From Escherichia phage ECML-4: 64,000 bases of DNA. The stretch lies in sequence record JX128257. The stretch is one strand, 5' to 3'. Numbering within the stretch: position 1 is the stretch's first letter; the number at the start of each line of letters is the position of its first letter. The notes under the pieces were generated by a model. That model did no database searches, was not told where the DNA came from, and saw nothing but the letters and a program-made list of their open reading frames with translations. Positions 1-64,000 of this stretch are shown in pieces. Made by a program: the position numbers and the translations under genes.

Positions 1-284
1 GTTTAGCAACTGCGGATGCTGACCTTCTGAGCGCCAAGGGGGATATCTATATCCCTGACAACCAATATCGAAACAAACAAGTTTGTGATGGTATACAGAA
101 AATGATAGACAGCGGAGTCAAAGTCGTTCTGTTCCCACCAGAAATCCCATGGAAGGATATCAACGATATGGTCCATCCGGATAAGGGGAACATCCCTATT
201 CGTGATTTGCTTCAGATCATAGCCAAGAACGTGTATCAGGGGTTGGCAGCGTCCCTGAGGTTTTCAGATTTGAGGAAGATATAA
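1..284 (+). CDS. hypothetical protein, 5'-truncated at window edge (C-terminal fragment only)
   Basis: Frame is open from the window start to the stop at 282-284; the 60 aa ORF in the track is its tail. No confident domain call. Confidence 0.45.
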   Translation, partial: LATADADLLSAKGDIYIPDNQYRNKQVCDGIQKMIDSGVKVVLFPPEIPWKDINDMVHPDKGNIPIRDLLQIIAKNVYQGLAASLRFSDLRKI

Positions 285-389
285 GAACTGACCTAAAACT
301 TTTTAACTCAAAATATTTCCCTCCAGGCCTCGTTCTATGAGGCCTCTTAAAATACTTCAAAAATATTTTAAAATTTTATTGAAAAAGAC

Positions 390-418
390 TTTACTCTTCA
401 ATAATGATGCACTATTAT
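390..418 (+). promoter_or_regulatory. candidate early sigma70-like promoter (TTTACT, 17 bp spacer, TATTAT) with upstream A-tracts
   Basis: Seen in sequence upstream of the 496 gene; shares a TTCAATAA spacer motif with the site at 26943-26971. Confidence 0.35.
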
Positions 419-495
419 AGTTCACATAGGGCGGTACACAACACCCCGCCGAATGAAAAGTGAAACGAACCAACTACATTATGAGGAATTACATC

Positions 496-984
496 ATGGC
501 TACTACCAAAACTCTGATCACCAACGGCACCATCTCTTTTGAACTGAACACTGAAGTTGCAAAAGTTGAAATGTTCCGCATCGCTCAGGCAGCTGGCTTC
601 ACTGGTGGCAAAACTTCCTTCATGAACCTGCTGAACGGCAAAGTCAAAGCGACCAACGGCTTCACCCTGGTTGAGCAGGTTGTGGTTGATAAAGCAGTCG
701 TCGCAAAAACCGCTGACAAAGTTGGCATGCTGAAAGACCTGGGACACGACATCCACGTTGTTGAAGCTACGACCGAAACTTACGGCACCATCACTGTCGG
801 AAAAGGGCGCATCCAGCTGAACCCGCTGAACAACGGAACCTTCTCTGTGATGGTATTCCCGAAAAAAGGTTACGACAACAGCGATATCGTGAAAGCCGCT
901 GGCGGTGAAGCGAAATCCCAGTATGTCAAAATGGGTAAACTGAGCGCAGACGCCGTTGAAACTCTGGTGAGCAAACTGGCATAA
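496..984 (+). CDS. hypothetical small protein, probably highly expressed
   Basis: ATG at 496 with GAGGAA SD 7 nt upstream (track start 460 is an in-frame GTG); strongly biased codon use; hairpin at about 995-1012 after the stop. Confidence 0.7.
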   Translation: MATTKTLITNGTISFELNTEVAKVEMFRIAQAAGFTGGKTSFMNLLNGKVKATNGFTLVEQVVVDKAVVAKTADKVGMLKDLGHDIHVVEATTETYGTITVGKGRIQLNPLNNGTFSVMVFPKKGYDNSDIVKAAGGEAKSQYVKMGKLSADAVETLVSKLA

Positions 985-1038
985 TCCACAAGGGGAGGCA
1001 ACTCCCCTCCTTATTCAGATTTTTGGTAGGAGATTATC

Positions 1039-1227
1039 ATGGGACGTCCGATTATCCACGCTTCAGAAGGTGCTATCTGGGTTATAACCAGAATCCCTGA
1101 AGTTCATTTCCCTCAGTTTCAAGAAGAAATCGAACAAGCAATGCTAACGATCCTGGAAAAATACGGGTACGACACTGAAGTCCGTGAAGCCTTCAACGAA
1201 ATTATGCCTGTGGTGGTTGCGCGATGA
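1039..1227 (+). CDS. hypothetical protein
   Basis: ORF with AGGAG SD; start/stop overlap with the next ORF. Confidence 0.45.
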   Translation: MGRPIIHASEGAIWVITRIPEVHFPQFQEEIEQAMLTILEKYGYDTEVREAFNEIMPVVVAR

Positions 1228-1529
1228 AACTGACCCTCGAACAAATCGGCGAAGCAACATGCCAACTCCTGAAGGAAAAGACAGGCAAGCAGTGGAAGCA
1301 TCAGTTGTTCAAAGATCACCCTGATGGCGTAGGGGCGATCATGATTGATAGCGAAGAGTCAACAGCCGTCCTCTTCTACTGGCAAGGTACTGGCCGCTGG
1401 TCGGCGCAGACTTATGGTGGGAATAAGCAATCTAACTCCGTGCCTTCACCAGTGGAGGCATATGAAAGTCTGAAGAGAGGCATTCAAATGCAGATCGTTA
1501 GTCTGAACACTCTTTTGTCAACTATCTAA
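1224..1529 (+). CDS. hypothetical protein
   Basis: ORF with ATGA start/stop overlap with the preceding gene. Confidence 0.5.
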   Translation: MKLTLEQIGEATCQLLKEKTGKQWKHQLFKDHPDGVGAIMIDSEESTAVLFYWQGTGRWSAQTYGGNKQSNSVPSPVEAYESLKRGIQMQIVSLNTLLSTI

Positions 1530-1561
1530 CATAACAGTTCCTCAAGTCAGTTCACTTTCAC

Positions 1562-1602
1562 TTTAAATACCTCTGCAATCACTGCGGAGGTATTTTCTTA
1601 TG
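1562..1602 (+). promoter_or_regulatory. late-promoter-like motif TTTAAATA overlapping a 13 bp hairpin that sequesters the endolysin SD
   Basis: Inverted repeat AAATACCTCTGCA / TGCGGAGGTATTT (about 1565-1595) contains GGAGG 10 nt before the ATG at 1600. Confidence 0.45.
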
Positions 1603-2394
1603 GCCATTCTAAAACTTGGCAACCGAGGTTCTGAAGTCAAATCACTTCAGCAAAGCCTCAATAAAATCGGGTTCTCTCTTGTAGCTGATGGCATATTTGG
1701 CAAAGCGACCGAGAATGCTGTCAAATCCGTTCAGGCAGGTGCCGGACTGGTGATTGATGGTATTGCAGGTCCAAAAACCTTCTATGCTATCCGTAATGCC
1801 GGAGACGCTCATCAGGAACATCTTACCGAAGCCGACTTAGTTGACGCAGCGCGTGAACTTGGTGTCGAACTGGCCAGCATGAAAGCTGTTAACCAGGTCG
1901 AATCTCGGGGAACGGGTTTCACCAAAACAGGTAAGATCAAAACTCTGTTCGAGCGCCACATCATGTATAAGAAAGTGGCGGCTAAATTCGGACAAGCAAG
2001 AGCCAATGCTCTGTACCAACTTTACCCAACATTGGTTAACCCCAATTCTGGTGGCTATATCGGCGGAGACGCGGAGTTGGAACGCCTTCAGGGTGCAATC
2101 GCCCTTGATGAGGATTGCGCGTACGAGAGTGCGTCCTACGGCTTATTCCAGATCATGGGGTTCAATTGCCAGATATGTGGTTATCCGAACGCCAAAGAAA
2201 TGTTCACAGATTTTCTGACTGGTGAACGCGCACATCTTCTGGCATTTGTGAAATTCATCAAAGCTGACGCCAATATGTGGAAAGCATTGAAGAACAAAAA
2301 TTGGGCTGAGTTCGCCCGTCGGTACAATGGTCCAGCATATGCCAAGAACCAGTATGACACCAAACTAGCGGCGGCATACAAGAGTTTCTGTTAA
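1600..2394 (+). CDS. endolysin: N-terminal peptidoglycan-binding domain plus C-terminal N-acetylmuramidase-like catalytic domain
   Basis: N-terminus matches PG_binding_1 repeat pattern (SEVKSLQQSLNKIGF...DGIFGKATENAV...DGIAGPKT); C-terminus carries GLFQIMG-type muramidase motif. Confidence 0.85.
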   Translation: MAILKLGNRGSEVKSLQQSLNKIGFSLVADGIFGKATENAVKSVQAGAGLVIDGIAGPKTFYAIRNAGDAHQEHLTEADLVDAARELGVELASMKAVNQVESRGTGFTKTGKIKTLFERHIMYKKVAAKFGQARANALYQLYPTLVNPNSGGYIGGDAELERLQGAIALDEDCAYESASYGLFQIMGFNCQICGYPNAKEMFTDFLTGERAHLLAFVKFIKADANMWKALKNKNWAEFARRYNGPAYAKNQYDTKLAAAYKSFC

Positions 2395-2398
2395 CAAA

Positions 2399-2420
2399 AG
2401 GCCGGAAACGGCCTTTTTCT
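2399..2420 (+). terminator. rho-independent terminator after endolysin
   Basis: AGGCCG-GAAA-CGGCCT stem-loop followed by TTTTTCTTT. Confidence 0.7.
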
Positions 2421-2499
2421 TTATCTAACATACAGGTATGCTGGGCACGTCGCTTAATTAAAGGTGTCGACAACCCCTGTAGATATAGGAAGGTTCAAC

Positions 2500-3339
2500 A
2501 TGCAATCTGCGTCTAAAGTTGTATCCATGAAGCCAGCGAAGACAAAATCTGCTCGTAAGAAAGACACCATCCAGAAGGAAGAAGACTGGATGAAGTTTTC
2601 CAAAGGCGATTTCAAAATTGCTCCGTTCAATGGCCTCTCAGAAAATCAGAACCTCGCATATCAATCCGCACTCAATGAACATCTCACTATCGCTATCGGT
2701 CCGGCAGGTACAGGCAAATCCTATTGTGGTGCGTCCGCTGCTGCCAAGCATCTGATTGACAAAACCATCAACAAGATTATCATCACGCGTTCTCCTTTAC
2801 CGACTGGAACCACAGCGGGGTTCCGGCCTGGTGACACATATGAAAAGCTGATGCCTTATTTGATGCCGCTCATACAGACATTCAAAAAGGTTCTCAAAAC
2901 AGATACGGGTTCCGACGGTTTCTTCAACTATCTGTGGGAGAAACGCATCATAGAAATTCAAGACCTTGAAACTGTGAAGGGGATGACTTTCGATGATTGT
3001 TTCCTGATTATCGAAGAGGCGCAGGAATGCGATATGGAGCAACTGAAAAACTTATTGACTCGTGCTTCAGATTCTTCGTACATCTTCGTGAATGGAGATA
3101 TCAAACAGTCTAACAAGCGACTGCGTGATAGTGCGTTACAGACGTATGTGGATTCCTTTAAAGACTTCAACAACAAGCTGGAAACAGGTTCTTTGCAAAT
3201 TGACGGTGTAGAAATCGGAGATGAATATCCTGAGTGGGTTCAGCCATTCAGCATCATCGAATTCGATAAGTCTGATCGTAATGGTCGCGGTAACTTCACC
3301 CGCCTGATGTTAGAAATTAACGACCTGTACAACATTTAA
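2500..3339 (+). CDS. phoH: PhoH-like ATPase
   Basis: Walker A GPAGTGKS and PhoH-family layout; ATG at 2500 with AGGAAGG SD (track start 2464 is GTG). Confidence 0.85.
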   Translation: MQSASKVVSMKPAKTKSARKKDTIQKEEDWMKFSKGDFKIAPFNGLSENQNLAYQSALNEHLTIAIGPAGTGKSYCGASAAAKHLIDKTINKIIITRSPLPTGTTAGFRPGDTYEKLMPYLMPLIQTFKKVLKTDTGSDGFFNYLWEKRIIEIQDLETVKGMTFDDCFLIIEEAQECDMEQLKNLLTRASDSSYIFVNGDIKQSNKRLRDSALQTYVDSFKDFNNKLETGSLQIDGVEIGDEYPEWVQPFSIIEFDKSDRNGRGNFTRLMLEINDLYNI

Positions 3340-3423
3340 ATACCACACGAACTTCCCCGTCGCCTTCAATCCATGGAGGCGACGTATAATAACAGCCTGC
3401 ATTAACACAAACCGAGGATCGCT

Positions 3424-5706
3424 ATGATTAACATCATAAAGCGGGACGGATCTTCTGTCCCCTTTGACATTGAAAAACTCCACACTGTTCTTGAACGTGC
3501 CTGTGAAGGATTAGAAGGAGTTTCGGTGTCTGAGGTGGAAGCAGCATCGAAGATTCAGTTCACAGACAATATGAAAACCGAACGCATTCAGGATATTATC
3601 ATCCAAGCGGCGGCTACATTGATTTCTGTAGAAAAACCCAACTACCAATATGTTGCTGCCCGTCTGAAATCGTATGACCTGCGCAAAGTCGTCTATGGGC
3701 GATACAAGCCACCTCATTTGCTTGATATATTCGCTAAAAACATCAAGCAGGGCGTTTATGATCGTGAATTCCTCGAACTCTATACGAAAGAAGAATTTGA
3801 AGAACTGAACACGGTCATCAATCACAAACGCGACAAGAATTTTACTTGGGCGGCTATGGGCCAGCTCACGCAAAAATATCTTTTGCGCGATCGCTCAGCA
3901 GACAGCAAAGTATATTACGAAACGCCTCAAGTCATGTATATGGCGATCGCGATGGCCCTGTTCTCTGCATGGGATAAAGAAACTCGCCTGACGATGGTGA
4001 AGAAATTTTATGAATACGCCAGTACAGGTAAATTCAGTCTTCCAACACCCATCATGTCCGGCGTTCGTACCCCAACCCGCCAATTCAGTTCTTGTGTTCT
4101 TATCAAAACCGGTGACACTTTGGACTCAATCAATGCTACAGCCAAAAGTATTGTTGATTATGTATCCAAACGCGCTGGGATCGGATTTGATGTCGGAGCA
4201 ATTCGTGGCATCGGTAGCCCTATCCGAAAAGGTGAAATGGTGCACACAGGTCTGGTTCCTTTCATAAAATATCTGACTGGGGCATTAAAGTCTTGCTCTC
4301 AAGGCGGTATTCGTGGCGGATCAGCAACTTGCTATATCCCTATCTGGCATTATCAATTTGATGATGTTGTGGTCCTGAAGAACAACCGTGGTCTTGAAGA
4401 GAACCGTGAACGCCGTATCGACTATGGTATTCAGATCAACCGCGTCATGTTCGAACGTCTGGTGAACAAACAACCCCTGTATTTGTTCGATCCGAAAGAC
4501 AACCGCGATATGTACGAAGCGTTTTTCGCAGATGTCGATAAGTTCCGTACCCTGTACGACAACATGGTCAAAGCTGCTGATGCTGGTTTGGTTCGTGCCA
4601 AGAAGATGAATGCGGAAGAAGTATTCCAGATGTTGTTGGATCAGCGTTCAGATACAGGCCGCATCTACATCGCGTTTGTCGACCACATGAACCAGTACAG
4701 CCCATTCAATCTAGACACAATCTATAGTTCTAATCTGTGTCTGGAGATTGCGCTTCCTACTCGTGAATTCCAACAGTACGACGATGAAGAAGGTCGGATC
4801 GCTCTGTGTACTTTGGCCTCTTTTAACCTGACGGCGTTTGAAGACCCGACAGAAATGGAAGACGTTGCATATGTCTTGGTTTCGGCTTTGGATATGCTGC
4901 TGGAATACCAAGATTATCCAGCACGTCAAGCCCGTCTGGCTGTAGAAGAATATCGTCCTCTGGGTATCGGTGTCGTCAACGTCGCGCATTTCTTCGCCAA
5001 GAACTTCACGGGGTATGGATCTCCTGTTGGGTTAGAACTCCTGGACAAGTGGATGGCGCACCTGCATTTCTATCTGGTAAAGGCTTCGAATCGTCTGGCC
5101 ATGAAGTTTGGGGCATGTAAGAAGGAAACCATTCATCGTTCTGGTAAGATAACAGCCGACCTTCAACCGTTGCCGCTGGATATCCTCCCCAATGGTAAAA
5201 AGCCGGAAGGTATGGCATACGGCCTTGACTGGGACGGTTTGAAAGACTCTCTGCGTTGCCATGGTATCCGCAATGCTACTCTCTTGGCGATAGCACCAAC
5301 TGAAAGCTCCTCTCAGGTGCTGAACGCCACGAATGGTATAGAGCCACCCAAAGGCCTCATCAGTATCAAAGGCAGCAAGGATGGCGTCTACAAGCAGATC
5401 GTTCCGGACGTTGAAACCCTTGGTCCTCTATATGACCTGAAATGGAATCTGTCTTGTATCGACTATTTGAAAACAGCGGCGGTCGCCCAGCGTTGGGTTG
5501 ACCAATCCATCAGCGTTAATACACATTATGATCCAGAGAAATTCCCAGACGGGAAGATCCCGCGCTCTCTCATGATGCAGGATATTCTGTCTTTCTACAT
5601 GTGGGGTGGTAAAACTCTGTATTACAACACCAACAAAGACTCTAAGGAAGATGAAGAGTTGAAACAAATTGAAGATCCGAATCACTGTGACACCTGTGTT
5701 GTCTGA
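3424..5706 (+). CDS. nrdA: ribonucleotide reductase class Ia large subunit
   Basis: 760 aa; N-terminal ATP-cone (MINIIKRDGSSVPFDIEKL) and alpha-chain length and architecture; GAGGA SD. Confidence 0.95.
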   Translation: MINIIKRDGSSVPFDIEKLHTVLERACEGLEGVSVSEVEAASKIQFTDNMKTERIQDIIIQAAATLISVEKPNYQYVAARLKSYDLRKVVYGRYKPPHLLDIFAKNIKQGVYDREFLELYTKEEFEELNTVINHKRDKNFTWAAMGQLTQKYLLRDRSADSKVYYETPQVMYMAIAMALFSAWDKETRLTMVKKFYEYASTGKFSLPTPIMSGVRTPTRQFSSCVLIKTGDTLDSINATAKSIVDYVSKRAGIGFDVGAIRGIGSPIRKGEMVHTGLVPFIKYLTGALKSCSQGGIRGGSATCYIPIWHYQFDDVVVLKNNRGLEENRERRIDYGIQINRVMFERLVNKQPLYLFDPKDNRDMYEAFFADVDKFRTLYDNMVKAADAGLVRAKKMNAEEVFQMLLDQRSDTGRIYIAFVDHMNQYSPFNLDTIYSSNLCLEIALPTREFQQYDDEEGRIALCTLASFNLTAFEDPTEMEDVAYVLVSALDMLLEYQDYPARQARLAVEEYRPLGIGVVNVAHFFAKNFTGYGSPVGLELLDKWMAHLHFYLVKASNRLAMKFGACKKETIHRSGKITADLQPLPLDILPNGKKPEGMAYGLDWDGLKDSLRCHGIRNATLLAIAPTESSSQVLNATNGIEPPKGLISIKGSKDGVYKQIVPDVETLGPLYDLKWNLSCIDYLKTAAVAQRWVDQSISVNTHYDPEKFPDGKIPRSLMMQDILSFYMWGGKTLYYNTNKDSKEDEELKQIEDPNHCDTCVV

Positions 5707-5737
5707 TTAGGTCTATACCACACAATCGTTTAATATC

Positions 5738-5765
5738 AGGGGTGATTCGTCACCCCTTATTCATC
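5738..5765 (+). terminator. intercistronic hairpin between nrdA and nrdB (terminator-like, weak T-run)
   Basis: AGGGGTGA-TTCG-TCACCCCT 8 bp stem directly before the nrdB SD. Confidence 0.5.
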
Positions 5766-5776
5766 AGGAAAGAAAC

Positions 5777-6880
5777 ATGAACGAACAAAAGCAATTCTCA
5801 GTATTCGATCCATCTTCAAATAATACAGGACTGCCATTCTTTGGCGACCCTGTAAGTATCCAGCGTTATGACAAAGTGGCTTGGCCTTTTGTTCAAAAAT
5901 GGTATGAAAAAGGCCTCAGCCAATTCTGGCGTCCGGAAGAAGTGGATGTCACCAAAGACAAAGCGGACTTTGCCACTCTATCCGCTGCGGAACAACACAT
6001 CTACTTCAGCAACCTGAAACGCCAAACCATGCTGGACTCTATTCAGGGCGCTGCTCCGTTCGAAGCGTTTGGCCCGTGGGCATCAACACCAGAAGCGCAA
6101 TTTGCTATTCTGGAATGGACGCGCCAAGAAGCCATCCACTCACTATCTTACACGCATATCCTTCGTAACACAGTGAATGATCCTGGTATCGTTTTTGACC
6201 ATGTTCTGGACGTTCAGGAGATCGTAGATTGCGCCGGACAGATCAGCGTATACTACGACGACATGGTGCGTTACAGCGGGATGCGTATGGCTGGACGCGC
6301 GTTCACCCGTGAAGACATCATGAACGCCAAGCGTGCATTCTGGCGTGCTCTGTTTGCTGCCAACTCCCTCGAAGGCGTCCGTTTCTATGTTTCATTTGCG
6401 TGTTCTTGGGCATTCATGCAATTCCTCAACAAAATGGAAGGCAATGCCAAGATTATTCGCCAGATCGCTCGTGACGAGCAAGATCACCTCATTCTGACAC
6501 AGACTTTCCTGAATCGTCTTCCGTTGTTAGACCCTGATTTTGGTATCATCCGTGAAGAACTGCGTGGCGAAATGACCCAGATGTATGTGGATGTGGTCAA
6601 CCAAGAGAAAGAGTGGGCGAACTATCTGTTCAAAGACGGATCCATGCTGGGTCTGAACGCAAATATCTTACACCAAATGGTTGATTGGCTAGCAACACAT
6701 CGTATGGGCGCGATTGGCCACCCGTACCCTGGGCAAGCCCGTAAAGACAATCCGGTTCCATGGATAAATGAGTGGCTAGATAATAAAACAATGCAATACG
6801 CATTACAGGAAGCGGAAGCCCCTGATTATCTGACTGGTGTCCTTACTGGATCAGTCTCCGACGGTCTGAAATTTGTTTAA
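5777..6880 (+). CDS. nrdB: ribonucleotide reductase class Ia small subunit
   Basis: 367 aa, immediately after nrdA, ferritin-like beta-subunit pattern. Confidence 0.9.
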   Translation: MNEQKQFSVFDPSSNNTGLPFFGDPVSIQRYDKVAWPFVQKWYEKGLSQFWRPEEVDVTKDKADFATLSAAEQHIYFSNLKRQTMLDSIQGAAPFEAFGPWASTPEAQFAILEWTRQEAIHSLSYTHILRNTVNDPGIVFDHVLDVQEIVDCAGQISVYYDDMVRYSGMRMAGRAFTREDIMNAKRAFWRALFAANSLEGVRFYVSFACSWAFMQFLNKMEGNAKIIRQIARDEQDHLILTQTFLNRLPLLDPDFGIIREELRGEMTQMYVDVVNQEKEWANYLFKDGSMLGLNANILHQMVDWLATHRMGAIGHPYPGQARKDNPVPWINEWLDNKTMQYALQEAEAPDYLTGVLTGSVSDGLKFV

Positions 6881-6889
6881 AGGTGAGAA

Positions 6890-7114
6890 ATGATTACGAT
6901 CTATTCCAAACAAGGTTGTGCGCAGTGTTTACAAGCCGAAAACATCTGCCGCATTCGCGGTATTGAACACAAGATTCTGAAACTTGATAAAGATTACAAG
7001 CTGGAAGAATTACAGAAAATCACTGGTAAACAGCGCATGTCTATGCCCGTGATTGTCCTGGCTGATCAAACCGTGACCGATGTTACTGGACTCGCCGCAA
7101 GTTTAAAACGTTGA
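6890..7114 (+). CDS. glutaredoxin-like redoxin (NrdH/NrdC-like)
   Basis: 74 aa with N-terminal CxxC (CAQC) and position directly after nrdB. Confidence 0.7.
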   Translation: MITIYSKQGCAQCLQAENICRIRGIEHKILKLDKDYKLEELQKITGKQRMSMPVIVLADQTVTDVTGLAASLKR

Positions 7115-7120
7115 TATTTC

Positions 7121-7150
7121 AAAGCCCCTGATCCAGGGGCTTTACTTTTG
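7121..7150 (+). terminator. rho-independent terminator after the redoxin gene
   Basis: AGCCCCTG-ATC-CAGGGGCT stem followed by T-rich tract. Confidence 0.65.
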
Positions 7151-7220
7151 AAACCTTCCCGCCTATACTTCCCAATAATTCATTGGCAAACGCCACAAAT
7201 TGAACAGCAGGAACTATATC

Positions 7221-7454
7221 ATGACCAATTCTGAAATATATCATGCTTCTATGCATTATCATGACCTACGCGCCCGTCCAGGACACGCCAAACAAAAAGC
7301 ATTCTGGGTAGCAGAACTCAGATTACGCCGTGCTGTCGTTAACCACCAAATAATCATGAATCGGAAAAACGACAAATCACCGTTGTTGGCAGATTCTTAT
7401 CTTGAACTCCGCACAGCCTATGAACAAGCCAAACAGCACGTAATAGGAGCATAA
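7221..7454 (+). CDS. hypothetical protein
   Basis: ATG at 7221 with AGGA SD (track start 7200 is TTG). Confidence 0.45.
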   Translation: MTNSEIYHASMHYHDLRARPGHAKQKAFWVAELRLRRAVVNHQIIMNRKNDKSPLLADSYLELRTAYEQAKQHVIGA

Positions 7455-7455
7455 T

Positions 7456-7917
7456 ATGTCCAACAAATTACTCACCAACCCCCGCCACAACTTTGGTTAT
7501 ATCCAATTACCAGAAGTGATAGACACGTTGTTTGCTGAAGACAAAGAAGAAGTTTGTTGGGCACCAGCGACCCTTATTGAACGCGAAATTTTCAAATCTG
7601 AAGTAGACGTGATGTTCCGCATCGGTTCATCCGGAGACCTTCATTATTTGGGGAAAGTGACCGAGTTAAAGACCTGCCATGCTCAAAGATTTTTGCGCAT
7701 TGACACCACTCAATGTGAAGACTTTTCATTCAGCATTCTGCGTGAATATGTTCAGGTCAACCGTCCTGTGTATCAACACCGTCCTTATTTGACGTCGATG
7801 CATATAGACAATTATATTTCCGACATTCATTTACGTGCATCAACTATCCATGAAGAAGATTCTGGTATCGCGGTTGATACAGTACTCAATATGATCGTCA
7901 TTACTTTGGTGCCGTGA
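7456..7917 (+). CDS. hypothetical protein
   Basis: ORF with TAGGAG SD. Confidence 0.5.
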   Translation: MSNKLLTNPRHNFGYIQLPEVIDTLFAEDKEEVCWAPATLIEREIFKSEVDVMFRIGSSGDLHYLGKVTELKTCHAQRFLRIDTTQCEDFSFSILREYVQVNRPVYQHRPYLTSMHIDNYISDIHLRASTIHEEDSGIAVDTVLNMIVITLVP

Positions 7918-7918
7918 T

Positions 7919-8257
7919 ATGTACAAATTCCCGATATTAGAAACAGTGTACTCTGTTCACAAAAAGGAAGGTCCATTATTTGAAAATTTGGATATTCTGT
8001 TAAAGGAAAATGTCCGTATCCCTCTGGTTCTAAAGAGAAAGCAAATAGGATATAGCCATGACTGCCAAATAATGCGTTCTGAAGGCACCGACGTCTTACG
8101 CATCCGTCTAACATTTGTGTTGACAGGTAATCTGGACGGTATGGTGGTTAATCTGAAACCAACCACCATAGTCCACAGAACGGGTGGGAAAATATTATAT
8201 CGTTTATTAACTCATTTTGAGTTGGTGACAAAATGCTCTGCCACGGACGTTCTTTAA
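7919..8257 (+). CDS. hypothetical protein
   Basis: ORF abutting the previous stop. Confidence 0.45.
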   Translation: MYKFPILETVYSVHKKEGPLFENLDILLKENVRIPLVLKRKQIGYSHDCQIMRSEGTDVLRIRLTFVLTGNLDGMVVNLKPTTIVHRTGGKILYRLLTHFELVTKCSATDVL

Positions 8258-8638
8258 TCAATTTGTCCGTTTCAACCATATGGTGTCTGTTATCGGCTCT
8301 GGGTTGTTGACCACATAAAAAGTTATGGTTACACCCAGAGAATGATAATCGTCAGACAATGACACATCAACTGATTGTATCTCCGCTCTCGGTTCAAATA
8401 AAGCAATCGCGTCTTCAACTTTGTTTTTAACATCAACCTGAATTGTGGGATTCGTATTTTCCCCCAGCATGGTATACAGCCCAGCCCCGATACTTGGGTA
8501 TGTCGGCCAATCCCCAACTGTTGTCATCACGATATTTCGTACGGATTGCAACACGGCATAGACACCTGTTTTCTTTGTGACATCTTTGGTGACCGGATGC
8601 ATGCCAAACTTCAGGTCAATGTCCTTGTACTCTTTCAT
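8258..8638 (-). CDS. gp25: baseplate wedge protein, gp25-like
   Basis: Size and sequence pattern of the T4 gp25 / GPW family; ATG at 8638 with AAGGGG SD (track start 8671 is GTG). Confidence 0.75.
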   Translation of the reverse strand: MKEYKDIDLKFGMHPVTKDVTKKTGVYAVLQSVRNIVMTTVGDWPTYPSIGAGLYTMLGENTNPTIQVDVKNKVEDAIALFEPRAEIQSVDVSLSDDYHSLGVTITFYVVNNPEPITDTIWLKRTN

Positions 8639-8702
8639 GTTAAACCCCTTTGGATATTGCCTCTCCGGCACGAGAGGGCATTATCTACCCTCGCCAGTGT
8701 AA

Positions 8703-10328
8703 TCATGCGTCTTTACCACCAAAGTTGCCGCCATTATCCTCCAGTTCCGGTTTTATATCAATTGGACCAGGACCAGAAGTAGATACTGGAGTTGCCCCAG
8801 CGCGTGATGCAGCACGACCAGCACCTTCAGCATATTTGATGTTGCCTTCAATAGTCTGAGCCACCGACAACTTATCACAAACTATTTCACTAGCCAGTAT
8901 TTTAGGCACTTTCAAAGTGTTGGAAACTTCCAACATCTCACAGATGATACGCATCACGTTTTGCGCCTGAATTTCGGCCAGCTGTGAAAATTTCATCAAC
9001 GCCGTGCCAGCAACCACATTGGAGTAGTTCGATGAATGTAGATGATAGACCTCACCTGTCTTGCGCTGAACTTCAGTCCCACCAATGGTCAGGTTGTGAT
9101 CACGACCAACATAGTAACGTTTGTCAAACATCGTCAGATCATAATGATCTTTGACTGATTTATTGACCACGTCCCCGTCAGGAAGCATCTGCTTATAAGA
9201 CCCCGAGGAGTGCATCCAATGGAGACGTTCCCCGCCTGGTGTGTCATCAACCTCCATGATATGCCCTGACCGAGATGCCATGACATTGTTGTAAGGATAA
9301 CGAGACCCGCCAGCAGAAGGAACCGACACCTCTCCTGTGTTATCAATATCTTGAACACGCCCAGAAGGGGGCGGAGTTTCCTGAACTTTTGGTGTACGAT
9401 CAGGGATTGGCTCAGACCATTTACCATTTTGTTGCGCAGGAGCCGCCGATGCTGTCGTAGCAGGACCAGGCCAACGATAACCCAACACAGATGAGCGGCT
9501 GAAGCGACTCACCTTCACAGAATCTGATTGGTTGCCTCCAATACACCAAACATAATTGGCATCGAATTTCTGCACGAACGCAACGTGTCCGAATGTTGGG
9601 TTGTTGCCACGCCGGAATACAACAACAGCGCCGTAGCGGGGTTCCGACAAAGGGGAACCCCATTGCAAATATGAACGAGCCAAAGCCGAGCGCGTTGAAG
9701 TGTATCCTGCTTGGATTAACACCCATCCCACAAATGAAGCGCACCAGCTGACTTCATCTTCCGAAGCGCCCAAAGATGTTGTCTTGTGATATTCCAAAAT
9801 CCTTGGGTTATTATTGAATTTGCCAGAATATTCTTTGACACCTAATTCACCACGAGCCACTGTCATCCATTTCTCAGGATCATAACCGTCCACAGGCGGT
9901 TGAGGTTCTGGTTGTGGGTCGTCTTCAATCTTGACAGGAACATTTTCAACGGCGTTATATTTCTGTCTTTCTATAGATTGAACAACCTGGCCCAGCGCCA
10001 ACGGGTTTGTGTCTGAACCATCCGTTGGTGTCGCCGCTGGCCAAACCCAGGCGATACGAATATTTTGGTATGCTTCATCCAAAGCAAATCCCATAACATC
10101 CGACCCGACTGTAATACCCGTTGGAGACCAGCCTAAACCTGCCGAGGAGGCGTTGGATGCTGGCATGAGCATTTTACCCCAAGGCAATAATTCGGTAGGT
10201 AAGAGAGTGGTATCTTCCGTGTGTACACCATAGATGCGCACAGCGACGCGCCCGTTCTGGTCGGGATCATTCACGTCTTCAACGCGCCCGTAAAACCAAC
10301 GCAAGTTGTCTAACATATTGAAACCCAT
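8703..10328 (-). CDS. gp5: baseplate hub / tail-associated cell-wall hydrolase, gp5-like with CHAP (NlpC/P60-type) domain
   Basis: N-terminal gp5-like OB region, central Cys-His hydrolase motifs (SWCASFVGWVL ... GHVAFV), position next to gp25. Confidence 0.75.
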   Translation of the reverse strand: MGFNMLDNLRWFYGRVEDVNDPDQNGRVAVRIYGVHTEDTTLLPTELLPWGKMLMPASNASSAGLGWSPTGITVGSDVMGFALDEAYQNIRIAWVWPAATPTDGSDTNPLALGQVVQSIERQKYNAVENVPVKIEDDPQPEPQPPVDGYDPEKWMTVARGELGVKEYSGKFNNNPRILEYHKTTSLGASEDEVSWCASFVGWVLIQAGYTSTRSALARSYLQWGSPLSEPRYGAVVVFRRGNNPTFGHVAFVQKFDANYVWCIGGNQSDSVKVSRFSRSSVLGYRWPGPATTASAAPAQQNGKWSEPIPDRTPKVQETPPPSGRVQDIDNTGEVSVPSAGGSRYPYNNVMASRSGHIMEVDDTPGGERLHWMHSSGSYKQMLPDGDVVNKSVKDHYDLTMFDKRYYVGRDHNLTIGGTEVQRKTGEVYHLHSSNYSNVVAGTALMKFSQLAEIQAQNVMRIICEMLEVSNTLKVPKILASEIVCDKLSVAQTIEGNIKYAEGAGRAASRAGATPVSTSGPGPIDIKPELEDNGGNFGGKDA

Positions 10329-10342
10329 TAGTCAATTAGAAT

Positions 10343-10352
10343 CATGGGTTAT
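10343..10352 (-). promoter_or_regulatory. near-consensus late promoter (CATAAATA) upstream of gp5-like gene
   Basis: Reverse complement of GTTATTTATG about 20 nt upstream of the ATG at 10328. Confidence 0.35.
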
Positions 10353-10649
10353 TTATGGCGGGGATTTGAAATCTGTCGAATAGTAATATTATAGGAAGCT
10401 CTGCTTCCGTTCAACTTTATTCTTTTCGTTTCTACTCGCTGAAGCTCGTAACACCGCCTTGACAGGCAGTCCCATTCCAATGCCATGGAGGCATAAAGGC
10501 GAGGAAAATACTGTACACCTCAGAACATGCGTAGAAAAGGATTATTTTTGCTTCAAAACAAATTCAAACCCCAATTTACACAACACTTACTTCAGCAACA
10601 ACGGTGTTATAGCAATTTAAGGTTAAACGTTCCTGTCTTAACCTATAAA

Positions 10650-10681
10650 ACAGGTAAGCAAAGAAAACCCCACATTACGTG
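10650..10681 (-). terminator. rho-independent terminator (minus strand)
   Basis: AACCCCAC-ATTAC-GTGGGGTT stem followed on the minus strand by TTTTCTTTGCTT. Confidence 0.7.
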
Positions 10682-10835
10682 GGGTTGGAAGATTTCTTGG
10701 ACAAACGTATCTTTAGTGTCTCTGTTAGCAAATCAAGATGCCAAGGCATCGACTCGCTTATTTCAAATATGCTATAGCCATGTGCCTTTAATTCGTCACA
10801 CATCACAAAGTAGGAGAGTAAATCAATTTCAAAAA

Positions 10836-11639
10836 TTAAATGAAAATTTCAGTGACACTGTTAAATTTGACTTCATGTTCTTTCCCACACGAAGGACATT
10901 TAATTTTCGTCGCGTAACGGATACGAGGAATCTTTTTAAAGAAATCGTCGGATATATCTTGAACAATCTCAGATTCAATATTTTCCCCCACCCATTTAAC
11001 AAATTCATCTTTGACGCGTTGACGTTCTTTAGCAACATCAGGTGCTATGCCAGGCTCTGCCGGATTCTCTACTTTCCAAACCTGACCATCATCGTCATAC
11101 AAACAATCAATAAATGTCGCGATCATTTGCTCCACAGATGATGCTTCGTTGAGCACTGAGGCGTCCGAGAAGGACGGTTGACGCATCTTGATGTGATAGC
11201 CACCAGGGAGGTCAAATGTTTCCCTGAAGCCTTCTGGGGACACGCATTTCACTTGGTTGAGGGGGATCGGTAAAACAAGTTCTTGACCACATTCTTTAAG
11301 GCCAGAAACTGGTTCTTCACCTTCATTTGTGTCGGATGGAACTTTGTTGTTACATTTGTATCGTATCTTCATGACCTCGCCGATAGATATACAGCGCATC
11401 TTTAAAAATACTTCTTCAGTAACACCGATTGGCAGTTTACTAAAGGGAACCCCAGCGTCAACACAACTATCAAACAGTTGCTCCAGCGTCGCCACACGTT
11501 CACTCATAGGAGTGTTCGGATCAGCAACCTGAAGTAACATGGTCTGTTGCCCTGCTGTAAAAGCGCGGTATTTAATCACCGTCGGCCAGAAATCACTTTT
11601 GTGTGTTCTCTCAGTTTTGGGCAATGATGGTAAATTCAT
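10836..11639 (-). CDS. late structural protein with C-terminal zinc ribbon (possible baseplate hub component)
   Basis: ATG at 11639 with GGAG SD and TATAAATA 29 nt upstream; C-terminal CPSCGKEH motif. The longer track ORF start overlaps the divergent gene. Confidence 0.55.
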   Translation of the reverse strand: MNLPSLPKTERTHKSDFWPTVIKYRAFTAGQQTMLLQVADPNTPMSERVATLEQLFDSCVDAGVPFSKLPIGVTEEVFLKMRCISIGEVMKIRYKCNNKVPSDTNEGEEPVSGLKECGQELVLPIPLNQVKCVSPEGFRETFDLPGGYHIKMRQPSFSDASVLNEASSVEQMIATFIDCLYDDDGQVWKVENPAEPGIAPDVAKERQRVKDEFVKWVGENIESEIVQDISDDFFKKIPRIRYATKIKCPSCGKEHEVKFNSVTEIFI

Positions 11640-11667
11640 AATGTATCTCCACGGTATATTGTAACCA

Positions 11668-11675
11668 TATTTATA
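11668..11675 (-). promoter_or_regulatory. T4-type late promoter motif TATAAATA (minus strand)
   Basis: Exact TATAAATA on the minus strand upstream of the start at 11639. Confidence 0.5.
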
Positions 11676-11688
11676 ATGAGGACCGAAA

Positions 11689-12213
11689 ATGCACGCGTTC
11701 TGTTTCAGTAAAGTTGGAGAACAACTTACCATTAATTATCCGGATACAAATACGGATTTCTTTGTATTGCTAACGGATTTCGCAAATAAATTGGGGATCA
11801 AGAATATCGCCATGACTGTGGACGATATGAAATTTGGTCGTCTGGGTGTAAAAGATTTATTGAATTACGGATTCAACGTAATCATCGTCGATCAGACATA
11901 CAGCCCAATTGACGAGGAAGATGTTATTCCAGTTTGGGTTCAACGAGACATAAACACTCTGGATAAACATTATCCCGATTGTGTCATCATTGGCGAATTA
12001 ATACCATATTTTCATAAACGTCGTCGGCTTGAATCAATTAAAAGTTATTTTCAAGATAGCGATGACGGATATAAAATGGATGTCCTTACGAGCGGTTGGG
12101 TTGTGAAGAATACCACAGGCAATGCCGACCGAATTACTTCCCGTCTTTATGAATATGTTAAAGAACGGGATTATGAACTGGAGAACAATAATGCCAAACG
12201 TAGAACGCGCTGA
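11689..12213 (+). CDS. hypothetical protein
   Basis: ORF with GAGGA SD, divergent from the baseplate genes. Confidence 0.5.
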   Translation: MHAFCFSKVGEQLTINYPDTNTDFFVLLTDFANKLGIKNIAMTVDDMKFGRLGVKDLLNYGFNVIIVDQTYSPIDEEDVIPVWVQRDINTLDKHYPDCVIIGELIPYFHKRRRLESIKSYFQDSDDGYKMDVLTSGWVVKNTTGNADRITSRLYEYVKERDYELENNNAKRRTR

Positions 12214-12676
12214 TATTCAGCAGGTACAAGACGTCATCCTTCAACGCCTCCGCGCTGTGATCACAAATGAAAAGGGAGAAATTGCGCCAGGGTTTGAAGG
12301 CGCATTCGACAGTTTCGTTGCCGATGACCAGGGGAACCCCGTTGTACAAACGATCGCTGGCATGATTATGCTGAATAGCGAATTTATGGCCGATGGTAAA
12401 ATCCATTATTCTCCCAATCTCAGTGTTGACGGAGAATCTTTGGCTTCCGAAGTGGTTGATTTAACGGTTGCCGTTGGTGAGTTGGGTTATGTTTTGATGG
12501 TTTGCACCGCGCATTATGTGGACGCCAACGGCCATGTGTCATATGGTGATGAAGCGCGGGGAATCAAACGTCATGTAGATACTGCGGCGGTTCTGCAGCA
12601 GATCCGTCAGATGCAAGACAATATGGATTCCAAACCCCGCCTGATTTTGCCAGATAGTAAAATCGTGACAAGATAA
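12191..12676 (+). CDS. hypothetical protein
   Basis: ATG at 12191 with GGAGAA SD; the track ORF from 12122 would overlap the previous gene heavily. Confidence 0.45.
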   Translation: MPNVERADIQQVQDVILQRLRAVITNEKGEIAPGFEGAFDSFVADDQGNPVVQTIAGMIMLNSEFMADGKIHYSPNLSVDGESLASEVVDLTVAVGELGYVLMVCTAHYVDANGHVSYGDEARGIKRHVDTAAVLQQIRQMQDNMDSKPRLILPDSKIVTR

Positions 12677-12725
12677 TCCGGTCTAAATACCCATAACACA
12701 ATGAAACTTCGTTATGGGTATTTTT

Positions 12726-13325
12726 ATGAAATTTTGCGGAATCGACTATTCTTATGGCTGTCCTGCCATGTGCTTCTGGGATGATAAAGATCCTTTGGAT
12801 TTTGACCATCTTCATTTCTATGCGCATCATACTGTAGAAAAACATTGTCGTCAGGTACGGCATAACATCCTCATTTTACGCCAGCCGAAATATGAATCCC
12901 CAGAAGAACGCTTCTACAATATCTCCAAATGGGCCGAAGCTGTTCTTCTAACCGAGAAGCCTGATTTCATCACCCTTGAGGGGTACGCAATGGGCAACTC
13001 GAAGAATTCCAATAACATATGCCAGACTGCTGAAAATACATCTTTATTGAAGCAAGCAATGCGCCGGAATAATATGGAATTCCAGATCGTCACTCCTTCT
13101 TTCGTTAAAAAGCATTTCTGTGGTAAAGGAAACGCCGATAAATTGGTAATGATCGATCATTTCGAGAAGCTGTTCAACGTTAAGATGCGTGGTATAATGG
13201 ACATGTTGGACGTGAAGGATCCAAAGCCTATCGATGATCTTGTAGACTCATTCGCAAACATGGTGTCTGGACCTTACTTCATAGAAAATTATCCCGATTT
13301 CAATAGAGGTGTAAGAAATGATTAA
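12726..13325 (+). CDS. RuvC-like Holliday junction resolvase (putative)
   Basis: N-terminal GIDYS, internal LEGY and DDLVDSF acidic motifs resembling RuvC/RNase H-fold resolvases; 9 bp hairpin (12689-12719) directly upstream. Confidence 0.5.
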   Translation: MKFCGIDYSYGCPAMCFWDDKDPLDFDHLHFYAHHTVEKHCRQVRHNILILRQPKYESPEERFYNISKWAEAVLLTEKPDFITLEGYAMGNSKNSNNICQTAENTSLLKQAMRRNNMEFQIVTPSFVKKHFCGKGNADKLVMIDHFEKLFNVKMRGIMDMLDVKDPKPIDDLVDSFANMVSGPYFIENYPDFNRGVRND

Positions 13326-13614
13326 TTACTGGCTGTTGGCAGATATACTGCTTTTCGCCTTGCTGTTGATAACGGCATTTATTTGGGTTAAGGGATTTCT
13401 GACATTCCTACACTCGTTGAGTGCCATGATATCTTTCTATGCTGTGTCCCCCCATAGTGACGTCAATGTACGAGCGGCAAATCAATCTGACATGTTGGCT
13501 GAATACGTCATGATGCGTGATAAAGCAACCAGGATCGTCCTGTTTTCTACACTGGCGGGGGCGGTTATTATATTCATACAACACGTCTTGGAGGCAACTC
13601 ATGCCGTTTTATGA
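13318..13614 (+). CDS. hypothetical membrane protein
   Basis: Two hydrophobic segments; GAGGTG SD. Confidence 0.45.
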   Translation: MINYWLLADILLFALLLITAFIWVKGFLTFLHSLSAMISFYAVSPHSDVNVRAANQSDMLAEYVMMRDKATRIVLFSTLAGAVIIFIQHVLEATHAVL

Positions 13615-13846
13615 TTATGCCTGTACAGGTTGTGGTAATTCTTTCAGTACCAGAAGGTCTTGTGCTGAACGCCATACGCCTGAATTAGATCCATGCGCTG
13701 AATGTGGCGGTGAAATCAAAATGGTCATTGGAGCACCAAAGATCGTATCTGGTGTCCGTGGCCCACAATCCGCACCTGATGGCTTCAAAGACGTATTGCG
13801 TCATATTAAGAAGCAGTCTGGGAAGGGGAATACAATCGATGTCTGA
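13601..13846 (+). CDS. FmdB-family zinc-ribbon protein
   Basis: MPFYDYACTGCG ... CAECGG pattern (two CxxC pairs); GGAGG SD. Confidence 0.55.
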   Translation: MPFYDYACTGCGNSFSTRRSCAERHTPELDPCAECGGEIKMVIGAPKIVSGVRGPQSAPDGFKDVLRHIKKQSGKGNTIDV

Positions 13847-14081
13847 CCAACAAATAGCACAAGTCCTTACACCTGATTCATTCTCAGAATTGGTGTTGAT
13901 GCGAGCGAGCCAACGCAAGGAGTCTATTCTTGAAACGATGGCCAGTGTTTGTGAAGAGTACGACATCGAAGAGGCGAAAGTTAAGAAACTGATTACACCA
14001 CCTCTCCTGTCAAGGCTAACAGCTGAATGTTCTGATGCTCGGTTGTTGAAGGGTGAATTGAAATCTAAAAAACTCATTTAA
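13839..14081 (+). CDS. hypothetical protein
   Basis: ORF overlapping the previous stop. Confidence 0.4.
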   Translation: MSDQQIAQVLTPDSFSELVLMRASQRKESILETMASVCEEYDIEEAKVKKLITPPLLSRLTAECSDARLLKGELKSKKLI

Positions 14082-14090
14082 GGTTGTAAC

Positions 14091-14330
14091 ATGAGCAAAG
14101 AGCAAATTTATAAATTGTTGAAGGCGCAAGAGTATCTGCCAGGTTCTATTCGCTGGCGTCATGGTAGCCTCAACGAACATGCTGATGATATGGATCGCGT
14201 TCGTTTCACAACGCCGGAAGGTAAATCCTATGTCATCGAGTACCATACATTCTTGGAAGGCCATAAAACCTTCTCGGATGTGTACGATATTATTGAGATA
14301 GACCCAGCAAAACAAATGATTGCGGGTTAA
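14091..14330 (+). CDS. hypothetical protein
   Basis: ORF with AAGG SD. Confidence 0.45.
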   Translation: MSKEQIYKLLKAQEYLPGSIRWRHGSLNEHADDMDRVRFTTPEGKSYVIEYHTFLEGHKTFSDVYDIIEIDPAKQMIAG

Positions 14331-14334
14331 CTCA

Positions 14335-14425
14335 ATAGCAAAAGGCAGTATAATTACATCGTCGGAATAATAGACAAATACATTTACAGAATAGCCCGAA
14401 GGGGCGGATTATAGAGGAATATAAA
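14335..14425 (+). promoter_or_regulatory. gp32 leader: AU-rich region and small GCCC-GAAG-GGGC hairpin, candidate autoregulatory operator
   Basis: Seen in sequence; function inferred from T4 gene 32 translational autoregulation. Confidence 0.3.
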
Positions 14426-15463
14426 ATGGGTAACTTATTTGATCGTCTTAAACAATCTCGTGGCCAACAAGCCGAAGCTATGCAACAGCGTCTCGCTCAG
14501 CAAGGTCAGCGTGTTGGTGGCGGTCGTGACCCGCGCATCTGGAAGTGGACTTGGAATGAAAAAGGCACTTCCGAAAACATTATTCGTTTCCTGCCTATCC
14601 CTTTAGTGGACATGAAGGCTCAAGAAGAAGGCACCATCCCTGAAGATGCTGTGTTAACTCCATGCGCCATGATCATGAAACACGCTTTCCAGGGTGCTGG
14701 CGGCTGGTATATCGAAAACTCACCTCAGACTTTCGGTAACGATGATCCGGTTCGTGACCACGATCGTCCTCTGTGGGCACAACAGAAAGAAACGAACGAT
14801 GAAAAACTGAAGACAGTCCTGAAAAAACGTCTGCCGGACACCAAATACTACGCCAATATCCTGGTGATCAAAGATGGCAATAATCCGGAAAATAACGGCA
14901 AGGTCTTCTTGCTGGAATTCGGTAATGCCGTCAAGAAAATCCTGGATTCGGCTCAGAATCCTAAGTTCTCAACCGACCCGAAATTCGACCCGTTCGATAT
15001 GTGGGAAGGTGCGAATCTGATTCTGAATCTGTACGGCGAAGAGAAAGAGTTCGGAAACTGGAAAGGCCTGGTTGCCAACTTCACCAACGTGAAGTGGGAT
15101 AGTCCGGCACCGCTCGGAACCGACGAATACATTGAAGAGATCTGGGAAAAAGAGCACAGCTTGTTTGAGTTCTTTAATCCGGCCAACTTCAAATCGTACG
15201 AAGATCTGGAAAAACGTTTGCGCAAAGTTCTGGCCATCCCTGATAATCAGCCTCTGGTTGAAGGTGGTGCTTCTACTATGGCACATGCGCCTACCCAGTC
15301 TCAGGAACCCCAGCGCCCGACAGCGCAGGAAAGTCTGAACCAACAACAATCTCAGCCTTCTAATGCACAGCAATCTGTTCCAGCCAATAATGGTGGTGCG
15401 GGTGCCGATGCGAAACAGACGGCTTCCATTGATGAGTTCGAGCAGTTCCTGAAGCAAGACTAA
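14426..15463 (+). CDS. gp32: single-stranded DNA-binding protein, gp32-like
   Basis: N-terminal similarity to T4 gp32 (NIIRFLP ...), acidic C-terminal tail, strong SD. Confidence 0.9.
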   Translation: MGNLFDRLKQSRGQQAEAMQQRLAQQGQRVGGGRDPRIWKWTWNEKGTSENIIRFLPIPLVDMKAQEEGTIPEDAVLTPCAMIMKHAFQGAGGWYIENSPQTFGNDDPVRDHDRPLWAQQKETNDEKLKTVLKKRLPDTKYYANILVIKDGNNPENNGKVFLLEFGNAVKKILDSAQNPKFSTDPKFDPFDMWEGANLILNLYGEEKEFGNWKGLVANFTNVKWDSPAPLGTDEYIEEIWEKEHSLFEFFNPANFKSYEDLEKRLRKVLAIPDNQPLVEGGASTMAHAPTQSQEPQRPTAQESLNQQQSQPSNAQQSVPANNGGAGADAKQTASIDEFEQFLKQD

Positions 15464-15470
15464 TTTCACT

Positions 15471-15495
15471 AAAGCCCCTTCGGGGGCTTTTTAGT
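15471..15495. terminator. terminator hairpin between convergent genes
   Basis: AAGCCCC-TTCG-GGGGCTT followed by TTTTTAGTTTTT. Confidence 0.75.
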
Positions 15496-16435
15496 TTTTA
15501 ACGACGTCCTGCAACAATCCGAGTAAACTACTCTTCTCGGACGCCGTCAGGTTATCATTGCCTAATATATCCCTCTGGATGCCGATAGAGATCCTTTCGA
15601 AGTCTGCCAGGCTGATACCCGCCAAATTATTTACAAGCTGATCGAGTTGCTTGTAGGCCAGTAGGGCTTCACCTGTAAAGTTCCCTTCCTTAATTTTTTT
15701 ATACAGCTGTCCGGCTTTTGACGCTGCGGTTTCCCAATCTCCGGAAGCAAGAGCATCAGCAATGCCCAAAGGAAGAAAGTCGCTGGCGAGGCTGCGCGTT
15801 TCATATTCAGTCTCCGATAATACTTTATTGTAAGAGAACGATATATTGTACTGGTTAAATTGGTCGGCGGCACTTTTGTCGAGGTCGATGGAACTGAAGT
15901 TAATAGGATGAGCCTCCGTCACATAAACACGGTGCACCACCTGGTCTTCTGTATCCATTTGCTCTATACAAATATCAGTCACGAAATCTTCGTAATAACC
16001 CATCTTGGTCGTATATGGGTCGAATATCAAATTCTTCCATTTATCCATGACCGACTTTTCATAATAGTCGTTGGCAAGGAGAAATGATAACTCCAGATCA
16101 ACGTTTGTTTTGTTGTTCGGCATCTTAATATGGTTGCCGTTATTTGTCATTGGCGTTGTATCAATCCCAGTACCAGGCAAAGAAGCAACCATACACATCA
16201 TTTGTAAGGAACGAGACGTCTGGTTTGTCCCTCCAAAGAAAGCGTTTACAATACGGGCGCTTTGTTTGAACAGATCCCCAAATGATGAAGATGAAGGATA
16301 TGCGTTGCCGTCATTGGATAGAGTCGCATTAGAATCGAAAATACCAGGCGGCAACGGGATTGTAACACGAAATCTGTTCTTGCGGGAAATCCCCCGCTGA
16401 AGCAGTTGCGTTAGAAAATTGCGATAGTCTTCCAC
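15491..16435 (-). CDS. hypothetical late protein (probably virion/structural)
   Basis: Proposed GTG start at 16435 with GGAG SD and TATAAATA about 35 nt upstream; the track ORF to 16630 would overlap the divergent gene. Start uncertain. Confidence 0.5.
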   Translation of the reverse strand: MEDYRNFLTQLLQRGISRKNRFRVTIPLPPGIFDSNATLSNDGNAYPSSSSFGDLFKQSARIVNAFFGGTNQTSRSLQMMCMVASLPGTGIDTTPMTNNGNHIKMPNNKTNVDLELSFLLANDYYEKSVMDKWKNLIFDPYTTKMGYYEDFVTDICIEQMDTEDQVVHRVYVTEAHPINFSSIDLDKSAADQFNQYNISFSYNKVLSETEYETRSLASDFLPLGIADALASGDWETAASKAGQLYKKIKEGNFTGEALLAYKQLDQLVNNLAGISLADFERISIGIQRDILGNDNLTASEKSSLLGLLQDVVKN

Positions 16436-16469
16436 GATGAGGACTCCATTTAAATAATATATCTGCTGA

Positions 16470-16477
16470 TATTTATA
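16470..16477 (-). promoter_or_regulatory. T4-type late promoter motif TATAAATA (minus strand)
   Basis: Exact TATAAATA on the minus strand in the divergent intergenic region. Confidence 0.5.
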
Positions 16478-16489
16478 AGGAGTTGACAA

Positions 16490-17194
16490 ATGGCCAAGAA
16501 CGCTATGGGTGAAGAAGACCCGTTGTTGCTTCCTGCCGAGATGGACGCCCCAGAATTGGTCAAGCGTTACATCCGCAAATATCGTCAACATTTTGGACCA
16601 GAAGCGAAACGTAATATCCGTCGGTCTCACGTGTGGTTTATGGAACGCGTATCGAAAGATGCCAATTTATCCCCCAACCACATGATGAAGGCGTTTGCTG
16701 AAAATAAACGTCCTGTTCAGGGTGTGCGCTATATTGTTGGTCGCATGTACTATTTCAAATATGATGCGCTGACCAAAGATGAACTCCCGTATTGGGATAT
16801 GTATCCTCTTGTATTCTTCTTCAATTTTGTGAAGGGTGACGGGGTAAAATTTGGGGAACGTGGTGTGACCTATCTTTATGGTCTCAACCTTCATTATTTG
16901 CCACCAAAGCTCAGATTATTAGTGTTTGAAGATCTTATCAAGTTGAGGAACGAAAGAGCGTATCGTTCTAAAACTCGTTTGAGACTTACTTGGGATGCCC
17001 TGAAACGGTTCGCCAATCACCCTCTGTACAACCATTGTGTGAAACTGTACCGCGCTGATCAATTTCGTTCACAGCTTTATGAGATTGAGCCTCAATACTG
17101 GGAAGTTGTTTTGTTTATGCGCACTGCTCGATTCCAGAAACAGAGCCAGATGTCTGTTTGGAAAGACGCTCGTCGTAAACACAAAAATGGTTAG
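16490..17194 (+). CDS. hypothetical protein
   Basis: ORF with AAGGAG SD. Confidence 0.55.
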   Translation: MAKNAMGEEDPLLLPAEMDAPELVKRYIRKYRQHFGPEAKRNIRRSHVWFMERVSKDANLSPNHMMKAFAENKRPVQGVRYIVGRMYYFKYDALTKDELPYWDMYPLVFFFNFVKGDGVKFGERGVTYLYGLNLHYLPPKLRLLVFEDLIKLRNERAYRSKTRLRLTWDALKRFANHPLYNHCVKLYRADQFRSQLYEIEPQYWEVVLFMRTARFQKQSQMSVWKDARRKHKNG

Positions 17195-17256
17195 TTCTAA
17201 AAGCCGTTCTATGGGATAATTCGCGAACGGCTTTCTATAAACATGAGGTTCCATAT

Positions 17257-17988
17257 ATGTCATATCTACACAGAATTTTTGGTATTGAATTCAGTTCCAA
17301 CAGCGTTCGTTATGACCGCACTCACAAAGACTCCGGCGGCAAGACTGGTTACGAACTTGGATCTCGTTTGGGGTATACTGAAGAGCGCCGCCTGAGTGAA
17401 CAAACTCTTTTCACAGCTATGGGTATTGAATTTGAATCCGAGGCTGCTTTAGATCTGGGGGATGAGGTTCGTTTTGGTAAGCCTGAAGTCTTAGAATTTG
17501 TTGAAGACTTCGTGACAGGTTATACCCATGCCGCTAACAATCGTCGCGCCGCCAATGATGCTGTTGGTAAATTTCATTTTGCTGTGAAATACCTTGCCGA
17601 CAAGCGTATTCAAATGGAAGCCGAATTCAGTGAAGAAAACTTGAAAGCAGTTTTCGGAGAGACTGGCGATTTCCTATTGACAGAAGAATCCGGTACTTCT
17701 TCCGCTCGTCATTTCTTTAGTCAACCGTTTATCGTGAAGGGATGTAAAATTCTGATTGATGAAGAACATGTTTTTGGTATTCATCCGGATGTTGTATACG
17801 ATGAAGAGACGTGTCTGATCATTTCCAGATTGTTTAACAGCCTGGCGTACACTTCATATTCATTGATCGAACGCTGTATGGAAGAAGAGCATCGCCAAGT
17901 TGTTGTCAACAAAATTCGCTTACATGTTGAGCAGAATTTTAATGGATTCCATTGCGCGTCTGGTGAGATTCCAAACTTCTACATGTAA
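17257..17988 (+). CDS. hypothetical protein
   Basis: ORF with GAGG SD. Confidence 0.5.
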   Translation: MSYLHRIFGIEFSSNSVRYDRTHKDSGGKTGYELGSRLGYTEERRLSEQTLFTAMGIEFESEAALDLGDEVRFGKPEVLEFVEDFVTGYTHAANNRRAANDAVGKFHFAVKYLADKRIQMEAEFSEENLKAVFGETGDFLLTEESGTSSARHFFSQPFIVKGCKILIDEEHVFGIHPDVVYDEETCLIISRLFNSLAYTSYSLIERCMEEEHRQVVVNKIRLHVEQNFNGFHCASGEIPNFYM

Positions 17989-18005
17989 AGATATCAGGGG
18001 GCTGT

Positions 18006-18293
18006 ATGAAGAAATATGTTCGTCTGAACACTGTACTTGAATCAGTTATAGAATATTTCATAATGCAGCACCTCAGAGCAGAAAATGAACACGTGAGCGA
18101 CGCTCTGACTTATGATCACCGGATAGTGGTTCATTCCGTCGAAATAGTGGATGACGAATTGTTGATTGCCAATGTTGAGCATGCTCTCTGGGATGAAGTG
18201 TTAGATCAGTACGTTCAACCGAAGTTCACACAGATCGAGTTATCTGCCATGTGGCCACCTGAAACAGTTTTCAATATTGATATACAAAGTTAA
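18006..18293 (+). CDS. hypothetical protein
   Basis: ORF. Confidence 0.45.
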   Translation: MKKYVRLNTVLESVIEYFIMQHLRAENEHVSDALTYDHRIVVHSVEIVDDELLIANVEHALWDEVLDQYVQPKFTQIELSAMWPPETVFNIDIQS

Positions 18294-18466
18294 TATTCAC
18301 GTCAGTCCGCGCTGTACCAGCGTTCCGTTGTCTAACACAGAAGTGTTAACCAACTTTTCAATAAAAAGTGGTTTACATCTTCTAAAAAGGCAGTATATTA
18401 ATGTTCCAGACGCACAGTTGAACATTAAACTGCCAAAGAAGGTTACTACACAAAAGGGTTTTTATT

Positions 18467-19426
18467 ATGTCCTATATTCTTCATATCGAGTCCGGCCTGA
18501 AATTTGAAATTGATGGTAAAACCGCTGCTGATCTTCAAGCAGAAATCAAAGGTGCAGACCTTATCATCGGCAACGTCACGTTACGCCGTATGATGGAAGG
18601 CGTCCTCCAGTCAGCCAACGGCTTTGAACTCATTGAAGGTCTGAGCCAGGAAGAGAAAGAAGAGACTCTCGAAGCTCTTGACCGCGCTGAAGCCGAAAAA
18701 GTTAAACCGACCGAAGATGCGGGGGTTAAACAGGGCGACGGTGAATCAAATCCGGTGATTGACGCCGAAGAAACGGTTGGGCAACCTGTCGGTGATCAAA
18801 ATTCCCAGACCGTCGAAGACGGTTCTCTTGAAGTCAACAAAGACGGCTCCATTTCCCTGGTAGTTGAAGGCGAAGAAGTTCTTGACGAAGAAGCGCAAGC
18901 CCGTGCTGAAGAAGTTCGCCGTCGTATGCTGGGCACAACCGTTGCTGAAGCAATCGCCGACGTTGAAAATCCGAAGGATGATCAGGCTTTAGCGAACGCG
19001 AAGGCGGTTCTGGCCAAGAAATCTTCTGAAATGCGTCCTGCGTCTTCTACTGAAGAACGCAAGCGTCGTCATAACAAACGTGAAGAAATGGTTGAAGCCG
19101 CTCGTGCTTCTAACTATGGTCCAATCCTGGCGGCGGTTGAAGCAGGGGTTACTCCTGAAGTATATTTGAGTTATGTGAACCCTGATATGCGCTGGTTCCA
19201 GTTCCCTGTCACTGAATTGGCAGACGAAGCCAATCCGCATGCCCGCACTAACACCTATGTTGATCTGGCACCTATCGTTTCCGGCGGCTGGGGTTTCAGT
19301 CTGTATGTGAATGGTAAGTCATTCACCAAGCGTCAGAAAATCAAAGAAACTGACGCTGAATCTCTGGTAAAGGCTATCAACGAATGGCTACCTCAGGCGT
19401 TGGCCGAAGCGAAAGCTGCTGCGTAA
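18467..19426 (+). CDS. hypothetical acidic protein
   Basis: Glu/Asp-rich central region; terminator downstream. Confidence 0.5.
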   Translation: MSYILHIESGLKFEIDGKTAADLQAEIKGADLIIGNVTLRRMMEGVLQSANGFELIEGLSQEEKEETLEALDRAEAEKVKPTEDAGVKQGDGESNPVIDAEETVGQPVGDQNSQTVEDGSLEVNKDGSISLVVEGEEVLDEEAQARAEEVRRRMLGTTVAEAIADVENPKDDQALANAKAVLAKKSSEMRPASSTEERKRRHNKREEMVEAARASNYGPILAAVEAGVTPEVYLSYVNPDMRWFQFPVTELADEANPHARTNTYVDLAPIVSGGWGFSLYVNGKSFTKRQKIKETDAESLVKAINEWLPQALAEAKAAA

Positions 19427-19454
19427 TTTAACTCAGAAGCATTCAATAGATGAA

Positions 19455-19485
19455 GGGGCTGCTATAATAGCAGCTCCTTTTGTTT
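19455..19485 (+). terminator. rho-independent terminator
   Basis: GGGGCTGCT-ATAAT-AGCAGCTCC stem followed by TTTTGTTT. Confidence 0.65.
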
Positions 19486-19498
19486 ATTGGAGCACACC

Positions 19499-20161
19499 AT
19501 GTCGTATTCGCTCAAAGGGTTGTTGAAGCGCCCCGTACATCTGTTTGTAAAACCACCTGCTGTCGAAGGGGAATATCCGGCACGAGGAGAGTTGTATTAC
19601 GTTAAAGGCTCCAACGGTAGCGGCAAGTCCACTGTCCCTTCCTATCTGGCGGAGAATGATCCTCAGGCGTATGTCGTGACCTACAATGGCAAGATCATGC
19701 TCACAGTTTGCCCTTCCTATAACATTATCTGTATTGGTAAATATGACAAGTCTAAGTCTAAAGGTGTTGATTCCCTGAAAGATACCGAGCAGATGTTGTT
19801 CGCCTTGTCCATTGCTGATCAGCCGGAATATCTGAAATATGACGTGTTGTTTGAAGGAATCATCCCTTCAACTTTGCTCAGCTCATGGATTCCCCGCCTG
19901 ACGCGCCCACCGCGCGAATTAGTCGTGCTCTTCATGGACACCCCGCTTGAAACCTGTGTTTCCCGTGTGAAATCACGCAACGGCGGCGCAGACTTCAATG
20001 AAAGCCTGGTTGTCGAAAAGTGGGAGAGAGTTCATGACCACCGCCAACGGCATAAAGGCTTGTTCCCTACCGTTCCCGCAGGTATGATGAAGTCCAATGG
20101 CCTGACTATAGAGCAGGCTGTTTTTGCGTTTCTCAATCGTGATTTTGGGAGTATTGATTGA
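19499..20161 (+). CDS. P-loop kinase (PNK/zeta-like; candidate nucleotide or DNA-base kinase)
   Basis: Walker A GSNGSGKST; ATG at 19499 with GGAG SD; directly upstream of and overlapping the thymidylate-synthase homolog. Confidence 0.6.
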   Translation: MSYSLKGLLKRPVHLFVKPPAVEGEYPARGELYYVKGSNGSGKSTVPSYLAENDPQAYVVTYNGKIMLTVCPSYNIICIGKYDKSKSKGVDSLKDTEQMLFALSIADQPEYLKYDVLFEGIIPSTLLSSWIPRLTRPPRELVVLFMDTPLETCVSRVKSRNGGADFNESLVVEKWERVHDHRQRHKGLFPTVPAGMMKSNGLTIEQAVFAFLNRDFGSID

Positions 20162-21201
20162 TGGAAATTTTTGCTTTAAACAATAATGATATGCTGAAGA
20201 AGGCTGTGTTGGCCATCCGTGAACACGGCATTGAGTCAGATCCTGGCAACGCAGAGATTAACACTGACGGCACTCGTTTCATTGATGGTGTAACAATTAC
20301 AGTATCAGATCCACGTGACCGTTGGCTTTCCGTTGAAGGCCGCAACTCGTCGGCAATTGCTGCCATCGGTGAGACATTCTGGGTGTTGTCCGGACGTAAT
20401 GATATCCGTTTCCTTTCGAAAGTCTTACCCCGCGCCGCCAACTTCTCTGATGACGGTGTAACCTGGCGAGGCGCGTATGGCCCACGTCTGTACAATAATG
20501 GCCAGTTGGATAGTGTCATCAGCCGTCTGCGTAATAATCCCAACACCCGTCAGGCGTATCTCACCATCTATGATCCGGCGCTGGACTCAGATGAAGGTTT
20601 GGCCGCCCATAGTGAAACTGGAGAAGCCAAGACCAAGGACATGATCTGTAATCTTGCTCTATTGTTCAGTATAACAGAAGGGCGATTGAATATCACTGTC
20701 ATTAACCGCAGCCAAGATGTCTTGTGGGGCATGAGTTCAATCAATTTCATTGAATTCTCTATCCTGCAAGAAGTTCTGGCGAAAGTGCTGAATGTCGAAG
20801 TTGGGTATTACAAACTGTTTTCTAACAATCTTCATTATTACAACAATGAAGTTAGTCGGAAACAACTCGGGGGTATCACTAAGAAGACCAAAACTTCTTC
20901 TGGGATGTACAATTCTTTGCTGGAATTCTCTTCAGAAAAAGTGAAGTCCCAAAAAGATATTTGTAATCTATTCCTCGGCGTGTTACATCACTGTGACATC
21001 GGCAGTGATTTTGGTAAAATCAGAGAACATCTGAAAGGATATCAAGCAGACACGGGATTGATGATGGATATGTCATATTGCCTGTGGTGTCGACTCAATG
21101 ATACCAAAATTGACAAACGCCGTATCGCTGATGACGGTCTTCGTACTGCATTACTGCATTCCCCTGTTGATCAGAAATTTATGTGGGGGTATGGCGAATG
21201 A
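20161..21201 (+). CDS. thymidylate synthase family enzyme (divergent; candidate pyrimidine hydroxymethylase)
   Basis: TS-family motifs (ETFWVLSGRND, RQAYLTIYDP, RSQDVLWGMSSINF); Cys-Asn instead of Cys-His at the nucleophile motif; about 80 aa C-terminal extension. Confidence 0.8.
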   Translation: MEIFALNNNDMLKKAVLAIREHGIESDPGNAEINTDGTRFIDGVTITVSDPRDRWLSVEGRNSSAIAAIGETFWVLSGRNDIRFLSKVLPRAANFSDDGVTWRGAYGPRLYNNGQLDSVISRLRNNPNTRQAYLTIYDPALDSDEGLAAHSETGEAKTKDMICNLALLFSITEGRLNITVINRSQDVLWGMSSINFIEFSILQEVLAKVLNVEVGYYKLFSNNLHYYNNEVSRKQLGGITKKTKTSSGMYNSLLEFSSEKVKSQKDICNLFLGVLHHCDIGSDFGKIREHLKGYQADTGLMMDMSYCLWCRLNDTKIDKRRIADDGLRTALLHSPVDQKFMWGYGE

Positions 21202-21767
21202 TGTACCAGAACCTTGAATTCTTCACGGGGCGCAAGCGCTCCGGCAAGGACTTCTGTTTGGAGTCCCTGATCAGTTTTCATCATATTCAGGGTGATAAGG
21301 ATATTCGTCGTCTGTCTTTCTCAGATGAACTGCGACGTGTCGCCAATTTCATCTACCCATGGCTACCAGCGGAGGTGGAGGATGCCGTGAAGGACGTTCC
21401 ATTCGTACACCCTGATAACCCCAAGGGCTTAACCCCACGGCAGATCTGGCTTCATCTGGGCAGCGATACGGGATTGCGTTATGTACAACCAGACCTGTTC
21501 CTGTCATTCTTTAAACGATATCAACTTCCTTTGGTGGAGCAGAACCCACACGTTCATTATATCGTGAGTGATTTGCGCACCCCTCAGGAATATGAATGGG
21601 CGCTGAGCACTAAATGTCCCATCACCCGCATTTCAAAGGCGGATCGCGGTGGTATCATAGAGGATGACATTGAGGCTTTCATTGATAAGATGGAAGTTGA
21701 TTATGAATTTGTCAATCCGTTTGAAGGTTGGCAACCGTTCGTCAAATTTTATAGGGATCGGAAATGA
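21198..21767 (+). CDS. deoxynucleoside monophosphate kinase (T4 gp1-like)
   Basis: GRKRSGKD P-loop variant characteristic of T4 dNMP kinase; ATGA overlap with the previous gene. Confidence 0.7.
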   Translation: MMYQNLEFFTGRKRSGKDFCLESLISFHHIQGDKDIRRLSFSDELRRVANFIYPWLPAEVEDAVKDVPFVHPDNPKGLTPRQIWLHLGSDTGLRYVQPDLFLSFFKRYQLPLVEQNPHVHYIVSDLRTPQEYEWALSTKCPITRISKADRGGIIEDDIEAFIDKMEVDYEFVNPFEGWQPFVKFYRDRK

Positions 21768-22309
21768 TCACAGCAGAGCATATTAAAAGTCTGCTCGAAC
21801 TTCAAAAGGCCACCAACGTGGCCTACTTTGGGGAAGAGTGGCGTAAACATTGGACTGAGGTTGCGGTGGTGAATTCTATCTATCGTGAGTGGGCTGAATT
21901 CCTTGACGAAGTTTCCAGCAGTTGGAAAATCTACGGCAATGACCAGCAATGGCACCAAGTGGATGCGGTGTATGAACTAGTGGACGTGGTTCATTTTATG
22001 TTGTGCGCCGTACTGCAGGAAGAAGAAAAGCCACACGATATCCCAGAAATGGTTCGATTCGTGCAGACACAACCAATCCAAAAACCGCATGACCTCAGGA
22101 AAGTGACTGAACTGTTCACGTACTTCATGTCTCATCCTGAACGTAACGTGTTGGCTACCTTCTTGGCGTGTGCTTGTGGTTATCTAGGACTGGACGCCGA
22201 AACTTACATGCTGGCACACAAACGCAAAAATGATCGCAATCGGCTGCGTGCTGCTGGCGGTGCGAACTACGATAAGTCCGCAGAAACCCCTCTGACCCTG
22301 GAGTTCTAA
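21764..22309 (+). CDS. dimeric all-alpha dUTPase/dCTPase-like NTP pyrophosphatase
   Basis: EWAEFLDE ... WK ... ELVDVVHF pattern of the dimeric dUTPase family. Confidence 0.6.
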   Translation: MITAEHIKSLLELQKATNVAYFGEEWRKHWTEVAVVNSIYREWAEFLDEVSSSWKIYGNDQQWHQVDAVYELVDVVHFMLCAVLQEEEKPHDIPEMVRFVQTQPIQKPHDLRKVTELFTYFMSHPERNVLATFLACACGYLGLDAETYMLAHKRKNDRNRLRAAGGANYDKSAETPLTLEF

Positions 22310-22839
22310 TGTTTACAGTTGTCGTATCATATTATGCGGAACATGCCCCGCGCATGGCAGAGAACTTCGCTGAGTTTATTAAACCAGGCGGTCATGTCGT
22401 TATTGCGACCAATTTCAAGAAAGAGCCAGATGGTGCGGCTACTGTAACACAACATATTACAACCAAAGAGCCGGAAACACTTTTTAAACGCATTGAAGAT
22501 TTTGCTTTTGGCGGGGAAGAAATTCCAGAGTCATTACAGCATATCTATTTTGAAGATGCGATATATTATGTTCATGCTATACCAAAAGATGTTACAACCG
22601 AACAACTAATGTATGTTTTGAATATTGCGTTAAATTTGTCATGTGTCAATAGGGCACAGCATAATCGTCTGCGCAATATGTATTTAACAGAACGCGGGGG
22701 TTCCGGAATCAGTGATGAAAAACTCCCGTCGGTAATGGCAATTCAAGAAGCAATTAACATATTGTCCAAGAAAGTCTTGGGCACCGATTTATTAATCACG
22801 ATCAACAAGCAAGAGGAAACGAAATGGCCGATTCATTGA
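22309..22839 (+). CDS. hypothetical protein
   Basis: ORF with start/stop overlap. Confidence 0.5.
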   Translation: MFTVVVSYYAEHAPRMAENFAEFIKPGGHVVIATNFKKEPDGAATVTQHITTKEPETLFKRIEDFAFGGEEIPESLQHIYFEDAIYYVHAIPKDVTTEQLMYVLNIALNLSCVNRAQHNRLRNMYLTERGGSGISDEKLPSVMAIQEAINILSKKVLGTDLLITINKQEETKWPIH

Positions 22840-23909
22840 TGGCTCGCATGCTCAAGACAGCAAAGAAACTGGACCCGAATGCCGAAGTGCTGTCAAAGAC
22901 CGATGCGTTGAAGCCTGACATTATTTGCAGTACGGGTATTCCTATTCTGAATTTGGCCTGGTCCGGTCGTATTGATGGTGGTCTGATATCAGGCATCAAA
23001 CAGTTGGTGGGGGATTCTCGTACATTCAAAACCATGTTTGGGCTGGTGGATGTTAAGGCTTACATGGATAAATTTCCTGATGCAATTTGTATCTTCGCGG
23101 ATTCCGAAGGCGGTGCGAATGAAAACTACTGGACATCTATGGGTATTGACATGGACCGTGTCTTGTATCTGCCGATTGAAAACGTTGAAAAGACGAAGAT
23201 TAAGCTGACACAGCTTCTGAATGATGCTCAGAAAGGTGACAAGATCATCGTATTCATCGACTCAATCAGCCAGTTGCCGTCTACCAAAGAAGTTGACGAT
23301 GCTATCGCGGGCAAAGACACACAAGATATGACTCGCGCTCGCGCTCTCAATAGTTTTTGGCGTGTTATCACTCCGTTGGTCACTGAAAAGAAATTCGTTT
23401 TGGTATGGATCAACTCGTACTATGATGAAATCGGGAACCAATACGCCGAGCCGAACATCAAAGGCGGTAAACAGGGGTTCCTGTCTTCTAACCAATTGTG
23501 GTTCATCACCCGTTCTCAAGTTAAGGAAGACAAAGATCTTCTGGGTTGGCAATTCACTGTTAACATCATGAAAGGTCGCTTTGTCCGTGAAAAATCCAAG
23601 TTCCCTGTCACTGTGTTGTACGAAGGCGGTATTGACCGTTGGTCCGGTATGTTAGAAATTGCGCGCATGCTGGGGTATGTGGATTTGGTGAGTGGTTCTT
23701 GGTATCAACGTACTGCCAAAGGCGGGTTTGATCCAGAAAAAGAAAAGAAATATCGTAAGGCAGAGCTGGGGGATGACTTCTGGTATCCGTTGCTGGAAAA
23801 CCCAGACTTTGTTGACGATGTGAACAACATGTTCGGTATCTCCCAGAGTTCGGTTATGCCTGCAGATATGCTGGAGCGCCTCGATCATGTCATCAAAACA
23901 ACCGAGTAA
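22824..23909 (+). CDS. uvsX: recombinase UvsX (RecA-like)
   Basis: Colinear similarity to T4 UvsX (ILNLAWSGRIDGG, FIDSISQL, DMTRARAL, KSKFPV); AGAGGAAA SD. Confidence 0.9.
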   Translation: MADSLMARMLKTAKKLDPNAEVLSKTDALKPDIICSTGIPILNLAWSGRIDGGLISGIKQLVGDSRTFKTMFGLVDVKAYMDKFPDAICIFADSEGGANENYWTSMGIDMDRVLYLPIENVEKTKIKLTQLLNDAQKGDKIIVFIDSISQLPSTKEVDDAIAGKDTQDMTRARALNSFWRVITPLVTEKKFVLVWINSYYDEIGNQYAEPNIKGGKQGFLSSNQLWFITRSQVKEDKDLLGWQFTVNIMKGRFVREKSKFPVTVLYEGGIDRWSGMLEIARMLGYVDLVSGSWYQRTAKGGFDPEKEKKYRKAELGDDFWYPLLENPDFVDDVNNMFGISQSSVMPADMLERLDHVIKTTE

Positions 23910-24216
23910 TATTGCAGGGGGAGGAGACTCCCCCGTTAATTACAAAATCATCGACCCTGGTTCTGATCAGTTAGCTATTATCGAAATAACGGAAGGCAAG
24001 TTCCGCGGTGTTCAATTTCGTATAGGAAAAGTGGGTGTCCATGTAGACAATGGAGAACCTCGGTTATCCTTTACGACGGATATATTGAAGAAACCATGGC
24101 GTTTGTTATTTGTTAATTTGAAAGAAAATGACTTGTTCACTGTGGTGTCTGGGGATATCTTAGTTGATCTGATACAGCAAAATGCTCAGGATTACAACAA
24201 AATTTTGGTGGGGTGA
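23887..24216 (+). CDS. hypothetical protein
   Basis: ORF overlapping the uvsX stop. Confidence 0.45.
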   Translation: MSSKQPSNIAGGGDSPVNYKIIDPGSDQLAIIEITEGKFRGVQFRIGKVGVHVDNGEPRLSFTTDILKKPWRLLFVNLKENDLFTVVSGDILVDLIQQNAQDYNKILVG

Positions 24217-24228
24217 GTCTGGAGTCCT

Positions 24229-24711
24229 ATGTTAACACAGCAGTCTCTTAAAGAAATACTACATTATAATGAAGACACTGGTTGGTTTACATGGTTGGTG
24301 GACCGTGGTGGTACTGCTAAAGCCGGAACTCGAGCGGGTTCTTTGAAACCTGACGGATACAGGGCAATAAGAATCGGAGATAAGAAATATTTAGAACATA
24401 GATTAGCATTTCTCTACAAAACTGGTTCTTGGCCGAAGAAATTAGTTGATCACAAAAACCGGATAAGGGACGACAATCGTTGGTTGAACTTGAGAGAATC
24501 CAATAAAAGTCAGAATGCGGTCAACACAGATTTGTACAGCCATAATACCACAGGTGCGAGAGGCGTGTTTCGATACAAGGGTAGGTGGTGCGTGCAAATC
24601 AGAGTTGACGGGAAATATAGATCGTTCGGGTATTACAATGAATTCGAAGAAGCAAAGGAAATGGCAGACAAGGTCTACAAAGATTTGTTCGGAGAATTTT
24701 ATCAAGGCTAG
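24229..24711 (+). CDS. HNH homing endonuclease with AP2-type DNA-binding domain
   Basis: HNH motif (DHKNRIRDDNRWLNLRE) plus AP2-like C-terminal domain; free-standing between uvsX and the helicase. Confidence 0.75.
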   Translation: MLTQQSLKEILHYNEDTGWFTWLVDRGGTAKAGTRAGSLKPDGYRAIRIGDKKYLEHRLAFLYKTGSWPKKLVDHKNRIRDDNRWLNLRESNKSQNAVNTDLYSHNTTGARGVFRYKGRWCVQIRVDGKYRSFGYYNEFEEAKEMADKVYKDLFGEFYQG

Positions 24712-24751
24712 TGATTGTCCTCTGTCAAACCAAATAATTTAGGAACACAAT

Positions 24752-26176
24752 ATGTTACTCGAATCTGTCGTGCTTTCCCAATTAATCTACAATGAAGAAT
24801 ATCAAAGAAAGATCCAGCCGTATTTGAAAGCCGATTATTTCGATAACGAAGGCGAGAAGATTATATTTGGTCTTATAGACCATTACACTTGCGAATATAA
24901 TGCTCGTCCTTCGGTTGAAGCGCTGTCTATTATGCTGGAAAAGACTTCGCTCAATGAACACGTATTTGATCAGGCCATTTCTGCTCTTGAAAATATTAAT
25001 GACAATACTTTTCATCAGGACTGGTTAGTAAAAGAAACAGAAAGTTGGGCGCGTCAAAAAGCTGTTCATAACGCAATTAGACAAGCCGTTAACATATACG
25101 GCGATGAGAAACGCAAAGATGAGATGAACAACATCCCTACTTTGCTGCAAGAAGCCCTGGCGATTCAGTTTGATTCATATCTCGGCCATATCTATTGGGA
25201 AATGGCTGAGCAACAATACGACCACATGAACTCTAATGAAGCGAAGATCCCTTTCGCCGTAGAGATATTCAACAAAGCAACTCGTGGTGGTGTTGGCAAG
25301 AAGACATTGAACATCGTTACAGGCGCAATCAACGCAGGTAAGACAACAACTCTGATTGATTTGGCTGCTGGTTATGCTGAGCAGGGGTTGAATGTATTCG
25401 TATTCACCCTCGAAGTGGCCGAGAACGTCTGGCGTCACCGCCTTGATGCCCGTATGATGCGCAGGGACTTCGAGTCCTTAGAGAAGCTCTCACGGCACGA
25501 GTATATTGCCACCATACAAAAACTGAGAACCCGTCAAGACGGTTCTATGAAGGGTGATATTGTTATCAAGGAATATCCTTCGGGCGCGGGGCATACAGGT
25601 TTATATCGTCGCGATATTCTTGATTATGCGACTGCAACAGGAATTACGCCTGATGTTATCATCATTGACTACCTGGGGGAATCTGCGTCTTCTCGCCTTC
25701 CCGCTCACTTGATGCAAAACACCAACGTGTATTATACATCCGTGGCGCGGGAATTCCGTGCTCTTGGGTTTGAGTTTGATTGCCCTGTTTGGACAGGCAT
25801 GCAGTTTAACCGTGAAAAGCAATCAGCAACTGATGGTGATATCAGTGACTTGGCAGACGCTATCGGTATCCCGAAGGTCGCTGACTTTATCATGGCGTTT
25901 TATGCCCCAGACGAACTGGCGGCTGTTAAGAAAGCCAGAGCATCAATCTTGAAAAATCGTTATGCCAACAAGCAGAAACTCAAATCTTTCTTGTTCGGTA
26001 TGGACCAAGATAAACAGATCTTGTTCGACTTGGACTGGAATGAAGTCAAACGAGACCTGACTGATGAAGAAGCCCGTTATGTTGAAAACGTGCATATCAA
26101 GCATGACTTGAATAAAACGGGGGACTCAAATGATGTTAAAAAAGCCGAGACCGTCAATAGTTGGAATTTCGGTTAA
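24752..26176 (+). CDS. gp41: replicative DNA helicase, DnaB family (T4 gp41-like)
   Basis: 474 aa; Walker A GAINAGKTT and DnaB-like C-terminal ATPase architecture. Confidence 0.85.
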   Translation: MLLESVVLSQLIYNEEYQRKIQPYLKADYFDNEGEKIIFGLIDHYTCEYNARPSVEALSIMLEKTSLNEHVFDQAISALENINDNTFHQDWLVKETESWARQKAVHNAIRQAVNIYGDEKRKDEMNNIPTLLQEALAIQFDSYLGHIYWEMAEQQYDHMNSNEAKIPFAVEIFNKATRGGVGKKTLNIVTGAINAGKTTTLIDLAAGYAEQGLNVFVFTLEVAENVWRHRLDARMMRRDFESLEKLSRHEYIATIQKLRTRQDGSMKGDIVIKEYPSGAGHTGLYRRDILDYATATGITPDVIIIDYLGESASSRLPAHLMQNTNVYYTSVAREFRALGFEFDCPVWTGMQFNREKQSATDGDISDLADAIGIPKVADFIMAFYAPDELAAVKKARASILKNRYANKQKLKSFLFGMDQDKQILFDLDWNEVKRDLTDEEARYVENVHIKHDLNKTGDSNDVKKAETVNSWNFG

Positions 26177-26239
26177 CTTCAATAATGGTGGTCATAGGGT
26201 ATAATCTCTATGATCTGAATATTAACCCAGGAGCACATC

Positions 26240-26572
26240 ATGTCGGATGTTGCATTTATAGCTGACCTGATTCAGGCGGCACAACAGGTGTGCCAGTCTG
26301 GACAAACCAGTCTCAGTCTGTCTACAGAGCAGACATTGGAATTTTACAAGAATCGACGGCATTGGGGTAAGGCTGTTAAGATACATTGCGAACCAGGAGA
26401 ATTGGTTCAGCTCGATCTTCCATCTTTCCCGTTGCCAGTGCAGACCAATACTCAGGAATATTATAAAGTTGAAGGTGTCGACATTATTCCTAAGTTTGGT
26501 TTCCACAGTATCGTTTATTTCTTCCTGCGCCGTTTGGGGACCAGTATTGGCCCACTCGGTTCTCGTCATTAA
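26240..26572 (+). CDS. hypothetical protein
   Basis: ORF with AGGAG SD. Confidence 0.45.
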   Translation: MSDVAFIADLIQAAQQVCQSGQTSLSLSTEQTLEFYKNRRHWGKAVKIHCEPGELVQLDLPSFPLPVQTNTQEYYKVEGVDIIPKFGFHSIVYFFLRRLGTSIGPLGSRH

Positions 26573-26584
26573 TGAGGATATGTT

Positions 26585-26896
26585 ATGTCAGTTGAACAAA
26601 TCGGGTTTTACCAACTTCCTTCTGATCCCAAGCTGCGTCAAAAGATGATGCAGACATTGGAAAATTGCCGCGCCGCCCAGATCCGTATCAAGTCTGAACA
26701 GACATTTGTTACCGAAGCTCTGGCCGAATTGGCAAAAGAAACAGGCATCAAAGCCGTTGATCTGCGCAAAGTCGTTACTGACCGCGCTGGCGGAACATAC
26801 ACCAAGACCATCGAGACCAGCGCCAAATACCAAGATCTCTATGAGTCTCTGTATCCTAATGCAGCGCCTGATCGCGCAGCCGATCCTCAGCCATAA
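26585..26896 (+). CDS. hypothetical protein
   Basis: ORF with GAGGA SD. Confidence 0.45.
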   Translation: MSVEQIGFYQLPSDPKLRQKMMQTLENCRAAQIRIKSEQTFVTEALAELAKETGIKAVDLRKVVTDRAGGTYTKTIETSAKYQDLYESLYPNAAPDRAADPQP

Positions 26897-26906
26897 ATCC
26901 CCCAGA

Positions 26907-26935
26907 AAGCCCAACAATTTGTTGGGCTTTTTATT
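26907..26935 (+). terminator. rho-independent terminator
   Basis: AAGCCCAAC-AATTT-GTTGGGCTT stem followed by TTTTATTT. Confidence 0.75.
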
Positions 26936-26942
26936 TGAAACC

Positions 26943-26971
26943 TTTACTTCAATAAAACATACGGCTATCAT
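26943..26971 (+). promoter_or_regulatory. candidate early promoter (TTTACT, 17 bp spacer, TATCAT)
   Basis: Same layout as the 390-418 site, including the TTCAATAA spacer motif. Confidence 0.35.
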
Positions 26972-27014
26972 TTAACCTACTTTGAAAAGTTTCACTATAT
27001 CATGAGAGGCAAAT

Positions 27015-28208
27015 ATGAAAGCCAAGACCTTCAGTATTCCTATCGACAACATTGGTCGTGTCAAGGAACGTCTGGCCAAACTTGAAAGAACGGCCAAGCG
27101 CCTGAATCTCGAGTTCCCTCTTGTCGAATACAGCGAACCATACAAAACCCAGCATCGCGATTCTATCACTGGTGAAAAATTCTATCGGTGGTGGCAGGAT
27201 TGTACACTCACTGGTGAAGGCATCGACCGCCCTGTTTCCTACGGCGGGTGGAGCATTATTGGACAATTCAATCACCAATATCCAAAAGTCATCTTGAATA
27301 AATTAGCAGATGACATCCACCCTAATTTCATTCAAAGATTCGAAGCCGAAAACGTGTCTTGGTGTGAGCATTGTAATAAATCTGTGCGTCGTCATAACAC
27401 ATATGTTGTTCGTAACGAACAATCCGGCGCTCAAATGTTGGTCGGTAGTAGCTGTATGCACCATTACGTTCCTCATCAGAAATCGCTTGATGCCGTGATG
27501 TCTTATTATATGTCGATACATGAAATGTTCTCACCTGATGAAGATGACCCTGAAGGCATCTATCGAGTGAACGAACCTGATTACGTTGACACTGAAGGTT
27601 ATTTGCGGAATTGCTTTCAGGTTCTGCTGTCTGGTATGAGTATGAAGAGCGATGATTTTGGTCGAGTTCTTGGTCATATTTCTAGCGGGACTCGTCCGGA
27701 GAAAGGTTCTGACATTGAGATATTCTATAACAAGGCAGTTAAAGCCCGTGAAGATGCTCAATCAGAGATGTACCATATGATGCTTTTCATCGCCGCGTTG
27801 TCTGAGAACAATGATTTCAACGTTCGTCTGAAACGTATGTGTGAACCTGGATATCACCTCGTTAAGGACTCCACGACAGTTCGTTGGGGAGCAGCAAAGT
27901 ATTATGATTATATCCACACCCCCCGCCAAATGCGTTCTGTATCAAATTGGGTGGGGGAAGTCGGTGAAATGTTAGAAGTGCAAGTCAAATTCGAAGCAAG
28001 GATTTTCCTGTATTCATCTGATTATGGTGACACGTATCTGTATACTTTCAAAACCAAAGAAGGCAATACCATTACATGGAAGACTTCTTATATGGAAACC
28101 GAATTCCTGGAAGGTGATATGATCATTCGTGGTCGCGTCAAAGAATTGACCGAATTCAAAGATGTTAAACAAACTCAGGTAACAAGGGCAAAACTGAGGA
28201 AATTATGA
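27015..28208 (+). CDS. hypothetical protein (contains a CxxC motif)
   Basis: 397 aa ORF with GAGAGG SD; no confident domain call. Confidence 0.5.
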   Translation: MKAKTFSIPIDNIGRVKERLAKLERTAKRLNLEFPLVEYSEPYKTQHRDSITGEKFYRWWQDCTLTGEGIDRPVSYGGWSIIGQFNHQYPKVILNKLADDIHPNFIQRFEAENVSWCEHCNKSVRRHNTYVVRNEQSGAQMLVGSSCMHHYVPHQKSLDAVMSYYMSIHEMFSPDEDDPEGIYRVNEPDYVDTEGYLRNCFQVLLSGMSMKSDDFGRVLGHISSGTRPEKGSDIEIFYNKAVKAREDAQSEMYHMMLFIAALSENNDFNVRLKRMCEPGYHLVKDSTTVRWGAAKYYDYIHTPRQMRSVSNWVGEVGEMLEVQVKFEARIFLYSSDYGDTYLYTFKTKEGNTITWKTSYMETEFLEGDMIIRGRVKELTEFKDVKQTQVTRAKLRKL

Positions 28209-28321
28209 TTCTTTTACAATTTGTTTTGAAAGCATTTGCATTCGGTCTTATCGCATGCGGAGTGATCACAGCTATGCTGTTAATCATAGCCCTGATCATC
28301 CCCTTTAAGAGGAAGAAATGA

Positions 28322-28522
28322 ATGAAGCGCGAAATTAAGGATGTGTATGATCCTGGATCTTGTTGCCCAGGACACGACAAATATCCTTCAGAAAAATATA
28401 AAAATCGTCGTTCTGTAGCTAAACGTTCCGAGGGGATAAAGAAAGAACATCGTCACGCTCGCCGTGTTAAGCGCCTTGCGTTGAAAATCGATATATTCTA
28501 TTCACCTCAGGAGGATTTTTAA
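28322..28522 (+). CDS. hypothetical small basic protein
   Basis: 66 aa ORF. Confidence 0.4.
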   Translation: MKREIKDVYDPGSCCPGHDKYPSEKYKNRRSVAKRSEGIKKEHRHARRVKRLALKIDIFYSPQEDF

Positions 28523-28731
28523 TGGAATGTTCATGTGGAGGGCAAGGCACAAGTGCATACTTGCCATTTAACACCGTCAAGGAAGCCGAAGACGCTGGAT
28601 ATGCCGTGGACAAGGCTCCCTGTGTAATTGCCATTAAGGATTGTCCGTGCTGTAAGAGGCACTCTCAGAACGTTTGGTATGCCCCAGAAGCAAAGGGCAA
28701 AATTAATTTATTGAATATGATGAGGAAGTAA
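28522..28731 (+). CDS. hypothetical small Cys-rich protein
   Basis: 69 aa ORF with AGGAGG SD and several CxxC-like pairs. Confidence 0.4.
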   Translation: MECSCGGQGTSAYLPFNTVKEAEDAGYAVDKAPCVIAIKDCPCCKRHSQNVWYAPEAKGKINLLNMMRK

Positions 28732-28732
28732 T

Positions 28733-29071
28733 ATGACCACACTCGTAGAAACATTATTCCCAGGATGCACCCTTGGGCGCGGCGGTAGCGAAGCCAACGG
28801 GCTGGCAATTGACGCCGAACCACAGAACTGCGTTGTTATCGACAAATTCCATGACAATCACTATCCTCTGAGCCATCGTCGTGATCATTATCTGGTTTCT
28901 GTGGGCGAAACATTGGTCTCTCTTCGTATTTGTGAAGCAATGCCTGGTTATGGTTATGACGCATTTGCATATATCCATAGCGTTTCCAATGGGGAAATGG
29001 AGAAAGAAACCCTGACTGAACAATTCAAAGGATGGAAAGAATCTTTCACTTCTGTCAAGGAAAGAAGTTAG
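28733..29071 (+). CDS. hypothetical protein
   Basis: ORF with GAGGAAG SD. Confidence 0.45.
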   Translation: MTTLVETLFPGCTLGRGGSEANGLAIDAEPQNCVVIDKFHDNHYPLSHRRDHYLVSVGETLVSLRICEAMPGYGYDAFAYIHSVSNGEMEKETLTEQFKGWKESFTSVKERS

Positions 29072-29129
29072 AATAATTCTATTGAAGTCTCTGGGGTTAT
29101 AATAACAAGACGAATAACCCTGGAGACAC

Positions 29130-30584
29130 ATGATGCTTCCTCTCTTAGAAATAATCCAAAATCTTCGTGATACCAAAGGCACTAATGCTAAGAAAGCCGT
29201 GTTGACCGAAGCGTTCAGGACCAATCCGGAACTGGTTGATTTCCTTCAATACGTTTATGATCCAATGCGTTCTTATTATCGCACCCAATTCAATCTGAAT
29301 GCATTCCCTCGCATGCTTTCGCGCGGCGTTGTCGGTAGCTGGGATCAGGTTTATGACGTTCTTGATATGATGTCAGAACGTCGTATTGGCGGGATGAAGG
29401 CCGACCAAGAACTGGCAAAAGCCGCAACGAATATTCACCCTGATTATCACACCCTCATCCAGATCATTCTCGACCGAGACATTAAAGCGGGGATTGCTGA
29501 GAAAGGTATCAACGCAGCATTCAACGCAGCCGGAGGCACAGGTCGCCTGATTAACATCCTCCCATATCATCGTTATGACAACATGACGATTGATTTGTTG
29601 AAGATGATGGACTTCAAGCGCGGCGTATTCAGTCAGCTGAAGTCTGACGGGATGTTCGCCAACATCATTTGTCGCTATGGAAAAGATCCAGAGATTCGTT
29701 CTCGTTCTGGTTCTTTGATTGCGGGTGGTTCCGTTGATAACCTATCATTGGTTTTCAAAGATATCATCTATGACGCTGGGATTGGGGAAAGCGTTTTTCA
29801 TGGTGAACTCCTTGTTATCGATCTGAAGACGAATACAGTCCTTCCCAGAGCTATCGGTAACGGTAAACTCAACAGCGTCATCCAGACTGGTGAACCTCTG
29901 GAAGATCGTTATCAAGTGATTTATCGTGTATGGGATGTTGTTCCATACGACAAATGGTTCAACGCAGAGCGGGTTGACACCCCGTATGAACGACGCTTCG
30001 ATATTATCCAGCAGCTGTTTGATGAAGACGACGGGTTGGTTCAGGTTCAGGAGACCCGTGTTGTTCACTCGTTTGAAGAGGCGGTTGATCACTTCAAGGA
30101 TGCACTGGCTCGTGGCGAAGAAGGAACGATCTGTAAAGCGGCTGATATGCCATGGGAAGACGGCACTTCCTCTGAAGGTCTGAAATTGAAGATGGAAGTG
30201 GAATGCGACCTTGAAATTGTGGGATTTAACGAAGGGGATAAGAAAGGCAAACATGCCAAGACTTTTGGTTCTCTGTTATGTAAGACTTCCGACGGCCTAT
30301 TAGTCGTTGGCGTCTCTGGGATCTCAGATGAGCTGAGACTCCGGATGTGGGAAAACCAGGGCGACTACATTGGCATGATAGCTGCGGTGCTCTCTAACGG
30401 TGTCCAGGATAAAACAGATGACGCCATGAAGTCCTTGTTCCTCCCGCGACTTGTCGAAGTGCGCACAGACAAGAAAGTTGCCAACACGCTGGCTGAGGTC
30501 TATGCTATCCAGAAAGCGTACATTGAAAACATTCTGGTGTTGCTGGAGGCTGGTATGATGAACAAGGAGCCTGACAATGGGTGA
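29130..30584 (+). CDS. ATP-dependent DNA ligase
   Basis: Nucleotidyltransferase motifs I (KSDG), III (FHGELLV), IV (EGTICK) and V (LKLK). Confidence 0.8.
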   Translation: MMLPLLEIIQNLRDTKGTNAKKAVLTEAFRTNPELVDFLQYVYDPMRSYYRTQFNLNAFPRMLSRGVVGSWDQVYDVLDMMSERRIGGMKADQELAKAATNIHPDYHTLIQIILDRDIKAGIAEKGINAAFNAAGGTGRLINILPYHRYDNMTIDLLKMMDFKRGVFSQLKSDGMFANIICRYGKDPEIRSRSGSLIAGGSVDNLSLVFKDIIYDAGIGESVFHGELLVIDLKTNTVLPRAIGNGKLNSVIQTGEPLEDRYQVIYRVWDVVPYDKWFNAERVDTPYERRFDIIQQLFDEDDGLVQVQETRVVHSFEEAVDHFKDALARGEEGTICKAADMPWEDGTSSEGLKLKMEVECDLEIVGFNEGDKKGKHAKTFGSLLCKTSDGLLVVGVSGISDELRLRMWENQGDYIGMIAAVLSNGVQDKTDDAMKSLFLPRLVEVRTDKKVANTLAEVYAIQKAYIENILVLLEAGMMNKEPDNG

Positions 30585-30825
30585 GTACATGAGTTTCTGG
30601 TGGGCGAAGTTCCTTGTTGAACTTCAAATATCCGGCGCGGTGTTTTTGTTACTGTTCTTGATAGCCATGATACCCGTTACACGGAAAGCGATCAAGCAAT
30701 GGCGTTGCAAGCACCCCACCTATCGTGAGAACTACGCATGCCAAGCCATCTGCACACATTGCGGGAAGGATATGGGCTTCGTCGGTATTATTCGCAAAAT
30801 GAAGAATCACAAAGAGGTGTGGTGA
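30577..30825 (+). CDS. hypothetical membrane protein with C-terminal Cys cluster
   Basis: AAGGAG SD; hydrophobic N-terminal half. Confidence 0.45.
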   Translation: MGEYMSFWWAKFLVELQISGAVFLLLFLIAMIPVTRKAIKQWRCKHPTYRENYACQAICTHCGKDMGFVGIIRKMKNHKEVW

Positions 30826-31031
30826 TGAACCAGATGTGTGAGAGGGTGAAAGAATTCATCCACCGGAACCCCAATTGCTCCTACGCGCAGATCGCTGAAG
30901 GTGCCAATATCCCCATGAGTATGGTCAGTGGTTGCCTTCGCGTTTTGATACGCGATGGTCATGTTGTGAAGTATAACCATAAAGATGCTCAGGGTAAAAC
31001 CCTATCTAATTCGTATGATGTTGTGGGTTAG
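30825..31031 (+). CDS. hypothetical small protein (possible winged-helix DNA-binding)
   Basis: Internal ATG of the track ORF 30738..31031, overlapping the previous stop as TGATG; start inferred. Confidence 0.4.
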   Translation: MNQMCERVKEFIHRNPNCSYAQIAEGANIPMSMVSGCLRVLIRDGHVVKYNHKDAQGKTLSNSYDVVG

Positions 31032-31111
31032 AATTGAATTAAGGGGGTTACACCCCCTTTCAATAAATCTATGACAGTATAATTCCAACACATCATCACA
31101 ACGGTATTGTT

Positions 31112-31375
31112 ATGAAACTTGTTGACAAACAACCAAGAAAGAATAATGACTCATTACATCTCTTAACCATTATGCGGGAGTTGGGAGTTTCTGAATTGCA
31201 AATGATGAAGTTGATGAATTGTTCTGACGTTGTCTATAATTGGACAAACGGTTATCGTCTTATCCCAAAATCATTCCGTCGTTTCATTTTGGCATTGGTG
31301 TTTATTCATCGCCAAGGAAAAACAGAAGAGTTTCAACGTTTCGTTAAATCAGAGGAGAGATCACGTGGTTGGTAA
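31112..31375 (+). CDS. hypothetical protein
   Basis: ORF preceded by a TATAAT-like element. Confidence 0.4.
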   Translation: MKLVDKQPRKNNDSLHLLTIMRELGVSELQMMKLMNCSDVVYNWTNGYRLIPKSFRRFILALVFIHRQGKTEEFQRFVKSEERSRGW

Positions 31376-31518
31376 AAATCCGCCGTCATATGTCAAAATC
31401 GGGATCGCTTTCCGGAACGCCATGCTTTTCATTAAAGAGAAAGGCTTGATGTCGGAGTTCAATCAGTTCTGTTCTGAACGCCACAGATTACAGAAACAGA
31501 AAAGCAGGGAGAAACGCC

Positions 31519-32181
31519 ATGATAACTGAGTGGGAGAAAATGCAATATGAACGTGCATTTAACGTTTATTGCATATATATGGCGATCAAGTTGCATTTCA
31601 CCACCAAAGATTTTGATTATGGTCTATATGGGCCGATGAACAATTACAAGTTTGAAACATTCTATTCTAAACAGGGCGTGGCCAAACAATTTGCTAAACT
31701 TGCTCGTCGGTTTGAATCTTCCCAGGGTGAAGTGGTGGAAAATTATATCATCGCCAACTTTGTTAAATCACCAAAAACATGGGTGACAACATTACTCACC
31801 CGTCAGGCTCAAGAAAATTATAATGAATATCGCCGCCTGTACGATAACTTTTCATATAATTTTCTTGACCATTTTGAACGTTATATGATTCCGGAAATAA
31901 AAGAAAGAGGTGTGAACTTTATCCAGTACATCAAAGGAAATGGGAATGGTCACCCACCGTTGCTGACAGACATTATCATTAAACGTTATCCGATTTGGTT
32001 TTTGGTTGGATTGAATAAAGTGGTGGGATTTATTCATTTATATGATACAATACTCAAGGAAGATATTTATTGGAATTCTGAGTCGTTCTTATTGAAAAAG
32101 ACTAATTCTGTGGTTCCGGATGAAAATACAGAATACACGAAAGGAAAACTCCGTGAGCTAATCCTTGCCCACGGAATTTGA
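31519..32181 (+). CDS. helicase-loading protein, gp59-like (putative)
   Basis: Size and Tyr/Phe-rich pattern resemble T4 gp59; weak, by-eye similarity only. Confidence 0.45.
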   Translation: MITEWEKMQYERAFNVYCIYMAIKLHFTTKDFDYGLYGPMNNYKFETFYSKQGVAKQFAKLARRFESSQGEVVENYIIANFVKSPKTWVTTLLTRQAQENYNEYRRLYDNFSYNFLDHFERYMIPEIKERGVNFIQYIKGNGNGHPPLLTDIIIKRYPIWFLVGLNKVVGFIHLYDTILKEDIYWNSESFLLKKTNSVVPDENTEYTKGKLRELILAHGI

Positions 32182-34122
32182 TTACCAATCCCAAAGAATA
32201 CGACCTGCGTCAGTACGGTTGGACGGCTCCAGTTGTGAACTGTTGAAGTTGTTTGTCGTACTGACTTTCTTCGAGTTATCAACATTTTGTTGTACAGGCA
32301 TTACCACACTGGCTGGTGGGTTGGCGTAGGAAGATTTAACTTCCTCAATGTTGTTAGCCGCTCTCCCCTGAACCGGATATGCCCCACCCAGAGTACCTCC
32401 CCCGATCCCAGCATATGCATCTTTCAATTGAGAAGTGCGATCTGTTACGTTCACAGCATCCGAAGAAACCCCAGAAGGCATTGGAGTCAGCGTGCTGATA
32501 TCTGCATTAGGTTGTGCTGGCGATTGACTGTTCGGTGGTACAGAGGCATTCTCAGGAGCCTTATCGTCTTGGCTTATCAGCATAGACTGTCTTGCTTCCG
32601 CCATCTTATTCCTGGCTGCTTCACCACCCAACGCATCGGGGATAATGCTGACAAACTTATCCACGATATCAAACATCGCATTGGTGATAGCATTCAACAT
32701 GTTGAAGAAAGGTTTCTTCACATTTTCAGCAAATCCTTTCTTCATGTCTTCAACGACTTTGTTTGCAGCCGCCATGCCGTCATCTATCAGGCCAGTTATT
32801 CCACCCGTTACCCAATCAACCAATTTTATCAATTGGCCTTGCAAGTTATCTGCAAGTTTACCAGGTATTTCGGTCAGTGATGTGCTCTTCCCAATACCCG
32901 CAAACAAATCGTTGGTGACCCAATCAACAATCGAGTTCAACCAACGCACGGGCGCTTCGGTCATTTTCAGCACTTGTTCACGGAACGCCTTTCCAAACCC
33001 AGCATTGTTCCATCCGAATATTTCAGCAACCCAATCAGCGAGATCCCCGAAACTACCGACCAGCTCTGTTATCCCTGCCTGAACCCGATCAACGATCGAT
33101 ACTTGCGCTTTACCAAGGATTTCTTTAGCATTAAAGAACCCTTTACCGAATTCAAATACAGATGTTATTAACGCCAGAGGTCCAACTCGAAGCATCTTGG
33201 TTGCTGCTTTCAGGGGCGCAAGCAACCCGCCGATCCCAGCACCAAACCCCATGAATAATTTAATGAAGCCACCAACAAGTTTTAATGGGGACATCAGGAG
33301 TTTTAACGCGCCCAGTCCAAGGAGTGCCCCCAGCGCCGCGCCTAACCCAGAAGATTGACCATCTTGTTTAGGCTCAGACGGAGGGATAGAACCAGCCTCT
33401 GGATTGTTCTTGTTTTCTTTACCTTCTTCACCACGACGGAATTTCTCTTCTTCTCTATATTTTTGATCACTTTCATAGATACGTGTCAGAGTATCATTAA
33501 GATCTTCGTTCATGTATCCCAATTTGTCATCAATGCTGTCGAGGCGGGTAACAGTTTCGTTACTGGCATCTTTATTGAAATCCAGCGTGTCCTTATGCGT
33601 TTGAAGCATTATGTCAGTCAGGTTTACGATCTCCCCTCCGACCAACGCCAGCTTATCCTTTAATCCATCAAGGCGTTCAAGACTATCTTCGTTGGCTGCG
33701 CCCAATTGATCTGATATCATGTCAAGATATTCAACTGACATGTCGTCAACCGGACCATTCGCTGCTTCACCAAATTTTTCGATCTTGGTGGCGATACGCA
33801 TCAGTTCTTCATTGCCATCCTTTGTTAGACTGACGGTGTCTTTCATCCAAGTGCTGTAATCCCTTGTGAAAATAGGACTGACGCGGACGAACCCACCAAC
33901 AATATCATTCACCGATGGGAATTTAATTGGCGGGACTTTCTGCTCCTGATTAGACGCCTGTCGTGTCTTCAGAGATTGCAGTTGTTTGTTGACATCGGCG
34001 AGCTGTTTATTCGTCTCGGATTGGGCGCGCAATTGCTTGCGCTCCATCATTTCTTTTTTGATTTTATCCAAAACCTTGACGATGTCTTGCTGCCCTGGTG
34101 TCGGTTGATTGTTATCTGCCAT
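32182..34122 (-). CDS. tail length determinant / baseplate hub protein (gp29-like tape-measure-type)
   Basis: 646 aa; N-terminal coiled-coil, Gly/Ala/Leu-rich hydrophobic central region, Ser/Asn-rich C-terminus; within the baseplate hub operon. Confidence 0.6.
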   Translation of the reverse strand: MADNNQPTPGQQDIVKVLDKIKKEMMERKQLRAQSETNKQLADVNKQLQSLKTRQASNQEQKVPPIKFPSVNDIVGGFVRVSPIFTRDYSTWMKDTVSLTKDGNEELMRIATKIEKFGEAANGPVDDMSVEYLDMISDQLGAANEDSLERLDGLKDKLALVGGEIVNLTDIMLQTHKDTLDFNKDASNETVTRLDSIDDKLGYMNEDLNDTLTRIYESDQKYREEEKFRRGEEGKENKNNPEAGSIPPSEPKQDGQSSGLGAALGALLGLGALKLLMSPLKLVGGFIKLFMGFGAGIGGLLAPLKAATKMLRVGPLALITSVFEFGKGFFNAKEILGKAQVSIVDRVQAGITELVGSFGDLADWVAEIFGWNNAGFGKAFREQVLKMTEAPVRWLNSIVDWVTNDLFAGIGKSTSLTEIPGKLADNLQGQLIKLVDWVTGGITGLIDDGMAAANKVVEDMKKGFAENVKKPFFNMLNAITNAMFDIVDKFVSIIPDALGGEAARNKMAEARQSMLISQDDKAPENASVPPNSQSPAQPNADISTLTPMPSGVSSDAVNVTDRTSQLKDAYAGIGGGTLGGAYPVQGRAANNIEEVKSSYANPPASVVMPVQQNVDNSKKVSTTNNFNSSQLEPSNRTDAGRILWDW

Positions 34123-34132
34123 TTGTCACCTC

Positions 34133-35521
34133 TCAGACCTTCTGGGCTTGTCCTTTCTCTATTGGCGTCGGAGTTGGTGTAGAAGCCACAGTTTGACCAG
34201 TCTGAGGCGGTAAGACCTTCTGGATCATACTATCTTTGGCAATCTCAGCGACGCATTGATAATCATTTGTCAGGCGTGAAATCTTGTGGCGTATCTTTGT
34301 GACGATATAATGGCCTGTTGATAACTTACTTAACTCGGCAATGTTTTCATTAGATTTCGGGCGGTTCGACAAATCTTCAATATAATAAACCTGCCCAACA
34401 TTCAGACGGTTATCCCCCACGACCAGCAAACGCATAACCGTTGATGCGAGGCTGAATTCTATAACGCGTCGTGCGTAATCTATTTGTTCGGCACCATCCG
34501 GTTGCGCTTCAATGTACCTAACGTTCTCGCGGTCGAATTGATCAGAGAACAAAGGGAACGGATCAAGGTGAGCAGTGCTGTCAAACCATTCTGAATAAAT
34601 GCGTTGGGTCGCTGTCGTGGATTTTGTACTAAAGTCATACACGCGCTCGTTCACTGCCAAGATATCCCGATAATTCGCCATGTACTGATCACGCGCCAGT
34701 TTCTTTTCAGCCTTGATGATCGTCCGCATAAAACGTTCGGAGTTGAAGTTGTTGTCTTGCATCAACGGGGCATCTTGAGGATCACGGAAGAATTTCTTTT
34801 CCGCGCTTGCCTCTTGTTTCTCTTCAGCAGTCATGGACTGATTGCCCTGGTTGAACAATGTCGTCATGCTCTTGAAGTGATAGCCTGTGAAGTCTTCATA
34901 GAAAACAAATGGCATAAACAATTCGTCGTATGCGCGGCTGGCCATATAATCGATGGAACGAAGTACAGGCCAAAGAGGAGTTGCGAATCGTTCTTGCACA
35001 CCATACGACGGATCTATGTCTTCAAATTTGGTTCGAGAATTTAACTGCTCAAAAATCTTGGCCGCCATTTCTGAATAAGAACCGCTCAGACCGATAGACT
35101 TACGCAGCATGCTGTCACGGTACGCATCTGTTGTCACCAAGTGCAGCCAAAATGCTTTTTTAGATGATGAATTGGATTCATCCGCAACTCTGCCCACCCG
35201 ACTCACGCGCAATGAGAGAGTAGTGTAATCAGAAGCCGCTGGTGATTTGAATGACACCACCACTTCTTCACCGCCAAGTATCGGCATTGTGTCCAATATA
35301 TCCCAACCTTCTTTTATCAAGATATTGGCTGTCAGTGAAGGAGAAGCATTACCTTCCAAACCAAGATCTTGGTAGACGTTGAATTCTTGAAATAAAGAAG
35401 ACAGGTCATATGGTCTTGGCGTACCACCTTCTGGAGTATGTGGTAGGATCGCCATATACTTCAAATCAAATGTGGTGGACGGTGTTAAAATACCGTCTTG
35501 AGATTCTTTATTTTCGATCAT
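34133..35521 (-). CDS. baseplate hub-associated structural protein (gp27-like?)
   Basis: Position directly upstream of the tape-measure-like gene in the same operon; no motif-level confirmation. Confidence 0.45.
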   Translation of the reverse strand: MIENKESQDGILTPSTTFDLKYMAILPHTPEGGTPRPYDLSSLFQEFNVYQDLGLEGNASPSLTANILIKEGWDILDTMPILGGEEVVVSFKSPAASDYTTLSLRVSRVGRVADESNSSSKKAFWLHLVTTDAYRDSMLRKSIGLSGSYSEMAAKIFEQLNSRTKFEDIDPSYGVQERFATPLWPVLRSIDYMASRAYDELFMPFVFYEDFTGYHFKSMTTLFNQGNQSMTAEEKQEASAEKKFFRDPQDAPLMQDNNFNSERFMRTIIKAEKKLARDQYMANYRDILAVNERVYDFSTKSTTATQRIYSEWFDSTAHLDPFPLFSDQFDRENVRYIEAQPDGAEQIDYARRVIEFSLASTVMRLLVVGDNRLNVGQVYYIEDLSNRPKSNENIAELSKLSTGHYIVTKIRHKISRLTNDYQCVAEIAKDSMIQKVLPPQTGQTVASTPTPTPIEKGQAQKV

Positions 35522-36075
35522 TTGGTCAGCTCCTGTTCCAGCTGATTAACAAAGGAAGAAACATAATCTGGATCGAGCACTTGGATGTTACGTTTGGCTT
35601 CGTTTTTGTTTATTGCATCATCGTGATATGTAATGCCAGTCAGTCCGTAATTCGCGATGATTGTCGCGTCGTCCATAGCGCCAAGGCCATATGCCAAACG
35701 GATAGCGCGGGGATCTGTTTCATTCCCAAATTCGTCAACGTAGTATTTTACGTCCCACATCCCATCGAGACCATAACGAGCAGTTAGCTCTTCAATGATT
35801 CTGCGTTCTGGTTTTGGCCAGTCTTCTGTGATATCCATGATACCATTGATAAGACATGGTATCCAGAACAACTCGAAGGAACCATAGACCCGTTCCGCAA
35901 AAGACCTTGGGGTTTCCCCATCGAAAACAGTATAAGGCAGGAGAAGCCCTTCTATGTCCCGAATTTTCTTAACAACCATAACCCGTCGTGTCAAGTTTTG
36001 CAACAGGACTTGGTCATTTTCTTTGACACCAATTAGTTGATGCCATACGAGTGGAAATTTCTCAAAATATTTCAT
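35518..36075 (-). CDS. baseplate hub-associated structural protein (gp28-like?)
   Basis: 185 aa; operon context only. Confidence 0.4.
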   Translation of the reverse strand: MKYFEKFPLVWHQLIGVKENDQVLLQNLTRRVMVVKKIRDIEGLLLPYTVFDGETPRSFAERVYGSFELFWIPCLINGIMDITEDWPKPERRIIEELTARYGLDGMWDVKYYVDEFGNETDPRAIRLAYGLGAMDDATIIANYGLTGITYHDDAINKNEAKRNIQVLDPDYVSSFVNQLEQELTK

Positions 36076-36087
36076 GGCATCTTCCCC

Positions 36088-37056
36088 TTAGAAGCTGTCG
36101 CCTTCGGTATCAAAGCGGCCTTTGTGCAACGGTTCCAGTTCAATAAATGTCATGTCAATCTGGGTTGACACGATGCTATCATCTTTGTGGACAGCATATG
36201 AAGAATCCGGCGTCTCGTTGACAAACATGTTTGACAAAACACAAGTCGATATTCGATGTAACCATTTATTGCGTTCCCCCTGCACCATGAACGTGATGTC
36301 AAATGTGGAAGGGTGTAGGTAGAATGCACTGGAATTCTTGTTGTATTTGTATTCAGGGTACATATGCATCTTGAACAGACGAATGATCTCCCTCACCATT
36401 TTCGCCTCTTTTTGAGATCGAGGGGTGAATTTAAAGGTGAATGGAATTTCGCGGTTGCGCACCCCTTGGAATATCATTTCTACATATGGGTTTGTCATTG
36501 TGCCCGTGAACAACTCTAATGTATCGTGAGCATTAATTGTTGGTAAGAACGGAATTGCTTCCGAAGCAGATTGAATCGCCTTTGTGGCAGCAAATCGCCC
36601 CATTTCTTTTCCCACGTTTAATGCATCGCCAAGTTTGAATTGGCTCATATCTTGGGCAGCGCGGGATAAGAATTGGGCACCCATACCAGCTAATCCTAAC
36701 TCAGAGCCGTTCCAACCAACGCCATAGTTGGTTGTAATAGATTCAGGCATGCATAACACTATGGACTCGTTAGAGCGGACATGACGCGCCCAAGCATATT
36801 TGCTGATAGAACCTGATTTAGAACCATAAACCACAGGAGTTTTTCCCAGTGGGTTTTGGATAGGGTTCTCAACGGTTTGAGTCGTTGTGTCGCCGTATGA
36901 CGATCCTGATATGCGGTTAATATTGAATAAAACATAATGACCGAGGGTTTTACCCCCCGTTATATCCAACGGATAGACCAATTGCTTCTGAGACTTGGCC
37001 AAGCCTTTTGTGTTCAGAACTTTGATCTTATCGATGGTCGACTTGAAATTCGCCAT
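36088..37056 (-). CDS. baseplate/tail-tube junction structural protein (gp48/gp54-like?)
   Basis: 322 aa; first gene of the minus-strand hub operon. Confidence 0.4.
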   Translation of the reverse strand: MANFKSTIDKIKVLNTKGLAKSQKQLVYPLDITGGKTLGHYVLFNINRISGSSYGDTTTQTVENPIQNPLGKTPVVYGSKSGSISKYAWARHVRSNESIVLCMPESITTNYGVGWNGSELGLAGMGAQFLSRAAQDMSQFKLGDALNVGKEMGRFAATKAIQSASEAIPFLPTINAHDTLELFTGTMTNPYVEMIFQGVRNREIPFTFKFTPRSQKEAKMVREIIRLFKMHMYPEYKYNKNSSAFYLHPSTFDITFMVQGERNKWLHRISTCVLSNMFVNETPDSSYAVHKDDSIVSTQIDMTFIELEPLHKGRFDTEGDSF

Positions 37057-37108
37057 GGTCTGAAGCCCTTAATTAGAATAGAGTAATGACACTATTTAGG
37101 ACTAGAAT

Positions 37109-37729
37109 ATGGCTATGTATTTGCAGGGGAAGTATGTTCCCGTAAATCCCAAGAAATATAAAGGCGATGTGAACAAAATAGTTTTTCGTTCATCACTAGA
37201 ACTTGTCGCCTTCAAATTCTGTGATATGAATCCTGCTATTGTTTATTGGTCATCCGAAGAAACCGTAATCCCATATATCTCTCCAGTTGATGGTCGCGCC
37301 CACCGCTATTTTATGGATTTGAAAGTATGGACTCGTCGACAAGACTCTGAAGAGTTACAGATAACTCTTATTGAAATAAAACCCAAAGACCAAATTAAAG
37401 AACCCCGAAAAACAAAAACGATGAAGGAATCAACGTTCAATAATTCGATGCGTACATGGCTGGTGAACCAAGCGAAGTGGACCGCCACCAAAGAGCATTG
37501 TGCTAAAGTTGGTTGGAAATTCATTATTTGGACGGAAGAGCATTTGGTACCAGGAGAAGATCCCGAAGTTAAAAAACAATTTGCGCTACGTTCTAAGAAA
37601 AAGCGCGAGGTCGAAATGGAAGATCGACGCCGCGCTCAAAGAATTAATGCGTTGAAAGAGCAGATGAAAAAGGAAACTTCCAACAAACAAACGACAAAAC
37701 CTGAGGATGACGGTTTGTTGTTACCCTGA
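37109..37729 (+). CDS. hypothetical protein with Lys-rich C-terminus (possible head-completion gp4-like protein)
   Basis: AGGA SD; divergent from the baseplate hub operon as T4 gene 4 is; the call is low-confidence inference. Confidence 0.4.
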   Translation: MAMYLQGKYVPVNPKKYKGDVNKIVFRSSLELVAFKFCDMNPAIVYWSSEETVIPYISPVDGRAHRYFMDLKVWTRRQDSEELQITLIEIKPKDQIKEPRKTKTMKESTFNNSMRTWLVNQAKWTATKEHCAKVGWKFIIWTEEHLVPGEDPEVKKQFALRSKKKREVEMEDRRRAQRINALKEQMKKETSNKQTTKPEDDGLLLP

Positions 37730-37939
37730 TTTCCTTGGATGTCCAGGGGCAAAACAAGTTTGTTTGTCCCTGCATATCACCCATCCTTCCGAACGGGCTT
37801 GTCTAGCACAATCAGCCCAAGTTTCACCAGCATAAGACTTCATACCGCATCTTGGGTGGTGCTCTTGCCAAGCCCAATCACAAGATTTGCATTCCACGCA
37901 TTCACAATACAAATCTAATGTGTATCCTGCGGTAATCAT
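37721..37939 (-). CDS. hypothetical small Cys-rich protein
   Basis: 72 aa ORF with multiple Cys residues (CECVECKSC ... CG). Confidence 0.4.
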   Translation of the reverse strand: MITAGYTLDLYCECVECKSCDWAWQEHHPRCGMKSYAGETWADCARQARSEGWVICRDKQTCFAPGHPRKSG

Positions 37940-38347
37940 TTAATCCGCCAGGCGTTCGTAAATTTTTTGACGGAACTCATTCCCTTTTGCACAACCTGTG
38001 GCCAGCAAACGAGTACCGCCTGTCCCGATGACACTGATCGTTGAAAATCTGAGAATACGGCCTGTAATGGACTGATCCACTTTGATGGTCTCAACTTTAC
38101 CCAGGCGAAGTTCATCAGCATCACGGCGGATAAACCCTCGTTTTACGATAACCCGTTTGTTGGTGACTGCGAATTCCGTGGTCATCACATTCAAGATAGT
38201 TGGGATCAGGAATAACAAACTGAAACCAAATGTTGGAATAATCGTTAAAGCGACGAGAACATAAATCCAGAATCCACTCCACCAAGTCGGACGAGTGAAT
38301 GCAACCACATATTCATTTTCGCTCAGCATACGGTCGACGTAACGCAT
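37940..38347 (-). CDS. membrane protein with bacterial PH (bPH_2-like) domain
   Basis: Two N-terminal TM helices followed by a small soluble domain typical of YdbT/bPH_2 proteins. Confidence 0.5.
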   Translation of the reverse strand: MRYVDRMLSENEYVVAFTRPTWWSGFWIYVLVALTIIPTFGFSLLFLIPTILNVMTTEFAVTNKRVIVKRGFIRRDADELRLGKVETIKVDQSITGRILRFSTISVIGTGGTRLLATGCAKGNEFRQKIYERLAD

Positions 38348-38348
38348 T

Positions 38349-38870
38349 TTAATTCCTTACTTTGTCAGGATTAGATAAGATTTGTTCGTATCCGACTTCT
38401 CCTTGATAGTCGAAAACATGCTGAAGAATCGCCATATCTTCTACCATCCGATAAACTTCAATTCCAGCGTTCATCAATTTTTTGATTCCATCCATAATAC
38501 GATATGGCTCACGATAATATACTTTATCGATTTTACCGCTATCTATTATCTTTTGAGTGCAATTAGGGCAAGGACTATGTGTCACAAACATAACCAACCC
38601 TGTGAAATCATCTGCATTTTCGGGGATACGCATTAGAGCATTTTCCTCCGCATGAACGACACACGGGTTTGTAACAATTTGCCCGTGTTGTTCCATCTCA
38701 CAAACATTCGGCATGCCAGGAGGCGTTCCGTTCCATCCTATAGCCACAGGCTGATCAGTTTCAGGGTTTACAATAACACAACCGACTTGCAGACGCCGAG
38801 CATAACTGGTTACACCATATGCTGCAGCTGATCGCATATGAGCAAACATCATACGTGGTTTGATAGCCAT
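38349..38870 (-). CDS. cd: dCMP deaminase
   Basis: Zinc-binding HAEENAL and PCPNC motifs of the cytidine/deoxycytidylate deaminase family. Confidence 0.85.
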   Translation of the reverse strand: MAIKPRMMFAHMRSAAAYGVTSYARRLQVGCVIVNPETDQPVAIGWNGTPPGMPNVCEMEQHGQIVTNPCVVHAEENALMRIPENADDFTGLVMFVTHSPCPNCTQKIIDSGKIDKVYYREPYRIMDGIKKLMNAGIEVYRMVEDMAILQHVFDYQGEVGYEQILSNPDKVRN

Positions 38871-39274
38871 TATTCACCTCTCAGAAGACGAGCGAAGCGT
38901 TCAACAATGCGATTGCGCGGCTTCTCGGGAACGATGTCTTCTACCGTAATGGTCAGTGTGTAGTTTGTAGAAAAATCGCAATCGGACTTTGTGATGATTT
39001 TCCGTTCACCAGGCAGCGGATACATCGTTAAAGCCCTATCGACGGAATCTAGAGAAGAACCGACCAAGTCCACCACCCTTTGGTGCCCGAACGATAATGG
39101 ACCTACGACATCCTTTTCAAAAATTTCAATCACGTCGGTGACTAACACACCCAATGCAAGTCTTAGTCCAAGGTTCTGATTTTTATCCCCTAGTGTGTAC
39201 ACAAACTGCCGACGCCACAACTCTTTCCGGTCTTCAGAACGGACGAGAGAATAATTCAAATGGTATTGTTTCAT
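38870..39274 (-). CDS. hypothetical protein
   Basis: ORF overlapping the next start. Confidence 0.45.
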   Translation of the reverse strand: MKQYHLNYSLVRSEDRKELWRRQFVYTLGDKNQNLGLRLALGVLVTDVIEIFEKDVVGPLSFGHQRVVDLVGSSLDSVDRALTMYPLPGERKIITKSDCDFSTNYTLTITVEDIVPEKPRNRIVERFARLLRGE

Positions 39275-39603
39275 TTCACCAACACCTTTTCCAGGAAGAA
39301 GATCATGTCATCCTGGTCGGCACGGCCAAAGATCTGACCGAGGGACACCATGGAATGAACCTCTTTGACAATCAGGTCTTTGCCTGTTGCACCGCTGTTG
39401 TCCAATTCGAGAATTGTAGACATGCGCTCAACCATATGAGGTGGATGATTGATATAACGTTGAAGATACTTTTCACGCAACGCAATTTTTTCGATAAGAT
39501 CTGACATTTCTGCATTCTCTTCTGAATACAGACGTTCTTTAGATTTCAGTTCTTCGAGGCGTTCGTACATTTCTTTTAATGAAATCATGTTTGTCTCTCC
39601 CAA
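39271..39603 (-). CDS. hypothetical protein
   Basis: ORF with GGGAGAG SD. Confidence 0.45.
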   Translation of the reverse strand: MGETNMISLKEMYERLEELKSKERLYSEENAEMSDLIEKIALREKYLQRYINHPPHMVERMSTILELDNSGATGKDLIVKEVHSMVSLGQIFGRADQDDMIFFLEKVLVK

Positions 39604-39650
39604 TAAATTAAGGGGAAGTATACCTTCCCCTTCTTCAATAAAATAAATTA

Positions 39651-40001
39651 TTATTCAGTACAAGCTCGACCAAGTTCAGTCAGGCGGTAGAATGTTACTT
39701 CTGATTTCGGCCAATGCTTATACTCTTCAGAGTCATCATGAACCATAGTGAACGCAGGTTCGATCAGACCTTTAGATAATAATGATTGCCCTGAACGTGT
39801 ATCCCACGGATCACCTTTTACAGAACGAAACCCACCAGCAATCGGAGGGGCATGGAATGTCCATACTGTCTTGCCCTTTTCATTCGTCCAAGACTTCGGA
39901 TTGAAATACCAATGACAAAGGCGTCGATCATCATGGGTTTCAAAATTCAGCATTCCCAGAAGGACACAGAGTTGATGTCCTGTGATTCTTGGCTTTTTCA
40001 T
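39651..40001 (-). CDS. hypothetical protein
   Basis: ORF. Confidence 0.45.
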   Translation of the reverse strand: MKKPRITGHQLCVLLGMLNFETHDDRRLCHWYFNPKSWTNEKGKTVWTFHAPPIAGGFRSVKGDPWDTRSGQSLLSKGLIEPAFTMVHDDSEEYKHWPKSEVTFYRLTELGRACTE

Positions 40002-40330
40002 AAGATCCCCAAGTCAGTAAGGTAACGATAAGACAGGACTACAGATAGAAATCCAATTAACATCCAAGACGACAGGATAGGCTTGCAATTTAGCGTAGTC
40101 TTTCCATTGGGTATGTTGGGACTTCCAGTAATAACAACCGAATCCGTTTTAGCTCTCAACGTCATGACAGAACCCATGAGAATGATTGGGCGCACATAAT
40201 GTCCGTCGCGATTGCGCTTTACAATACATGGTGAAGAAAATCGCAGGAACGGATCACCGCTTTTATAACCGAACAACTCGACCTTTTCTATTTCTTCGGG
40301 AACCTTTTGTCCAGGAAAGAATATTCTCAT
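39998..40330 (-). CDS. hypothetical protein with C-terminal hydrophobic segment
   Basis: ORF with start/stop overlaps. Confidence 0.45.
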
Positions 40331-40887
40331 AATATGATTCCTAAATTTGTGTATAACAATTCAGCTAGAGTAACAGGTCGTTTGAATTGTTCCCAGCTGC
40401 AGTTCAGATATTCACGTTCTTCGCGGATCTTTTCGTGAAGATGTCCGTGGATATTATACGCCCAACGATCTAATTGATACGGAACGTGTGTAGTCAGAAT
40501 CCGACCGACAGAAGTATCCCGCTCATACATGGCACCAAAGGATGTAATCCAGCCCTCCAGATACAACCGCATTAACATTTTGAAACTGTCGTGGTTGCCC
40601 TGTGCCACCCTGATGATAAAGTTCGGACGCCATTCATCGGGAACGGGGCGGCGCTTGAACTCATCAATGTTCCGCTTGGCTCCTTCGCGCATCAGGCGTA
40701 TGAACCCCTCAGCGCCGATAAAGCAGATGTCCCCCGCCAGTTCAAGGACATCCCGAGATTTCAGCCCTTGGAATATGCTGTCTATAACCGCAGCATCATG
40801 GGATTCTTGAGTATCGAATCCACGAGGTTTAAAGACTTTTTTATGCCCGAGGTGAGTGTCACCAAGGTACTTGACAATTCCTGCCAT
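40327..40887 (-). CDS. calcineurin-like metallophosphoesterase
   Basis: GDTHLGH, GNHD and GHLH metal-binding motifs. Confidence 0.7.
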
Positions 40888-41229
40888 TTATGGCCTCCTC
40901 ATCCATTCTAATATTGGGATGCCTACAAACCCTTTATGCCAGCGGTGGGGTTTATGGCCTCTGTTGTGATCCAACAAACAAGTATCTGGAGGAACACTGA
41001 AATGGATACCATCGATATCGTAATAATTCCCGTCGATAAGAGTATACACATGCCCTTCAATCTGGCTGTAATGAATCTCCGCTTGCGGATAAACGTGTTT
41101 GAGAACCAGGGCGACTTGATAGCACTTCCCGTTCTTTCCCACATACTCAACATCCACCTGTTGTGGGAAAATGTCCTTGATCAGATTTATCAATATGGTG
41201 ATATCATTCACTACAACAGATGGTTTCAT
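40888..41229 (-). CDS. hypothetical protein
   Basis: ORF with GGTGAG SD. Confidence 0.45.
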   Translation of the reverse strand: MKPSVVVNDITILINLIKDIFPQQVDVEYVGKNGKCYQVALVLKHVYPQAEIHYSQIEGHVYTLIDGNYYDIDGIHFSVPPDTCLLDHNRGHKPHRWHKGFVGIPILEWMRRP

Positions 41230-41242
41230 CTTCTCATCTCAC

Positions 41243-41905
41243 CTATGATAACTCATAGCGATGGCGGGTACATGCAGGGCAATTACAGTCTTTTCTCAAA
41301 ATTGGCATTTCACACCACGTCATCAAACCATGTATTGGAGACATATGATGATAAAACCATGATTTTTTGAGACTAATCAAAGGATATAAAATTTCAATTG
41401 GCCTTTCCCCGTCTCTTGTCATCATATTGTATCCTTCGATGACCTTATTGAAAGCTGGGATCCAGTGGATCGCGTCGTCCCCGTTGACATATGCCAATAT
41501 GTATGTGGGAGGCAAACTCCGGCCTTTAAATTGTGTGTTTAATAACCATATCGGGGCTTGTGCTAAACACGCACGAAACCCGCCGTCCGGCACGTGAATG
41601 CTACTAATCGGTTCTTGGTGATGAGTCCAACGATGCATAAGAAGCGGAGCATTCTTGTTGATCCAATTATAAATTTTATTTCGCGCCCAATTCTCACGTT
41701 TGGATTTGAAATTATTATTTTCAAGATGGCAATACACAGTATGAACCGAATAACCTTTCGATAATAACCAAACCAACATGTATGTGCTATCCACGCCGCC
41801 TGACCAAAACAATGTCACTTCTTGATTATTTTCCGGCAAAGGTGCATCCCCTTGAAGGACACGGTACACAAATTCACAATCAGATACAGAGACAGCGATT
41901 TCCAT
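41243..41905 (-). CDS. PP-loop ATP pyrophosphatase, QueC-like (putative)
   Basis: SGGVDS PP-loop near the N-terminus and a C-terminal C-x9-C-x-C-x2-C cluster; TAATG coupling to the upstream ORF. Confidence 0.6.
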   Translation of the reverse strand: MEIAVSVSDCEFVYRVLQGDAPLPENNQEVTLFWSGGVDSTYMLVWLLSKGYSVHTVYCHLENNNFKSKRENWARNKIYNWINKNAPLLMHRWTHHQEPISSIHVPDGGFRACLAQAPIWLLNTQFKGRSLPPTYILAYVNGDDAIHWIPAFNKVIEGYNMMTRDGERPIEILYPLISLKKSWFYHHMSPIHGLMTWCEMPILRKDCNCPACTRHRYELS

Positions 41906-42201
41906 TAAATTATTCCCCTCAAAGAGTCATTGATTCTACGCAATTCATTTTCCACCTTTATCTTCATATTTTTGTCGTCGTTCACGAAAATCATTTTATC
42001 TAAATCTTCGCCATTAATCTTTGTATAAAAATAAATGTCATGCTCAAAGAAAATCGTTTTTCCAACAGAACGCATGGCAAAGAATGTCGCAATAGTTCTC
42101 GATAATGGCTTGAACTTAATAGCATTAAAACGCAAAGCCTGATATAGGGGTTTTAATGTTCCCAATCTGATACAGTGCTGAATGATTTCTTGTTCTTTCA
42201 T
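41905..42201 (-). CDS. hypothetical protein
   Basis: ORF translationally coupled to the PP-loop gene. Confidence 0.45.
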   Translation of the reverse strand: MKEQEIIQHCIRLGTLKPLYQALRFNAIKFKPLSRTIATFFAMRSVGKTIFFEHDIYFYTKINGEDLDKMIFVNDDKNMKIKVENELRRINDSLRGII

Positions 42202-42277
42202 CCCATTGTCCGAGTGACGGGGTTTCCGATGAATCCCCCTATGTTTGTTGGTTAAACAATGATACTTTAGTCAAGAT

Positions 42278-42302
42278 ATAGAAAAGCCCCTTTCGGGGCT
42301 TA
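42278..42302 (-). terminator. rho-independent terminator (minus strand)
   Basis: AAGCCCC-GAAA-GGGGCTT followed by TTTTCTATATC on the minus strand. Confidence 0.7.
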
Positions 42303-42590
42303 TTCTTCATCAGATTTGAAAAGGTTCCATCGGCCTATTCCATACCATTCTCCAATATTGTTGGAGTAGCGGGTTGTCCTAACTCCACCGATTTCGTACC
42401 CCCATTTGAAGAAACTCCATCTTTCCTTTAGGGTGGGTGGTTTATTTCCGGTTGCCAAGGAGCAAGCTGTAAGCCAACGTGCGATACTAATGGCTTGAAA
42501 AATTGGATGAATAAACGAATAATACACAACACCCAGAGTTATAATGACGAAGACGCATGTCGTAATCAACCCGACAATTTCAAAGAACAT
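42300..42590 (-). CDS. hypothetical membrane protein
   Basis: N-terminal TM helix. Confidence 0.45.
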   Translation of the reverse strand: MFFEIVGLITTCVFVIITLGVVYYSFIHPIFQAISIARWLTACSLATGNKPPTLKERWSFFKWGYEIGGVRTTRYSNNIGEWYGIGRWNLFKSDEE

Positions 42591-42664
42591 TTATAACCCC
42601 CAATATTGAACACACACTATGATGAACGTTGTGATCGTGAATACCCAGGAGAAGATAGAAAGTT

Positions 42665-43297
42665 TCATTCTTCTACCTTTAGCCCCATCAGGTCTTCCAT
42701 GGTCTTCTGAATACGAAGCCAATCAAGAGCAGCGTCATAACGAGGATCGTGGTATACCATGCCTTCCAGTTCCCAAGCCTTGATACCAGCATAACGATCC
42801 TGTTGCCCAACGCCTTTCAGCCAGCTCACGATGTCGAAGGTGTGATGGTAATCCCAAGGCTCGTTGGAGTCCTGCTTACATGTCACCTCAATGATATGTT
42901 GGGCCTTGCGGAGATCAAACAAGTTTCGGTCACACCAGTCAACCGAGCGCGGGTCTATCCCAAGACGATGACAACCTTTGCGGATTTCATCGGCCAGCTG
43001 GAAGATAGAGGTGTCCTGATCGGTCGGGTACAGGCTGACAGCGCGAGCAGCATCACACGGGTTTCGCTTACCCGTACCTAACCACCATTCAACAGTCCCC
43101 TGATCCTTGACGCGGCCAAGTTTAGTCTGCTCTTTGACATCCAACTTTATGAACGTCGTTCGCTCTTCAACGAGTTGCTGAAGAGTGTAGCGTTTGGTCA
43201 GGTCGGCGATAGTATGCGCCCAGGATAACATAATAGCATCGTCCCAGCGCCCCAGAGTCTCGCTATCGGCGACAGCCAAGAAATTAGATTTATACAT
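42665..43297 (-). CDS. DEDD-family 3'-5' exonuclease (DexA-like, putative)
   Basis: N-terminal ADSETLG (Exo I DxE) and C-terminal YHDPRYDA (H-x4-D) motifs. Confidence 0.55.
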   Translation of the reverse strand: MYKSNFLAVADSETLGRWDDAIMLSWAHTIADLTKRYTLQQLVEERTTFIKLDVKEQTKLGRVKDQGTVEWWLGTGKRNPCDAARAVSLYPTDQDTSIFQLADEIRKGCHRLGIDPRSVDWCDRNLFDLRKAQHIIEVTCKQDSNEPWDYHHTFDIVSWLKGVGQQDRYAGIKAWELEGMVYHDPRYDAALDWLRIQKTMEDLMGLKVEE

Positions 43298-43634
43298 CGG
43301 TTTCCCCCGCTTTCTCTAAAAGAAGTTTCAAAGGATATGTCCCACAAGCGGTGGCATATTCAACTCTGAAATATGAATTATCGTTCATGGCGAAATTGCG
43401 ATGAGGAAAATATTCACCATCATCAAAACCACCCATCCCTCCACCGACGCGATATTGTTTCAATTCTACTTCGCCACCGTAACGCAGTTGGGCGTAGAGA
43501 CCGATAGGAGCGCGAACATAATGCTCCAACCACACCCAATTACCGTCATGTAGACGGGTGGGTAAAAACGCAAACCGTACCTTGGGATGAAGAACGGCTT
43601 TAGCCAACATTTCTTCCGTCACTTCAGATTTCAT
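43290..43634 (-). CDS. hypothetical protein
   Basis: ORF. Confidence 0.45.
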   Translation of the reverse strand: MKSEVTEEMLAKAVLHPKVRFAFLPTRLHDGNWVWLEHYVRAPIGLYAQLRYGGEVELKQYRVGGGMGGFDDGEYFPHRNFAMNDNSYFRVEYATACGTYPLKLLLEKAGETDV

Positions 43635-44236
43635 CCGATGCTTTCCTCTTCGATGACGTCTTCTTCATTAGGAACAACCGAGATCCCAAAGTCGATCATT
43701 TGAGAGAGTTCTTGTAAATCCTTTTCGAATCCATCCCCTTCCCGAATATAGAATACTGGGACCACGCGACGGCGAGTATCTTCAAAGATGGTTTCGGCGA
43801 TTTTGTTAATCTGGCCCACCACATGTGTGAGATTCAAGCCACCAATACCACAACCGATGGCGGGCAAACCGACATAGACAGTTTCATCAGCTTTGGCTTC
43901 AACGATATCATGAATTTGTTCAAACATGATCTGGACTGAGCTAATGATAGATGGCATGCGAGCATTGGGACCTGGGTAAAATTGAGTATACAAATTGAAT
44001 CCCCAGACACCAGTGTCATGATCAAACGCATAGGACATGTTTCCCAAGCGCTGTTCCGGACCACGTTCATCTAATTGGTCGGCGCGGTAAATCTCTGGGA
44101 AATTCAATCGAACGTGATTGGCGATACCCGCGCCCATTACAGACCAACAATTTGCGCCGTGAGCAAAGGCATTGATAAGATTGAAACTCGTGGCGGCTTT
44201 TAATAAATCGCCATTTGTGATAATATAAGTGGTCAT
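43631..44236 (-). CDS. Macro-domain protein (putative ADP-ribose binding / ADP-ribosyl hydrolase)
   Basis: ITNGDLL ... NAFAHGANCWSVMGAGIAN and LPAIGCGIGGL motifs matching the Macro fold; ATG at 44236 with GGAG SD. Confidence 0.65.
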   Translation of the reverse strand: MTTYIITNGDLLKAATSFNLINAFAHGANCWSVMGAGIANHVRLNFPEIYRADQLDERGPEQRLGNMSYAFDHDTGVWGFNLYTQFYPGPNARMPSIISSVQIMFEQIHDIVEAKADETVYVGLPAIGCGIGGLNLTHVVGQINKIAETIFEDTRRRVVPVFYIREGDGFEKDLQELSQMIDFGISVVPNEEDVIEEESIG

Positions 44237-44469
44237 GCGTAACGTCTCCATTGTATAATTTCGTTGTCGACACAACTGACCTGAATGATACACATATTCT
44301 GGCGATGGTCGGTGAGTGTCATAATAAAACTGTCTGGTTGTGACATGACACGATTAACAGATATCCCGCGCGACATCAAACGAAAGCAAATTTCTTGATA
44401 CAAACGTTGCATATATCCTGAAACAGAAGCCGATTCATATGCGCGTTCAAATTCGTATAATTCGTTCAT
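44233..44469 (-). CDS. hypothetical protein
   Basis: ORF. Confidence 0.4.
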   Translation of the reverse strand: MNELYEFERAYESASVSGYMQRLYQEICFRLMSRGISVNRVMSQPDSFIMTLTDHRQNMCIIQVSCVDNEIIQWRRYA

Positions 44470-44690
44470 TTATTAAGACCATTAATAGCATTTTCAGAGA
44501 TGTATTCGACGAATTGATTGTCAGCCGCCATTTTTAAAAGTTCAAACAATTCAGTTCCAACTGTACTCCCAAACATTCCTTCCAATACTCCTTGGACATC
44601 TTCATCTATTTCTTCGATGATGAGTCCATAAGATTTCAGGCGTCGCGAAATAGCACGGAACTGGGCAATATCTCCAATTTCATTTGCCAT
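44466..44690 (-). CDS. hypothetical protein
   Basis: ORF. Confidence 0.4.
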   Translation of the reverse strand: MANEIGDIAQFRAISRRLKSYGLIIEEIDEDVQGVLEGMFGSTVGTELFELLKMAADNQFVEYISENAINGLNK

Positions 44691-44738
44691 GGTATTATCT
44701 CAATATGGGGTTAGGCGGCAATTATACCGCCATTTTCT

Positions 44739-45152
44739 TCAATAGAGGTCTTCGGAAAAGAGTTCACGGAAAGGAGTGTTCTTCAAACGAACTTGATTGG
44801 TTTGTCCAGCTTCACGGGCTACAATAGCCGCCTCTTCCCTAGACATCCATTGCCCATAGTTATCGATAAACCCTTGTTCACGCGTGCGGGTGTTTTCGAT
44901 AACACCTGCTTCCTTCAATCGTTTCAGTTGCGCATTCATTAATTTGTCGTGGTGACGGGCGCTTACAACGATGACATCACCATATCTGTTGGCAGCGGCC
45001 ACTACGCGGCGGTCAAATTTAGTTGGGTCTGGTATATCCCGAGCATATAGGGCGATATGGGTGTCGTCAACATCCCCTTTGACTTCAGAATATAACTGGC
45101 CACCATTAGGAGATCCAGTGGGTAAAGAACGAAAATAACCGAGTAATTTCAT
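44739..45152 (-). CDS. hypothetical protein
   Basis: ORF. Confidence 0.45.
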   Translation of the reverse strand: MKLLGYFRSLPTGSPNGGQLYSEVKGDVDDTHIALYARDIPDPTKFDRRVVAAANRYGDVIVVSARHHDKLMNAQLKRLKEAGVIENTRTREQGFIDNYGQWMSREEAAIVAREAGQTNQVRLKNTPFRELFSEDLY

Positions 45153-45207
45153 AATCTAGTCTATCCATATTTCAGGTTCGGGGATATCAACCATCTCCAT
45201 TGACATA

Positions 45208-45519
45208 TTACGCCTCCACTTCTTCATCAGGAAAATAAGGGCGTAAATCCCCAATTAATTTAGGGAAGAGGGCAAACCCGAACAGATTAAAAGAACGCAT
45301 GGTCCCAACCATACCAACATCATCCAATTCGGTAACGTCAGAAAGGGCACACAACGGTATCCACACGTCTTCTTGTCCTTCGTAATTTACGAAGGCAACT
45401 TCCTCTTTGATGAATCGAGGACACAGAATATCAAACAGCCAATAGACGTATGCCAGTAATGAGAGACTGCGGAAATATACAAACATGGTGAACCCCTCAC
45501 AGGTTTGGAGGGAATTCAC
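45208..45519 (-). CDS. hypothetical protein
   Basis: ORF. Confidence 0.4.
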   Translation of the reverse strand: MNSLQTCEGFTMFVYFRSLSLLAYVYWLFDILCPRFIKEEVAFVNYEGQEDVWIPLCALSDVTELDDVGMVGTMRSFNLFGFALFPKLIGDLRPYFPDEEVEA

Positions 45520-45528
45520 CCTCCAGAT

Positions 45529-46860
45529 TTATAGGCTTAATGCCTTTTCAAGATCATCTAAATCATCATTGTAGAGATCAATGTCTTGTTTGTTATTTAA
45601 TTCTTCTCTTTGTTCTTCCAGATTCTTTATCTGATTCAACAATCGTTCACGTGCGTCTAACGTGATTGATGATAAAGACATCTTGAATAATTCATCAAGA
45701 TCACCATCAAAATCTGGATAATCCGTTTGAAACAACGCTTTCAGTTCTGTAATGCTGCGACGCATATCCGTAACCACAGCCCAACTGATGAATAATGCAC
45801 GGTTGTTCAGGCGATGAATTTTATCAGTCATCTCCTTTAACAGGTATTGACGACGGTCTTCATAACGGATCAAACGATAGTTGAAGAAGGAAAGCAGCAT
45901 CTCCTTCCACCCAGAATAACGTCGGATGACACCATCTTCATCCCATGCCGTCCAGACGGGTTTGTTCGCAGAGTATAGTTTGAACATCTGCTCGATTTGT
46001 GCATCATCCAGCTTAGACAATTCACCACGTTTGAACACGACAGTAATGTCCCAGCCGTCTTCGGTCGTGTCATTGGCGTATTCAGTGAGCAAACCCGCCT
46101 TATACAACGGCAACAGAACTTTGGTCTCATACGATTTAGCGAACCAACCAATTGGGACCTCGGTGATGTGAAGGGTTGTAGCATTGATGCGTTTGAAGAT
46201 GCCGCGACTGTATGCTCTTCCTTCCTCAGTATAGCCTGTCTCTCCTTTATATCCATTCCAGTACGGTTTTAAGTCCGTAGGGTCTTCGCCACGGAGAAGT
46301 GCTCTCAGAGCGCCGAGGACTGATTTAACGCAATGGCATGGGGTGTCCGTTGAGTACCCAGATCCGATACCATTAATTCCGTTCACCAAGAACATGGGAA
46401 TAACAGGCAAAAAGAACTTTGGTTCCAATTGTTCTTCACCCAAGTAGTTGTAATCCAAAATCCCCTCATCTTCCTTACGGAATATTTTACGGATAACATC
46501 GGATACAGAAACAGAAATGTAACGAGCAGACGATGCATCACGTCCCATGATAGAACCAAATTGACCATCACGGTCAAAGTATGGAATATTGTTCGTACCA
46601 GGAAACGCCTGAGCCATGTTCACAATCGTATTGCCCATGTTCTCACCACCGGACTTGTAGTTGGTACGAGCGGCGGCGAACATACCCAGACGATCAACAA
46701 TCTCTTCCTTGCCATATTCCAATGCAGTGAAAAGAATTTTGCGCTGACTTGGTTTCAAACTGTCAATCAACTGAGGTATTTGACGGATGCTGTTGAACAC
46801 AGAAAATGCCTTGTGATCATTATTGACATAATCCGTGACATTGATACTTTGAGCGACCAT
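45529..46860 (-). CDS. DNA topoisomerase II medium subunit (GyrA-like, T4 gp52-like)
   Basis: Follows the GyrB-like gene with a 1 nt gap; ATG at 46860 (the track ORF start at 46932 would overlap the upstream gene). Confidence 0.75.
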   Translation of the reverse strand: MVAQSINVTDYVNNDHKAFSVFNSIRQIPQLIDSLKPSQRKILFTALEYGKEEIVDRLGMFAAARTNYKSGGENMGNTIVNMAQAFPGTNNIPYFDRDGQFGSIMGRDASSARYISVSVSDVIRKIFRKEDEGILDYNYLGEEQLEPKFFLPVIPMFLVNGINGIGSGYSTDTPCHCVKSVLGALRALLRGEDPTDLKPYWNGYKGETGYTEEGRAYSRGIFKRINATTLHITEVPIGWFAKSYETKVLLPLYKAGLLTEYANDTTEDGWDITVVFKRGELSKLDDAQIEQMFKLYSANKPVWTAWDEDGVIRRYSGWKEMLLSFFNYRLIRYEDRRQYLLKEMTDKIHRLNNRALFISWAVVTDMRRSITELKALFQTDYPDFDGDLDELFKMSLSSITLDARERLLNQIKNLEEQREELNNKQDIDLYNDDLDDLEKALSL

Positions 46861-46861
46861 C

Positions 46862-48772
46862 TTATTCTCCCTCTGTTTCAAACAAACAAACATCACTAAA
46901 CCAGGTTTTGCGGTAATCGGCGGCCTCATCACCGAAGCCGTTCTTCAGTGATTCTTTGTAGTTGTCATCCAACGTGACCGTCGTAGTATACGCATCCAGA
47001 TTGTTTAGAATACGTTTGAAGTCTTCAGTGCTGTTACCACCAAGACCTTTCAGATATTTCTTCTTCGTAATCTTCTTGGCGTCAGGGGTTTTTAAAAATT
47101 CTTCATATTCCGTATTGCTCATAAACTCATACATCGTTTTACCACACCAAATACGCATGTATGGTGTGCGCAGGAGTTTCAGCCTACCCTGACGGACGTA
47201 CTCCGGCCAATATGTGCAATACAGAGTAATCAACAAACCACGGATGTGAATGCCATCATCGTCCGCATCGGTGGCTACAACAGTCTGTGGGTAGCGGGTG
47301 ATATCAATCGGCTGACCTGGGACTGCGCCTCCATGAATCGTGCAAAGATTCTTGAACTCCTCATTATTCATTACCTTTGATCGCGGATTGTTTAAACAAT
47401 TGATGAATTTACCACGCAAAGGGAATAATCCAATCTTTTTAGTATCACGGGCGTTCAGGATAGGATTGGACGCGCTGTCACCTTCAGTCAATAACAGAGA
47501 GCACCCACTGCGATCACCACGGGCGGTCGCCGGATAATACTTCTCTATCTCACGATAATCCCGTTTGCTAATATCCTTCTTGGCCTTTTCAAATTCAGCA
47601 TCATCTTGGTCGTTACGCAAGGCGGCCAATTCTTTGCTCAGGCCAGCTGTGACAAACTCCAGAGCCTTCCGGATTAGTTTATCGCTGGGTTTATAGGTCG
47701 TACCAAACTGGCTAACAGGAGTCGTCATACGCTCCTTGGTTTGGCTATCAAAACGAGGGTTGTTGATATCAGCCGAGATGAAAAGCATCATATGGTTTTT
47801 AATCATAGAAGGCTTCAGATCAGTCTTAAACTTTTTCACCAATTGTGGGCGAATCGCATTCACGATCTGGTCAGCAACGTAATCCACATGAGGACCACCG
47901 ATATGGGTGGCAATGCTGTTCACATATGATGCATGAATAAACGTCCCTTGTGAAGGAGCAACAGCAACAGACCACTCCTCTGTTTCATCAACAGAAGAAC
48001 CTTGGCAAAAGTAATCCACAAAATGGCCAAATCGGTCGATACGGATTTGTTTCCCGTTCAGAATGACTTTCAGGCGCGGGTTACAAGCAGCCACTTCAAA
48101 TGCGCGGCGATAGATCATCAACAAGTTATTTTGATCAAGACCTTTGACACCCAGACGCGCATAATCAGGTATCCATGCGATAGACGTCCCAGGGGCATTC
48201 AAATTACTGATCACCGGATTAGAACGTTTGCTCAAATTGTCTTCAAATGTTTGAGTGTAAGACTTCTTCCCGTCATTTGTCGTGACACGGAACCATTTTG
48301 AAAATACGTTGACCAGTGAAGCCCCTTCACCGTTCTGACCACCTGATTTTTTGTTATTGTATTCTTCATCGTCGTCGTTGAAGTTGCTACCCGCATAGAG
48401 GGAGCCAAATAACATTTCAGGGAGCCATTCCTTTGTCTCCCCGTGTTTAACAACCGGAATACCCCCATTGTCAGCCACGATGATCTGACCATTCATAGGA
48501 GAAACGGTAATGGTGATTTCTGTGAGGCTTTTACCTTCTGGCGTTTTGCTATGATCTACAGAGTTGGTGATAATTTCATCAAACTGTTTAATCAATGCAG
48601 GAGAATATTCAAAATTATCCTTGAATATAACTTGATCTTTTATTGGATCATATATCCAAGTTGTTCCAACGGCTGAACGGATACTACCCAGATGACGCTC
48701 TGGGCGAAGAAGGATATGCTCTATGTGAGTGAGCTTTTTGTATTTTCGTTCAATATCAATCATATTAGACAT
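46862..48772 (-). CDS. DNA topoisomerase II large subunit (GyrB-like ATPase plus TOPRIM; T4 gp39 and gp60 equivalent fused)
   Basis: GHKL ATPase motifs (VADNGGIP, GGQNGEGAS) and TOPRIM motifs (LTEGDSA, DADDDG) in a single 636 aa ORF. Confidence 0.85.
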   Translation of the reverse strand: MSNMIDIERKYKKLTHIEHILLRPERHLGSIRSAVGTTWIYDPIKDQVIFKDNFEYSPALIKQFDEIITNSVDHSKTPEGKSLTEITITVSPMNGQIIVADNGGIPVVKHGETKEWLPEMLFGSLYAGSNFNDDDEEYNNKKSGGQNGEGASLVNVFSKWFRVTTNDGKKSYTQTFEDNLSKRSNPVISNLNAPGTSIAWIPDYARLGVKGLDQNNLLMIYRRAFEVAACNPRLKVILNGKQIRIDRFGHFVDYFCQGSSVDETEEWSVAVAPSQGTFIHASYVNSIATHIGGPHVDYVADQIVNAIRPQLVKKFKTDLKPSMIKNHMMLFISADINNPRFDSQTKERMTTPVSQFGTTYKPSDKLIRKALEFVTAGLSKELAALRNDQDDAEFEKAKKDISKRDYREIEKYYPATARGDRSGCSLLLTEGDSASNPILNARDTKKIGLFPLRGKFINCLNNPRSKVMNNEEFKNLCTIHGGAVPGQPIDITRYPQTVVATDADDDGIHIRGLLITLYCTYWPEYVRQGRLKLLRTPYMRIWCGKTMYEFMSNTEYEEFLKTPDAKKITKKKYLKGLGGNSTEDFKRILNNLDAYTTTVTLDDNYKESLKNGFGDEAADYRKTWFSDVCLFETEGE

Positions 48773-48819
48773 CGGCCTATCCCGTCAATGGTAAACACAA
48801 GATTATGTATGGGGTCGGC

Positions 48820-49398
48820 TTATAGACCAAATTTACCGCGCCATTTCTGTACTTTGTGTTCAACAGCGCGTTCTACGTCAGGGATCGTACTCTTGAGATT
48901 GCAATGGCAGTCACAAGCCAGTTTAGCCGTGTGGCGAATAACACCGTTGATCAGATCAAAGATTTGGTCATTTGAACGCTGCGGCTGGTTCAGAAGTCGG
49001 GTGATGCGGCCTTTGTAATGATTGATCCTAGCCAACTGCCTATCCACCGGATCTACACCACCACAGAACCAGTAATCTTCCAAGGTATGCTCTGATAAGT
49101 TTGTTGTGTGGTTGGCCTGAGCCAACGCATAAATGACAGAATCGAATATTTCTTCTTTTGTCATGGAACCATGTTGTTGGATATGCTGATATTCACAAAC
49201 ATACAACAAATCCAGAGCCGAGATGATAACATCCGCCACTTCCCCATTCAAAGGTTCCGACGCAGCAATCCCGTAGAACACGTCCGATAGTTCACATGTT
49301 TCTTCTACAAGTTTACAGAACACAAATACAGATGGACGATCCGGTTCGTTCTGGCTGAGTTCATAAGATGTTTCTAAGATGCGACGAATAAATTTCAT
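48820..49398 (-). CDS. MazG-like nucleotide pyrophosphohydrolase (putative)
   Basis: EETCELSD and EVADVIISALDL motifs resembling the all-alpha NTP-PPase fold. Confidence 0.5.
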   Translation of the reverse strand: MKFIRRILETSYELSQNEPDRPSVFVFCKLVEETCELSDVFYGIAASEPLNGEVADVIISALDLLYVCEYQHIQQHGSMTKEEIFDSVIYALAQANHTTNLSEHTLEDYWFCGGVDPVDRQLARINHYKGRITRLLNQPQRSNDQIFDLINGVIRHTAKLACDCHCNLKSTIPDVERAVEHKVQKWRGKFGL

Positions 49399-49895
49399 TT
49401 CAAATATCCTTCTAAGCGAAAGCGGTTGATATGTTGTATGATAAAGTCCATAGAGTTTTGAAAACTATATTTCCCCTGATGCTCATATGCATGAATAAGG
49501 GGAAGTCGGCTGTGAGCCAATTGGAATCGCAGTCTTGGTGGCATAGACAACAACTTGGCTGATGTCGCCGCGATAATACGAGAACGCAATATGGGGGAAT
49601 CTGAATCAACGAGAGGGATTTGTATTTTACCCAAATCCAATCCATACTTCTTGGCTTCATAACCACTCAGATGCCGAAGAGCATCATCGCGATATTTTAT
49701 CCAGTACCAATAACCCTCGATAGAATCGAAGTGCCCGTCCAGGGTTTCAATCGGATGATGGGTAAAATGCGATAGGAATTTTCCCAGATCAGTCCGGCTT
49801 TGGCTGTATATGTTGTAATGATTGACACCCTCAGTTATAGGCGTCATCGCTTTCTTTGAAACATTCAGTAATATAAGCATGATATAGAGTCTCAA
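49395..49895 (-). CDS. hypothetical protein
   Basis: ORF. Confidence 0.45.
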   Translation of the reverse strand: MRLYIMLILLNVSKKAMTPITEGVNHYNIYSQSRTDLGKFLSHFTHHPIETLDGHFDSIEGYWYWIKYRDDALRHLSGYEAKKYGLDLGKIQIPLVDSDSPILRSRIIAATSAKLLSMPPRLRFQLAHSRLPLIHAYEHQGKYSFQNSMDFIIQHINRFRLEGYLK

Positions 49896-49920
49896 ATCAA
49901 AATTGCTGTGTGTAATCAGG

Positions 49921-50112
49921 TCAAATCTTTTTATATGCTTTCAGGGTACAGATAATAGAGACGCCGCCAAATAGAACGAGCAATATGAATCGTTCCATCC
50001 TAAAATCAGGAAGGGAAAGCAGTCCCACAAGGCTGTCTAAAGCAATCATGAACGTTACTCCAGTCAGCATGCCCAACTTAAAGGAGTTGGAACCTCTTTT
50101 GCAACGTAGCAT
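49921..50112 (-). CDS. small membrane protein (two hydrophobic segments)
   Basis: 63 aa ORF with strong GGAGGTGA SD. Confidence 0.4.
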   Translation of the reverse strand: MLRCKRGSNSFKLGMLTGVTFMIALDSLVGLLSLPDFRMERFILLVLFGGVSIICTLKAYKKI

Positions 50113-50159
50113 AAATCACCTCCGATTCAAATGGGGAGTTTCCTCCCCATACAAATTAT

Positions 50160-50663
50160 CTAGCCCAGAAACACTACTAAAGTCAAATTTGTAAAGCAGC
50201 TGCGATTATCTTTTAACATTTGATGGGCAGCGGAAAGGCGCTTAGCATCATGCAGAGTATCTGAAAACACGATGATATTGGCCTTGTCGATTTTGGTCCC
50301 CATAAAATTGGCCATGGTCGACGTTTTCTCTTTTCGATCAAATTTTTCATACTGCTCCCCTGTGGTTACATTTTTCGATTGAGTGAAAAACGTATCACGT
50401 TCACGAGCAGTGTGAAATACACCGAATACGTCGATTTCATTTTCAATTTGGAATTTTTCAGAAAGGAGTTTCTTTAACGCCGCAGTGTGACCAGTCTGGC
50501 GAAGCATTCGATAGTAGAGCATGCTCCCACTGCCTGCGGGATCAAGGTCGTAACGAATCCGGCGGTCTTTTTGAATTTCATACGCATCTAGAACCAATTG
50601 TTGTAGCATTTCAATATGCGCATTAAGGGATACTTCTACTTTTCGTTTAACTAAAGATTTCAT
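50160..50663 (-). CDS. hypothetical protein
   Basis: ORF. Confidence 0.45.
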   Translation of the reverse strand: MKSLVKRKVEVSLNAHIEMLQQLVLDAYEIQKDRRIRYDLDPAGSGSMLYYRMLRQTGHTAALKKLLSEKFQIENEIDVFGVFHTARERDTFFTQSKNVTTGEQYEKFDRKEKTSTMANFMGTKIDKANIIVFSDTLHDAKRLSAAHQMLKDNRSCFTNLTLVVFLG

Positions 50664-50730
50664 TGTTGGAGCCTCGAATTTACGTTCCGCTCATGGGGAA
50701 CATAAAAATTATACCCTTAGACACAACAAT

Positions 50731-50753
50731 GAAAAAGAGGCCGAAGCCTCTTT
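50731..50753 (-). terminator. rho-independent terminator (minus strand)
   Basis: GAGGC-CGAA-GCCTC stem followed by a T-run on the minus strand. Confidence 0.65.
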
Positions 50754-50973
50754 AATCGTCATATTTGCCTGTCCTGAAATTCCATTTCCTGGCCTTGGAT
50801 AGGTCAAGATCTTTGAATATATTACCGAAGATCTTTTTAAACCCTGACTCTTCTTCAAGATCTTTCGGTCTCTTGACAGGTTCTTGAACCATACCGCCTT
50901 CGGGTTTCCCCACATCAGCGGTAGTGGTGGCCGGAGCAGAAGAGTCTTCGAGGTAATCCTGGAAGCTCTTCAT
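50752..50973 (-). CDS. hypothetical protein
   Basis: ORF. Confidence 0.4.
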   Translation of the reverse strand: MKSFQDYLEDSSAPATTTADVGKPEGGMVQEPVKRPKDLEEESGFKKIFGNIFKDLDLSKARKWNFRTGKYDD

Positions 50974-50976
50974 AGA

Positions 50977-51786
50977 TTACACCACAGCCAGTTCACAACG
51001 GGCGGAAGTTACAGAATGGCCGTCCGCGTCTTCTACAACACACCAGTACTCACCCTCAGAAGCAGCGGTGACAGCGTGGTTGACCAGAGACGCAGTCGCT
51101 GCTGTTGGGTTAACACCAGCATCAATCACCACACCTTCGCCGCCAGGGGTGTCAGAGTAATACCACGCATAAGAGTACGGCGTGGTGCCGCCAGCAGCAA
51201 CGATAGTGAATGTCGCATCAGCGCCGTCGGCCACGTCCTGAGAAGCAGCCAGATCGGTTGTCAACGACAACAGTCCTGCGATGGTAATGACGGTAGAATC
51301 GGTGTGATTTCCTTCTACAGTAACACCATAAACTGTAACAGAACCAGACTGAAGCAGTTTGAATTTACCACCGCCGATATGGATCGCCTTCGTCAGGTCG
51401 CCAGAATACCAGTTCACTCCTTGATATGTTGCGTTCACAGGAGCAACAGTGGCCAGCAATTCAACGATTTGGCCTATTTCCCCGCTGGCCGTAGCCGGAG
51501 TAATGGTCAGACCTGTGGTAAGAACAGCAGTCGGATCATGGATTTCATAAGAAACCTGGAAACCTACTGGCTTGGTCGGATCAACTTTGGTGACACCGTC
51601 CGCTTGCAGATTACTTTTGGTCAGCAACGCATCAAGACCTTTACATTCGGTCAGGATCTCATCAGGATCTTGATTTAGGCTGGTTTTTTGCCAACCCTTT
51701 GCAACACCCGTCACGACATGATTGCGTTCGGTTTCCGGTTTGTTGCGGACAACTTCCGGCGCGACTAATACTGTGATTGTTGGCAT
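50977..51786 (-). CDS. Ig-like domain protein (possible Hoc-like capsid decoration or adhesin)
   Basis: Thr/Val/Gly/Ala-rich beta-strand repeats with Ig-like signature (YSYAWYYS ... EYWCVVEDADG); ATG at 51786 with GGAGGA SD. Confidence 0.5.
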   Translation of the reverse strand: MPTITVLVAPEVVRNKPETERNHVVTGVAKGWQKTSLNQDPDEILTECKGLDALLTKSNLQADGVTKVDPTKPVGFQVSYEIHDPTAVLTTGLTITPATASGEIGQIVELLATVAPVNATYQGVNWYSGDLTKAIHIGGGKFKLLQSGSVTVYGVTVEGNHTDSTVITIAGLLSLTTDLAASQDVADGADATFTIVAAGGTTPYSYAWYYSDTPGGEGVVIDAGVNPTAATASLVNHAVTAASEGEYWCVVEDADGHSVTSARCELAVV

Positions 51787-52157
51787 GGTTTCCTCCACTC
51801 ATCCAAATCGTTGTTCAGAGCCATCATCAGCTCGTTATCTGGTTCGTATGAACCGGAACATAAATCATCTCTCCAAACTCCTAACGTCAACAGCGCTGCC
51901 TTTAGACGAGGATGTTGGTTCTTATCCGTTTTCAACACCAGCATTCGACACACAGCTTCAGTTTCGAAAGTATTGAAAAGAATAATCAATTGATTGATAA
52001 GCACACGAGGACTTTTCCCTGGCACAAATCTCTTCAATGATTGATTAATTAGCGAAATTCGCTGAATGTCTACCATCAAATCATCCCGTGAGACACCAGC
52101 AGTGATATAGTGTCTCAGGGCATATTCCATCAAATTGCTTTCGTCAACGATAGCCAT
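51765..52157 (-). CDS. hypothetical protein
   Basis: ORF. Confidence 0.45.
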   Translation of the reverse strand: MAIVDESNLMEYALRHYITAGVSRDDLMVDIQRISLINQSLKRFVPGKSPRVLINQLIILFNTFETEAVCRMLVLKTDKNQHPRLKAALLTLGVWRDDLCSGSYEPDNELMMALNNDLDEWRKPCQQSQY

Positions 52158-52189
52158 ATTGAATTATAATCAGCAGTTATACACTGGGA

Positions 52190-52603
52190 TTATTTAATCT
52201 GGAGTTTTTCAGTCAATTGAGCAATAATTTCATTCCGGTCGGTAGAAACAATTCCCAAAGGTTCGGCCAATGTTTTAAGATCATTGATGTCAAGCAAGAG
52301 AAGGACTTCAACCGTAATATCGGTGGATACCACAGTGCCTGGTTTCATAGGCTTACCGAACTTGTCTAACCCATATCGACGTAAAGTACCCGCCAGCCCC
52401 GTAAGTTCCGCGAGAAGCTCCTTCGTGCCGTCTTTGTATTCACAGACCCAACCGTAGTCACCAGCATAAACGACGCCACCGTCGCCCCCCTGAGGGATGT
52501 TATCCACCACACGCTGGAGATAACTTGGGAGTTTGTTTTCTTCCTGGGCGGTGATTTCCTGGGAAGTTTGGGTATTTTCAATTTTCTTTGGTGTCTTCGC
52601 CAT
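52190..52603 (-). CDS. hypothetical protein
   Basis: ATG at 52603 with AGGAGAA SD. Confidence 0.45.
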   Translation of the reverse strand: MAKTPKKIENTQTSQEITAQEENKLPSYLQRVVDNIPQGGDGGVVYAGDYGWVCEYKDGTKELLAELTGLAGTLRRYGLDKFGKPMKPGTVVSTDITVEVLLLLDINDLKTLAEPLGIVSTDRNEIIAQLTEKLQIK

Positions 52604-52877
52604 GATCAGTTCTCCTATAGACTGTAATGTATTTACCACAGCAATTGCAGCAATAAACGTGCATGGAATATCCGTCGTCATTGAAATCACACCCACCACA
52701 ACGACAGAACAATTTCACAAACTGGTCACCACTGACTTCTCTTGGAGGAAAATTCTTAAACGAGTATTCTCTGAGTTCACCCTCAAATTGGAATGAATCA
52801 ACAAGGAACTTTGTTTTTCGGCGCAGTGATCCAAATGCCTGTTGCTCATACACGAAGTAAACATCTCTGGTTTCCAT
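52578..52877 (-). CDS. hypothetical Cys-rich protein
   Basis: ORF with GAGG SD; CRCGGC and CCNCCG clusters. Confidence 0.45.
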   Translation of the reverse strand: METRDVYFVYEQQAFGSLRRKTKFLVDSFQFEGELREYSFKNFPPREVSGDQFVKLFCRCGGCDFNDDGYSMHVYCCNCCGKYITVYRRTDHGEDTKEN

Positions 52878-52885
52878 ATTAACCT

Positions 52886-52912
52886 CAAAGAAAAGGAGGC
52901 CGAAGCCCCCTC
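52886..52912 (-). terminator. rho-independent terminator after rIIB (minus strand)
   Basis: GGGGGC-UUCG-GCCUCC stem (with one G-U pair) followed by UUUUCUUUG on the minus strand. Confidence 0.65.
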
Positions 52913-52930
52913 TTTTATGTCAGTTCGCGG

Positions 52931-54514
52931 TTACTTGTACAGACCGTCAACGTCAATAGATTTATGTTGGCGGTTGTATTCCGTGGTATAGTCATCCAAC
53001 ACGAGATATTCACAGCAGCGGATTTTACTAGAACCGTAATCATCAGTGATAGACACGATGTCTTTCGGGTTCAGTTTACAACGCACAACCCGCTGGCCCA
53101 GGCTACCGAAACATTGTTTCAGATACGCCAGAGAACAAACGTGAAGACCATAGGAGCACAGGTCTTTGTTGTTATCGTTCACGAATGAGCGAGCCATCCG
53201 GACGATAGTGCCAGGTGCGTTGCTGACTTTACCTGTGCGCTTATCCATATAATTTCCGCGAACGGATTTGTATAGAATAATGTCGCCGTCTTCATGAATC
53301 TCAATGTCTGAGTATGCCATGAATTCATAGATCCGACCAGACTGAACCAGAGCAGCGCTCGGGTTTTGGAACATCTTGTCAAGGAAACGGCCCAAGCGTT
53401 CCAAGTTCGGATAATCGCCTTTTAATGCCAAAGCCAAAATGCGTTTGGCAACGGAAGTTCCGGTGATATCATATCCACCCCAGCGAACACGGTTGTCTGA
53501 AAGATCAACCATGCCTGTAGTGAATTGTTTGATGGCTTCACGCGGTTTCATCAGAGTGTAAGCTGTTTTGACGTCACGATTTTTAATCGCTTCAACAATA
53601 CGGTCATACGCCTGGTGGCTCGTTGTGATCGTTTCCGGTTTACCATCGACCACAATCACGATACTTTCCGGCAAAATCATGATCTGGTGTTCGTTCAGGA
53701 ACACAGACAGTTCTTTTTCATTAAATGAATTCTGAGTTTGCTTGTCGCCTGTTTCTTCAACAACTGCAACCGTCTTGACCACGAATAATACGGATGACAA
53801 TGCCAGACGAAGTGTACGGCCTAAAATTGCATCAAAGTAACCCACGCGCCGACGGGCATCAAGGGAACCGCGCATCGGATATGTTTCACCGTCATGCTGT
53901 ACGCTGATTTTCACACCATCATTGACTTTAACCACACCATCAACCAATGCAGTAGCCAGTTCTGCTAACGGCGAAATATTTTCTTCATTGAAGCGGCTTG
54001 ACCGAGTTTCTAACGGTTTCAGTTCTTCGCTTCTGAAAAGTTTGGCCTGAATAGCAGCAGAGCTATCATAACGCATACAGATAAACACTGTTTGGTTTTC
54101 CAGGAAACGGCCAACATACCATTCTTCGTCTTCAGAATCGACAGACACCGAACCTTCCAGAACTTCATAGGTGTCGGGGATTTTCCCTTCTTCAGTCAAT
54201 TCTTTAATTGGCGAAATCACGACCACGTTATTAGATTCTTTGATGATACGAACCATCAGGGCGCGGGCAATTGTTTTGGCACTGACACCATAAACTGATG
54301 CCAGAGAAGAATTGCTTTCACCTTTGCTGCTCTTGGTTTGTATTTCTTGAATCTGTTCAGTGGTCAGAGACTTAATCGAAGCCGGATCCACTCCCAGTTC
54401 TTTATCCGACACGCGTTGTATCATTGAGCGCGGTACGCCCAATTCACTGGCTATTGAACTTTGACTTCTGTTCTCATTCAACAGCTTGAGAATACGTTTT
54501 TCTATAGCATTCAT
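52931..54514 (-). CDS. rIIB: rIIB-like protein
   Basis: Directly downstream of the rIIA-like gene; N-terminal helix-turn-helix-like segments. Assignment is mainly by synteny. Confidence 0.55.
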   Translation of the reverse strand: MNAIEKRILKLLNENRSQSSIASELGVPRSMIQRVSDKELGVDPASIKSLTTEQIQEIQTKSSKGESNSSLASVYGVSAKTIARALMVRIIKESNNVVVISPIKELTEEGKIPDTYEVLEGSVSVDSEDEEWYVGRFLENQTVFICMRYDSSAAIQAKLFRSEELKPLETRSSRFNEENISPLAELATALVDGVVKVNDGVKISVQHDGETYPMRGSLDARRRVGYFDAILGRTLRLALSSVLFVVKTVAVVEETGDKQTQNSFNEKELSVFLNEHQIMILPESIVIVVDGKPETITTSHQAYDRIVEAIKNRDVKTAYTLMKPREAIKQFTTGMVDLSDNRVRWGGYDITGTSVAKRILALALKGDYPNLERLGRFLDKMFQNPSAALVQSGRIYEFMAYSDIEIHEDGDIILYKSVRGNYMDKRTGKVSNAPGTIVRMARSFVNDNNKDLCSYGLHVCSLAYLKQCFGSLGQRVVRCKLNPKDIVSITDDYGSSKIRCCEYLVLDDYTTEYNRQHKSIDVDGLYK

Positions 54515-54546
54515 CTTGTAGTTCTCACTGTGGGGTAATGGGGCTA

Positions 54547-57288
54547 TTATGCCCCGAGAATACGTTTTGAAATAGCCTTCACAAATCTAGTGGCATCTTC
54601 AATCGCATTATGCGCCGTTGGCTGATATTTTGACATCATGAATTTCACCAAACGATGACATTCAACTCGGTATCGGTTTTTGGCCTTTTGCTTTTGAGAT
54701 ATAGTGCTAGTGACCTTTATCTCATCAAATCCTTCAGCAGTTAATTTTTCATTCAATAAATCAACAACTTGAGTTAACTGGTTACAGGCGCGGAAAAATC
54801 TCGTAGTTGAGAAAGGCATTTCTATACGATAATGTAATTCCTCAACAGCCTTGCGGAAATAACCGTACCCCGATCCAGACGGGTTTCGTTTGGCCAGCAT
54901 ACGAACAACCTTCCATTCTTCTTCAGTGATTTGTTGTTTCGCATAACCGATGATTGCTTTTGCCCTGTGTTGATGATGAGCATAGCCATCCGTAACTTCT
55001 CCATGGGAATCAATCAACAGCTTGGCACCATAATCAATGCGATGAGACATGATGTTTATGCCCTTGCGAAGTTTCAGGAGTTTCTTAGATTCAAGCGCCT
55101 GAAATTCATCTTTATAATGCTCAAGCAACATATCAAACACTGCGTCAATGGGGATGAATACTTCTGGGAATTTCTTCATCATCGGAACAGATTTACGACG
55201 CGCAAGAACGATTGTTGGATGCGCTCCCAGCAAATCAAACATGTTTTCGTTTCCATTCTCGCCGAACTTCGTTCTTTCCATCGCTTCACGCAAATGTCCA
55301 GCCGTGGATTGTCGTAAGGTATTACCATGAATTTTATGGATACCTTCTCGGCCAGATACTTCGATATATACGATCTTTTTGCCTGAATCAATAATATCTG
55401 AAACGGTTTTTCCATCCAATTCATAAACGCTGTCGAAGTTAAATGAATTGTAATGGAAACTAAACATCCCAGGATCTTTTTCAACGGTCGGGCGAACATA
55501 TTCCATTTCATGCATGAAATAAACTTCATCCGGATTGAATAAATCGCCAAAAACCTCGATCAGTTTATCGGCAAAGACCAGGTAGTCCGGTGTTGTTTCT
55601 TGTACACCGATCCATGATTCAAAATAAGACTTCAATTCCTCATGGTTGGTGAATGATTCTTTATGTGCCGCCAGCTGATTCCGATTACTGAAATAATTTT
55701 CATTCGGTTTGACGACGATAACGACATTGAAGTTATTACGTGCTGTTTGTATCTTCAGGTTTCGAGCACGATTCGAGTTATCAATAATAACAGCAATTTT
55801 TGATTTAGATTTCAACCAATTTCCGACAGAGTTCACATAAATGCTGTCGTGTACTACACCGTCGTCGTGTACTTCAATTTCGTAAGGACTACCAATAGAC
55901 CGGAAAGGTGCATCCACAGAGTAATCGCGCACGACGTCCGGCGCTCCGATATAACGGAACGTGCCTTTGTAGAAACGGTTATCTGCAGGAAATTCTCGCT
56001 CCACTAATTTACGGAAACCGCTACCGAACATATCGGTCAATTGAGCCTTCTTCATATAAAGCATAAGAGGACCCATAGATTCGGCCTGGCGAAGTTCATA
56101 CATCTTCGCCTGCATAATATTGTCAGCCACATATTTGAACACTCGGTTCAGGCTTTCACGGGTGAACTCGTCATATGACAAGTCTTCACGTGATGGAGGA
56201 ACATTCAATTCTCCAAGTTCAAAGAATGTATAGGAACTCGGGAATTTCTCCAGCACCGAACGTATTTCAGAATCCAATTGCTCAAGATCTATCGGATAAG
56301 AAACCCCGCCCATAACAGCATAGTGGGTATTATCAGAATCAGACTTCGGCTGAATATACGTGTTGCCCACACGGTTTTCAAAATTGATGTCCTGCCAGCG
56401 GAAAGAATAACTGGCATTTTCAACCTTCGGGCGCATTGATGGGCGCATAACTCGACCCAGACGGACCAGTTCTTGTTCAAATGCAGTAAATCGCTGATTC
56501 TTTACAGGCACTTTAACAGTCAGACCATTGAACTCATCAGTGTCTTCTGGTTTCGGATCACGGGTGTCCAAATCCTTGGTGATCAGGTCCACAGTAGGAA
56601 TCCTGTCCGCATTCAGATACATAAGGAAGCGATACAGTTTACCTTCATAACGACTTTCTACAGTAAATGAGTCCGACACTGCAAATGGGGATTTAGAACC
56701 CAGCCCGAACGCGCCGATCTGCCCGTCGTCGTCCTCTTTGGTGCTATGGAAGAGTGTTGTGTACAAACCAGGTCCACGGATGATCTCGCCGTCCTCAGCG
56801 CGGAATACCAACACCCCATTGTAATAACCAGGCGTCCCAATAACAGCAGTGCTGTCAGGGATTTCATCTTCCTTCACAACAATGTTGCCTTCGACAAGCA
56901 CTTCATCTTCCCGCGCTGCGATAGGTTCACCGATAATCATTTCTAACGGAAGGCCAATCCCATAATCCTTGATTTCCAGCCATGGTTCCATAACATCAGG
57001 TAAATGGACCACAACGGGCGTCCCTTTGGGAGCAAGATGCTTGCTGTATCTTTGGGGCATAGGGGTAAGAGGGGCATAATGGGACGGCAACCAACGCTGT
57101 TGGCGATCACGCATATTATGCGAGTCTATACCGTTACATAACGTCTCACGCAAAGATGCGGCCTCTTTATATTTGTAGAGACTTGAGAACAATGTTTCAA
57201 ATAATTTATCCGTCATCTTGACATTAAATGTCTGTCCGACGATAGTGGAAGAAGAGCGCACGAAATGCTCAGACTTGCGCATTTTCAT
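54547..57288 (-). CDS. rIIA: rIIA-like protein with GHKL-type ATPase domain
   Basis: 913 aa; GHKL motifs (DYGIGLP, GAFGLGSKSPF) in the N-terminal third, as in T4 rIIA. Confidence 0.65.
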   Translation of the reverse strand: MKMRKSEHFVRSSSTIVGQTFNVKMTDKLFETLFSSLYKYKEAASLRETLCNGIDSHNMRDRQQRWLPSHYAPLTPMPQRYSKHLAPKGTPVVVHLPDVMEPWLEIKDYGIGLPLEMIIGEPIAAREDEVLVEGNIVVKEDEIPDSTAVIGTPGYYNGVLVFRAEDGEIIRGPGLYTTLFHSTKEDDDGQIGAFGLGSKSPFAVSDSFTVESRYEGKLYRFLMYLNADRIPTVDLITKDLDTRDPKPEDTDEFNGLTVKVPVKNQRFTAFEQELVRLGRVMRPSMRPKVENASYSFRWQDINFENRVGNTYIQPKSDSDNTHYAVMGGVSYPIDLEQLDSEIRSVLEKFPSSYTFFELGELNVPPSREDLSYDEFTRESLNRVFKYVADNIMQAKMYELRQAESMGPLMLYMKKAQLTDMFGSGFRKLVEREFPADNRFYKGTFRYIGAPDVVRDYSVDAPFRSIGSPYEIEVHDDGVVHDSIYVNSVGNWLKSKSKIAVIIDNSNRARNLKIQTARNNFNVVIVVKPNENYFSNRNQLAAHKESFTNHEELKSYFESWIGVQETTPDYLVFADKLIEVFGDLFNPDEVYFMHEMEYVRPTVEKDPGMFSFHYNSFNFDSVYELDGKTVSDIIDSGKKIVYIEVSGREGIHKIHGNTLRQSTAGHLREAMERTKFGENGNENMFDLLGAHPTIVLARRKSVPMMKKFPEVFIPIDAVFDMLLEHYKDEFQALESKKLLKLRKGINIMSHRIDYGAKLLIDSHGEVTDGYAHHQHRAKAIIGYAKQQITEEEWKVVRMLAKRNPSGSGYGYFRKAVEELHYRIEMPFSTTRFFRACNQLTQVVDLLNEKLTAEGFDEIKVTSTISQKQKAKNRYRVECHRLVKFMMSKYQPTAHNAIEDATRFVKAISKRILGA

Positions 57289-57361
57289 AGTATAGAATTC
57301 CTATTCAGTTTCAAAGGGAACACATTATTGGGGTATGGGTATGATACTAGCGGGGGACTCA

Positions 57362-57390
57362 ATAGAAAAAAGCCTCCAAAAGGAGGCTTA
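57362..57390 (-). terminator. rho-independent terminator (minus strand)
   Basis: AGCCTCC-TTTT-GGAGGCT stem followed by TTTTTTCTATT on the minus strand. Confidence 0.7.
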
Positions 57391-57397
57391 ATCAGGT

Positions 57398-57751
57398 TTA
57401 ACTCTGGTCTACATTTACAACGGCAGCGTTAAAGTTGAATGTCGGATGGGTAGCGCCTGGCTCTAACGTTTCTTCCAGATAACCCGCGATATTCCGCACC
57501 ACGGTTTTAGGCTCAGAACGTGAAGGCTTCGTTGCTCCAAGTTCAATGATACTGGAAGTAACTTGTTCGACTTGGGTGTGAGCCACAACAAAATGGTAAC
57601 GACTACCAAACGCCGCCACTTCAACTTCTGTAATTTCCAAACCACTCAATTCAGAGCTGCTCAACTGCTTCACATTCAGTTGTGAACGAAGGTGTTCCAC
57701 AATGTTGCTATAAACATATTGTGGCGTGATCAGCTGTTCAATAGAACTCAT
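57398..57751 (-). CDS. hypothetical protein
   Basis: ORF with ATGA overlap to the upstream ORF. Confidence 0.45.
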   Translation of the reverse strand: MSSIEQLITPQYVYSNIVEHLRSQLNVKQLSSSELSGLEITEVEVAAFGSRYHFVVAHTQVEQVTSSIIELGATKPSRSEPKTVVRNIAGYLEETLEPGATHPTFNFNAAVVNVDQS

Positions 57752-57951
57752 GACATATCCTCATTTCTTTGGGGGTTATTGTTACTTAACCGGACGACCT
57801 CTGCTCGAAGGAAAAGGATTTCATCGGCCATTATCTTTCCCTCTTCAAACATCACATGGCAACGTGATAATCTGGGTTCGCCTTCAGATAATGCGTGAAG
57901 ACGATATTCAGGGATGACATCATTTACGACGTTTCTTTTTGTTCTTTCCAT
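57748..57951 (-). CDS. hypothetical protein (start uncertain)
   Basis: Internal ATG of the track ORF 57748..58038; overlaps the alternative-frame ORF 57920..58126. Confidence 0.3.
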   Translation of the reverse strand: MERTKRNVVNDVIPEYRLHALSEGEPRLSRCHVMFEEGKIMADEILFLRAEVVRLSNNNPQRNEDMS

Positions 57952-58126
57952 GGATCTTGGCCTTTTTAGGACGACTAACGGAAGGACGGGCATGCCCAGG
58001 CTCCCCAGGGGTACAACCTTGGGCATAACGTTGGTCATCCCAGAGGCGTCCTTTGTGAGACATATCTTCAGCCATCGCGGACAAGGCGAGGGTTGCTACA
58101 GCCGCAGCAGATAATGGTTTAGACAT
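57920..58126 (-). CDS. small protein with signal-peptide-like N-terminus and Lys-rich C-terminal tail
   Basis: ATG at 58126 with AGGAGA SD. Confidence 0.35.
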   Translation of the reverse strand: MSKPLSAAAVATLALSAMAEDMSHKGRLWDDQRYAQGCTPGEPGHARPSVSRPKKAKIHGKNKKKRRK

Positions 58127-58565
58127 CTGTTTCTCCTTTTGCTGCATATGCCAGTGCTTTTACAATCATCACGGCCAATCCGATTGGGTCGCACGTACCT
58201 TCGAATTCTTGTTCTAAAATCTCACGTATTTCATCAGAAGATTGTACTTCGGAGCAGTTCTTGCTCTGTCGACGTTGTTCTTGCTCAACGAGGTCTTTGA
58301 ACAGAAGGTCTTTGAAAGAATACTCATCGAAGTTTTCCAGATACTGCTGGATACTTGGTTGTTTCGCATCCATCGTTCTACGCAGATTGCTGATAGTTGT
58401 ACTCGCCTGTTCGCGGTGTTTGTTCATAACGGAAAAGTTCACGGGTTTTCCCCAAGCGTTCGTCACTGTGTTGGAACATACTTGTCCGAAGAGATCTTGG
58501 AAGGCGTCATCCAGATGAATCAGCGCGGCGGCCAGTTCATCATAAGTTGGTTTTTGAGCAGTCAT
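58119..58565 (-). CDS. hypothetical protein
   Basis: ORF. Confidence 0.45.
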   Translation of the reverse strand: MTAQKPTYDELAAALIHLDDAFQDLFGQVCSNTVTNAWGKPVNFSVMNKHREQASTTISNLRRTMDAKQPSIQQYLENFDEYSFKDLLFKDLVEQEQRRQSKNCSEVQSSDEIREILEQEFEGTCDPIGLAVMIVKALAYAAKGETDV

Positions 58566-58945
58566 TTTCGTTTATTCCTATTTTTAGATTTCTTGGCTTG
58601 ACGTTTATGCTGAGCGGCTCCATACAAGCGCGGAGGCTTTTGATAACGCTGTGAGGCAATTATATCCCTGTAGTCGGCTTCGGCTTCACAGCAAGAAACA
58701 TCCGTTCTTCGTAATTGCGCGACCGCTTGTGACACCAGCATTTTACGTTCGCTTTCTACCAGGTCATCACAAATTATCATGCGCTCGCCTGGTTCACAAC
58801 GACGTTTGGGAATGTCGTCAACACTGATGCATTCCACCTCAACGCCTTTCAATTTTTCTTGAAGGATGATGGCCATAGTACGAGCGCCCACCCCTCCTCC
58901 AATAATTGCAATCTTTCTTGGCTTGTCAGACATAATACATTCCAT
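58562..58945 (-). CDS. hypothetical protein with Gly-rich dinucleotide-binding-like motif and basic tail
   Basis: IAIIGGGVGA motif; Lys/Arg-rich C-terminus. Confidence 0.45.
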   Translation of the reverse strand: MECIMSDKPRKIAIIGGGVGARTMAIILQEKLKGVEVECISVDDIPKRRCEPGERMIICDDLVESERKMLVSQAVAQLRRTDVSCCEAEADYRDIIASQRYQKPPRLYGAAQHKRQAKKSKNRNKRK

Positions 58946-58949
58946 AAAA

Positions 58950-58995
58950 AAGAGGATAGAGCAATAATACCCTATCCCCCTTTATTGAAGAACGA
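58950..58995 (-). terminator. terminator-like hairpin within a repeated intergenic element (minus strand)
   Basis: Minus-strand CGTTCTTCAATAAAGGGGGATAGGG-TATTATTGC-TCTATCC then TTTTTT. Confidence 0.55.
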
Positions 58996-59421
58996 TTAGT
59001 CTTTGGATTCTACTTTATCACCACGCAGATCCTGGACGGGTTTGCCATCCGGCGACATGATGTAGATGGTGTTAATTGTTTCAAACCAAGACAGTTCATC
59101 AACTCCTTCAGTGTATGGAGTTACCGGAACTGAAGTTTTGATATGATCACCAACGTTATTTGGGGCACCATCAGACTTCAGCACTGGCTCCAGGAAGGCG
59201 AAACGACCATTTGGATAAATCACCCCGCCTTTGAACATGCGAATCTTCTTGCGAGGGTTGTTAGCCTCACCAAGACACACCACCAGATGATGAATCATCT
59301 CAGGGCGGGTGAGCAACGTGTCGTCACGGATGATCCCCTGTTTGATAGCAGAGATCACCACTTCATCCAACAAAGCCTGTTGCTGTTCCAGAGTCAAAGA
59401 TTCAGTAAGTTTCACGCTCAT
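58996..59421 (-). CDS. hypothetical protein
   Basis: ORF. Confidence 0.45.
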   Translation of the reverse strand: MSVKLTESLTLEQQQALLDEVVISAIKQGIIRDDTLLTRPEMIHHLVVCLGEANNPRKKIRMFKGGVIYPNGRFAFLEPVLKSDGAPNNVGDHIKTSVPVTPYTEGVDELSWFETINTIYIMSPDGKPVQDLRGDKVESKD

Positions 59422-59424
59422 GGT

Positions 59425-59994
59425 CTAACCTTTGAAATTAATTGGGTTCTGAACCCCAGAGTCAAACGCGGCCTGGGTACGGGTATCGCTCACCACCTGA
59501 CAGGTCTTTTCGAGATCGATGCGAGGGTATCCAAAGATGCCAGCAATGACAGATCCAGGGAACTGGCCGAGTTTGGTTTCATAGATAGCACACGCATCTA
59601 ATTTCTTTGTCTGGCTGATACGGAATTCATCACGTCCTGAACTGATGACCACCTGAATTTCTTTGTACAGGCTTGAATCAAACTGGATGTTCTGTTCCTG
59701 GATCCATTGCATAACCGCCTTTGAACCATCAGCACCATAACGACCCTGGAAAGTATCTTTGATCACTTCTTTCAGACCGTCTTTGTACAGGCCAGGTATC
59801 TGAGCCGTCTCTTGTACTTTGTTTGTATAGTTGCTCAGATGGTTTTCAGAATCTTTATTGAACTTTTTGACTTGCTGTTCAATACGATTGAAATCATTGA
59901 AATAACTGACGAAACTACCAACACCGATTACAACAAAAGCCAGAATCGCCAAACCGATGATCCAACCAATTGAAATACCTTTACGCTGCGACAT
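59425..59994 (-). CDS. LemA-family membrane protein (putative)
   Basis: N-terminal TM anchor and C-terminal FPGSVIAGIFGY motif resembling the LemA signature. Confidence 0.5.
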   Translation of the reverse strand: MSQRKGISIGWIIGLAILAFVVIGVGSFVSYFNDFNRIEQQVKKFNKDSENHLSNYTNKVQETAQIPGLYKDGLKEVIKDTFQGRYGADGSKAVMQWIQEQNIQFDSSLYKEIQVVISSGRDEFRISQTKKLDACAIYETKLGQFPGSVIAGIFGYPRIDLEKTCQVVSDTRTQAAFDSGVQNPINFKG

Positions 59995-60009
59995 CTTTAC
60001 TTCCTCTTG

Positions 60010-61119
60010 TTAAAACAAACGTTTGTAAGTGCGACCATTGTACTGCATATGGCCTAATATGAAAATTGCGGTAAACGGAACACAACCTAATAAAACGACG
60101 ATAATCACTTCCCATGTCTTGAGGTCACGCCATTTCAGATACTCCATTTCCTTCATTTCAACACGGTTATAGCCTTTGCTGATATTGACTGCAACTTCTT
60201 GGAATACTGATATCCCCATGGGTTTGCCAGTCAATGAAAGACCGTTTCGGGAATGAAGTTCCATGTTATTCATCCCATCAGCAAATGACGTGGATTTACC
60301 CCAATTGATTTTCATATCCTTCGATATGTCAGTAACCACAATGACATCGTTCTTTTTACCACCAGACCATGCATATAGCAGCCCCTGAAAATATTCCACA
60401 GGCTGGCCAGAAGTCACTACCCACACGATATTGACCTGACGTGATGCCCCCAATGTTTTCAAAGTGTTGTTCAGATAATCATTCCAATAATCAACGGGAA
60501 TATCCATCCCTGACATATTCAGAACACGAGTCACCCGATAATAATCATACACCCTTGGATATGACGGGATATGGTCTTTGAACTTCTCAGCGAATTGTTG
60601 GTCAGATTTGGAGAATAAAGAATCCTTGTTCCCTAGAACATAGTTCATATATGCATGTTCACGCGCTGCAGGTTCTCCGATTTTAACTTGCGCCCAACGC
60701 GGGGGCTCTGTAGTACCCTGACGATCAATACGGTCAATGCTCAGATCACCGACGGATGTTAATACGTCCCAATCAACGTCATAAGAGTGCTCATAGCACG
60801 TGCTGCAATGACGCGTTTGTGTACAAGATCGGTTATTTCCTGAACCAGAGCAAGAAGTTGTGTAATAGCACATACATTCATAAGAATGGCTACAACCCAC
60901 CTTATTTCGTTGCTTGTCAGTAACGTATCCATTCAAAATTTCAACATCTCCCGAACTACCCAGGGAAAATGCAGCGTATGCTCCCGCCTGGATAAGACAG
61001 GATAATACAACCACTATCGCAGTAGCAATTAGCGTTTCTTTTGGTTCATGGGTTTTGCGATGGTAAACCACGAACAATATGGCTAAAATAATAGGGACCA
61101 CAAACAGAAGGTAAATCAT
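60010..61119 (-). CDS. Cys-rich integral membrane protein (two N-terminal TM helices, one C-terminal TM helix)
   Basis: Hydrophobic termini flanking a Cys-rich domain (CSHSYECMCYYTTSCSGSG ... CSTCY). Confidence 0.5.
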   Translation of the reverse strand: MIYLLFVVPIILAILFVVYHRKTHEPKETLIATAIVVVLSCLIQAGAYAAFSLGSSGDVEILNGYVTDKQRNKVGCSHSYECMCYYTTSCSGSGNNRSCTQTRHCSTCYEHSYDVDWDVLTSVGDLSIDRIDRQGTTEPPRWAQVKIGEPAAREHAYMNYVLGNKDSLFSKSDQQFAEKFKDHIPSYPRVYDYYRVTRVLNMSGMDIPVDYWNDYLNNTLKTLGASRQVNIVWVVTSGQPVEYFQGLLYAWSGGKKNDVIVVTDISKDMKINWGKSTSFADGMNNMELHSRNGLSLTGKPMGISVFQEVAVNISKGYNRVEMKEMEYLKWRDLKTWEVIIVVLLGCVPFTAIFILGHMQYNGRTYKRLF

Positions 61120-61502
61120 AACACACCATCCACGAGTTGTTCCTTCGTCATACCAAGAAGTTGATTTTTATGACCTGATTCAGCTCCATTTTTCAACAAC
61201 AGATCCCAACGTTCTTCATGATACTGTGGAGTCATTGCATCGTCAAAAGAAACATGGTGGCGATGCATAATTGTTGCAACGGTATGAAGAACGATTGCTG
61301 TCGCTCTTTTTAAAGCACGTGTATCAGTGATATGGTCTTCATATTCAATACCCATCAAATCGAGTTCTTTCCGAATATATGCAATAGACAAATCACCTTC
61401 AGAATGCAATTTAACAATAGTCGCTTTCTTAGGATGTAACACGCCGTCTGTTTCTTTCATGAACAGATCGTACAAATATTGTTTGTATTCGGGGCGCATC
61501 AT
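61116..61502 (-). CDS. hypothetical protein
   Basis: ORF with start/stop overlap. Confidence 0.45.
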   Translation of the reverse strand: MMRPEYKQYLYDLFMKETDGVLHPKKATIVKLHSEGDLSIAYIRKELDLMGIEYEDHITDTRALKRATAIVLHTVATIMHRHHVSFDDAMTPQYHEERWDLLLKNGAESGHKNQLLGMTKEQLVDGVL

Positions 61503-61738
61503 CTCGTAATCCCTCCGGCACAGATAATATTCAGTTCACCGCGACGGAAACCGCCTTGCCCATCGTCCAACTTAGTCAGAGGTGTATGTGCATCTCGAAC
61601 TTTCTGAGCGAACTCTTCCGACACCACCAGATGACCCATCAGAGGAGTCTTTTCTTGTTTTGGGGTGGATTCAAAATAGTCACCGAACGTCGCTTCCATA
61701 TCCAGCACAGACATATCTTCAATTCGTTGCATTGCCAT
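61499..61738 (-). CDS. hypothetical protein
   Basis: ORF with AGGAAA SD. Confidence 0.45.
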   Translation of the reverse strand: MAMQRIEDMSVLDMEATFGDYFESTPKQEKTPLMGHLVVSEEFAQKVRDAHTPLTKLDDGQGGFRRGELNIICAGGITR

Positions 61739-61744
61739 GATGTA

Positions 61745-61815
61745 TTTCCTTGTAAAAGAAAGGGGAACGGGCTAATAATAACCCATTCCCCTTTATTGAA
61801 GAACGCAATCGCAGT
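61745..61815 (-). terminator. terminator hairpin within a repeated intergenic element (minus strand)
   Basis: Minus-strand CGTTCTTCAATAAAGGGGAATGGG-TTATTATTAG-CCCGTTCCCC then TTTCTTTT. Confidence 0.6.
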
Positions 61816-61819
61816 CAGA

Positions 61820-61987
61820 TTACTTTTTCTTCAGCTCTTCCAGCTTGGCTTCAATTTGGTCCAGAATCTCTTTACCTTTCTGGACGATGGCTTCACCGTC
61901 TTGCGCGTGTTTACGAAAAACCAGAGCGCCAGCAATGAAACCAACAACCACGCCTGGGAGCGCATACACCAACAGATCTTGTAACAT
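61820..61987 (-). CDS. small single-pass membrane protein (55 aa) with its own late promoter
   Basis: ORF below the 60 aa track cutoff; GTGAGGAT SD; TATAAATA 31 nt upstream; one TM helix; terminator downstream. Confidence 0.4.
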   Translation of the reverse strand: MLQDLLVYALPGVVVGFIAGALVFRKHAQDGEAIVQKGKEILDQIEAKLEELKKK

Positions 61988-62017
61988 GATTTATATCCTC
62001 ACTTTTATAAGCAAGGA

Positions 62018-62025
62018 TATTTATA
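62018..62025 (-). promoter_or_regulatory. T4-type late promoter motif TATAAATA (minus strand)
   Basis: Exact TATAAATA upstream of the small ORF starting at 61987. Confidence 0.45.
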
Positions 62026-63261
62026 TCATCGTTTCAACAAAGACATGAGGTTTACACTGGTCGACTTCGGATTGTCATCTATCTTCCGGACGGGCATTTT
62101 CAGATTAGTGTAAACCTCAGATGGTTCCCAACGCGTACCCTGCTGCAGGTGCCAAATATGAAGAGGAACACCCGTCTCAAAGAACACAGGCATCTTCCAC
62201 TTCTGGACGCCAGGAACGTGCCCTGCAGGAGCTTTTTCGCATAACAAGGTATCTGGTAGCCAGAGGGAACGGGCTTCCCATAATGCCTTACAGGAGTACT
62301 CAGGCCAGATGCGTTCCATGTAGTCGATCTCATCCCAAGTACGCTCAGCATCCCACCCGATGTAACGAGTGTTTTTCAGACGGAAGAATTTCTTAAGCCA
62401 ACAAGCACCGGAAGTCTCAAAGTTCAAACGATTGATGAACGTGATGTGACCAAACTCGGCGACACAATCTTTGAATGCCTGTTCAAGATCAGCCTCAAGG
62501 ATGTCGCATTCTTCATCGGTGATAGGACAGCCGTTGATCTTTTTCTTTCCGTGCTTGGTCACCCAGTCGTCACGGTTTGACAAGAATGCCGCGCCGTTGC
62601 GGTTGGACTCACTACCATCACGGTCACGCAACATGAACCCAGGGACGTCGATCTGATACATGTTGCCGAATACCATGTTCAGGGCTTCCAGGAAGTTCCA
62701 GGCGCTCAGGCGACCGAAGTATTTCCATCCCATAGCCGTGTCCCATAGCTTAACGAATTGATCACTTTGCAGTTTAGTCTCCAACAACGGACGGAAAGCA
62801 TCCATCTGAGTACGACCAGCTAGCCAATCAATGTAGGACTGAACACACGGGATCATCTTCGATTTGCGATAGCGGCAATCAGTATCGAATCGCATACGCT
62901 CGAAGTTCAGGTTATACCAATCACAGAATCGCTTGAACTCTTGTGGTGACTGAGGCGGTACAGGAAACTCACTATAAATCGTCCATGGGCCAATCCCATT
63001 ATAACAACAGCCCCAAAGGAACGCCATCCAGATCTTGCGCTCGATCTTCTCAAGCTGTGTAATGCCTTCAGTGACTTCAATCGCATAATCCATCAGACGA
63101 ACTTGTTGGTTGTGTTCTTCCGTATACGACAGCGCCTCCACCCATGCTTTGAGCAGATACATCCGATTCTCTGGCTTACGATAATCGATTGACAAATCAA
63201 TTGGGTACTTCCATTCAGCCGGAGGCGTATAACCTGTCGGCATTTTAGATAGATGCGTCAT
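62026..63261 (-). CDS. hypothetical protein (411 aa, Trp/Cys-rich)
   Basis: Long ORF; no domain assignable by eye. Confidence 0.5.
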   Translation of the reverse strand: MTHLSKMPTGYTPPAEWKYPIDLSIDYRKPENRMYLLKAWVEALSYTEEHNQQVRLMDYAIEVTEGITQLEKIERKIWMAFLWGCCYNGIGPWTIYSEFPVPPQSPQEFKRFCDWYNLNFERMRFDTDCRYRKSKMIPCVQSYIDWLAGRTQMDAFRPLLETKLQSDQFVKLWDTAMGWKYFGRLSAWNFLEALNMVFGNMYQIDVPGFMLRDRDGSESNRNGAAFLSNRDDWVTKHGKKKINGCPITDEECDILEADLEQAFKDCVAEFGHITFINRLNFETSGACWLKKFFRLKNTRYIGWDAERTWDEIDYMERIWPEYSCKALWEARSLWLPDTLLCEKAPAGHVPGVQKWKMPVFFETGVPLHIWHLQQGTRWEPSEVYTNLKMPVRKIDDNPKSTSVNLMSLLKR

Positions 63262-63619
63262 CCTTCACCTCGGCTTCGAGTTGGATATCTTCAGGGTTTA
63301 AAACGGGCTGGCCCAAAGACCAAATTGGAAGGAACCGACGGTCATTGGATACTACCCAGATTTGCTTGGCGGTTTTCGTTTTTTCAGAAATATAATGCTG
63401 GGCATTAACCTGAGTCCGTGCCAGCCCAATTTGCCGCCATGCACCGAAATCTTTAGAAGATGGATTGGTGTTCAGCTGGAATTGGGGAATGATTTTATTC
63501 TGTTCCGGATAATATCGGACAGCGTTAATCATATTGGCATCGCCACGATAGTCAACAGCAATAGCAATGGCATTGCGTGGAATAAGAATTTTCATTTTAA
63601 TTCCTTTTGAAACTTTCAA
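63245..63619 (-). CDS. hypothetical protein
   Basis: ORF. Confidence 0.4.
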   Translation of the reverse strand: MKVSKGIKMKILIPRNAIAIAVDYRGDANMINAVRYYPEQNKIIPQFQLNTNPSSKDFGAWRQIGLARTQVNAQHYISEKTKTAKQIWVVSNDRRFLPIWSLGQPVLNPEDIQLEAEVKDDASI

Positions 63620-63800
63620 TTATGTTGTAAACGAACGGCGTTAATAAAGCAACACCGCCCGAATAATATAACGCGTAAACATTCAATATTTCGGTTGAGT
63701 CTAATTCAACGATGCCCAAATATTTCATAACACCGACAAGCATAGCTGAAAAGCACATCACCAGACCGACGAACACAAAATATTTAGACATCTTTTTCAT
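63597..63800 (-). CDS. small membrane protein
   Basis: 67 aa with two hydrophobic segments. Confidence 0.4.
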   Translation of the reverse strand: MKKMSKYFVFVGLVMCFSAMLVGVMKYLGIVELDSTEILNVYALYYSGGVALLTPFVYNIIESFKRN

Positions 63801-63803
63801 TAT

Positions 63804-63992
63804 CTACGCCTTACGCATTAGCCCCAGAAGGGACACGGATGAGGTCTTTGGTTCTTCCTTGGCGACGGCCTTGTTTTTAGTTTTGGATGCCTTCTGCGGC
63901 TTCTCAGGCACTCTGTGAGCCAAAGGATCCTGACCGCCGACTTCACGCGTCATCGGATTGGTTTCGCAATAGCCGTAGAAGTCTTTCGACAT
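63804..63992 (-). CDS. hypothetical protein
   Basis: ORF near the window end. Confidence 0.35.
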   Translation of the reverse strand: MSKDFYGYCETNPMTREVGGQDPLAHRVPEKPQKASKTKNKAVAKEEPKTSSVSLLGLMRKA

Positions 63993-64000
63993 CAGATTGT

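Follow-up and report, generated by a model that had tools for sequence, protein, structure and literature searches.

A probable ViI-type thymidine hypermodification operon in Escherichia phage ECML-4

Introduction

Thymidine hypermodification in phage ViI (Vi01) is an already known pathway, published between 2018 and 2021 and partly reconstituted, with five ViI lysates reconstituting 5-(2-aminoethoxy)methyl-dU (5-NeOmdU) (PMC5889632). ViI gp67 phosphorylates the 5-CH2OH of 5-hydroxymethyl-dU (5-hmdU) in DNA to give 5-phosphomethyl-dU, as determined by LC-MS, and both gp67 and gp243 yield 5-PmdU as a nucleotide of 418 u; the serine:DNA transferase gp247 turns 5-phosphomethyl-dU into O-serinyl-T, and gp226 is a PLP decarboxylase (PMC8989533). 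Of the T positions in ViI DNA, 43% are occupied by 5-NeOmdU, 7% by 5hmdU and 50% by dT, and this DNA is resistant to 71% of the tested type II restriction enzymes (PMC6449724). In Acinetobacter phage SH-Ab 15599, gp18 hydrolyses dTTP and dUTP, not 5hmdUTP (PMC13458397).

Thymidine hypermodification protects these Salmonella and E. coli phages, which are of therapeutic relevance, from most restriction enzymes and is also a source of enzymes for DNA engineering. Here we analyze a stretch of 64,000 nucleotides from Escherichia phage ECML-4 (JX128257), referred to as the window, and in particular an operon of nucleotide and DNA base enzymes within it. The cluster adds no new biology, and the value of the analysis lies in correct annotation: the gene known to RefSeq and PHROGs as "terminase small subunit" is that of a DNA base kinase. 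Two observations go modestly beyond the searched literature, namely the fusion of dNMP kinase and pyrophosphatase in phage 15599 and an intragenic variable cassette in the pyrophosphatase gene.

Results and Discussion

Operon layout and genomic context

The window derives from a Kuttervirus (Ackermannviridae, a ViI/Vi01-like Salmonella phage) showing 99-100% identity to its sequenced relatives, and the operon region is 99.5-99.9% identical at the nucleotide level to that of other Kutterviruses, including Vi01. The four genes placed at 19499-22309 in an earlier note on this DNA, which was made from the letters alone, proved to be real ORFs at those coordinates (Table 1), forming a translationally coupled operon, and all four show family matches far beyond chance. 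Following the order DNA kinase, thymidylate synthase (TS) homolog, dNMP kinase, dUTPase_2 and ACT_phage, the gene junctions overlap as TGATG, ATGA, ATGA and TAATG. A GGAG ribosome-binding site (19489-19492) lies ahead of the ATG of the DNA kinase gene, and the hairpin upstream of it is an annotated terminator in phage Maynard.

The ACT_phage gene, translationally coupled to the pyrophosphatase gene, is confined to the Ackermannviridae, where it is invariably located between the dUTPase_2 gene and uvsX; it is a possible member of the pathway. A sequence search of solved structures gave no match for the ACT_phage protein, the DNA kinase or the dNMP kinase, and scanning the entire window for Rfam families and tRNAs likewise gave no match. 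Minus-strand ORFs overlapping the operon (e.g. 20133-20546) were treated as spurious, since they lie inside conserved coding genes of the opposite strand. Downstream of the operon an HNH homing-endonuclease ORF is found at 24229-24711, which Vi01 does not have.

Table 1. Location and family assignment of the operon genes and of other pathway-related features in the window.
Feature	Position	Strand	Evidence or remark
Class Ia ribonucleotide reductase NrdA	3424-5706	+	PF02867, E 3e-108
Class Ia ribonucleotide reductase NrdB	5777-6880	+	PF00268, E 2.2e-36
Terminator-like hairpin (13-bp stem and T-run)	19452-19480	+	Closes upstream gene; 5' edge of operon
5-hydroxymethyl-dU DNA kinase (5-HMUDK; ViI gp67 orthologue)	19499-20161	+	PF18748, E 1.7e-116
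TS-superfamily enzyme, putative dUMP hydroxymethylase (dUMP to 5-hmdUMP)	20161-21201	+	PF00303, E 1.3e-14
T4 gp1-type dNMP kinase, putative 5-hmdUMP kinase	21198-21767	+	phrog_139, E 3.3e-48
All-alpha dimeric-dUTPase-family NTP pyrophosphatase, putative dUTPase/dTTPase	21764-22309	+	PF08761, E 8.3e-10
ACT_phage-domain protein	22309-22839	+	PF24021, E 2.9e-89
dCMP deaminase	38349-38870	-	PF00383, E 1.4e-17; phrog_174, E 5.5e-64
Amino acid:DNA transferase (aGPT-Pplase2; ViI gp247)	62026-63261	-	PF18724 ADDT, E 3.2e-58
Second 5-hmdU DNA kinase (ViI gp243, HMUD2), C-terminal 64 codons	63804-64000	-	Cut by window edge

Outside the operon, the dCMP deaminase and the ribonucleotide reductase (RNR) that the earlier note had reported in the window were both located. 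Towards the end of the window, the product of the amino acid:DNA transferase gene is 411/411 identical to Vi01_199/YP_004327568 (gp247), and the translation of the truncated second kinase gene is identical to the end of Vi01_196, whose full-length protein matches PF18747 with E 5.6e-169.

The thymidylate synthase homolog

The product of the second gene scores 54.4 bits against PF00303 (cut-off 24.3) and is 346/346 identical to Vi01_060c. A Cys-Asn pair in place of Cys-His at the nucleophile motif, as already noticed from the letters, is recovered in the alignment, where C163-N164 falls on E. coli C146-H147 and, more generally, C163, R183, S184, D186, N195, H225 and Y227 correspond to E. coli C146, R166, S167, D169, N177, H207 and Y209. 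The earlier estimate of some 80 aa for the C-terminal extension is roughly right: compared with E. coli ThyA, the protein has 82 additional aa, and 119 residues follow the H-x-Y motif, vs 55 in ThyA. The C-N motif and the long C-terminal tail are common to this enzyme, YuA gp17 and SP82G, with 32-35% identity (E 1e-27 to 1e-29) to the latter two; identity to T4-type td is about 23% (E ~1e-4), and the best solved relative is the MilA CMP hydroxymethylase (E 1e-17). The TS of phage CBA120 has been found to cluster with enzymes of hmU phages, and CBA120 shows no 3H-thymidine incorporation (PMC3184105). Based on homology and on the ViI/CBA120 DNA chemistry, we regard dUMP hydroxymethylase as the almost certain identity of the protein. 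The choice between dUMP and dCMP as substrate, left open in the earlier note, falls on dUMP in view of the uracil-specifying Asn that corresponds to ThyA N177, the closer relationship to the enzymes of hmU phages and the published ViI/CBA120 DNA data.

It is very improbable that we are dealing with an ordinary thymidylate synthase in a cluster for routine dTTP supply, made up of ThyA, a kinase and a dUTPase, as could be read from the "thymidylate synthase" label in GenBank, RefSeq and most database records, from the passed PF00303 cut-off and from the ~50% dT still present in virion DNA. When the six ThyA equivalog models of NCBIfam are considered, all scores fall far under the cut-offs, the best reaching 52.9 bits vs 327 (NF002495), and, in addition to the replacement of His147 by Asn, the folate-contacting W80/W83 region and the C-terminus of ThyA are replaced. 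The hmU-phage enzymes and the MilA hydroxymethylase are closer relatives, CBA120 excludes 3H-thymidine, and the genome carries two 5-hmdU DNA kinases, which need 5-hmdU DNA as substrate. Still less credible is a dCMP hydroxymethylase leading to hydroxymethyl-cytosine DNA as in T4, whose gene logic is the same (TS homolog, gp1 kinase, all-alpha dCTPase/dUTPase), and although MilA, the best solved relative, uses a cytosine nucleotide, it has an Asp where the base-specifying residue here is Asn195, as in ThyA (N177), YuA and SP82G; furthermore, CBA120 is reported to be without hmC substitution, nucleoside analyses of ViI revealed modified T, not modified C, and the dCMP deaminase encoded in the window drains dCMP to dUMP.

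The DNA kinase

The first gene of the operon encodes a 220-aa protein that matches PF18748 (HMUDK_HMUD1) with 387.1 bits (cut-off 27) over profile positions 1-196 of 196. It is 219/220 identical to Vi01_061c/YP_004327432, i.e. ViI gp67, the sole difference being S182R, and contains a Walker A motif, GSNGSGKST, at residues 37-45, in a P-loop that is kept in YuA gp13. The genomic association of the HMUDK family is found as well, given that the hydroxymethylase gene overlaps the HMUDK stop and an ADDT gene is present further on in the window. Judged by its identity to gp67, the protein would be an ATP-dependent kinase of 5-hmdU in DNA. Concerning its initial description as a "PNK/zeta-like" P-loop kinase, the P-loop stands but the label is imprecise, the protein belonging to a dedicated 5-hmdU DNA kinase family; the accompanying suggestion that it could act on hydroxymethyl groups in DNA matches the literature on the 99.5%-identical gp67.

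The competing annotations, a small terminase subunit or a kinase of free nucleotides and not of DNA, are hardly tenable: phrog_800 bears the label "terminase small subunit", which RefSeq repeats for this protein, and weak matches to thymidylate-kinase and AAA_33 profiles occur, but the PF18748 match extends across the full model, ViI gp67 puts the phosphate on 5-hmdU in DNA, the small terminase of Vi01 is a separate gene adjoining that of the large terminase (Vi01_162c), and the homolog YuA gp13 (31% identity, E 4e-16) adjoins an amino-acid:DNA transferase, not packaging genes.

The dNMP kinase and the pyrophosphatase

In phrog_139, the dNMP kinase covers profile positions 79-256 and T4 gp1 positions 83-261 (the latter with E 1.8e-65), the P-loop G-x-KRSGKD being common to both (GRKRSGKD here, GVKRSGKD in T4 gp1). 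In phage 15599, the N-terminal half of gp18 is 31% identical to this enzyme (E 5e-17). Its operon position and the fusion to a dTTPase/dUTPase in 15599 suggest that it phosphorylates 5-hmdUMP. YuA gp18, which adjoins the YuA hydroxymethylase, was considered as a counterpart and rejected, as it has no similarity to the dNMP kinase and falls into different PHROGs; Kutter et al. mention a dNMP kinase of YuA, which must therefore be encoded by a gene other than gp18.

The pyrophosphatase matches PF08761 (dUTPase_2) with 39.6 bits (cut-off 22.9) along profile positions 2-159 of 162, and the C. jejuni dimeric dUTPase 1w2y with E 7e-4. Both the Q-x3-N motif near the N-terminus, which binds the base, and the acidic motifs for metal binding are present, residues Q14, N18, E42, E45, D48, E49, E71 and D74 being invariant across alleles. 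A direct pairwise comparison with the C-terminal domain of 15599 gp18 gives 27% identity over ~100 residues (E 4e-8); a tblastn search with the window protein missed phage 15599 at a threshold of E 1e-3. Regarding the modelled base contacts of gp18, Q13 and N17 are conserved, and two of the four (Y35 and W56) are not conserved in register, V35 and I56 occupying those positions with W54 nearby. By homology to gp18, the enzyme would hydrolyse dUTP and dTTP and may spare 5-hmdUTP, although the low identity and the two replaced contacts count against the latter.

This gene harbors a sharply bounded, hypervariable cassette of ~350 nt (about 21841-22190), which shows 51% nucleotide identity between otherwise near-identical Kutterviruses whose flanks are 98-100% identical. 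A single-sequence AlphaFold2 model of the protein (mean pLDDT 39) is unusable for placing the cassette. A speculative reading, to which we give little credence, is that the cassette is exchanged by recombination and subject to diversifying selection, as a host factor binds or senses the enzyme surface. A defence system would be one candidate for this factor and a satellite repressor another, by analogy with the staphylococcal phage Dut proteins and Stl. If so, the dTTPase/dUTPase would be a pool-sanitising enzyme and, at the same time, a recognised arms-race target.

The proposed pathway

Taken together, we estimate at roughly 93% the probability that the cluster belongs to a ViI-type thymidine hypermodification pathway, of which it represents the pre-replicative half together with the first enzyme acting after replication. 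The modified-pyrimidine pathway with a hydroxymethylating TS homolog that the earlier note had put forward agrees with the literature on the 99.5-100% identical ViI proteins. Its statement that the exact modification cannot be read from sequence is valid in principle, but the identity to ViI gives 5-NeOmdU.

The pathway would start with dUMP supplied by the phage dCMP deaminase and RNR, the latter providing dNDPs. The TS homolog, using the Cys163 thiolate and methylene-tetrahydrofolate, would convert dUMP into 5-hydroxymethyl-dUMP, not dTMP, with water addition in place of hydride transfer, after which the gp1-type dNMP kinase would produce the diphosphate and the host NDP kinase 5-hmdUTP. The dimeric-dUTPase-family enzyme, if it behaves as gp18 does, would hydrolyse dUTP and dTTP to their monophosphates and spare 5-hmdUTP, and therefore the phage polymerase would write 5-hmdU for T. 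The subsequent steps are those shown for ViI and would proceed likewise here: 5-HMUDK, 99.5% identical to gp67, phosphorylates the hydroxymethyl of 5-hmdU in duplex DNA, gp247 swaps the phosphate for serine, and gp226, encoded outside the window, decarboxylates the product to 5-NeOmdU. As a result, ~43% of T positions would carry a cationic side chain.

The searched literature yielded no published enzyme assay of the TS homolog, the dNMP kinase or the dUTPase_2 protein of ViI, and the functions proposed for these three draw on homology and DNA chemistry.

It should be noted that about half of the virion T positions are plain thymine, which we counted against the pathway model, together with the one residue (S182R) that separates the kinase from ViI gp67.

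Comparison with known systems

The closest system is the 5-NeOmdU pathway of ViI, from the same genus, with the same genes in the same order (Lee et al. 2018, PMC5889632; Lee et al. 2021, PMC8989533). Vi01 comprises gp67, the TS homolog Vi01_060c, dnk Vi01_059c, dUTPase Vi01_058c, gp243, gp247 and gp226, and its proteins are 99.5-100% identical to those of the window where compared (gp67, TS homolog, gp247 and the gp243 tail). Apart from the single kinase substitution and the HNH ORF, the two show no substantial difference.

Acinetobacter phage SH-Ab 15599, also of the Ackermannviridae, has an alpha-dapT pathway with 5-HMUDK, dUMP hydroxymethylase, the gp18 dTTPase/dUTPase and Pplase2 (PMC13458397). 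Its local gene order is that of the window, i.e. DNA kinase, hydroxymethylase, dNMP kinase plus dUTPase_2, UvsX and helicase, with gp18 (391 aa) being a fusion of homologs of the dNMP kinase and dUTPase_2 proteins, which are separate here. It differs in that its DNA kinase belongs to PF18723, its final base is diaminopropane-T instead of 5-NeOmdU, and there is no ACT_phage gene.

The hmU phages (Bacillus SPO1, SP8 and SP82G; PhiW-14, SP10 and M6/YuA) possess a dUMP hydroxymethylase of the same clade as the window enzyme and, as in the proposed pathway, exclude dTTP and incorporate 5-hmdUTP. SPO1-type phages end at 5-hmdU, whereas PhiW-14, SP10 and M6/YuA go on to activate the base with a 5-HMUDK and attach putrescine, glutamate or glycine, not serine.

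More distantly, the T4 hydroxymethyl-cytosine pathway (gp42 dCMP hydroxymethylase, gp1 dNMP kinase and gp56 dCTPase/dUTPase) follows the same logic with the same three folds, T4 gp1 and the window dNMP kinase falling into one PHROG, but it acts on cytosine and glucosylates post-replicatively, in place of phosphorylation and amino-acid transfer. Finally, the CMP 5-hydroxymethylase MilA (PDB 5b6d) of the Streptomyces mildiomycin pathway belongs to the hydroxymethylating enzymes of the TS family and, at 325 aa, is similar in length to the window protein; it differs in using CMP, in presenting an Asp at the position of the window protein's Asn and in serving bacterial secondary metabolism, not DNA modification.

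Genomic context and operon architecture

The observation of four adjacent genes made in the earlier note is confirmed, and its reading of them as a modified-pyrimidine pathway is supported. The gene system is not new: of the four genes, the DNA kinase is biochemically characterised via a 99.5%-identical protein, and published work from 2011-2018 onward already gives the remaining three these roles. In three megablast searches the entire window falls within Kuttervirus, the Ackermannviridae genus of ViI-like Salmonella and E. coli phages, with 99.2-99.9% nucleotide identity, varying by segment, to GEC_vB_GOT, Maynard, Vi01 (ViI) and vB_SenM-AKM_ssTn. Since the best-matching isolate changes from segment to segment, the phage is a mosaic, and an unremarkable one for its genus. 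GC content is even throughout (ca. 0.42-0.47), and whole-window scans found no Rfam families and no tRNA genes.

The ORF check found all four ORFs at the proposed coordinates (see table). The mechanical ORF list starts three of the four farther upstream, at TTG or GTG, the credible starts being ATG codons with ribosome-binding sites, which match the Vi01 and Maynard annotation. Consecutive genes overlap by TGATG, ATGA, ATGA and TAATG, in a run that extends to a fifth gene and uvsX, and such serial overlaps mark a translationally coupled operon. The fifth product, an ACT_phage protein found only in Ackermannviridae and always encoded between the pyrophosphatase gene and uvsX, has no solved relative that we could find, and may or may not be a member of nucleotide-pool control. 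Further downstream lies a homing-endonuclease ORF, which phage Maynard also has and Vi01 lacks at the same position.

Features of the modification locus, of the remaining pathway and of the compared phage 15599 gene
Feature	Coordinates	Strand	Remarks
RNR	3424-6880	+	
Terminator-like hairpin, 13-bp	19452-19480		upstream of DNA kinase, the first gene
DNA kinase ORF	19499-20161	+	220 aa
TS homolog ORF	20161-21201	+	346 aa
dNMP kinase ORF	21198-21767	+	189 aa
Pyrophosphatase ORF	21764-22309	+	181 aa
ACT_phage protein	22309-22839	+	PF24021; translationally coupled to pyrophosphatase gene
Homing-endonuclease ORF	24229-24711	+	HNH_3 + AP2 domains; between small ORF and DnaB-like helicase gene
dCMP deaminase	38349-38870	-	
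Phosphoesterase	40327-40887	-	phrog_547, E 1.4e-42
Putative QueC/ThiI-like PP-loop ATPase	41243-41905	-	weak match, PF06508, E 3.4e-5
Second all-alpha NTP pyrophosphatase, MazG-like	48820-49398	-	phrog_1247, E 6.5e-37
ViI gp247	62026-63261	-	411/411 identical; PF18724, amino acid:DNA transferase
gp243 (second DNA kinase), last 64 codons	63804-64000	-	
gp18 of phage 15599	11151-12326 (15599 record)		compared with window 21198-22309

DNA kinase and the hypermodification pathway

The first protein matches the 5-hmdU DNA kinase family PF18748 far beyond chance (E 1.7e-116), and is identical at 219 of 220 positions to Vi01_061c (YP_004327432), which is ViI gp67 in Lee et al. (PMC8989533). Acting on 5-hmdU in DNA, that enzyme yields 5-phosphomethyl-dU (5-PmdU), a nucleotide of 418 u, and the same conversion was shown for gp243 and for the M6, PhiW-14 and SP10 enzymes (PMC8989533). 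It follows that the second of the two roles considered for this P-loop kinase, action on DNA hydroxymethyl groups, is correct. The label "terminase small subunit" that RefSeq records and phrog_800 attach to this gene is an annotation error; the true Vi01 small terminase is another gene, Vi01_162c, adjoining the large terminase.

The known route runs from 5-hmdU through 5-PmdU and O-serinyl-T to 5-(2-aminoethoxy)methyl-dU, 5-NeOmdU (PMC8989533, PMC5889632). ViI virion DNA contains 43% 5-NeOmdU, 7% 5-hmdU and 50% dT, and resists ca. 71% of the type II enzymes tested (PMC6449724). RNR and dCMP deaminase, both placed in the window by the earlier note, are indeed there, together with gp247 and the end of gp243. 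The PLP decarboxylase gp226, at Vi01 140538-141812, falls beyond the window, and gp160, judged by its ORF number, should do so too. The MazG-like pyrophosphatase and the phosphoesterase, for which no Pfam match was obtained, are candidates for further depletion of the dTTP/dTMP pool, as in hmU phages. The putative PP-loop ATPase is annotated as QueC-like in Maynard; the phage modifies thymidine, not guanine.

The thymidylate synthase homolog

The TS homolog, identical to Vi01_060c at all 346 positions, matches PF00303 (E 1.3e-14) far beyond chance and above the Pfam cut-off, yet scores 52.9 bits against the 327-bit ThyA equivalog cut-off. It was aligned with E. coli ThyA (sequence checked against PDB 1aob) and with the hydroxymethylases YuA gp17 and that of SP82G. 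The alignment bears out the Cys-Asn nucleophile motif, Cys163-Asn164 facing ThyA Cys146-His147, and the C-terminal extension, the protein exceeding ThyA in length by 82 aa, with 119 residues following the H-x-Y motif where ThyA has 55. The catalytic Cys, R183, S184, D186, H225 and Y227 are kept, as is the uracil-specifying Asn195 (ThyA N177), while the W80/W83 folate region becomes F-S-D-D-G in the TS homolog and both hmU-phage enzymes. The latter (351 and 383 aa) also share the C-N motif and the long non-ThyA tail, which are hence hallmarks of the dUMP hydroxymethylase clade and no peculiarity of this gene.

In tblastn searches the TS homolog shows 32-35% identity to the YuA, M6-like and SP82G enzymes (E 1e-27 to 1e-29) and only ca. 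23% to T4-type td (E ca. 1e-4), alignment beyond Ackermannviridae being limited to residues ca. 1-235. Its best solved relative is the hydroxymethylase MilA (E 1e-17), in which Asp takes the place of the TS homolog's Asn. Kutter et al. had already concluded in 2011 that the CBA120 enzyme is a hydroxymethylase, and they showed that this phage does not incorporate 3H-thymidine (PMC3184105). Because a literature search found no direct assay of the ViI protein, we strongly infer, short of demonstration, that the TS homolog is a dUMP hydroxymethylase.

A variable cassette in the pyrophosphatase gene

Variation is locally concentrated in the pyrophosphatase gene. Compared with phage STML-13-1, the dNMP kinase is 99%, the ACT_phage protein 100% and the pyrophosphatase only 64% identical; nucleotide identity is 98.3% over 21600-21840, 51% over 21841-22190 and 100% over 22191-22500. 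These sharp boundaries mean that recombination exchanges an internal segment, in which residues ca. 50-67 and ca. 81-137 vary and which is flanked by invariant catalytic motifs. Most Kutterviruses carry pyrophosphatase alleles only 60-80% identical, with neighbour genes at 90-100%. In the phage collection, the pyrophosphatase is at least 95% identical in only 19 records (228 in the 60-80% band) and the dNMP kinase in 53 (44 in that band), and the ACT_phage protein is at least 90% identical in 172.

dNMP kinase, pyrophosphatase and their fused counterpart

The dNMP kinase matches phrog_139 (E 3.3e-48) far beyond chance, over the same profile region as T4 gp1, with which it shares the P-loop G-x-KRSGKD, so that its description as T4 gp1-like holds. 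The pyrophosphatase matches PF08761 (E 8.3e-10), likewise far beyond chance, which makes it, on this sequence evidence, a dimeric dUTPase family member.

The most telling comparison is with gp18 of Acinetobacter phage SH-Ab 15599, an unclassified phage of the Ackermannviridae; this protein hydrolyses dTTP and dUTP and spares 5-hmdUTP (PMC13458397, 2026). Two of the four modelled base contacts of gp18 are conserved in the window pyrophosphatase (Q13 as Q14, N17 as N18); in place of the other two, Y35 and W56, the window enzyme has V35 and I56, and W54 close by, so that sparing of 5-hmdUTP by the window enzyme remains something we infer.

Around gp18 the 15599 genome is syntenic with the window, the order being DNA kinase, dUMP hydroxymethylase, gp18, UvsX and primase-helicase. 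In direct comparison, gp18 residues 4-171 align with the window dNMP kinase (31% identity, E 5e-17) and residues 200-304 with the pyrophosphatase (27%, E 4e-8); judged from these alignments, gp18 is a fusion of homologs of the two. The main text of PMC13458397 describes only the C-terminal, dUTPase-like domain, leaving the N-terminal kinase homology unmentioned, and leaves the phosphorylation of 5-hmdUMP to kinases of the host. Fusion of the two in 15599 speaks for their window counterparts working as a unit, in which the pyrophosphatase would clear dUTP and dTTP and the dNMP kinase would push 5-hmdUMP forward.

Follow-up and report, generated by a model that had tools for sequence, protein, structure and literature searches.

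The free-standing Seg and Mob enzymes of phage T4 often cut inside a neighbouring gene, and their carrier is protected by polymorphism of the target. In I-HmuI, the HNH homing endonuclease of Bacillus phage SPO1, the residues equivalent to D74, H75 and N96 of the protein described below have catalytic roles; this enzyme is a strand-specific nickase, and it also cuts intron-containing DNA. The HNH-AP2 enzymes are a recognised class of phage homing endonuclease, forming a column ('HNH-AP2') in Table 5 of Petrov et al. 2010 (PMC2993671). The class is also discussed in Barth et al. 2023 (PMC10448857), where Magnani et al. 2004 is cited for its presence in phages, cyanobacteria and ciliates.

The window analyzed in the present study, i.e. 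the whole 64,000-nt stretch of DNA from Escherichia phage ECML-4 (JX128257), belongs to the genus Kuttervirus (Ackermannviridae, Cvivirinae), and is 98.9–99.1% identical to the Salmonella phages Maynard and Hercules_SET over 25 kb. We consider it likely that this DNA carries a free-standing HNH-AP2 homing endonuclease gene on a 537-nt cassette, located between a conserved 109-aa ORF and the DnaB-like helicase gene (table 1). The original prediction had placed the endonuclease ORF between uvsX and the helicase. The helicase does adjoin it, but strictly the neighbour on the upstream side is the 109-aa ORF.

Table 1. Features of the uvsX–helicase region, in positions of the window.
Feature	Position	Strand	Evidence or remark
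UvsX-like recombinase	22824..23909		Neighbour upstream; Pfam, PHROGs
109-aa ORF, function unknown	23887..24216	+	phrog_3998, PHROG match E 1.6e-60
Left half of split junction, TTTTGGTGGGGT	24203..24214	+	Inferred left part of homing target
Putative mobile insert, 537 nt	24215..24751	+	Alignments of filled vs empty junctions
GGAG, insert-borne Shine-Dalgarno of endonuclease gene	24221..24224	+	4 nt upstream of ATG, read from sequence
HNH-AP2 endonuclease ORF, 160 aa, ATG start	24229..24711	+	
I-HmuI-like N-terminal beta region and HNH_3 catalytic core, residues 1-98	24229..24522	+	Family profile vs 1u3e
AP2-type DNA-binding domain, residues 109-149 (Pfam), fold to about residue 157	24553..24675	+	
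AGGA, replacement Shine-Dalgarno for helicase, from insert 3' end	24741..24744	+	Ribosome binding site in Marshall and Maynard records
Right half of split junction, ATGTTACTCGAATCTGTCGTGCTTTC (helicase start)	24752..24777	+	Inferred right part of homing target
DnaB-like helicase	24752..26176		Downstream neighbour; Pfam, PHROGs

The ORF directly upstream of uvsX (22309..22839, 176 aa) matched the 'Phage ACT-like domain' of Pfam (PF24021) along its whole length (E 2.9e-89); it encodes a conserved phage protein of unknown role and belongs to the nucleotide-metabolism/recombination module. Also upstream, positions 20158..21201 and 21764..22309 encode a thymidylate-synthase-like enzyme (labelled 'deoxyuridylate hydroxymethyltransferase' in Sa157lw) and a dUTPase_2/dCTP-pyrophosphatase-like protein. 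The SW16-7 paper mentions thymidine hypermodification for some Salmonella phages, and these upstream genes appear consistent with such a modification; any homing enzyme acting here would then have modified DNA as its substrate. Within Kuttervirus, the uvsX gene itself (22865..23900) has two or more allelic types that are very divergent: a 363-aa type, present in Marshall, Matapan and Det7, shows only about 70–78% nucleotide identity to the 361-aa type of the window, whereas the genes flanking uvsX are 99–100% identical. The pattern amounts to a sharp, mosaic exchange of a core recombinase gene. In Salmonella phage vB_SalM_SJ2 (KJ174317.1) uvsX is reduced to its last 134 codons. These are joined to the downstream end of a gene for a gp2-like DNA end protector, beyond which, upstream, lie a baseplate/tail tube gene and gp32. 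The fusion is located just to the left of the ORF109–HNH–helicase block, and reflects either a true rearrangement or an assembly error.

The 160-aa protein matched HNH_3 (PF13392) at residues 56-98 with 51.2 bits (curated cutoff 24.8; E 9.7e-14, Pfam), and the whole protein was assigned to phrog_99, 'HNH endonuclease' (E 1.4e-62, PHROGs). The single-sequence match to AP2 (PF00847) at residues 109-149 reached 22.6 bits, which is under the curated cutoff of 33.3 (E 1.3e-4, Pfam). Among the precomputed matches, 6 of 14 aligned homologues carried both PF13392 and PF00847. A search of the PDB with the single sequence (phmmer) gave zero matches, and a family profile was required to detect I-HmuI (1u3e) over residues 18-126 (E 1.5e-7) and the plant AP2 domains of WRI1 (E 1.2e-5) and TEM1 (E 2.4e-4). 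H57, D74, H75, D82 and N83 were invariant in the 15-sequence family alignment, and N77, N87 and N96 nearly so; in the family profile D74, H75 and N96 lined up with the same-numbered residues of I-HmuI. A beta-beta-alpha-metal fold follows an N-terminal DNA-binding sheet, and the C-terminal part has a three-stranded sheet on a helix, like solved AP2/ERF domains. As judged from these matches, the architecture is an I-HmuI-like N-terminal sheet and HNH core, with an AP2 domain replacing the C-terminal DNA-binding region of I-HmuI. The HNH motif, AP2-type domain and own Shine-Dalgarno sequence that had been read from the DNA alone were thus confirmed by the HNH_3 match, the AP2 profile matches and the GGAG 4 nt upstream of the start, respectively. 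The records of Marshall and Maynard likewise mark a ribosome binding site at this GGAG. No match in NCBIfam was obtained for the HNH protein, and no paralogue of it was detected by tblastn within the 64-kb window.

The endonuclease gene is intergenic, has its own start, stop and ribosome binding site, and lies outside any intron or intein, with both flanking genes intact. Three alleles (main, SS9-type and Agtrevirus) were found, all intact and with the full HNH core kept. Comparisons between them gave dS values of 0.52–0.85 and dN/dS values of 0.03–0.06; these low dN/dS ratios indicate that the protein is under purifying selection. Decay of the gene in SS9 (MK972699.1, 1906..2388), suggested by an annotated 39-aa 'HNH homing endonuclease' fragment, was rejected, as the full 160-aa ORF is intact and the short fragment is an annotation artefact. 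The state of the HNH core bears on a reading in which the nuclease is inactive and the protein is only a sequence-specific AP2 DNA-binding regulator, e.g. of helicase expression. AP2 domains serve as transcription factors elsewhere, and the translation initiation region of the helicase is replaced by the insert, both of which would suit such a role. Conservation of D74, H75, N83, N87 and N96, the alignment of three of these (D74, H75 and N96) with I-HmuI, and retention of the core in every allele argue against it, and we regard a purely regulatory protein as very improbable.

A megablast search with the region from uvsX through the helicase matched 270 phage records, 175 of them covering at least 80% of the query. 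Most records cover 84% of the query in two pieces, with about 530 nt missing. Endonuclease DNA was present in 27 of the 270 matching records (20 at 99.6% identity or higher, and 7 at about 87%), and about 85% of close relatives are without the gene. On at least 10 of the 24 contigs that were read, the exact protein was found in the ORF109/HNH/DnaB helicase context. The near-isogenic phages 241 (empty) and Maynard (filled) differ by six genuine substitutions in 3.8 kb and a clean indel. Close relatives are thus precisely polymorphic for presence and absence at one site, and the comparison of the uvsX–helicase junction that the original prediction had proposed clearly did not find the ORF in all relatives. 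The insert looks mobile from these alignments, because most relatives do without it. HNH proteins associated with terminase, which aid DNA packaging, occur in many phages as a matter of general knowledge. The chance that the 160-aa protein is one of them is negligible: its gene belongs to the replication/recombination module, lying between uvsX and the helicase and not beside a terminase gene; it neither adjoins terminase or portal genes nor is conserved in relatives, most close ones lacking it; and the protein belongs to the HNH_3/I-HmuI-like group with AP2.

At empty sites, 8 nt (AGTTGCCA) stand where filled genomes have the 537 nt, and the boundaries were identical across all filled genomes. 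In empty genomes, e.g. phage barely, the 109-aa ORF ends with the stop codon TAG, followed by TTGCCA and then directly by the helicase ATG. The insert turns this stop codon from TAG to TGA and brings its own Shine-Dalgarno sequence, the ORF and a 40-nt tail with the new AGGA for the helicase. The leader preceding the helicase ATG is the native GGTGGGGTAGTTGCCA at empty sites, and TAGGAACACAAT where it is borne by the insert. A deletion between the ATGTTA repeats at the insert ends was considered as the origin of the empty sites and rejected, as it would leave GAGTCTGGAGTCCT before the helicase ATG and not AGTTGCCA. The empty state is shared by four genera and is unlike this terminal-repeat deletion product, indicating that it is ancestral.

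The two halves of the split junction are contiguous in empty relatives (e.g. locus L001, 1880..1925). Five empty genomes, drawn from four genera, were aligned, and 44 of the 46 columns of the empty junction (TTTTGGTGGGGTAGTTGCCAATGTTACTCGAATCTGTCGTGCTTTC) were invariant. This 46-mer ranks first of 2788 windows, the background being 62% invariant and the runner-up reaching 38/46. Across the four genera, no other 46-mer of the uvsX–helicase region is as conserved as the one that the insertion interrupts. The conservation extends to synonymous positions and to the 6-nt spacer. RNA folding of empty and filled junctions gave structures less stable than those of shuffles (z +1.5 to +1.7), and RNA structure is therefore not the reason for the conservation; translational coupling or an operator are possible sources of this nucleotide-level constraint. 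Neither an intact target nor a second copy of the 3' leader of the insert was found in the window. A scan of positions 22500..26500 for promoters and terminators gave counts that did not exceed those of shuffled sequences, with no convincing candidate inside the insert, and the endonuclease gene is probably co-transcribed by read-through of the uvsX operon. According to RNA folding, the translation initiation regions are unstructured.

Identity to the window was compared between the insert and its flanks. In Marshall the left flank, insert and right flank are 82.7%, 100% and 99.3% identical to the window, respectively; the corresponding values are 94.9%, 100% and 91.1% in FrontPhageNews, and 96.2%, 99.6% and 90.2% in BRM13313. 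Across eight diverged backbones the insert is 99.6–100% identical (pi 0.0016), and its history is uncoupled from that of the flanks. In Agtrevirus pSal-SNUABM-02, from another subfamily, the values are 70.0%, 87.3% and 74.9%, and the diverged allele occupies exactly the same junction. With empty sites common, boundaries precise, and insert and flank identity uncoupled, the claim of a free-standing homing endonuclease at a variable site was supported.

Diversity around the insert was examined in a detailed alignment of 20 genomes. Within 300 nt of the insert, pi was 0.004–0.03 in the eight carriers of the main allele and 0.008–0.048 in nine empty genomes, and further out it was 0.03–0.2. Within about 300 nt the carriers are 2–3 times less diverse than the empty genomes, in a region that is mosaic throughout the 20 genomes aligned. 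On alignment, BRM13313 looks like a SilasIsHot-type backbone in which the stretch between about 23886 and 24991 is of the donor type. In STML-13-1 the right-hand tract ends at most 38 nt from the insert. Kuttervirus genomes are strongly mosaic here on a scale of about 200 nt, and this includes the empty ones.

Since the genomes are mosaic on this scale, homologous recombination could move the insert between backbones without any endonuclease. The insert might then have spread passively, by ordinary homologous recombination, and the protein been kept for a benefit to the phage (for example, cleavage of the DNA of the host or of competing or co-infecting phages, or a part in repair) instead of for homing into the empty site. 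Mosaic breakpoints every few hundred bases across the region, in empty genomes too, agree with this explanation, as does the long-term selection on the protein that is seen in dN/dS values of 0.03–0.06 across alleles at dS 0.5–0.85; strong purifying selection, together with the presence of three old alleles at a single site, is also compatible with a gene beneficial to the phage. However, the insert is always at one exact junction, even in the other subfamily with flanks only 70–75% identical, and what it splits is the single most conserved 46-mer of the region. Moreover, diversity of the carriers is lowered specifically within about 300 nt of the insert, and about 85% of relatives thrive without the gene. 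Passive spread is for these reasons considered unlikely, although it deserves to be kept in view.

Under the homing model that we prefer, the 160-aa protein would act in mixed infections, binding the intact ORF109/helicase junction of an insert-free relative, TTTTGGTGGGGTAG-TTGCCA-ATGTTACTCGAATCTGTCGTGCTTTC, by means of its AP2 domain and the I-HmuI-like N-terminal sheet. The sequence GGTGGGG beside the insertion point is a plausible contact of the AP2 domain, because AP2 domains of the HNH-AP2 class reportedly favour GC-rich DNA (Magnani et al. 2004, as cited in PMC10448857). The HNH site (D74, H75 and N96) would then nick or cut the empty junction, and the cassette would be copied in, along with about 40–300 nt of flank, by recombinational repair from an insert-bearing genome. 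Cleavage itself, the position of the cut, and the choice between a nick and a double-strand break are parts of the model that we infer; in the literature no cleavage test, biochemical or genetic, was found for the 160-aa protein or its close relatives. The GGAG of the cassette and the replacement AGGA would keep the essential operon functional, and the cassette, apparently promoterless, would presumably be read through from the uvsX operon.

The carrier genome would be immune in this model as the insertion itself splits the target. Protection of the carrier by single-nucleotide differences in the target site, as in the intronless homing of T4, was considered and rejected, with zero variation over 121 nt on the left and 38 nt on the right among the Kuttervirus genomes compared. 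As no such difference separates filled from empty flanks, the simplest explanation of protection is that the site is split by the insertion. Since I-HmuI, the solved enzyme nearest in structure, also cuts intron-containing DNA, immunity by site disruption is not guaranteed by homology.

The cassette may also be a long-lived, partly domesticated element which rewires expression of the helicase, or a weapon that cuts the helicase start of co-infecting relatives, and the junction itself may be an unrecognised regulatory operator. We rate this as distinctly improbable. It is suggested by the holding of one junction across two subfamilies of the Ackermannviridae by three diverged, constrained alleles (dS 0.5–0.85, dN/dS about 0.05), by the exchange of the native translation-initiation region of the essential helicase for that of the cassette, and by the occupied junction being the most conserved 46-mer of the uvsX–helicase region.

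The 109-aa ORF just upstream had been thought to have possibly arrived with the endonuclease. This was refuted, as the ORF was present at every empty site examined. These were, in Kuttervirus, the sites of barely, 3HA11, pertopsoe, Se-H (an unannotated record, in which the ORF was judged from sequence alone), phage 241, S115, aagejoakim, SilasIsHot and Det7, and in other genera those of Agtrevirus SKML-39, Limestonevirus LIMEstone1 and Taipeivirus May. The ORF overlaps the 3' end of uvsX by 23 nt and abuts the helicase, whose ATG follows 5–7 nt later at empty sites. It is a resident core gene of the whole family, outside the insert, and this correction is useful for annotation. No match in Pfam or NCBIfam was obtained for the ORF (phrog_3998). 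Its place presumably resembles that of T4 gene 40, between uvsX and gene 41.

The finding is real, ordinary and already known; the main reading of the original prediction was right, and that of the 109-aa ORF was wrong. Beyond good annotation it has little significance. It does offer a natural and clear-cut case of a free-standing HNH-AP2 homing endonuclease gene with near-isogenic filled and empty partners (Maynard or Sa157lw versus phage 241), and the near-isogenic pair would be a convenient system for homing, for the length of co-conversion tracts and for cutting of hypermodified Ackermannviridae DNA. The insert also marks one difference among therapeutic and biocontrol Kuttervirus genomes that is unrelated to host range.

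In comparison with known systems, the gene shares with the HNH-AP2 class an N-terminal HNH and C-terminal AP2 arrangement, a small free-standing ORF between conserved phage genes, and variable presence. Unlike the class as a whole, the lineage described here is specific to the ORF109/helicase junction of the Ackermannviridae. The nearest homologues outside the Ackermannviridae lineage are at most 50% identical, and homologues at less than 60% identity were found in 2319 phage records (T5-like, T1-like, Jersey-like and others). I-HmuI (PDB 1U3E) is encoded inside a group I intron, whereas the gene here is free-standing and intergenic; the C-terminus of I-HmuI is a helical/helix-turn-helix DNA-binding region where the 160-aa protein has an AP2 domain, and the two proteins have only about 23% sequence identity. 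With the Mob and Seg enzymes of T4 ('intronless homing') it shares free-standing endonuclease genes between conserved genes, a large lytic myovirus as host genome, and possibly a spread with co-conversion of flanking markers. It differs from them in that no SNP distinguishes filled from empty flanks, and from Mob in having an AP2 domain instead of a zinc finger (PMC10448857). The closest described genes are Marshall_153 and vBEcoMSa157lw_00114 (both 'HNH homing endonuclease') and Maynard_152 ('HNH endonuclease'), which are 100% identical in nucleotide sequence over the ORF and lie at the same junction; the Sa157lw paper (PMC9686305) describes a putative HNH endonuclease ORF (ORF_9) as missing in phage ViI. 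The Marshall, Sa157lw and Maynard records consist of annotation alone, to which the current study adds the analysis of empty sites, co-conversion and the target site.

Follow-up and report, generated by a model that had tools for sequence, protein, structure and literature searches.

A conserved block of non-structural genes in Kuttervirus phage ECML-4 that includes an AdfM-like macrodomain

The T4 loci compared here are 39-goF-cef-motB-dexA-dda, arn-arn.3-motA-52 and cd. The first two, around the topoisomerase genes, are dense arrays of co-directional small genes, in which arn.3 adjoins motA-52 and dexA adjoins 39. T4 Tk.4, also called AdfM (anti-DarT factor), is a macrodomain protein that reverses the damage done to DNA by the toxin DarT. 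Deletion of T4 tk.4 makes the phage sensitive to DarTG2 (bioRxiv 10.1101/2025.11.20.689424), and the chimallivirus AdfM (PhiKZ) plays the same role against DarTG2 (PMC13309987). In the macrodomain SCO6735, Q85 sits at the DarG K80/TARG1 K84 position, and Q85 and N27 are required for hydrolysis of thymidine-ADPr-DNA (PMC9411070). Two defence systems, Qat and type IV CBASS, make use of the QueC family (PMC13329287). In hmU-type phages including ViI, a phage dCMP deaminase feeds the dUMP hydroxymethylase, and the same supply serves the pre-replicative 5-hmdU pathway of SPO1 and PhiW-14 (PMC8989533).

Structure and conservation of the block

We analysed a window of 64,000 nucleotides from phage ECML-4 (JX128257). 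The window is a Kuttervirus genome (ViI-like, Ackermannviridae) that matches phage 241 and ViI at 99.4% identity. Flanked by the topoisomerase II genes and head-completion gp4, 19 co-directional minus-strand ORFs occupy positions 37721-45486 with a coding fraction of 95.5% (Table 1). Neighbouring ORFs overlap by 4 nt (ATGA) at seven junctions, by 8 nt at one and by 1 nt (TAATG) at two. The first-pass annotation had described a dense run of about 19 minus-strand genes at 37721-45519, many of them coupled through ATGA/TAATG overlaps. The run, the coupling and the start of the interval all held, but the end at 45519 belongs to a GTG-extended form of the last ORF, o92, which the annotations of phage 241 and ViI begin at ATG 45486.

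All 19 ORFs matched a PHROG family (E 1e-26 to 1e-78). Compared with the diverged Kuttervirus relatives L010 and L013, dN/dS was 0.01-0.21 for each ORF with enough substitutions, and GC skew was negative over the whole block. The 19 ORFs are therefore real genes and not chance ORFs. The block had been sequenced before and is well conserved.

Table 1. Features of the block (all on the minus strand; lineages are the four Ackermannviridae lineages compared)
Feature	Coordinates	Strand	Length	Matches and remarks
o92, small acidic protein	45208..45486	-		15 D+E, 6 K+R; phrog_2241 6e-38; dN/dS 0.04; 4/4 lineages
Arn.3-like protein, homologue of T4 Arn.3	44739..45152	-	137 aa	conserved motifs AAN, RH.D, QGF.D, FSEDLY
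o74, small acidic protein	44466..44690	-		phrog_5924 1e-50; dN/dS 0.03; also in Yersinia and Klebsiella relatives
DUF7234 protein	44233..44469	-	78 aa	PF23881 1.2e-38; dN/dS 0.08
AdfM-like orphan macrodomain	43631..44236	-	201 aa	ALC1/TARG1/DarG class
o114	43290..43634	-		phrog_5613 1.7e-70; dN/dS 0.04
DexA-type 3'-5' DNA exonuclease	42665..43297	-	210 aa	phrog_255
Candidate unannotated mini-ORF	42591..42668	-	25 codons	hydrophobic (MKLSIFSWVFTITTFIIVCVQYWGL); o96 start codon immediately after
o96, small membrane protein	42300..42590	-		TM residues 1-31 (hydropathy); phrog_2531
Intrinsic-terminator-like G+C-rich hairpin and T-run	42284..42301	-		directly 3' of o96; consensus match only
o98	41905..42201	-		phrog_9302 3e-67; dN/dS 0.01
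Singleton QueC-family PP-loop ATP pyrophosphatase	41243..41905	-	220 aa	Pfam QueC 3.4e-5
Phage YunG-like protein	40888..41229	-	113 aa	PF24591 3.8e-44; Kuttervirus and Yersinia phage only
Binuclear metallophosphoesterase (by motifs)	40327..40887	-	186 aa	phrog_547 'phosphoesterase' 1.4e-42
DUF7618 protein	39998..40330	-	110 aa	PF24594 5e-55; Kuttervirus only
o116	39651..40001	-		phrog_4677; also in Yersinia and Klebsiella relatives
Terminator-like hairpin	39610..39632	-		between o116 and o105
o105	39271..39588	-		phrog_4059; phage 241 annotation begins at ATG 39588
o134	38870..39274	-		phrog_13393; hypervariable-slot occupant
dCMP deaminase, T4 Cd type	38349..38870	-	173 aa	PF00383 1.4e-17; phrog_174 5.5e-64; T4 cd HMM 1.5e-19
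bPH_2 'membrane-flanked domain' protein	37940..38347	-	135 aa	PF03703 1.2e-12; phrog_3707 4e-74; 4/4 lineages
o72, Cys-rich small protein	37721..37939	-		phrog_926 2e-26; dN/dS 0.05

Four Ackermannviridae lineages share the gene order, namely Kuttervirus, a Yersinia phage, Taipeivirus and Miltonvirus; beyond Kuttervirus it was seen in Yersinia CAU_YEP3, Klebsiella UPM 2146 and Serratia 2050H1. At least 80% of the block was covered in 159 of the 205 matching phage records. The genes for Cd, DexA, the macrodomain, the Arn.3-like protein, the QueC-like protein, the phosphoesterase, the bPH membrane protein and o92 were present in all four lineages. This conservation does not fit a variable accessory island. 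Two hypervariable slots, o134 and Vi01_025, have occupants that are swapped among close relatives. No more than 58 phage records carry o134, which falls into two classes of allele (99% identity or above, or ~37-42%) and was not found in ViI or in the other genera compared. The dS along the block varied in a mosaic fashion from ~0 to 1.9.

Like the T4 regions, the block has overlapping stops and starts beside topoisomerase II genes, and it shares homologues of Arn.3, DexA, Cd and Tk.4 with T4. These are the only T4 homologues detected, leaving 15 of the 19 Kuttervirus genes without one. In T4 these four genes each lie in a different region, but in Kuttervirus they share one block, which contains no MotA/AsiA-type regulators. 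The block is probably the positional, and partly the content, counterpart of the non-essential early regions flanking the T4 topoisomerase genes. Orientation and T4 synteny are what suggest the 'early-type' expression proposed for these genes; promoter scans of the block gave matches at chance level, and a literature search found no Kuttervirus transcriptome paper.

The block is, in all likelihood, a conserved co-directional mosaic of independently acting non-structural genes. Its parts would be DNA-precursor and DNA metabolism, a counter-defence macrodomain, the QueC-like enzyme, and a remainder of about eleven small ORFs together with the Arn.3-like protein and the bPH membrane protein. It is an ordinary finding that offers a single prediction well suited to testing and a single enzyme family in want of an explanation.

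The AdfM-like macrodomain

The proposed Macro-domain protein proved to be of the DarG/TARG1 class. Profile searches matched DarG (5m3i, 3e-14), TARG1, SCO6735 and Poa1p, the best PDB matches being DarG macrodomains, and the protein also matched NCBIfam antitoxin_DarG (1.2e-9) and PADLOC DarG (1.6e-10). It belongs to the same ALC1-like class as DarG, SCO6735 and Bacteroides BT1257. Against T4 Tk.4 it gave a BLASTP E-value of 8e-19 and an hhalign match (99.9%, E=4e-33) over the full length of Tk.4, with the motifs AHG(A/C)NC..MG(A/S)G(I/V)A, NLYTQ..PGPN and P.IG.GIG in common. T4 Tk.4/AdfM and PhiKZ gp104 are likewise stand-alone phage macrodomains of the DarG/TARG1 class, and T4 tk.4, like the Kuttervirus gene, lies among non-structural genes.

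The active site comprises Asn29 and Gln85, both invariant across 34 homologues. In the DarG and TARG1 alignments Q85 falls at DarG K80 and TARG1 K84, while N29 aligns with the position called N27 in PMC9411070, so that the pair matches N27/Q85 of SCO6735. The Kuttervirus protein lacks the catalytic Lys80 of DarG, having Gln there, and the C-terminal DarT-binding domain. No darT adjoins the gene. Because both the DarT-binding domain and an adjacent darT are missing, we regard the protein as an orphan enzyme and not as the antitoxin of a TA pair.

Since it is homologous to Tk.4/AdfM and has an SCO6735-type Asn/Gln active site, the macrodomain is probably a thymidine-linked DNA ADP-ribosyl glycohydrolase that counters DarT2, an activity predicted from homology. 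Its substrate would be single-stranded phage DNA in which host DarT2 has ADP-ribosylated thymidine (or 5-hmdU); the enzyme would bind the modified nucleoside and hydrolyse its N-glycosidic bond to ADP-ribose, by the water-mediated, Gln/Asn-positioned chemistry described for SCO6735. Removal of the ADP-ribose would restore a replicable template. However, the protein is no more than ~33% identical to Tk.4 of T4, from which it also differs by an additional acidic tail of ~40 residues at the C-terminus, and its specificity could therefore differ. Its neighbour is DexA in Kuttervirus and tk/vs in T4, and Kuttervirus DNA contains 5-hmdU/5-NeOmdU in contrast to plain T; in replicating Kuttervirus DNA, 5-hmdU stands instead of T.

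DNA metabolism genes and the QueC-like enzyme

The dCMP deaminase assignment was borne out by HAE and PCxxC (PCPNC) motifs in the translation, together with the T4 Cd match. The gene is conserved family-wide and fits a housekeeping supply of dUMP for 5-hmdU DNA. Cd would make dUMP for the phage dUMP hydroxymethylase; the DNA is synthesised with 5-hmdU at first, and hypermodification later converts this to 5-NeOmdU. Outside the block lie the genes for the hydroxymethylase, for the 5-hmdU DNA kinases (gp67, gp243), for the serine transferase (gp247) and for the PLP decarboxylase (gp226). The DexA-like exonuclease call was also upheld: the protein matched PDB 8kel 'Exodeoxyribonuclease' (1.6e-5), in an alignment that pairs the DxE and HD..D motifs, and T4 dexA by tblastn (4e-8) and HMM (2e-8), with 72-93% identity across genera. 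It would act as a T4-type 3'-5' DNA exonuclease.

The calcineurin-like metallophosphoesterase call stands on five metal-binding motifs (D10-x-H12, G52-D53, G97-N98-H99-D100, H134 and G148-H149-x-H151), all invariant in four genera, and on the PHROG name. Pfam Metallophos gave no match even at E<=5, NCBIfam PdeM matched below its cut-off (2e-4) and PDB aq_1665 at 0.018. The family occurs in 696 phage records, T5-like phages among them. The enzyme may act on nucleotides, and is a candidate for the dTMPase/dTTPase of the hmU pathway.

We also considered whether all the enzymes serve nucleotide and nucleic-acid metabolism, with the macrodomain as a Poa1p-like ADP-ribose-1''-phosphate phosphatase clearing RNA-repair by-products and the metallophosphoesterase as a 2',3'-cyclic phosphodiesterase or 3'-phosphatase. 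The PHROG of the macrodomain is named 'phosphatase', T4 tk.4 long carried the annotation 'A1pp phosphatase', the profile matched Poa1p (6lfu, 6lfq) at 3e-8 to 3e-7, and Cd and DexA are metabolic. However, DarG, TARG1 and SCO6735 outscored Poa1p in the same search, genetics points to an anti-DarTG2 role of the T4 orthologue, and the block holds no RNA ligase or Tpt1 gene, which makes this explanation very improbable.

The proposed orphan QueC-like PP-loop ATPase was verified as a singleton of QueC-family fold. Hutinet 2019 (PMC6884629) had placed the ECML-4 protein as a singleton of another ATP-pyrophosphatase subfamily. Its profile matched QueC (3bl5, 2e-9) and Cap9 (9nto, 2e-8), and its AF2 model (pLDDT 82) gave Cap9, TtuA, TilS and QueC as the best Foldseek matches. 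PF06508 was matched by 39 of 40 family members, and the family contains 640 representative clusters (E<=1e-10). With QueC (preQ0 synthase), Cap9 and QatC it shares the PP-loop SGGxDS (here SGGVDS), the fold, a C-terminal four-Cys Zn-type motif and a length of ~220 aa. In contrast to these enzymes, its cysteines are spaced C198-x8-C207-x-C209-x2-C212, and the YxQxHxxE, VPxRN and YPDC substrate motifs, as well as CDG-binding motifs, were not found. Beside the gene there was no queD/queE/folE/dpdA, CD-NTase/Cap10 or QatA/B/D. The enzyme would adenylate a carboxyl or carbonyl group of a non-CDG substrate. Also unlike QueC, Cap9 and QatC, it is phage-encoded and its relatives often lie in replication modules, with SNF2 helicase, DnaB and PolB genes as neighbours. 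This association is dominated by one large lineage; with lineages taken as 50% identity clusters, no more than 6 of the 17 had recognisable replication neighbours.

One possibility, which we hold unlikely, is that the QueC-like enzyme forms a small functional module with o98 on its upstream side and, downstream, with the YunG-like protein or the phosphoesterase. Such a module would attach a nucleobase-like carboxylate to the N-terminus of a protein, as Cap9/QatC do, or would modify nucleic acid. The genes are tightly coupled: the o98 stop overlaps the QueC-like start by 1 nt (TAATG), with a 13-nt gap to YunG, and all four Ackermannviridae lineages have an upstream ORF whose end either overlaps the start of the QueC-like gene or lies no more than 3 nt from it. 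The upstream 120-aa protein in a large distant lineage keeps an M-[G/A]-xxYxW N-terminus, and Cap9 is the best structural neighbour. On the other hand, the Ackermannviridae upstream ORFs belong to three unrelated families with different N-termini, YunG is missing from Taipeivirus and Miltonvirus, and both the CDG-binding motifs and a TGT/Cap10-like or QatA/B/D partner are lacking. o98 itself was found in Kuttervirus and one related metagenomic contig (72% identity) and was absent from the Yersinia, Klebsiella and Serratia relatives compared.

Anti-defence function and the small proteins

The T4 tk.4 deletion phenotype and the homology of the macrodomain to Tk.4 together give one gene of the block, and only one, real anti-defence support; the block is not one new anti-defence system. 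The first-pass annotation had attributed anti-defence or host-takeover functions to its enzymes. This gained support for the macrodomain but not for Cd and DexA, which have plain DNA-metabolism homologues in T4, nor for the QueC-like protein, whose relatives often lie in replication modules and not beside defence-related genes. Its remark that the combination matches no single named system was correct.

It is quite unlikely that the block as a whole is an island dedicated to anti-defence or host takeover, in which most of the enzymes (the macrodomain, QueC-like protein, phosphoesterase and DexA) degrade or reverse host immune signals and modifications. The AdfM homology and the use of the QueC family in host defence favour it, as do the two hypervariable slots and mosaic dS, which are typical of arms-race loci, and the weak recurrence of the Arn.3-like fold in 'large polyvalent protein associated' domains. 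However, eight genes are family-wide and syntenic, Cd and DexA have counterparts in T4 DNA metabolism, and the QueC-like enzyme lacks the CDG-binding motifs (PMC13329287) and has relatives that adjoin replication genes. The macrodomain is the sole ORF matching an anti-defence family; the phosphoesterase and small ORFs matched none in Pfam, PHROGs, NCBIfam or PADLOC, although the eleven ORFs left unassigned may include further such functions. We retain the mosaic of independently acting genes.

Among the small proteins, the predicted bPH-domain membrane protein was substantiated by its bPH_2 match and a hydrophobic hairpin at residues 24-55. o96 was the fastest-evolving gene of the block (67% amino acid identity to L010 and L013, dN/dS 0.12-0.13). 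At its 3' end o72 shares 9 nt with the end of the head-completion gene, which converges on it.

A listed 43-aa TTG ORF at 42591-42722 is unlikely as called, but the ATG mini-ORF within it is possible. The mini-ORF has no counterpart in the Yersinia and Klebsiella relatives and is identical in ViI and phage 241, and a purine-rich AAAGGTAGAAGA lies directly 5' of its ATG.

Conservation and gene structure of the block

The 19 minus-strand genes between the topoisomerase II genes and the head-completion gene gp4 are a conserved mosaic of independent genes, and we set aside readings of the block as a dedicated anti-defence island or as a single system. The first-pass annotation had described an island with enzymes typical of anti-defence or host-takeover functions; the analysis supported one counter-defence candidate, the AdfM-like macrodomain, with Cd (dCMP deaminase) and DexA being ordinary DNA-metabolism genes. 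The description of a dense, tightly packed and overlapping minus-strand cluster was confirmed, since 19 ORFs fill 37721-45486 with 95.5% coding and neighbouring genes overlap by 4 nt (ATGA) at seven junctions, by 8 nt at one and by 1 nt (TAATG) at two. GC skew was negative across the block, which fits minus-strand coding. Three start codons were corrected, to ATG 45486 (not GTG 45519) for the last ORF, ATG 44236 for the macrodomain and ATG 39588 for the small ORF o105. All 19 ORFs matched a PHROG family (E from 1e-26 to 1e-78), and dN/dS values computed codon by codon against L010 and L013, two diverged genomes of the genus Kuttervirus, were 0.01-0.21 for each ORF with sufficient substitutions; the block ORFs are therefore true protein-coding genes and not chance ORFs. 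The earlier domain calls also stood: macrodomain, QueC-like PP-loop enzyme, DexA, bPH, dCMP deaminase and, by motifs and PHROG without a Pfam match, the phosphoesterase.

Coordinates of features in and around the block (window positions)
Feature	Position	Strand	Remarks
o134 (134 aa)	38870-39274	-	variable slot; ViI lacks o134
Phosphoesterase	40327-40887	-	metal-binding motifs and PHROG 547
Vi01_025 (149 aa)	between phosphoesterase and YunG genes in ViI and phage 241		absent in window; 37 records
QueC-like PP-loop enzyme	41243-41905	-	SGGVDS and four C-terminal Cys
Candidate mini-ORF	42591-42668	-	25 codons, MKLSIFSWVFTITTFIIVCVQYWGL; between DexA and o96
AdfM-like macrodomain (201 aa)	43631-44236	-	neighbours DUF7234 and o114
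Hairpin	44691-44738	-	3' of Arn.3 stop; GGCGG-TATAATT-GCCGCC
Arn.3-like	44739-45152	-	
Hairpin	45487-45528	-	3' of topoII-M stop; GGAGGG-TGAATT-CCCTCC

A megablast search with 37721-45519 against 50,697 phage records matched 205 records, and the best-matching ones were all Ackermannviridae of the genus Kuttervirus. Escherichia phage 241 was the best match (99.4% identity, 100% coverage), followed by Salmonella phage ViI/Vi01 with its near relatives, at 99.3-99.4% identity and 95% coverage. In annotated relatives, the block is flanked by the topoisomerase II medium-subunit gene and the convergent gp4, with baseplate genes past gp4. Existing annotations of these relatives include 'QueC-like queuosine biosynthesis', 'exonuclease', 'phosphatase', 'phosphoesterase', 'dCMP deaminase' and 'membrane-flanked domain', to which some genomes add 'ADP-ribose binding protein'. 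The block contents are already in, and largely annotated across, more than 200 public genomes, and the region is otherwise ordinary.

Synteny was compared with the homologous region of Yersinia phage CAU_YEP3, Klebsiella phage UPM 2146 (Taipeivirus) and Serratia phage 2050H1 (Miltonvirus). All three kept the order topoII-L, topoII-M, small ORFs, Arn.3-like, small ORFs, macrodomain, DexA, followed by small ORFs, QueC-like, phosphoesterase, small ORFs, dCMP deaminase, bPH and gp4. In a local tblastn matrix of the four lineages, eight genes were common to all (o92, Arn.3-like, macrodomain, DexA, QueC-like, phosphoesterase, Cd and bPH) and eight occurred in two or three lineages (o72, o105, o116, o96, o114, DUF7234, o74 and the YunG-like gene, the last in Kuttervirus and the Yersinia phage only). 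The same matrix gave no match for DUF7618, o98 or o134 in the other three lineages. True presence/absence slots in the block numbered two, o134 and the ViI gene Vi01_025; o134 is known in only 58 phage records and falls into two allele classes, of at least 99% or about 37-42% identity. The proposal of a variable accessory island mostly did not hold, because only these two slots vary, gene order is constant in the four lineages and 159 of the 205 records span 80% or more of the query. Outside the two slots, close relatives did not show hypervariable gene content.

Along the block, dS against L010 and L013 ranged from about 0 (cd, o134 and o105) to about 1.9 (DexA), and segments have therefore been shuffled by recombination. 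The pattern indicates that recent recombination moved the cd-o134-o105 segment among Kuttervirus lineages. The dS mosaic against both genomes ran at about 0-0.3 from o72 through o105 (37.7-39.6 kb) and at 0.6-1.9 from YunG through o92. Separately, CAU_YEP3 carries two HNH homing-endonuclease genes (602-1432 and 3333-3905 of its sequence, L082) flanking the topoisomerase II large-subunit gene, and the pair is absent from the equivalent place in the window and in ViI.

To relate the block to T4, one HMM per ORF, built from its Ackermannviridae homologues, was run against the ORFs in all six frames of T4 regions 1-78000 and 122000-168903. Exactly four T4 homologues were found in those regions: Cd (1.5e-19), DexA (2e-8), Tk.4 (1e-19) and Arn.3 (1.2e-21). 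Because arn.3 adjoins motA-52 and dexA lies near gene 39 on T4 maps, the block corresponds in position to the non-essential early regions that surround the topoisomerase genes of T4, and it is by this correspondence alone that the block may be termed 'early'. Promoter and terminator scans of the block gave matches at chance level, and a search for a Kuttervirus transcriptome paper found none.

The AdfM-like macrodomain

The macrodomain protein belongs by sequence to the TARG1/DarG/SCO6735/Poa1p macrodomain class. The single sequence matched the Mycobacterium tuberculosis DarG macrodomain (5m3i, 4e-5), and a 34-sequence profile searched against the PDB matched DarG (5m3i, 3.3e-14; 5m31, 2.2e-11), TARG1 (1.2e-10), SCO6735 (1.3e-9), BT1257 and, at about 3e-8, Poa1p. 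The family motifs HGANC..MGAGIA, NLYTQ and P.IGCGIGG were invariant, as were N29, Q85, G37, G128 and G130 in the 34 homologues. In the alignments to DarG and TARG1, the Asn of HGANC fell on the conserved active-site Asn, and Gln85 of NLYTQ occupied the position of the catalytic lysine (K80 in DarG, K84 in TARG1), which is not kept. The protein has glycine-rich ADP-ribose loops and an Asn/Gln pair of the SCO6735 type, the positional equivalence of the pair being drawn through both alignments and the published enzyme (PMC9411070). SCO6735, with the same Asn27/Gln85 layout, cuts thymidine-linked ADP-ribose from DNA and is inactive as Q85A or N27S (PMC9411070).

Two known proteins were compared with the Kuttervirus macrodomain. 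The NCBIfam antitoxin_DarG model (1.2e-9, below its full-length cut-off) and the PADLOC DarG model (1.6e-10) each matched over the macrodomain part only. The DarG match covered positions 3-136 of 338 and the rest of the 201-aa protein is an unrelated acidic tail; with neither a C-terminal DarT-binding domain nor an adjacent darT, the protein is not a DarG antitoxin. T4 Tk.4 (AdfM) was matched by BLASTP at 8e-19 with 33% identity over 130 aa, and by hhalign with 99.9% probability (E=4e-33) over 150 columns that span the whole of Tk.4 and contain all motifs, and Tk.4 has the Lys-to-Gln substitution at the same position. The two differ in that identity is only 33% and the Kuttervirus protein has an additional acidic tail of about 40 residues. 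The family was found by tblastn in 2,738 phage records, T4 tk.4 included. In T4, tk.4 was the single gene depleted on DarTG2 hosts, a result confirmed by clean deletion, and was named adfM (10.1101/2025.11.20.689424, a 2025 preprint); a chimallivirus macrodomain gave the same anti-DarTG2 result (PMC13309987, 2026).

From the shared class, active site and T4 homology, the Kuttervirus macrodomain can be placed in the AdfM family as a new member, and it is the one block gene with good indirect support as a counter-defence enzyme. Its predicted and most probable role is to remove the ADP-ribose that DarT2 attaches to thymidine in single-stranded DNA of the phage. In contrast to T4, replicating Kuttervirus DNA has 5-hmdU in place of T (PMC8989533). 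The family-wide conservation of the macrodomain hints that the C5 modification does not shield N3, and the protein raises the biochemical question of whether 5-hmdU or hypermodified thymidine is a substrate for ADP-ribosylation by DarT2. If Kuttervirus carries an AdfM-type enzyme, this would explain and predict resistance to DarTG2-bearing hosts. Kuttervirus phages (ViI, CBA120, Det7 and relatives) are applied against Salmonella and E. coli O157, in therapy as well as in biocontrol.

The QueC-like PP-loop enzyme

The QueC-like enzyme belongs to a large and uncharacterised phage family. An exhaustive profile search returned 640 representative clusters at E<=1e-10, and 1,435 when the threshold was relaxed to E<=1e-3. 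Most of them are about 200 aa long and match over the whole length, and PF06508 matched 39 of 40 sampled members. The family profile aligned end to end with Bacillus subtilis QueC (2e-9) and with Cap9 (2e-8). The PP-loop WSGGVDST was invariant in the family, and the Pfam, NCBIfam and PADLOC QueC matches of the Kuttervirus protein were restricted to the PP-loop region (residues 26-81, 3.2e-6, in PADLOC). The four Cys have an altered spacing, C198-x8-C207-x-C209-x2-C212 against the canonical C(x)8CxxCxxC, and P0020, the homologue from Ackermannviridae that is most distant, lacks the first Cys. No Dickeya phage appeared among the listed organism names of 200 phage records matching the enzyme, a hint that the enzyme may not be universal in Ackermannviridae.

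Canonical QueC is defined by YxQxHxxE, VPxRN and YPDC, which contact the substrate CDG (PMC13329287). In an alignment to B. subtilis QueC (3bl5), all three were absent and the family had Y.E..NN..K..RE, LSQAP and GY.xNDDA in their places; none of the 19 block genes was queD, queE, folE or dpdA (DpdA transglycosylase). The Kuttervirus enzyme shares the fold and PP-loop of canonical QueC and differs in substrate motifs and genomic linkage. The AlphaFold model (pLDDT 82, pTM 0.82) was closest to Cap9 (TM 0.54/0.64), next to TtuA, NcsA and TilS, which are tRNA-modifying PP-loop enzymes, and then to QueC. Although Cap9 was the best structural neighbour, assignment to Cap9/QatC fails on both the CDG pocket, which Cap9 retains and QatC has remodelled, and partner genes, as the block neighbours included no CD-NTase, Cap10 or QatA/B/D partner.

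The neighbours of the family in 65 distant viral contigs were SNF2-type helicase (41 loci), family-B DNA polymerase (11), DnaB/gp41-like helicases (9), UvsX-like recombinases (7) and an RNase H/flap-nuclease-type protein (2). Recognisable replication neighbours occurred in only 6 of 17 lineages, and the signal comes mainly from one large lineage. Tentatively, the enzyme could be a QueC-like ATP pyrophosphatase that would adenylate the carboxyl or carbonyl of a substrate other than CDG, in connection with DNA replication or nucleotides. We hold it rather improbable that this large family (at least 640 clusters at 50% identity) performs an undescribed ATP-dependent modification tied to phage DNA replication; such a modification may be an N-terminal protein conjugation, as in the Cap9/QatC model, or a base modification of nucleic acid of a new kind. 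The coupling of the gene to a 120-aa protein with a Gly/Ala N-terminus in one big lineage fits the first of these candidates, and on this reading of the family the Kuttervirus enzyme would be a stand-alone version with a phage or host target.

In that lineage (L039-L079), the QueC-like gene lies between an SNF2 helicase upstream and PolB downstream. Its translation is coupled to that of the protein family of about 120 aa, whose ORF (about 3640-4000 in most loci) directly precedes the QueC-like match and has no PHROG match. Its N-terminus is conserved from residue 1 as M-[G/A]-x-x-Y-x-W-x-x-N-P-[F/V]-[R/Q]-D. The Gly/Ala N-terminus recalls the N-terminal glycine of QatB, the proposed QatC target (PMC13329287). 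The Kuttervirus ECML-4 protein was listed as a singleton in Hutinet 2019 (PMC6884629), and the analysis draws attention once more to this widespread phage enzyme of the QueC family.

Cd, DexA, the phosphoesterase and remaining small genes

Cd has a housekeeping role. It is of the T4 Cd type, with the zinc motifs VHAEENAL (HAE) and SPCPNCT (PCxxC) in its translation, a PF00383 score of 63.9 bits (cut-off 25) and homology to T4 cd. In ViI-type phages, DNA is first made with 5-hmdU, and the phage dCMP deaminase gives dUMP to dUMP hydroxymethylase (PMC8989533). Matches of Cd to 'anti-phage dCTP deaminase' models were partial, covered the deaminase core alone and lay far below cut-off. The dCMP deaminase of Serratia phage 2050H1 (L084:10042-10977) is annotated with 311 aa, against 173 aa in the window, which suggests an additional fused domain in the Miltonvirus protein. 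DexA matched the 227-aa exodeoxyribonuclease 8kel over residues 9-207 with DxE and HD...D kept, and was 26% identical to T4 dexA from end to end, with acidic and His motifs of the DEDDh type preserved.

The phosphoesterase had binuclear metallophosphoesterase motifs (D10/H12, G52/D53, G97-N98-H99-D100, H134 and G148-H149-x-H151) invariant in four genera, and matched PHROG 547 'phosphoesterase' at 1.4e-42. No Pfam family, Metallophos included, matched it even at E<=5, and matches to NCBIfam PdeM (2e-4, far below cut-off) and Aquifex aq_1665 in the PDB (0.018) were weak. Homologues were found in 696 phage records, T5-like phages included. Since hmU phages require dTMPase and dTTPase activities (PMC8989533), a putative nucleotide-pool role is plausible for the phosphoesterase.

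The bPH_2 protein is family-wide and has a hydrophobic hairpin. The gene of the small membrane protein o96 was the fastest-evolving of the block, with 67% aa identity against 91-100% for its neighbours, and the remaining small ORFs gave no informative match. The o134 slot, the Vi01_025 slot, the Arn.3-like gene and o96 are the likeliest places for new anti-defence genes. All homologues of the Arn.3-like protein carry the precomputed Pfam label PF26092.

An unannotated, hydrophobic candidate mini-ORF has a purine-rich stretch upstream, and the o96 start codon directly follows its stop. It is identical in ViI and phage 241 and absent in the Yersinia and Klebsiella relatives, in which DexA abuts o96. 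Two hairpins, 3' of the topoII-M and Arn.3 stops, are short and G+C-rich, without a strong T-run, and may be RNA processing or stability elements and not terminators.
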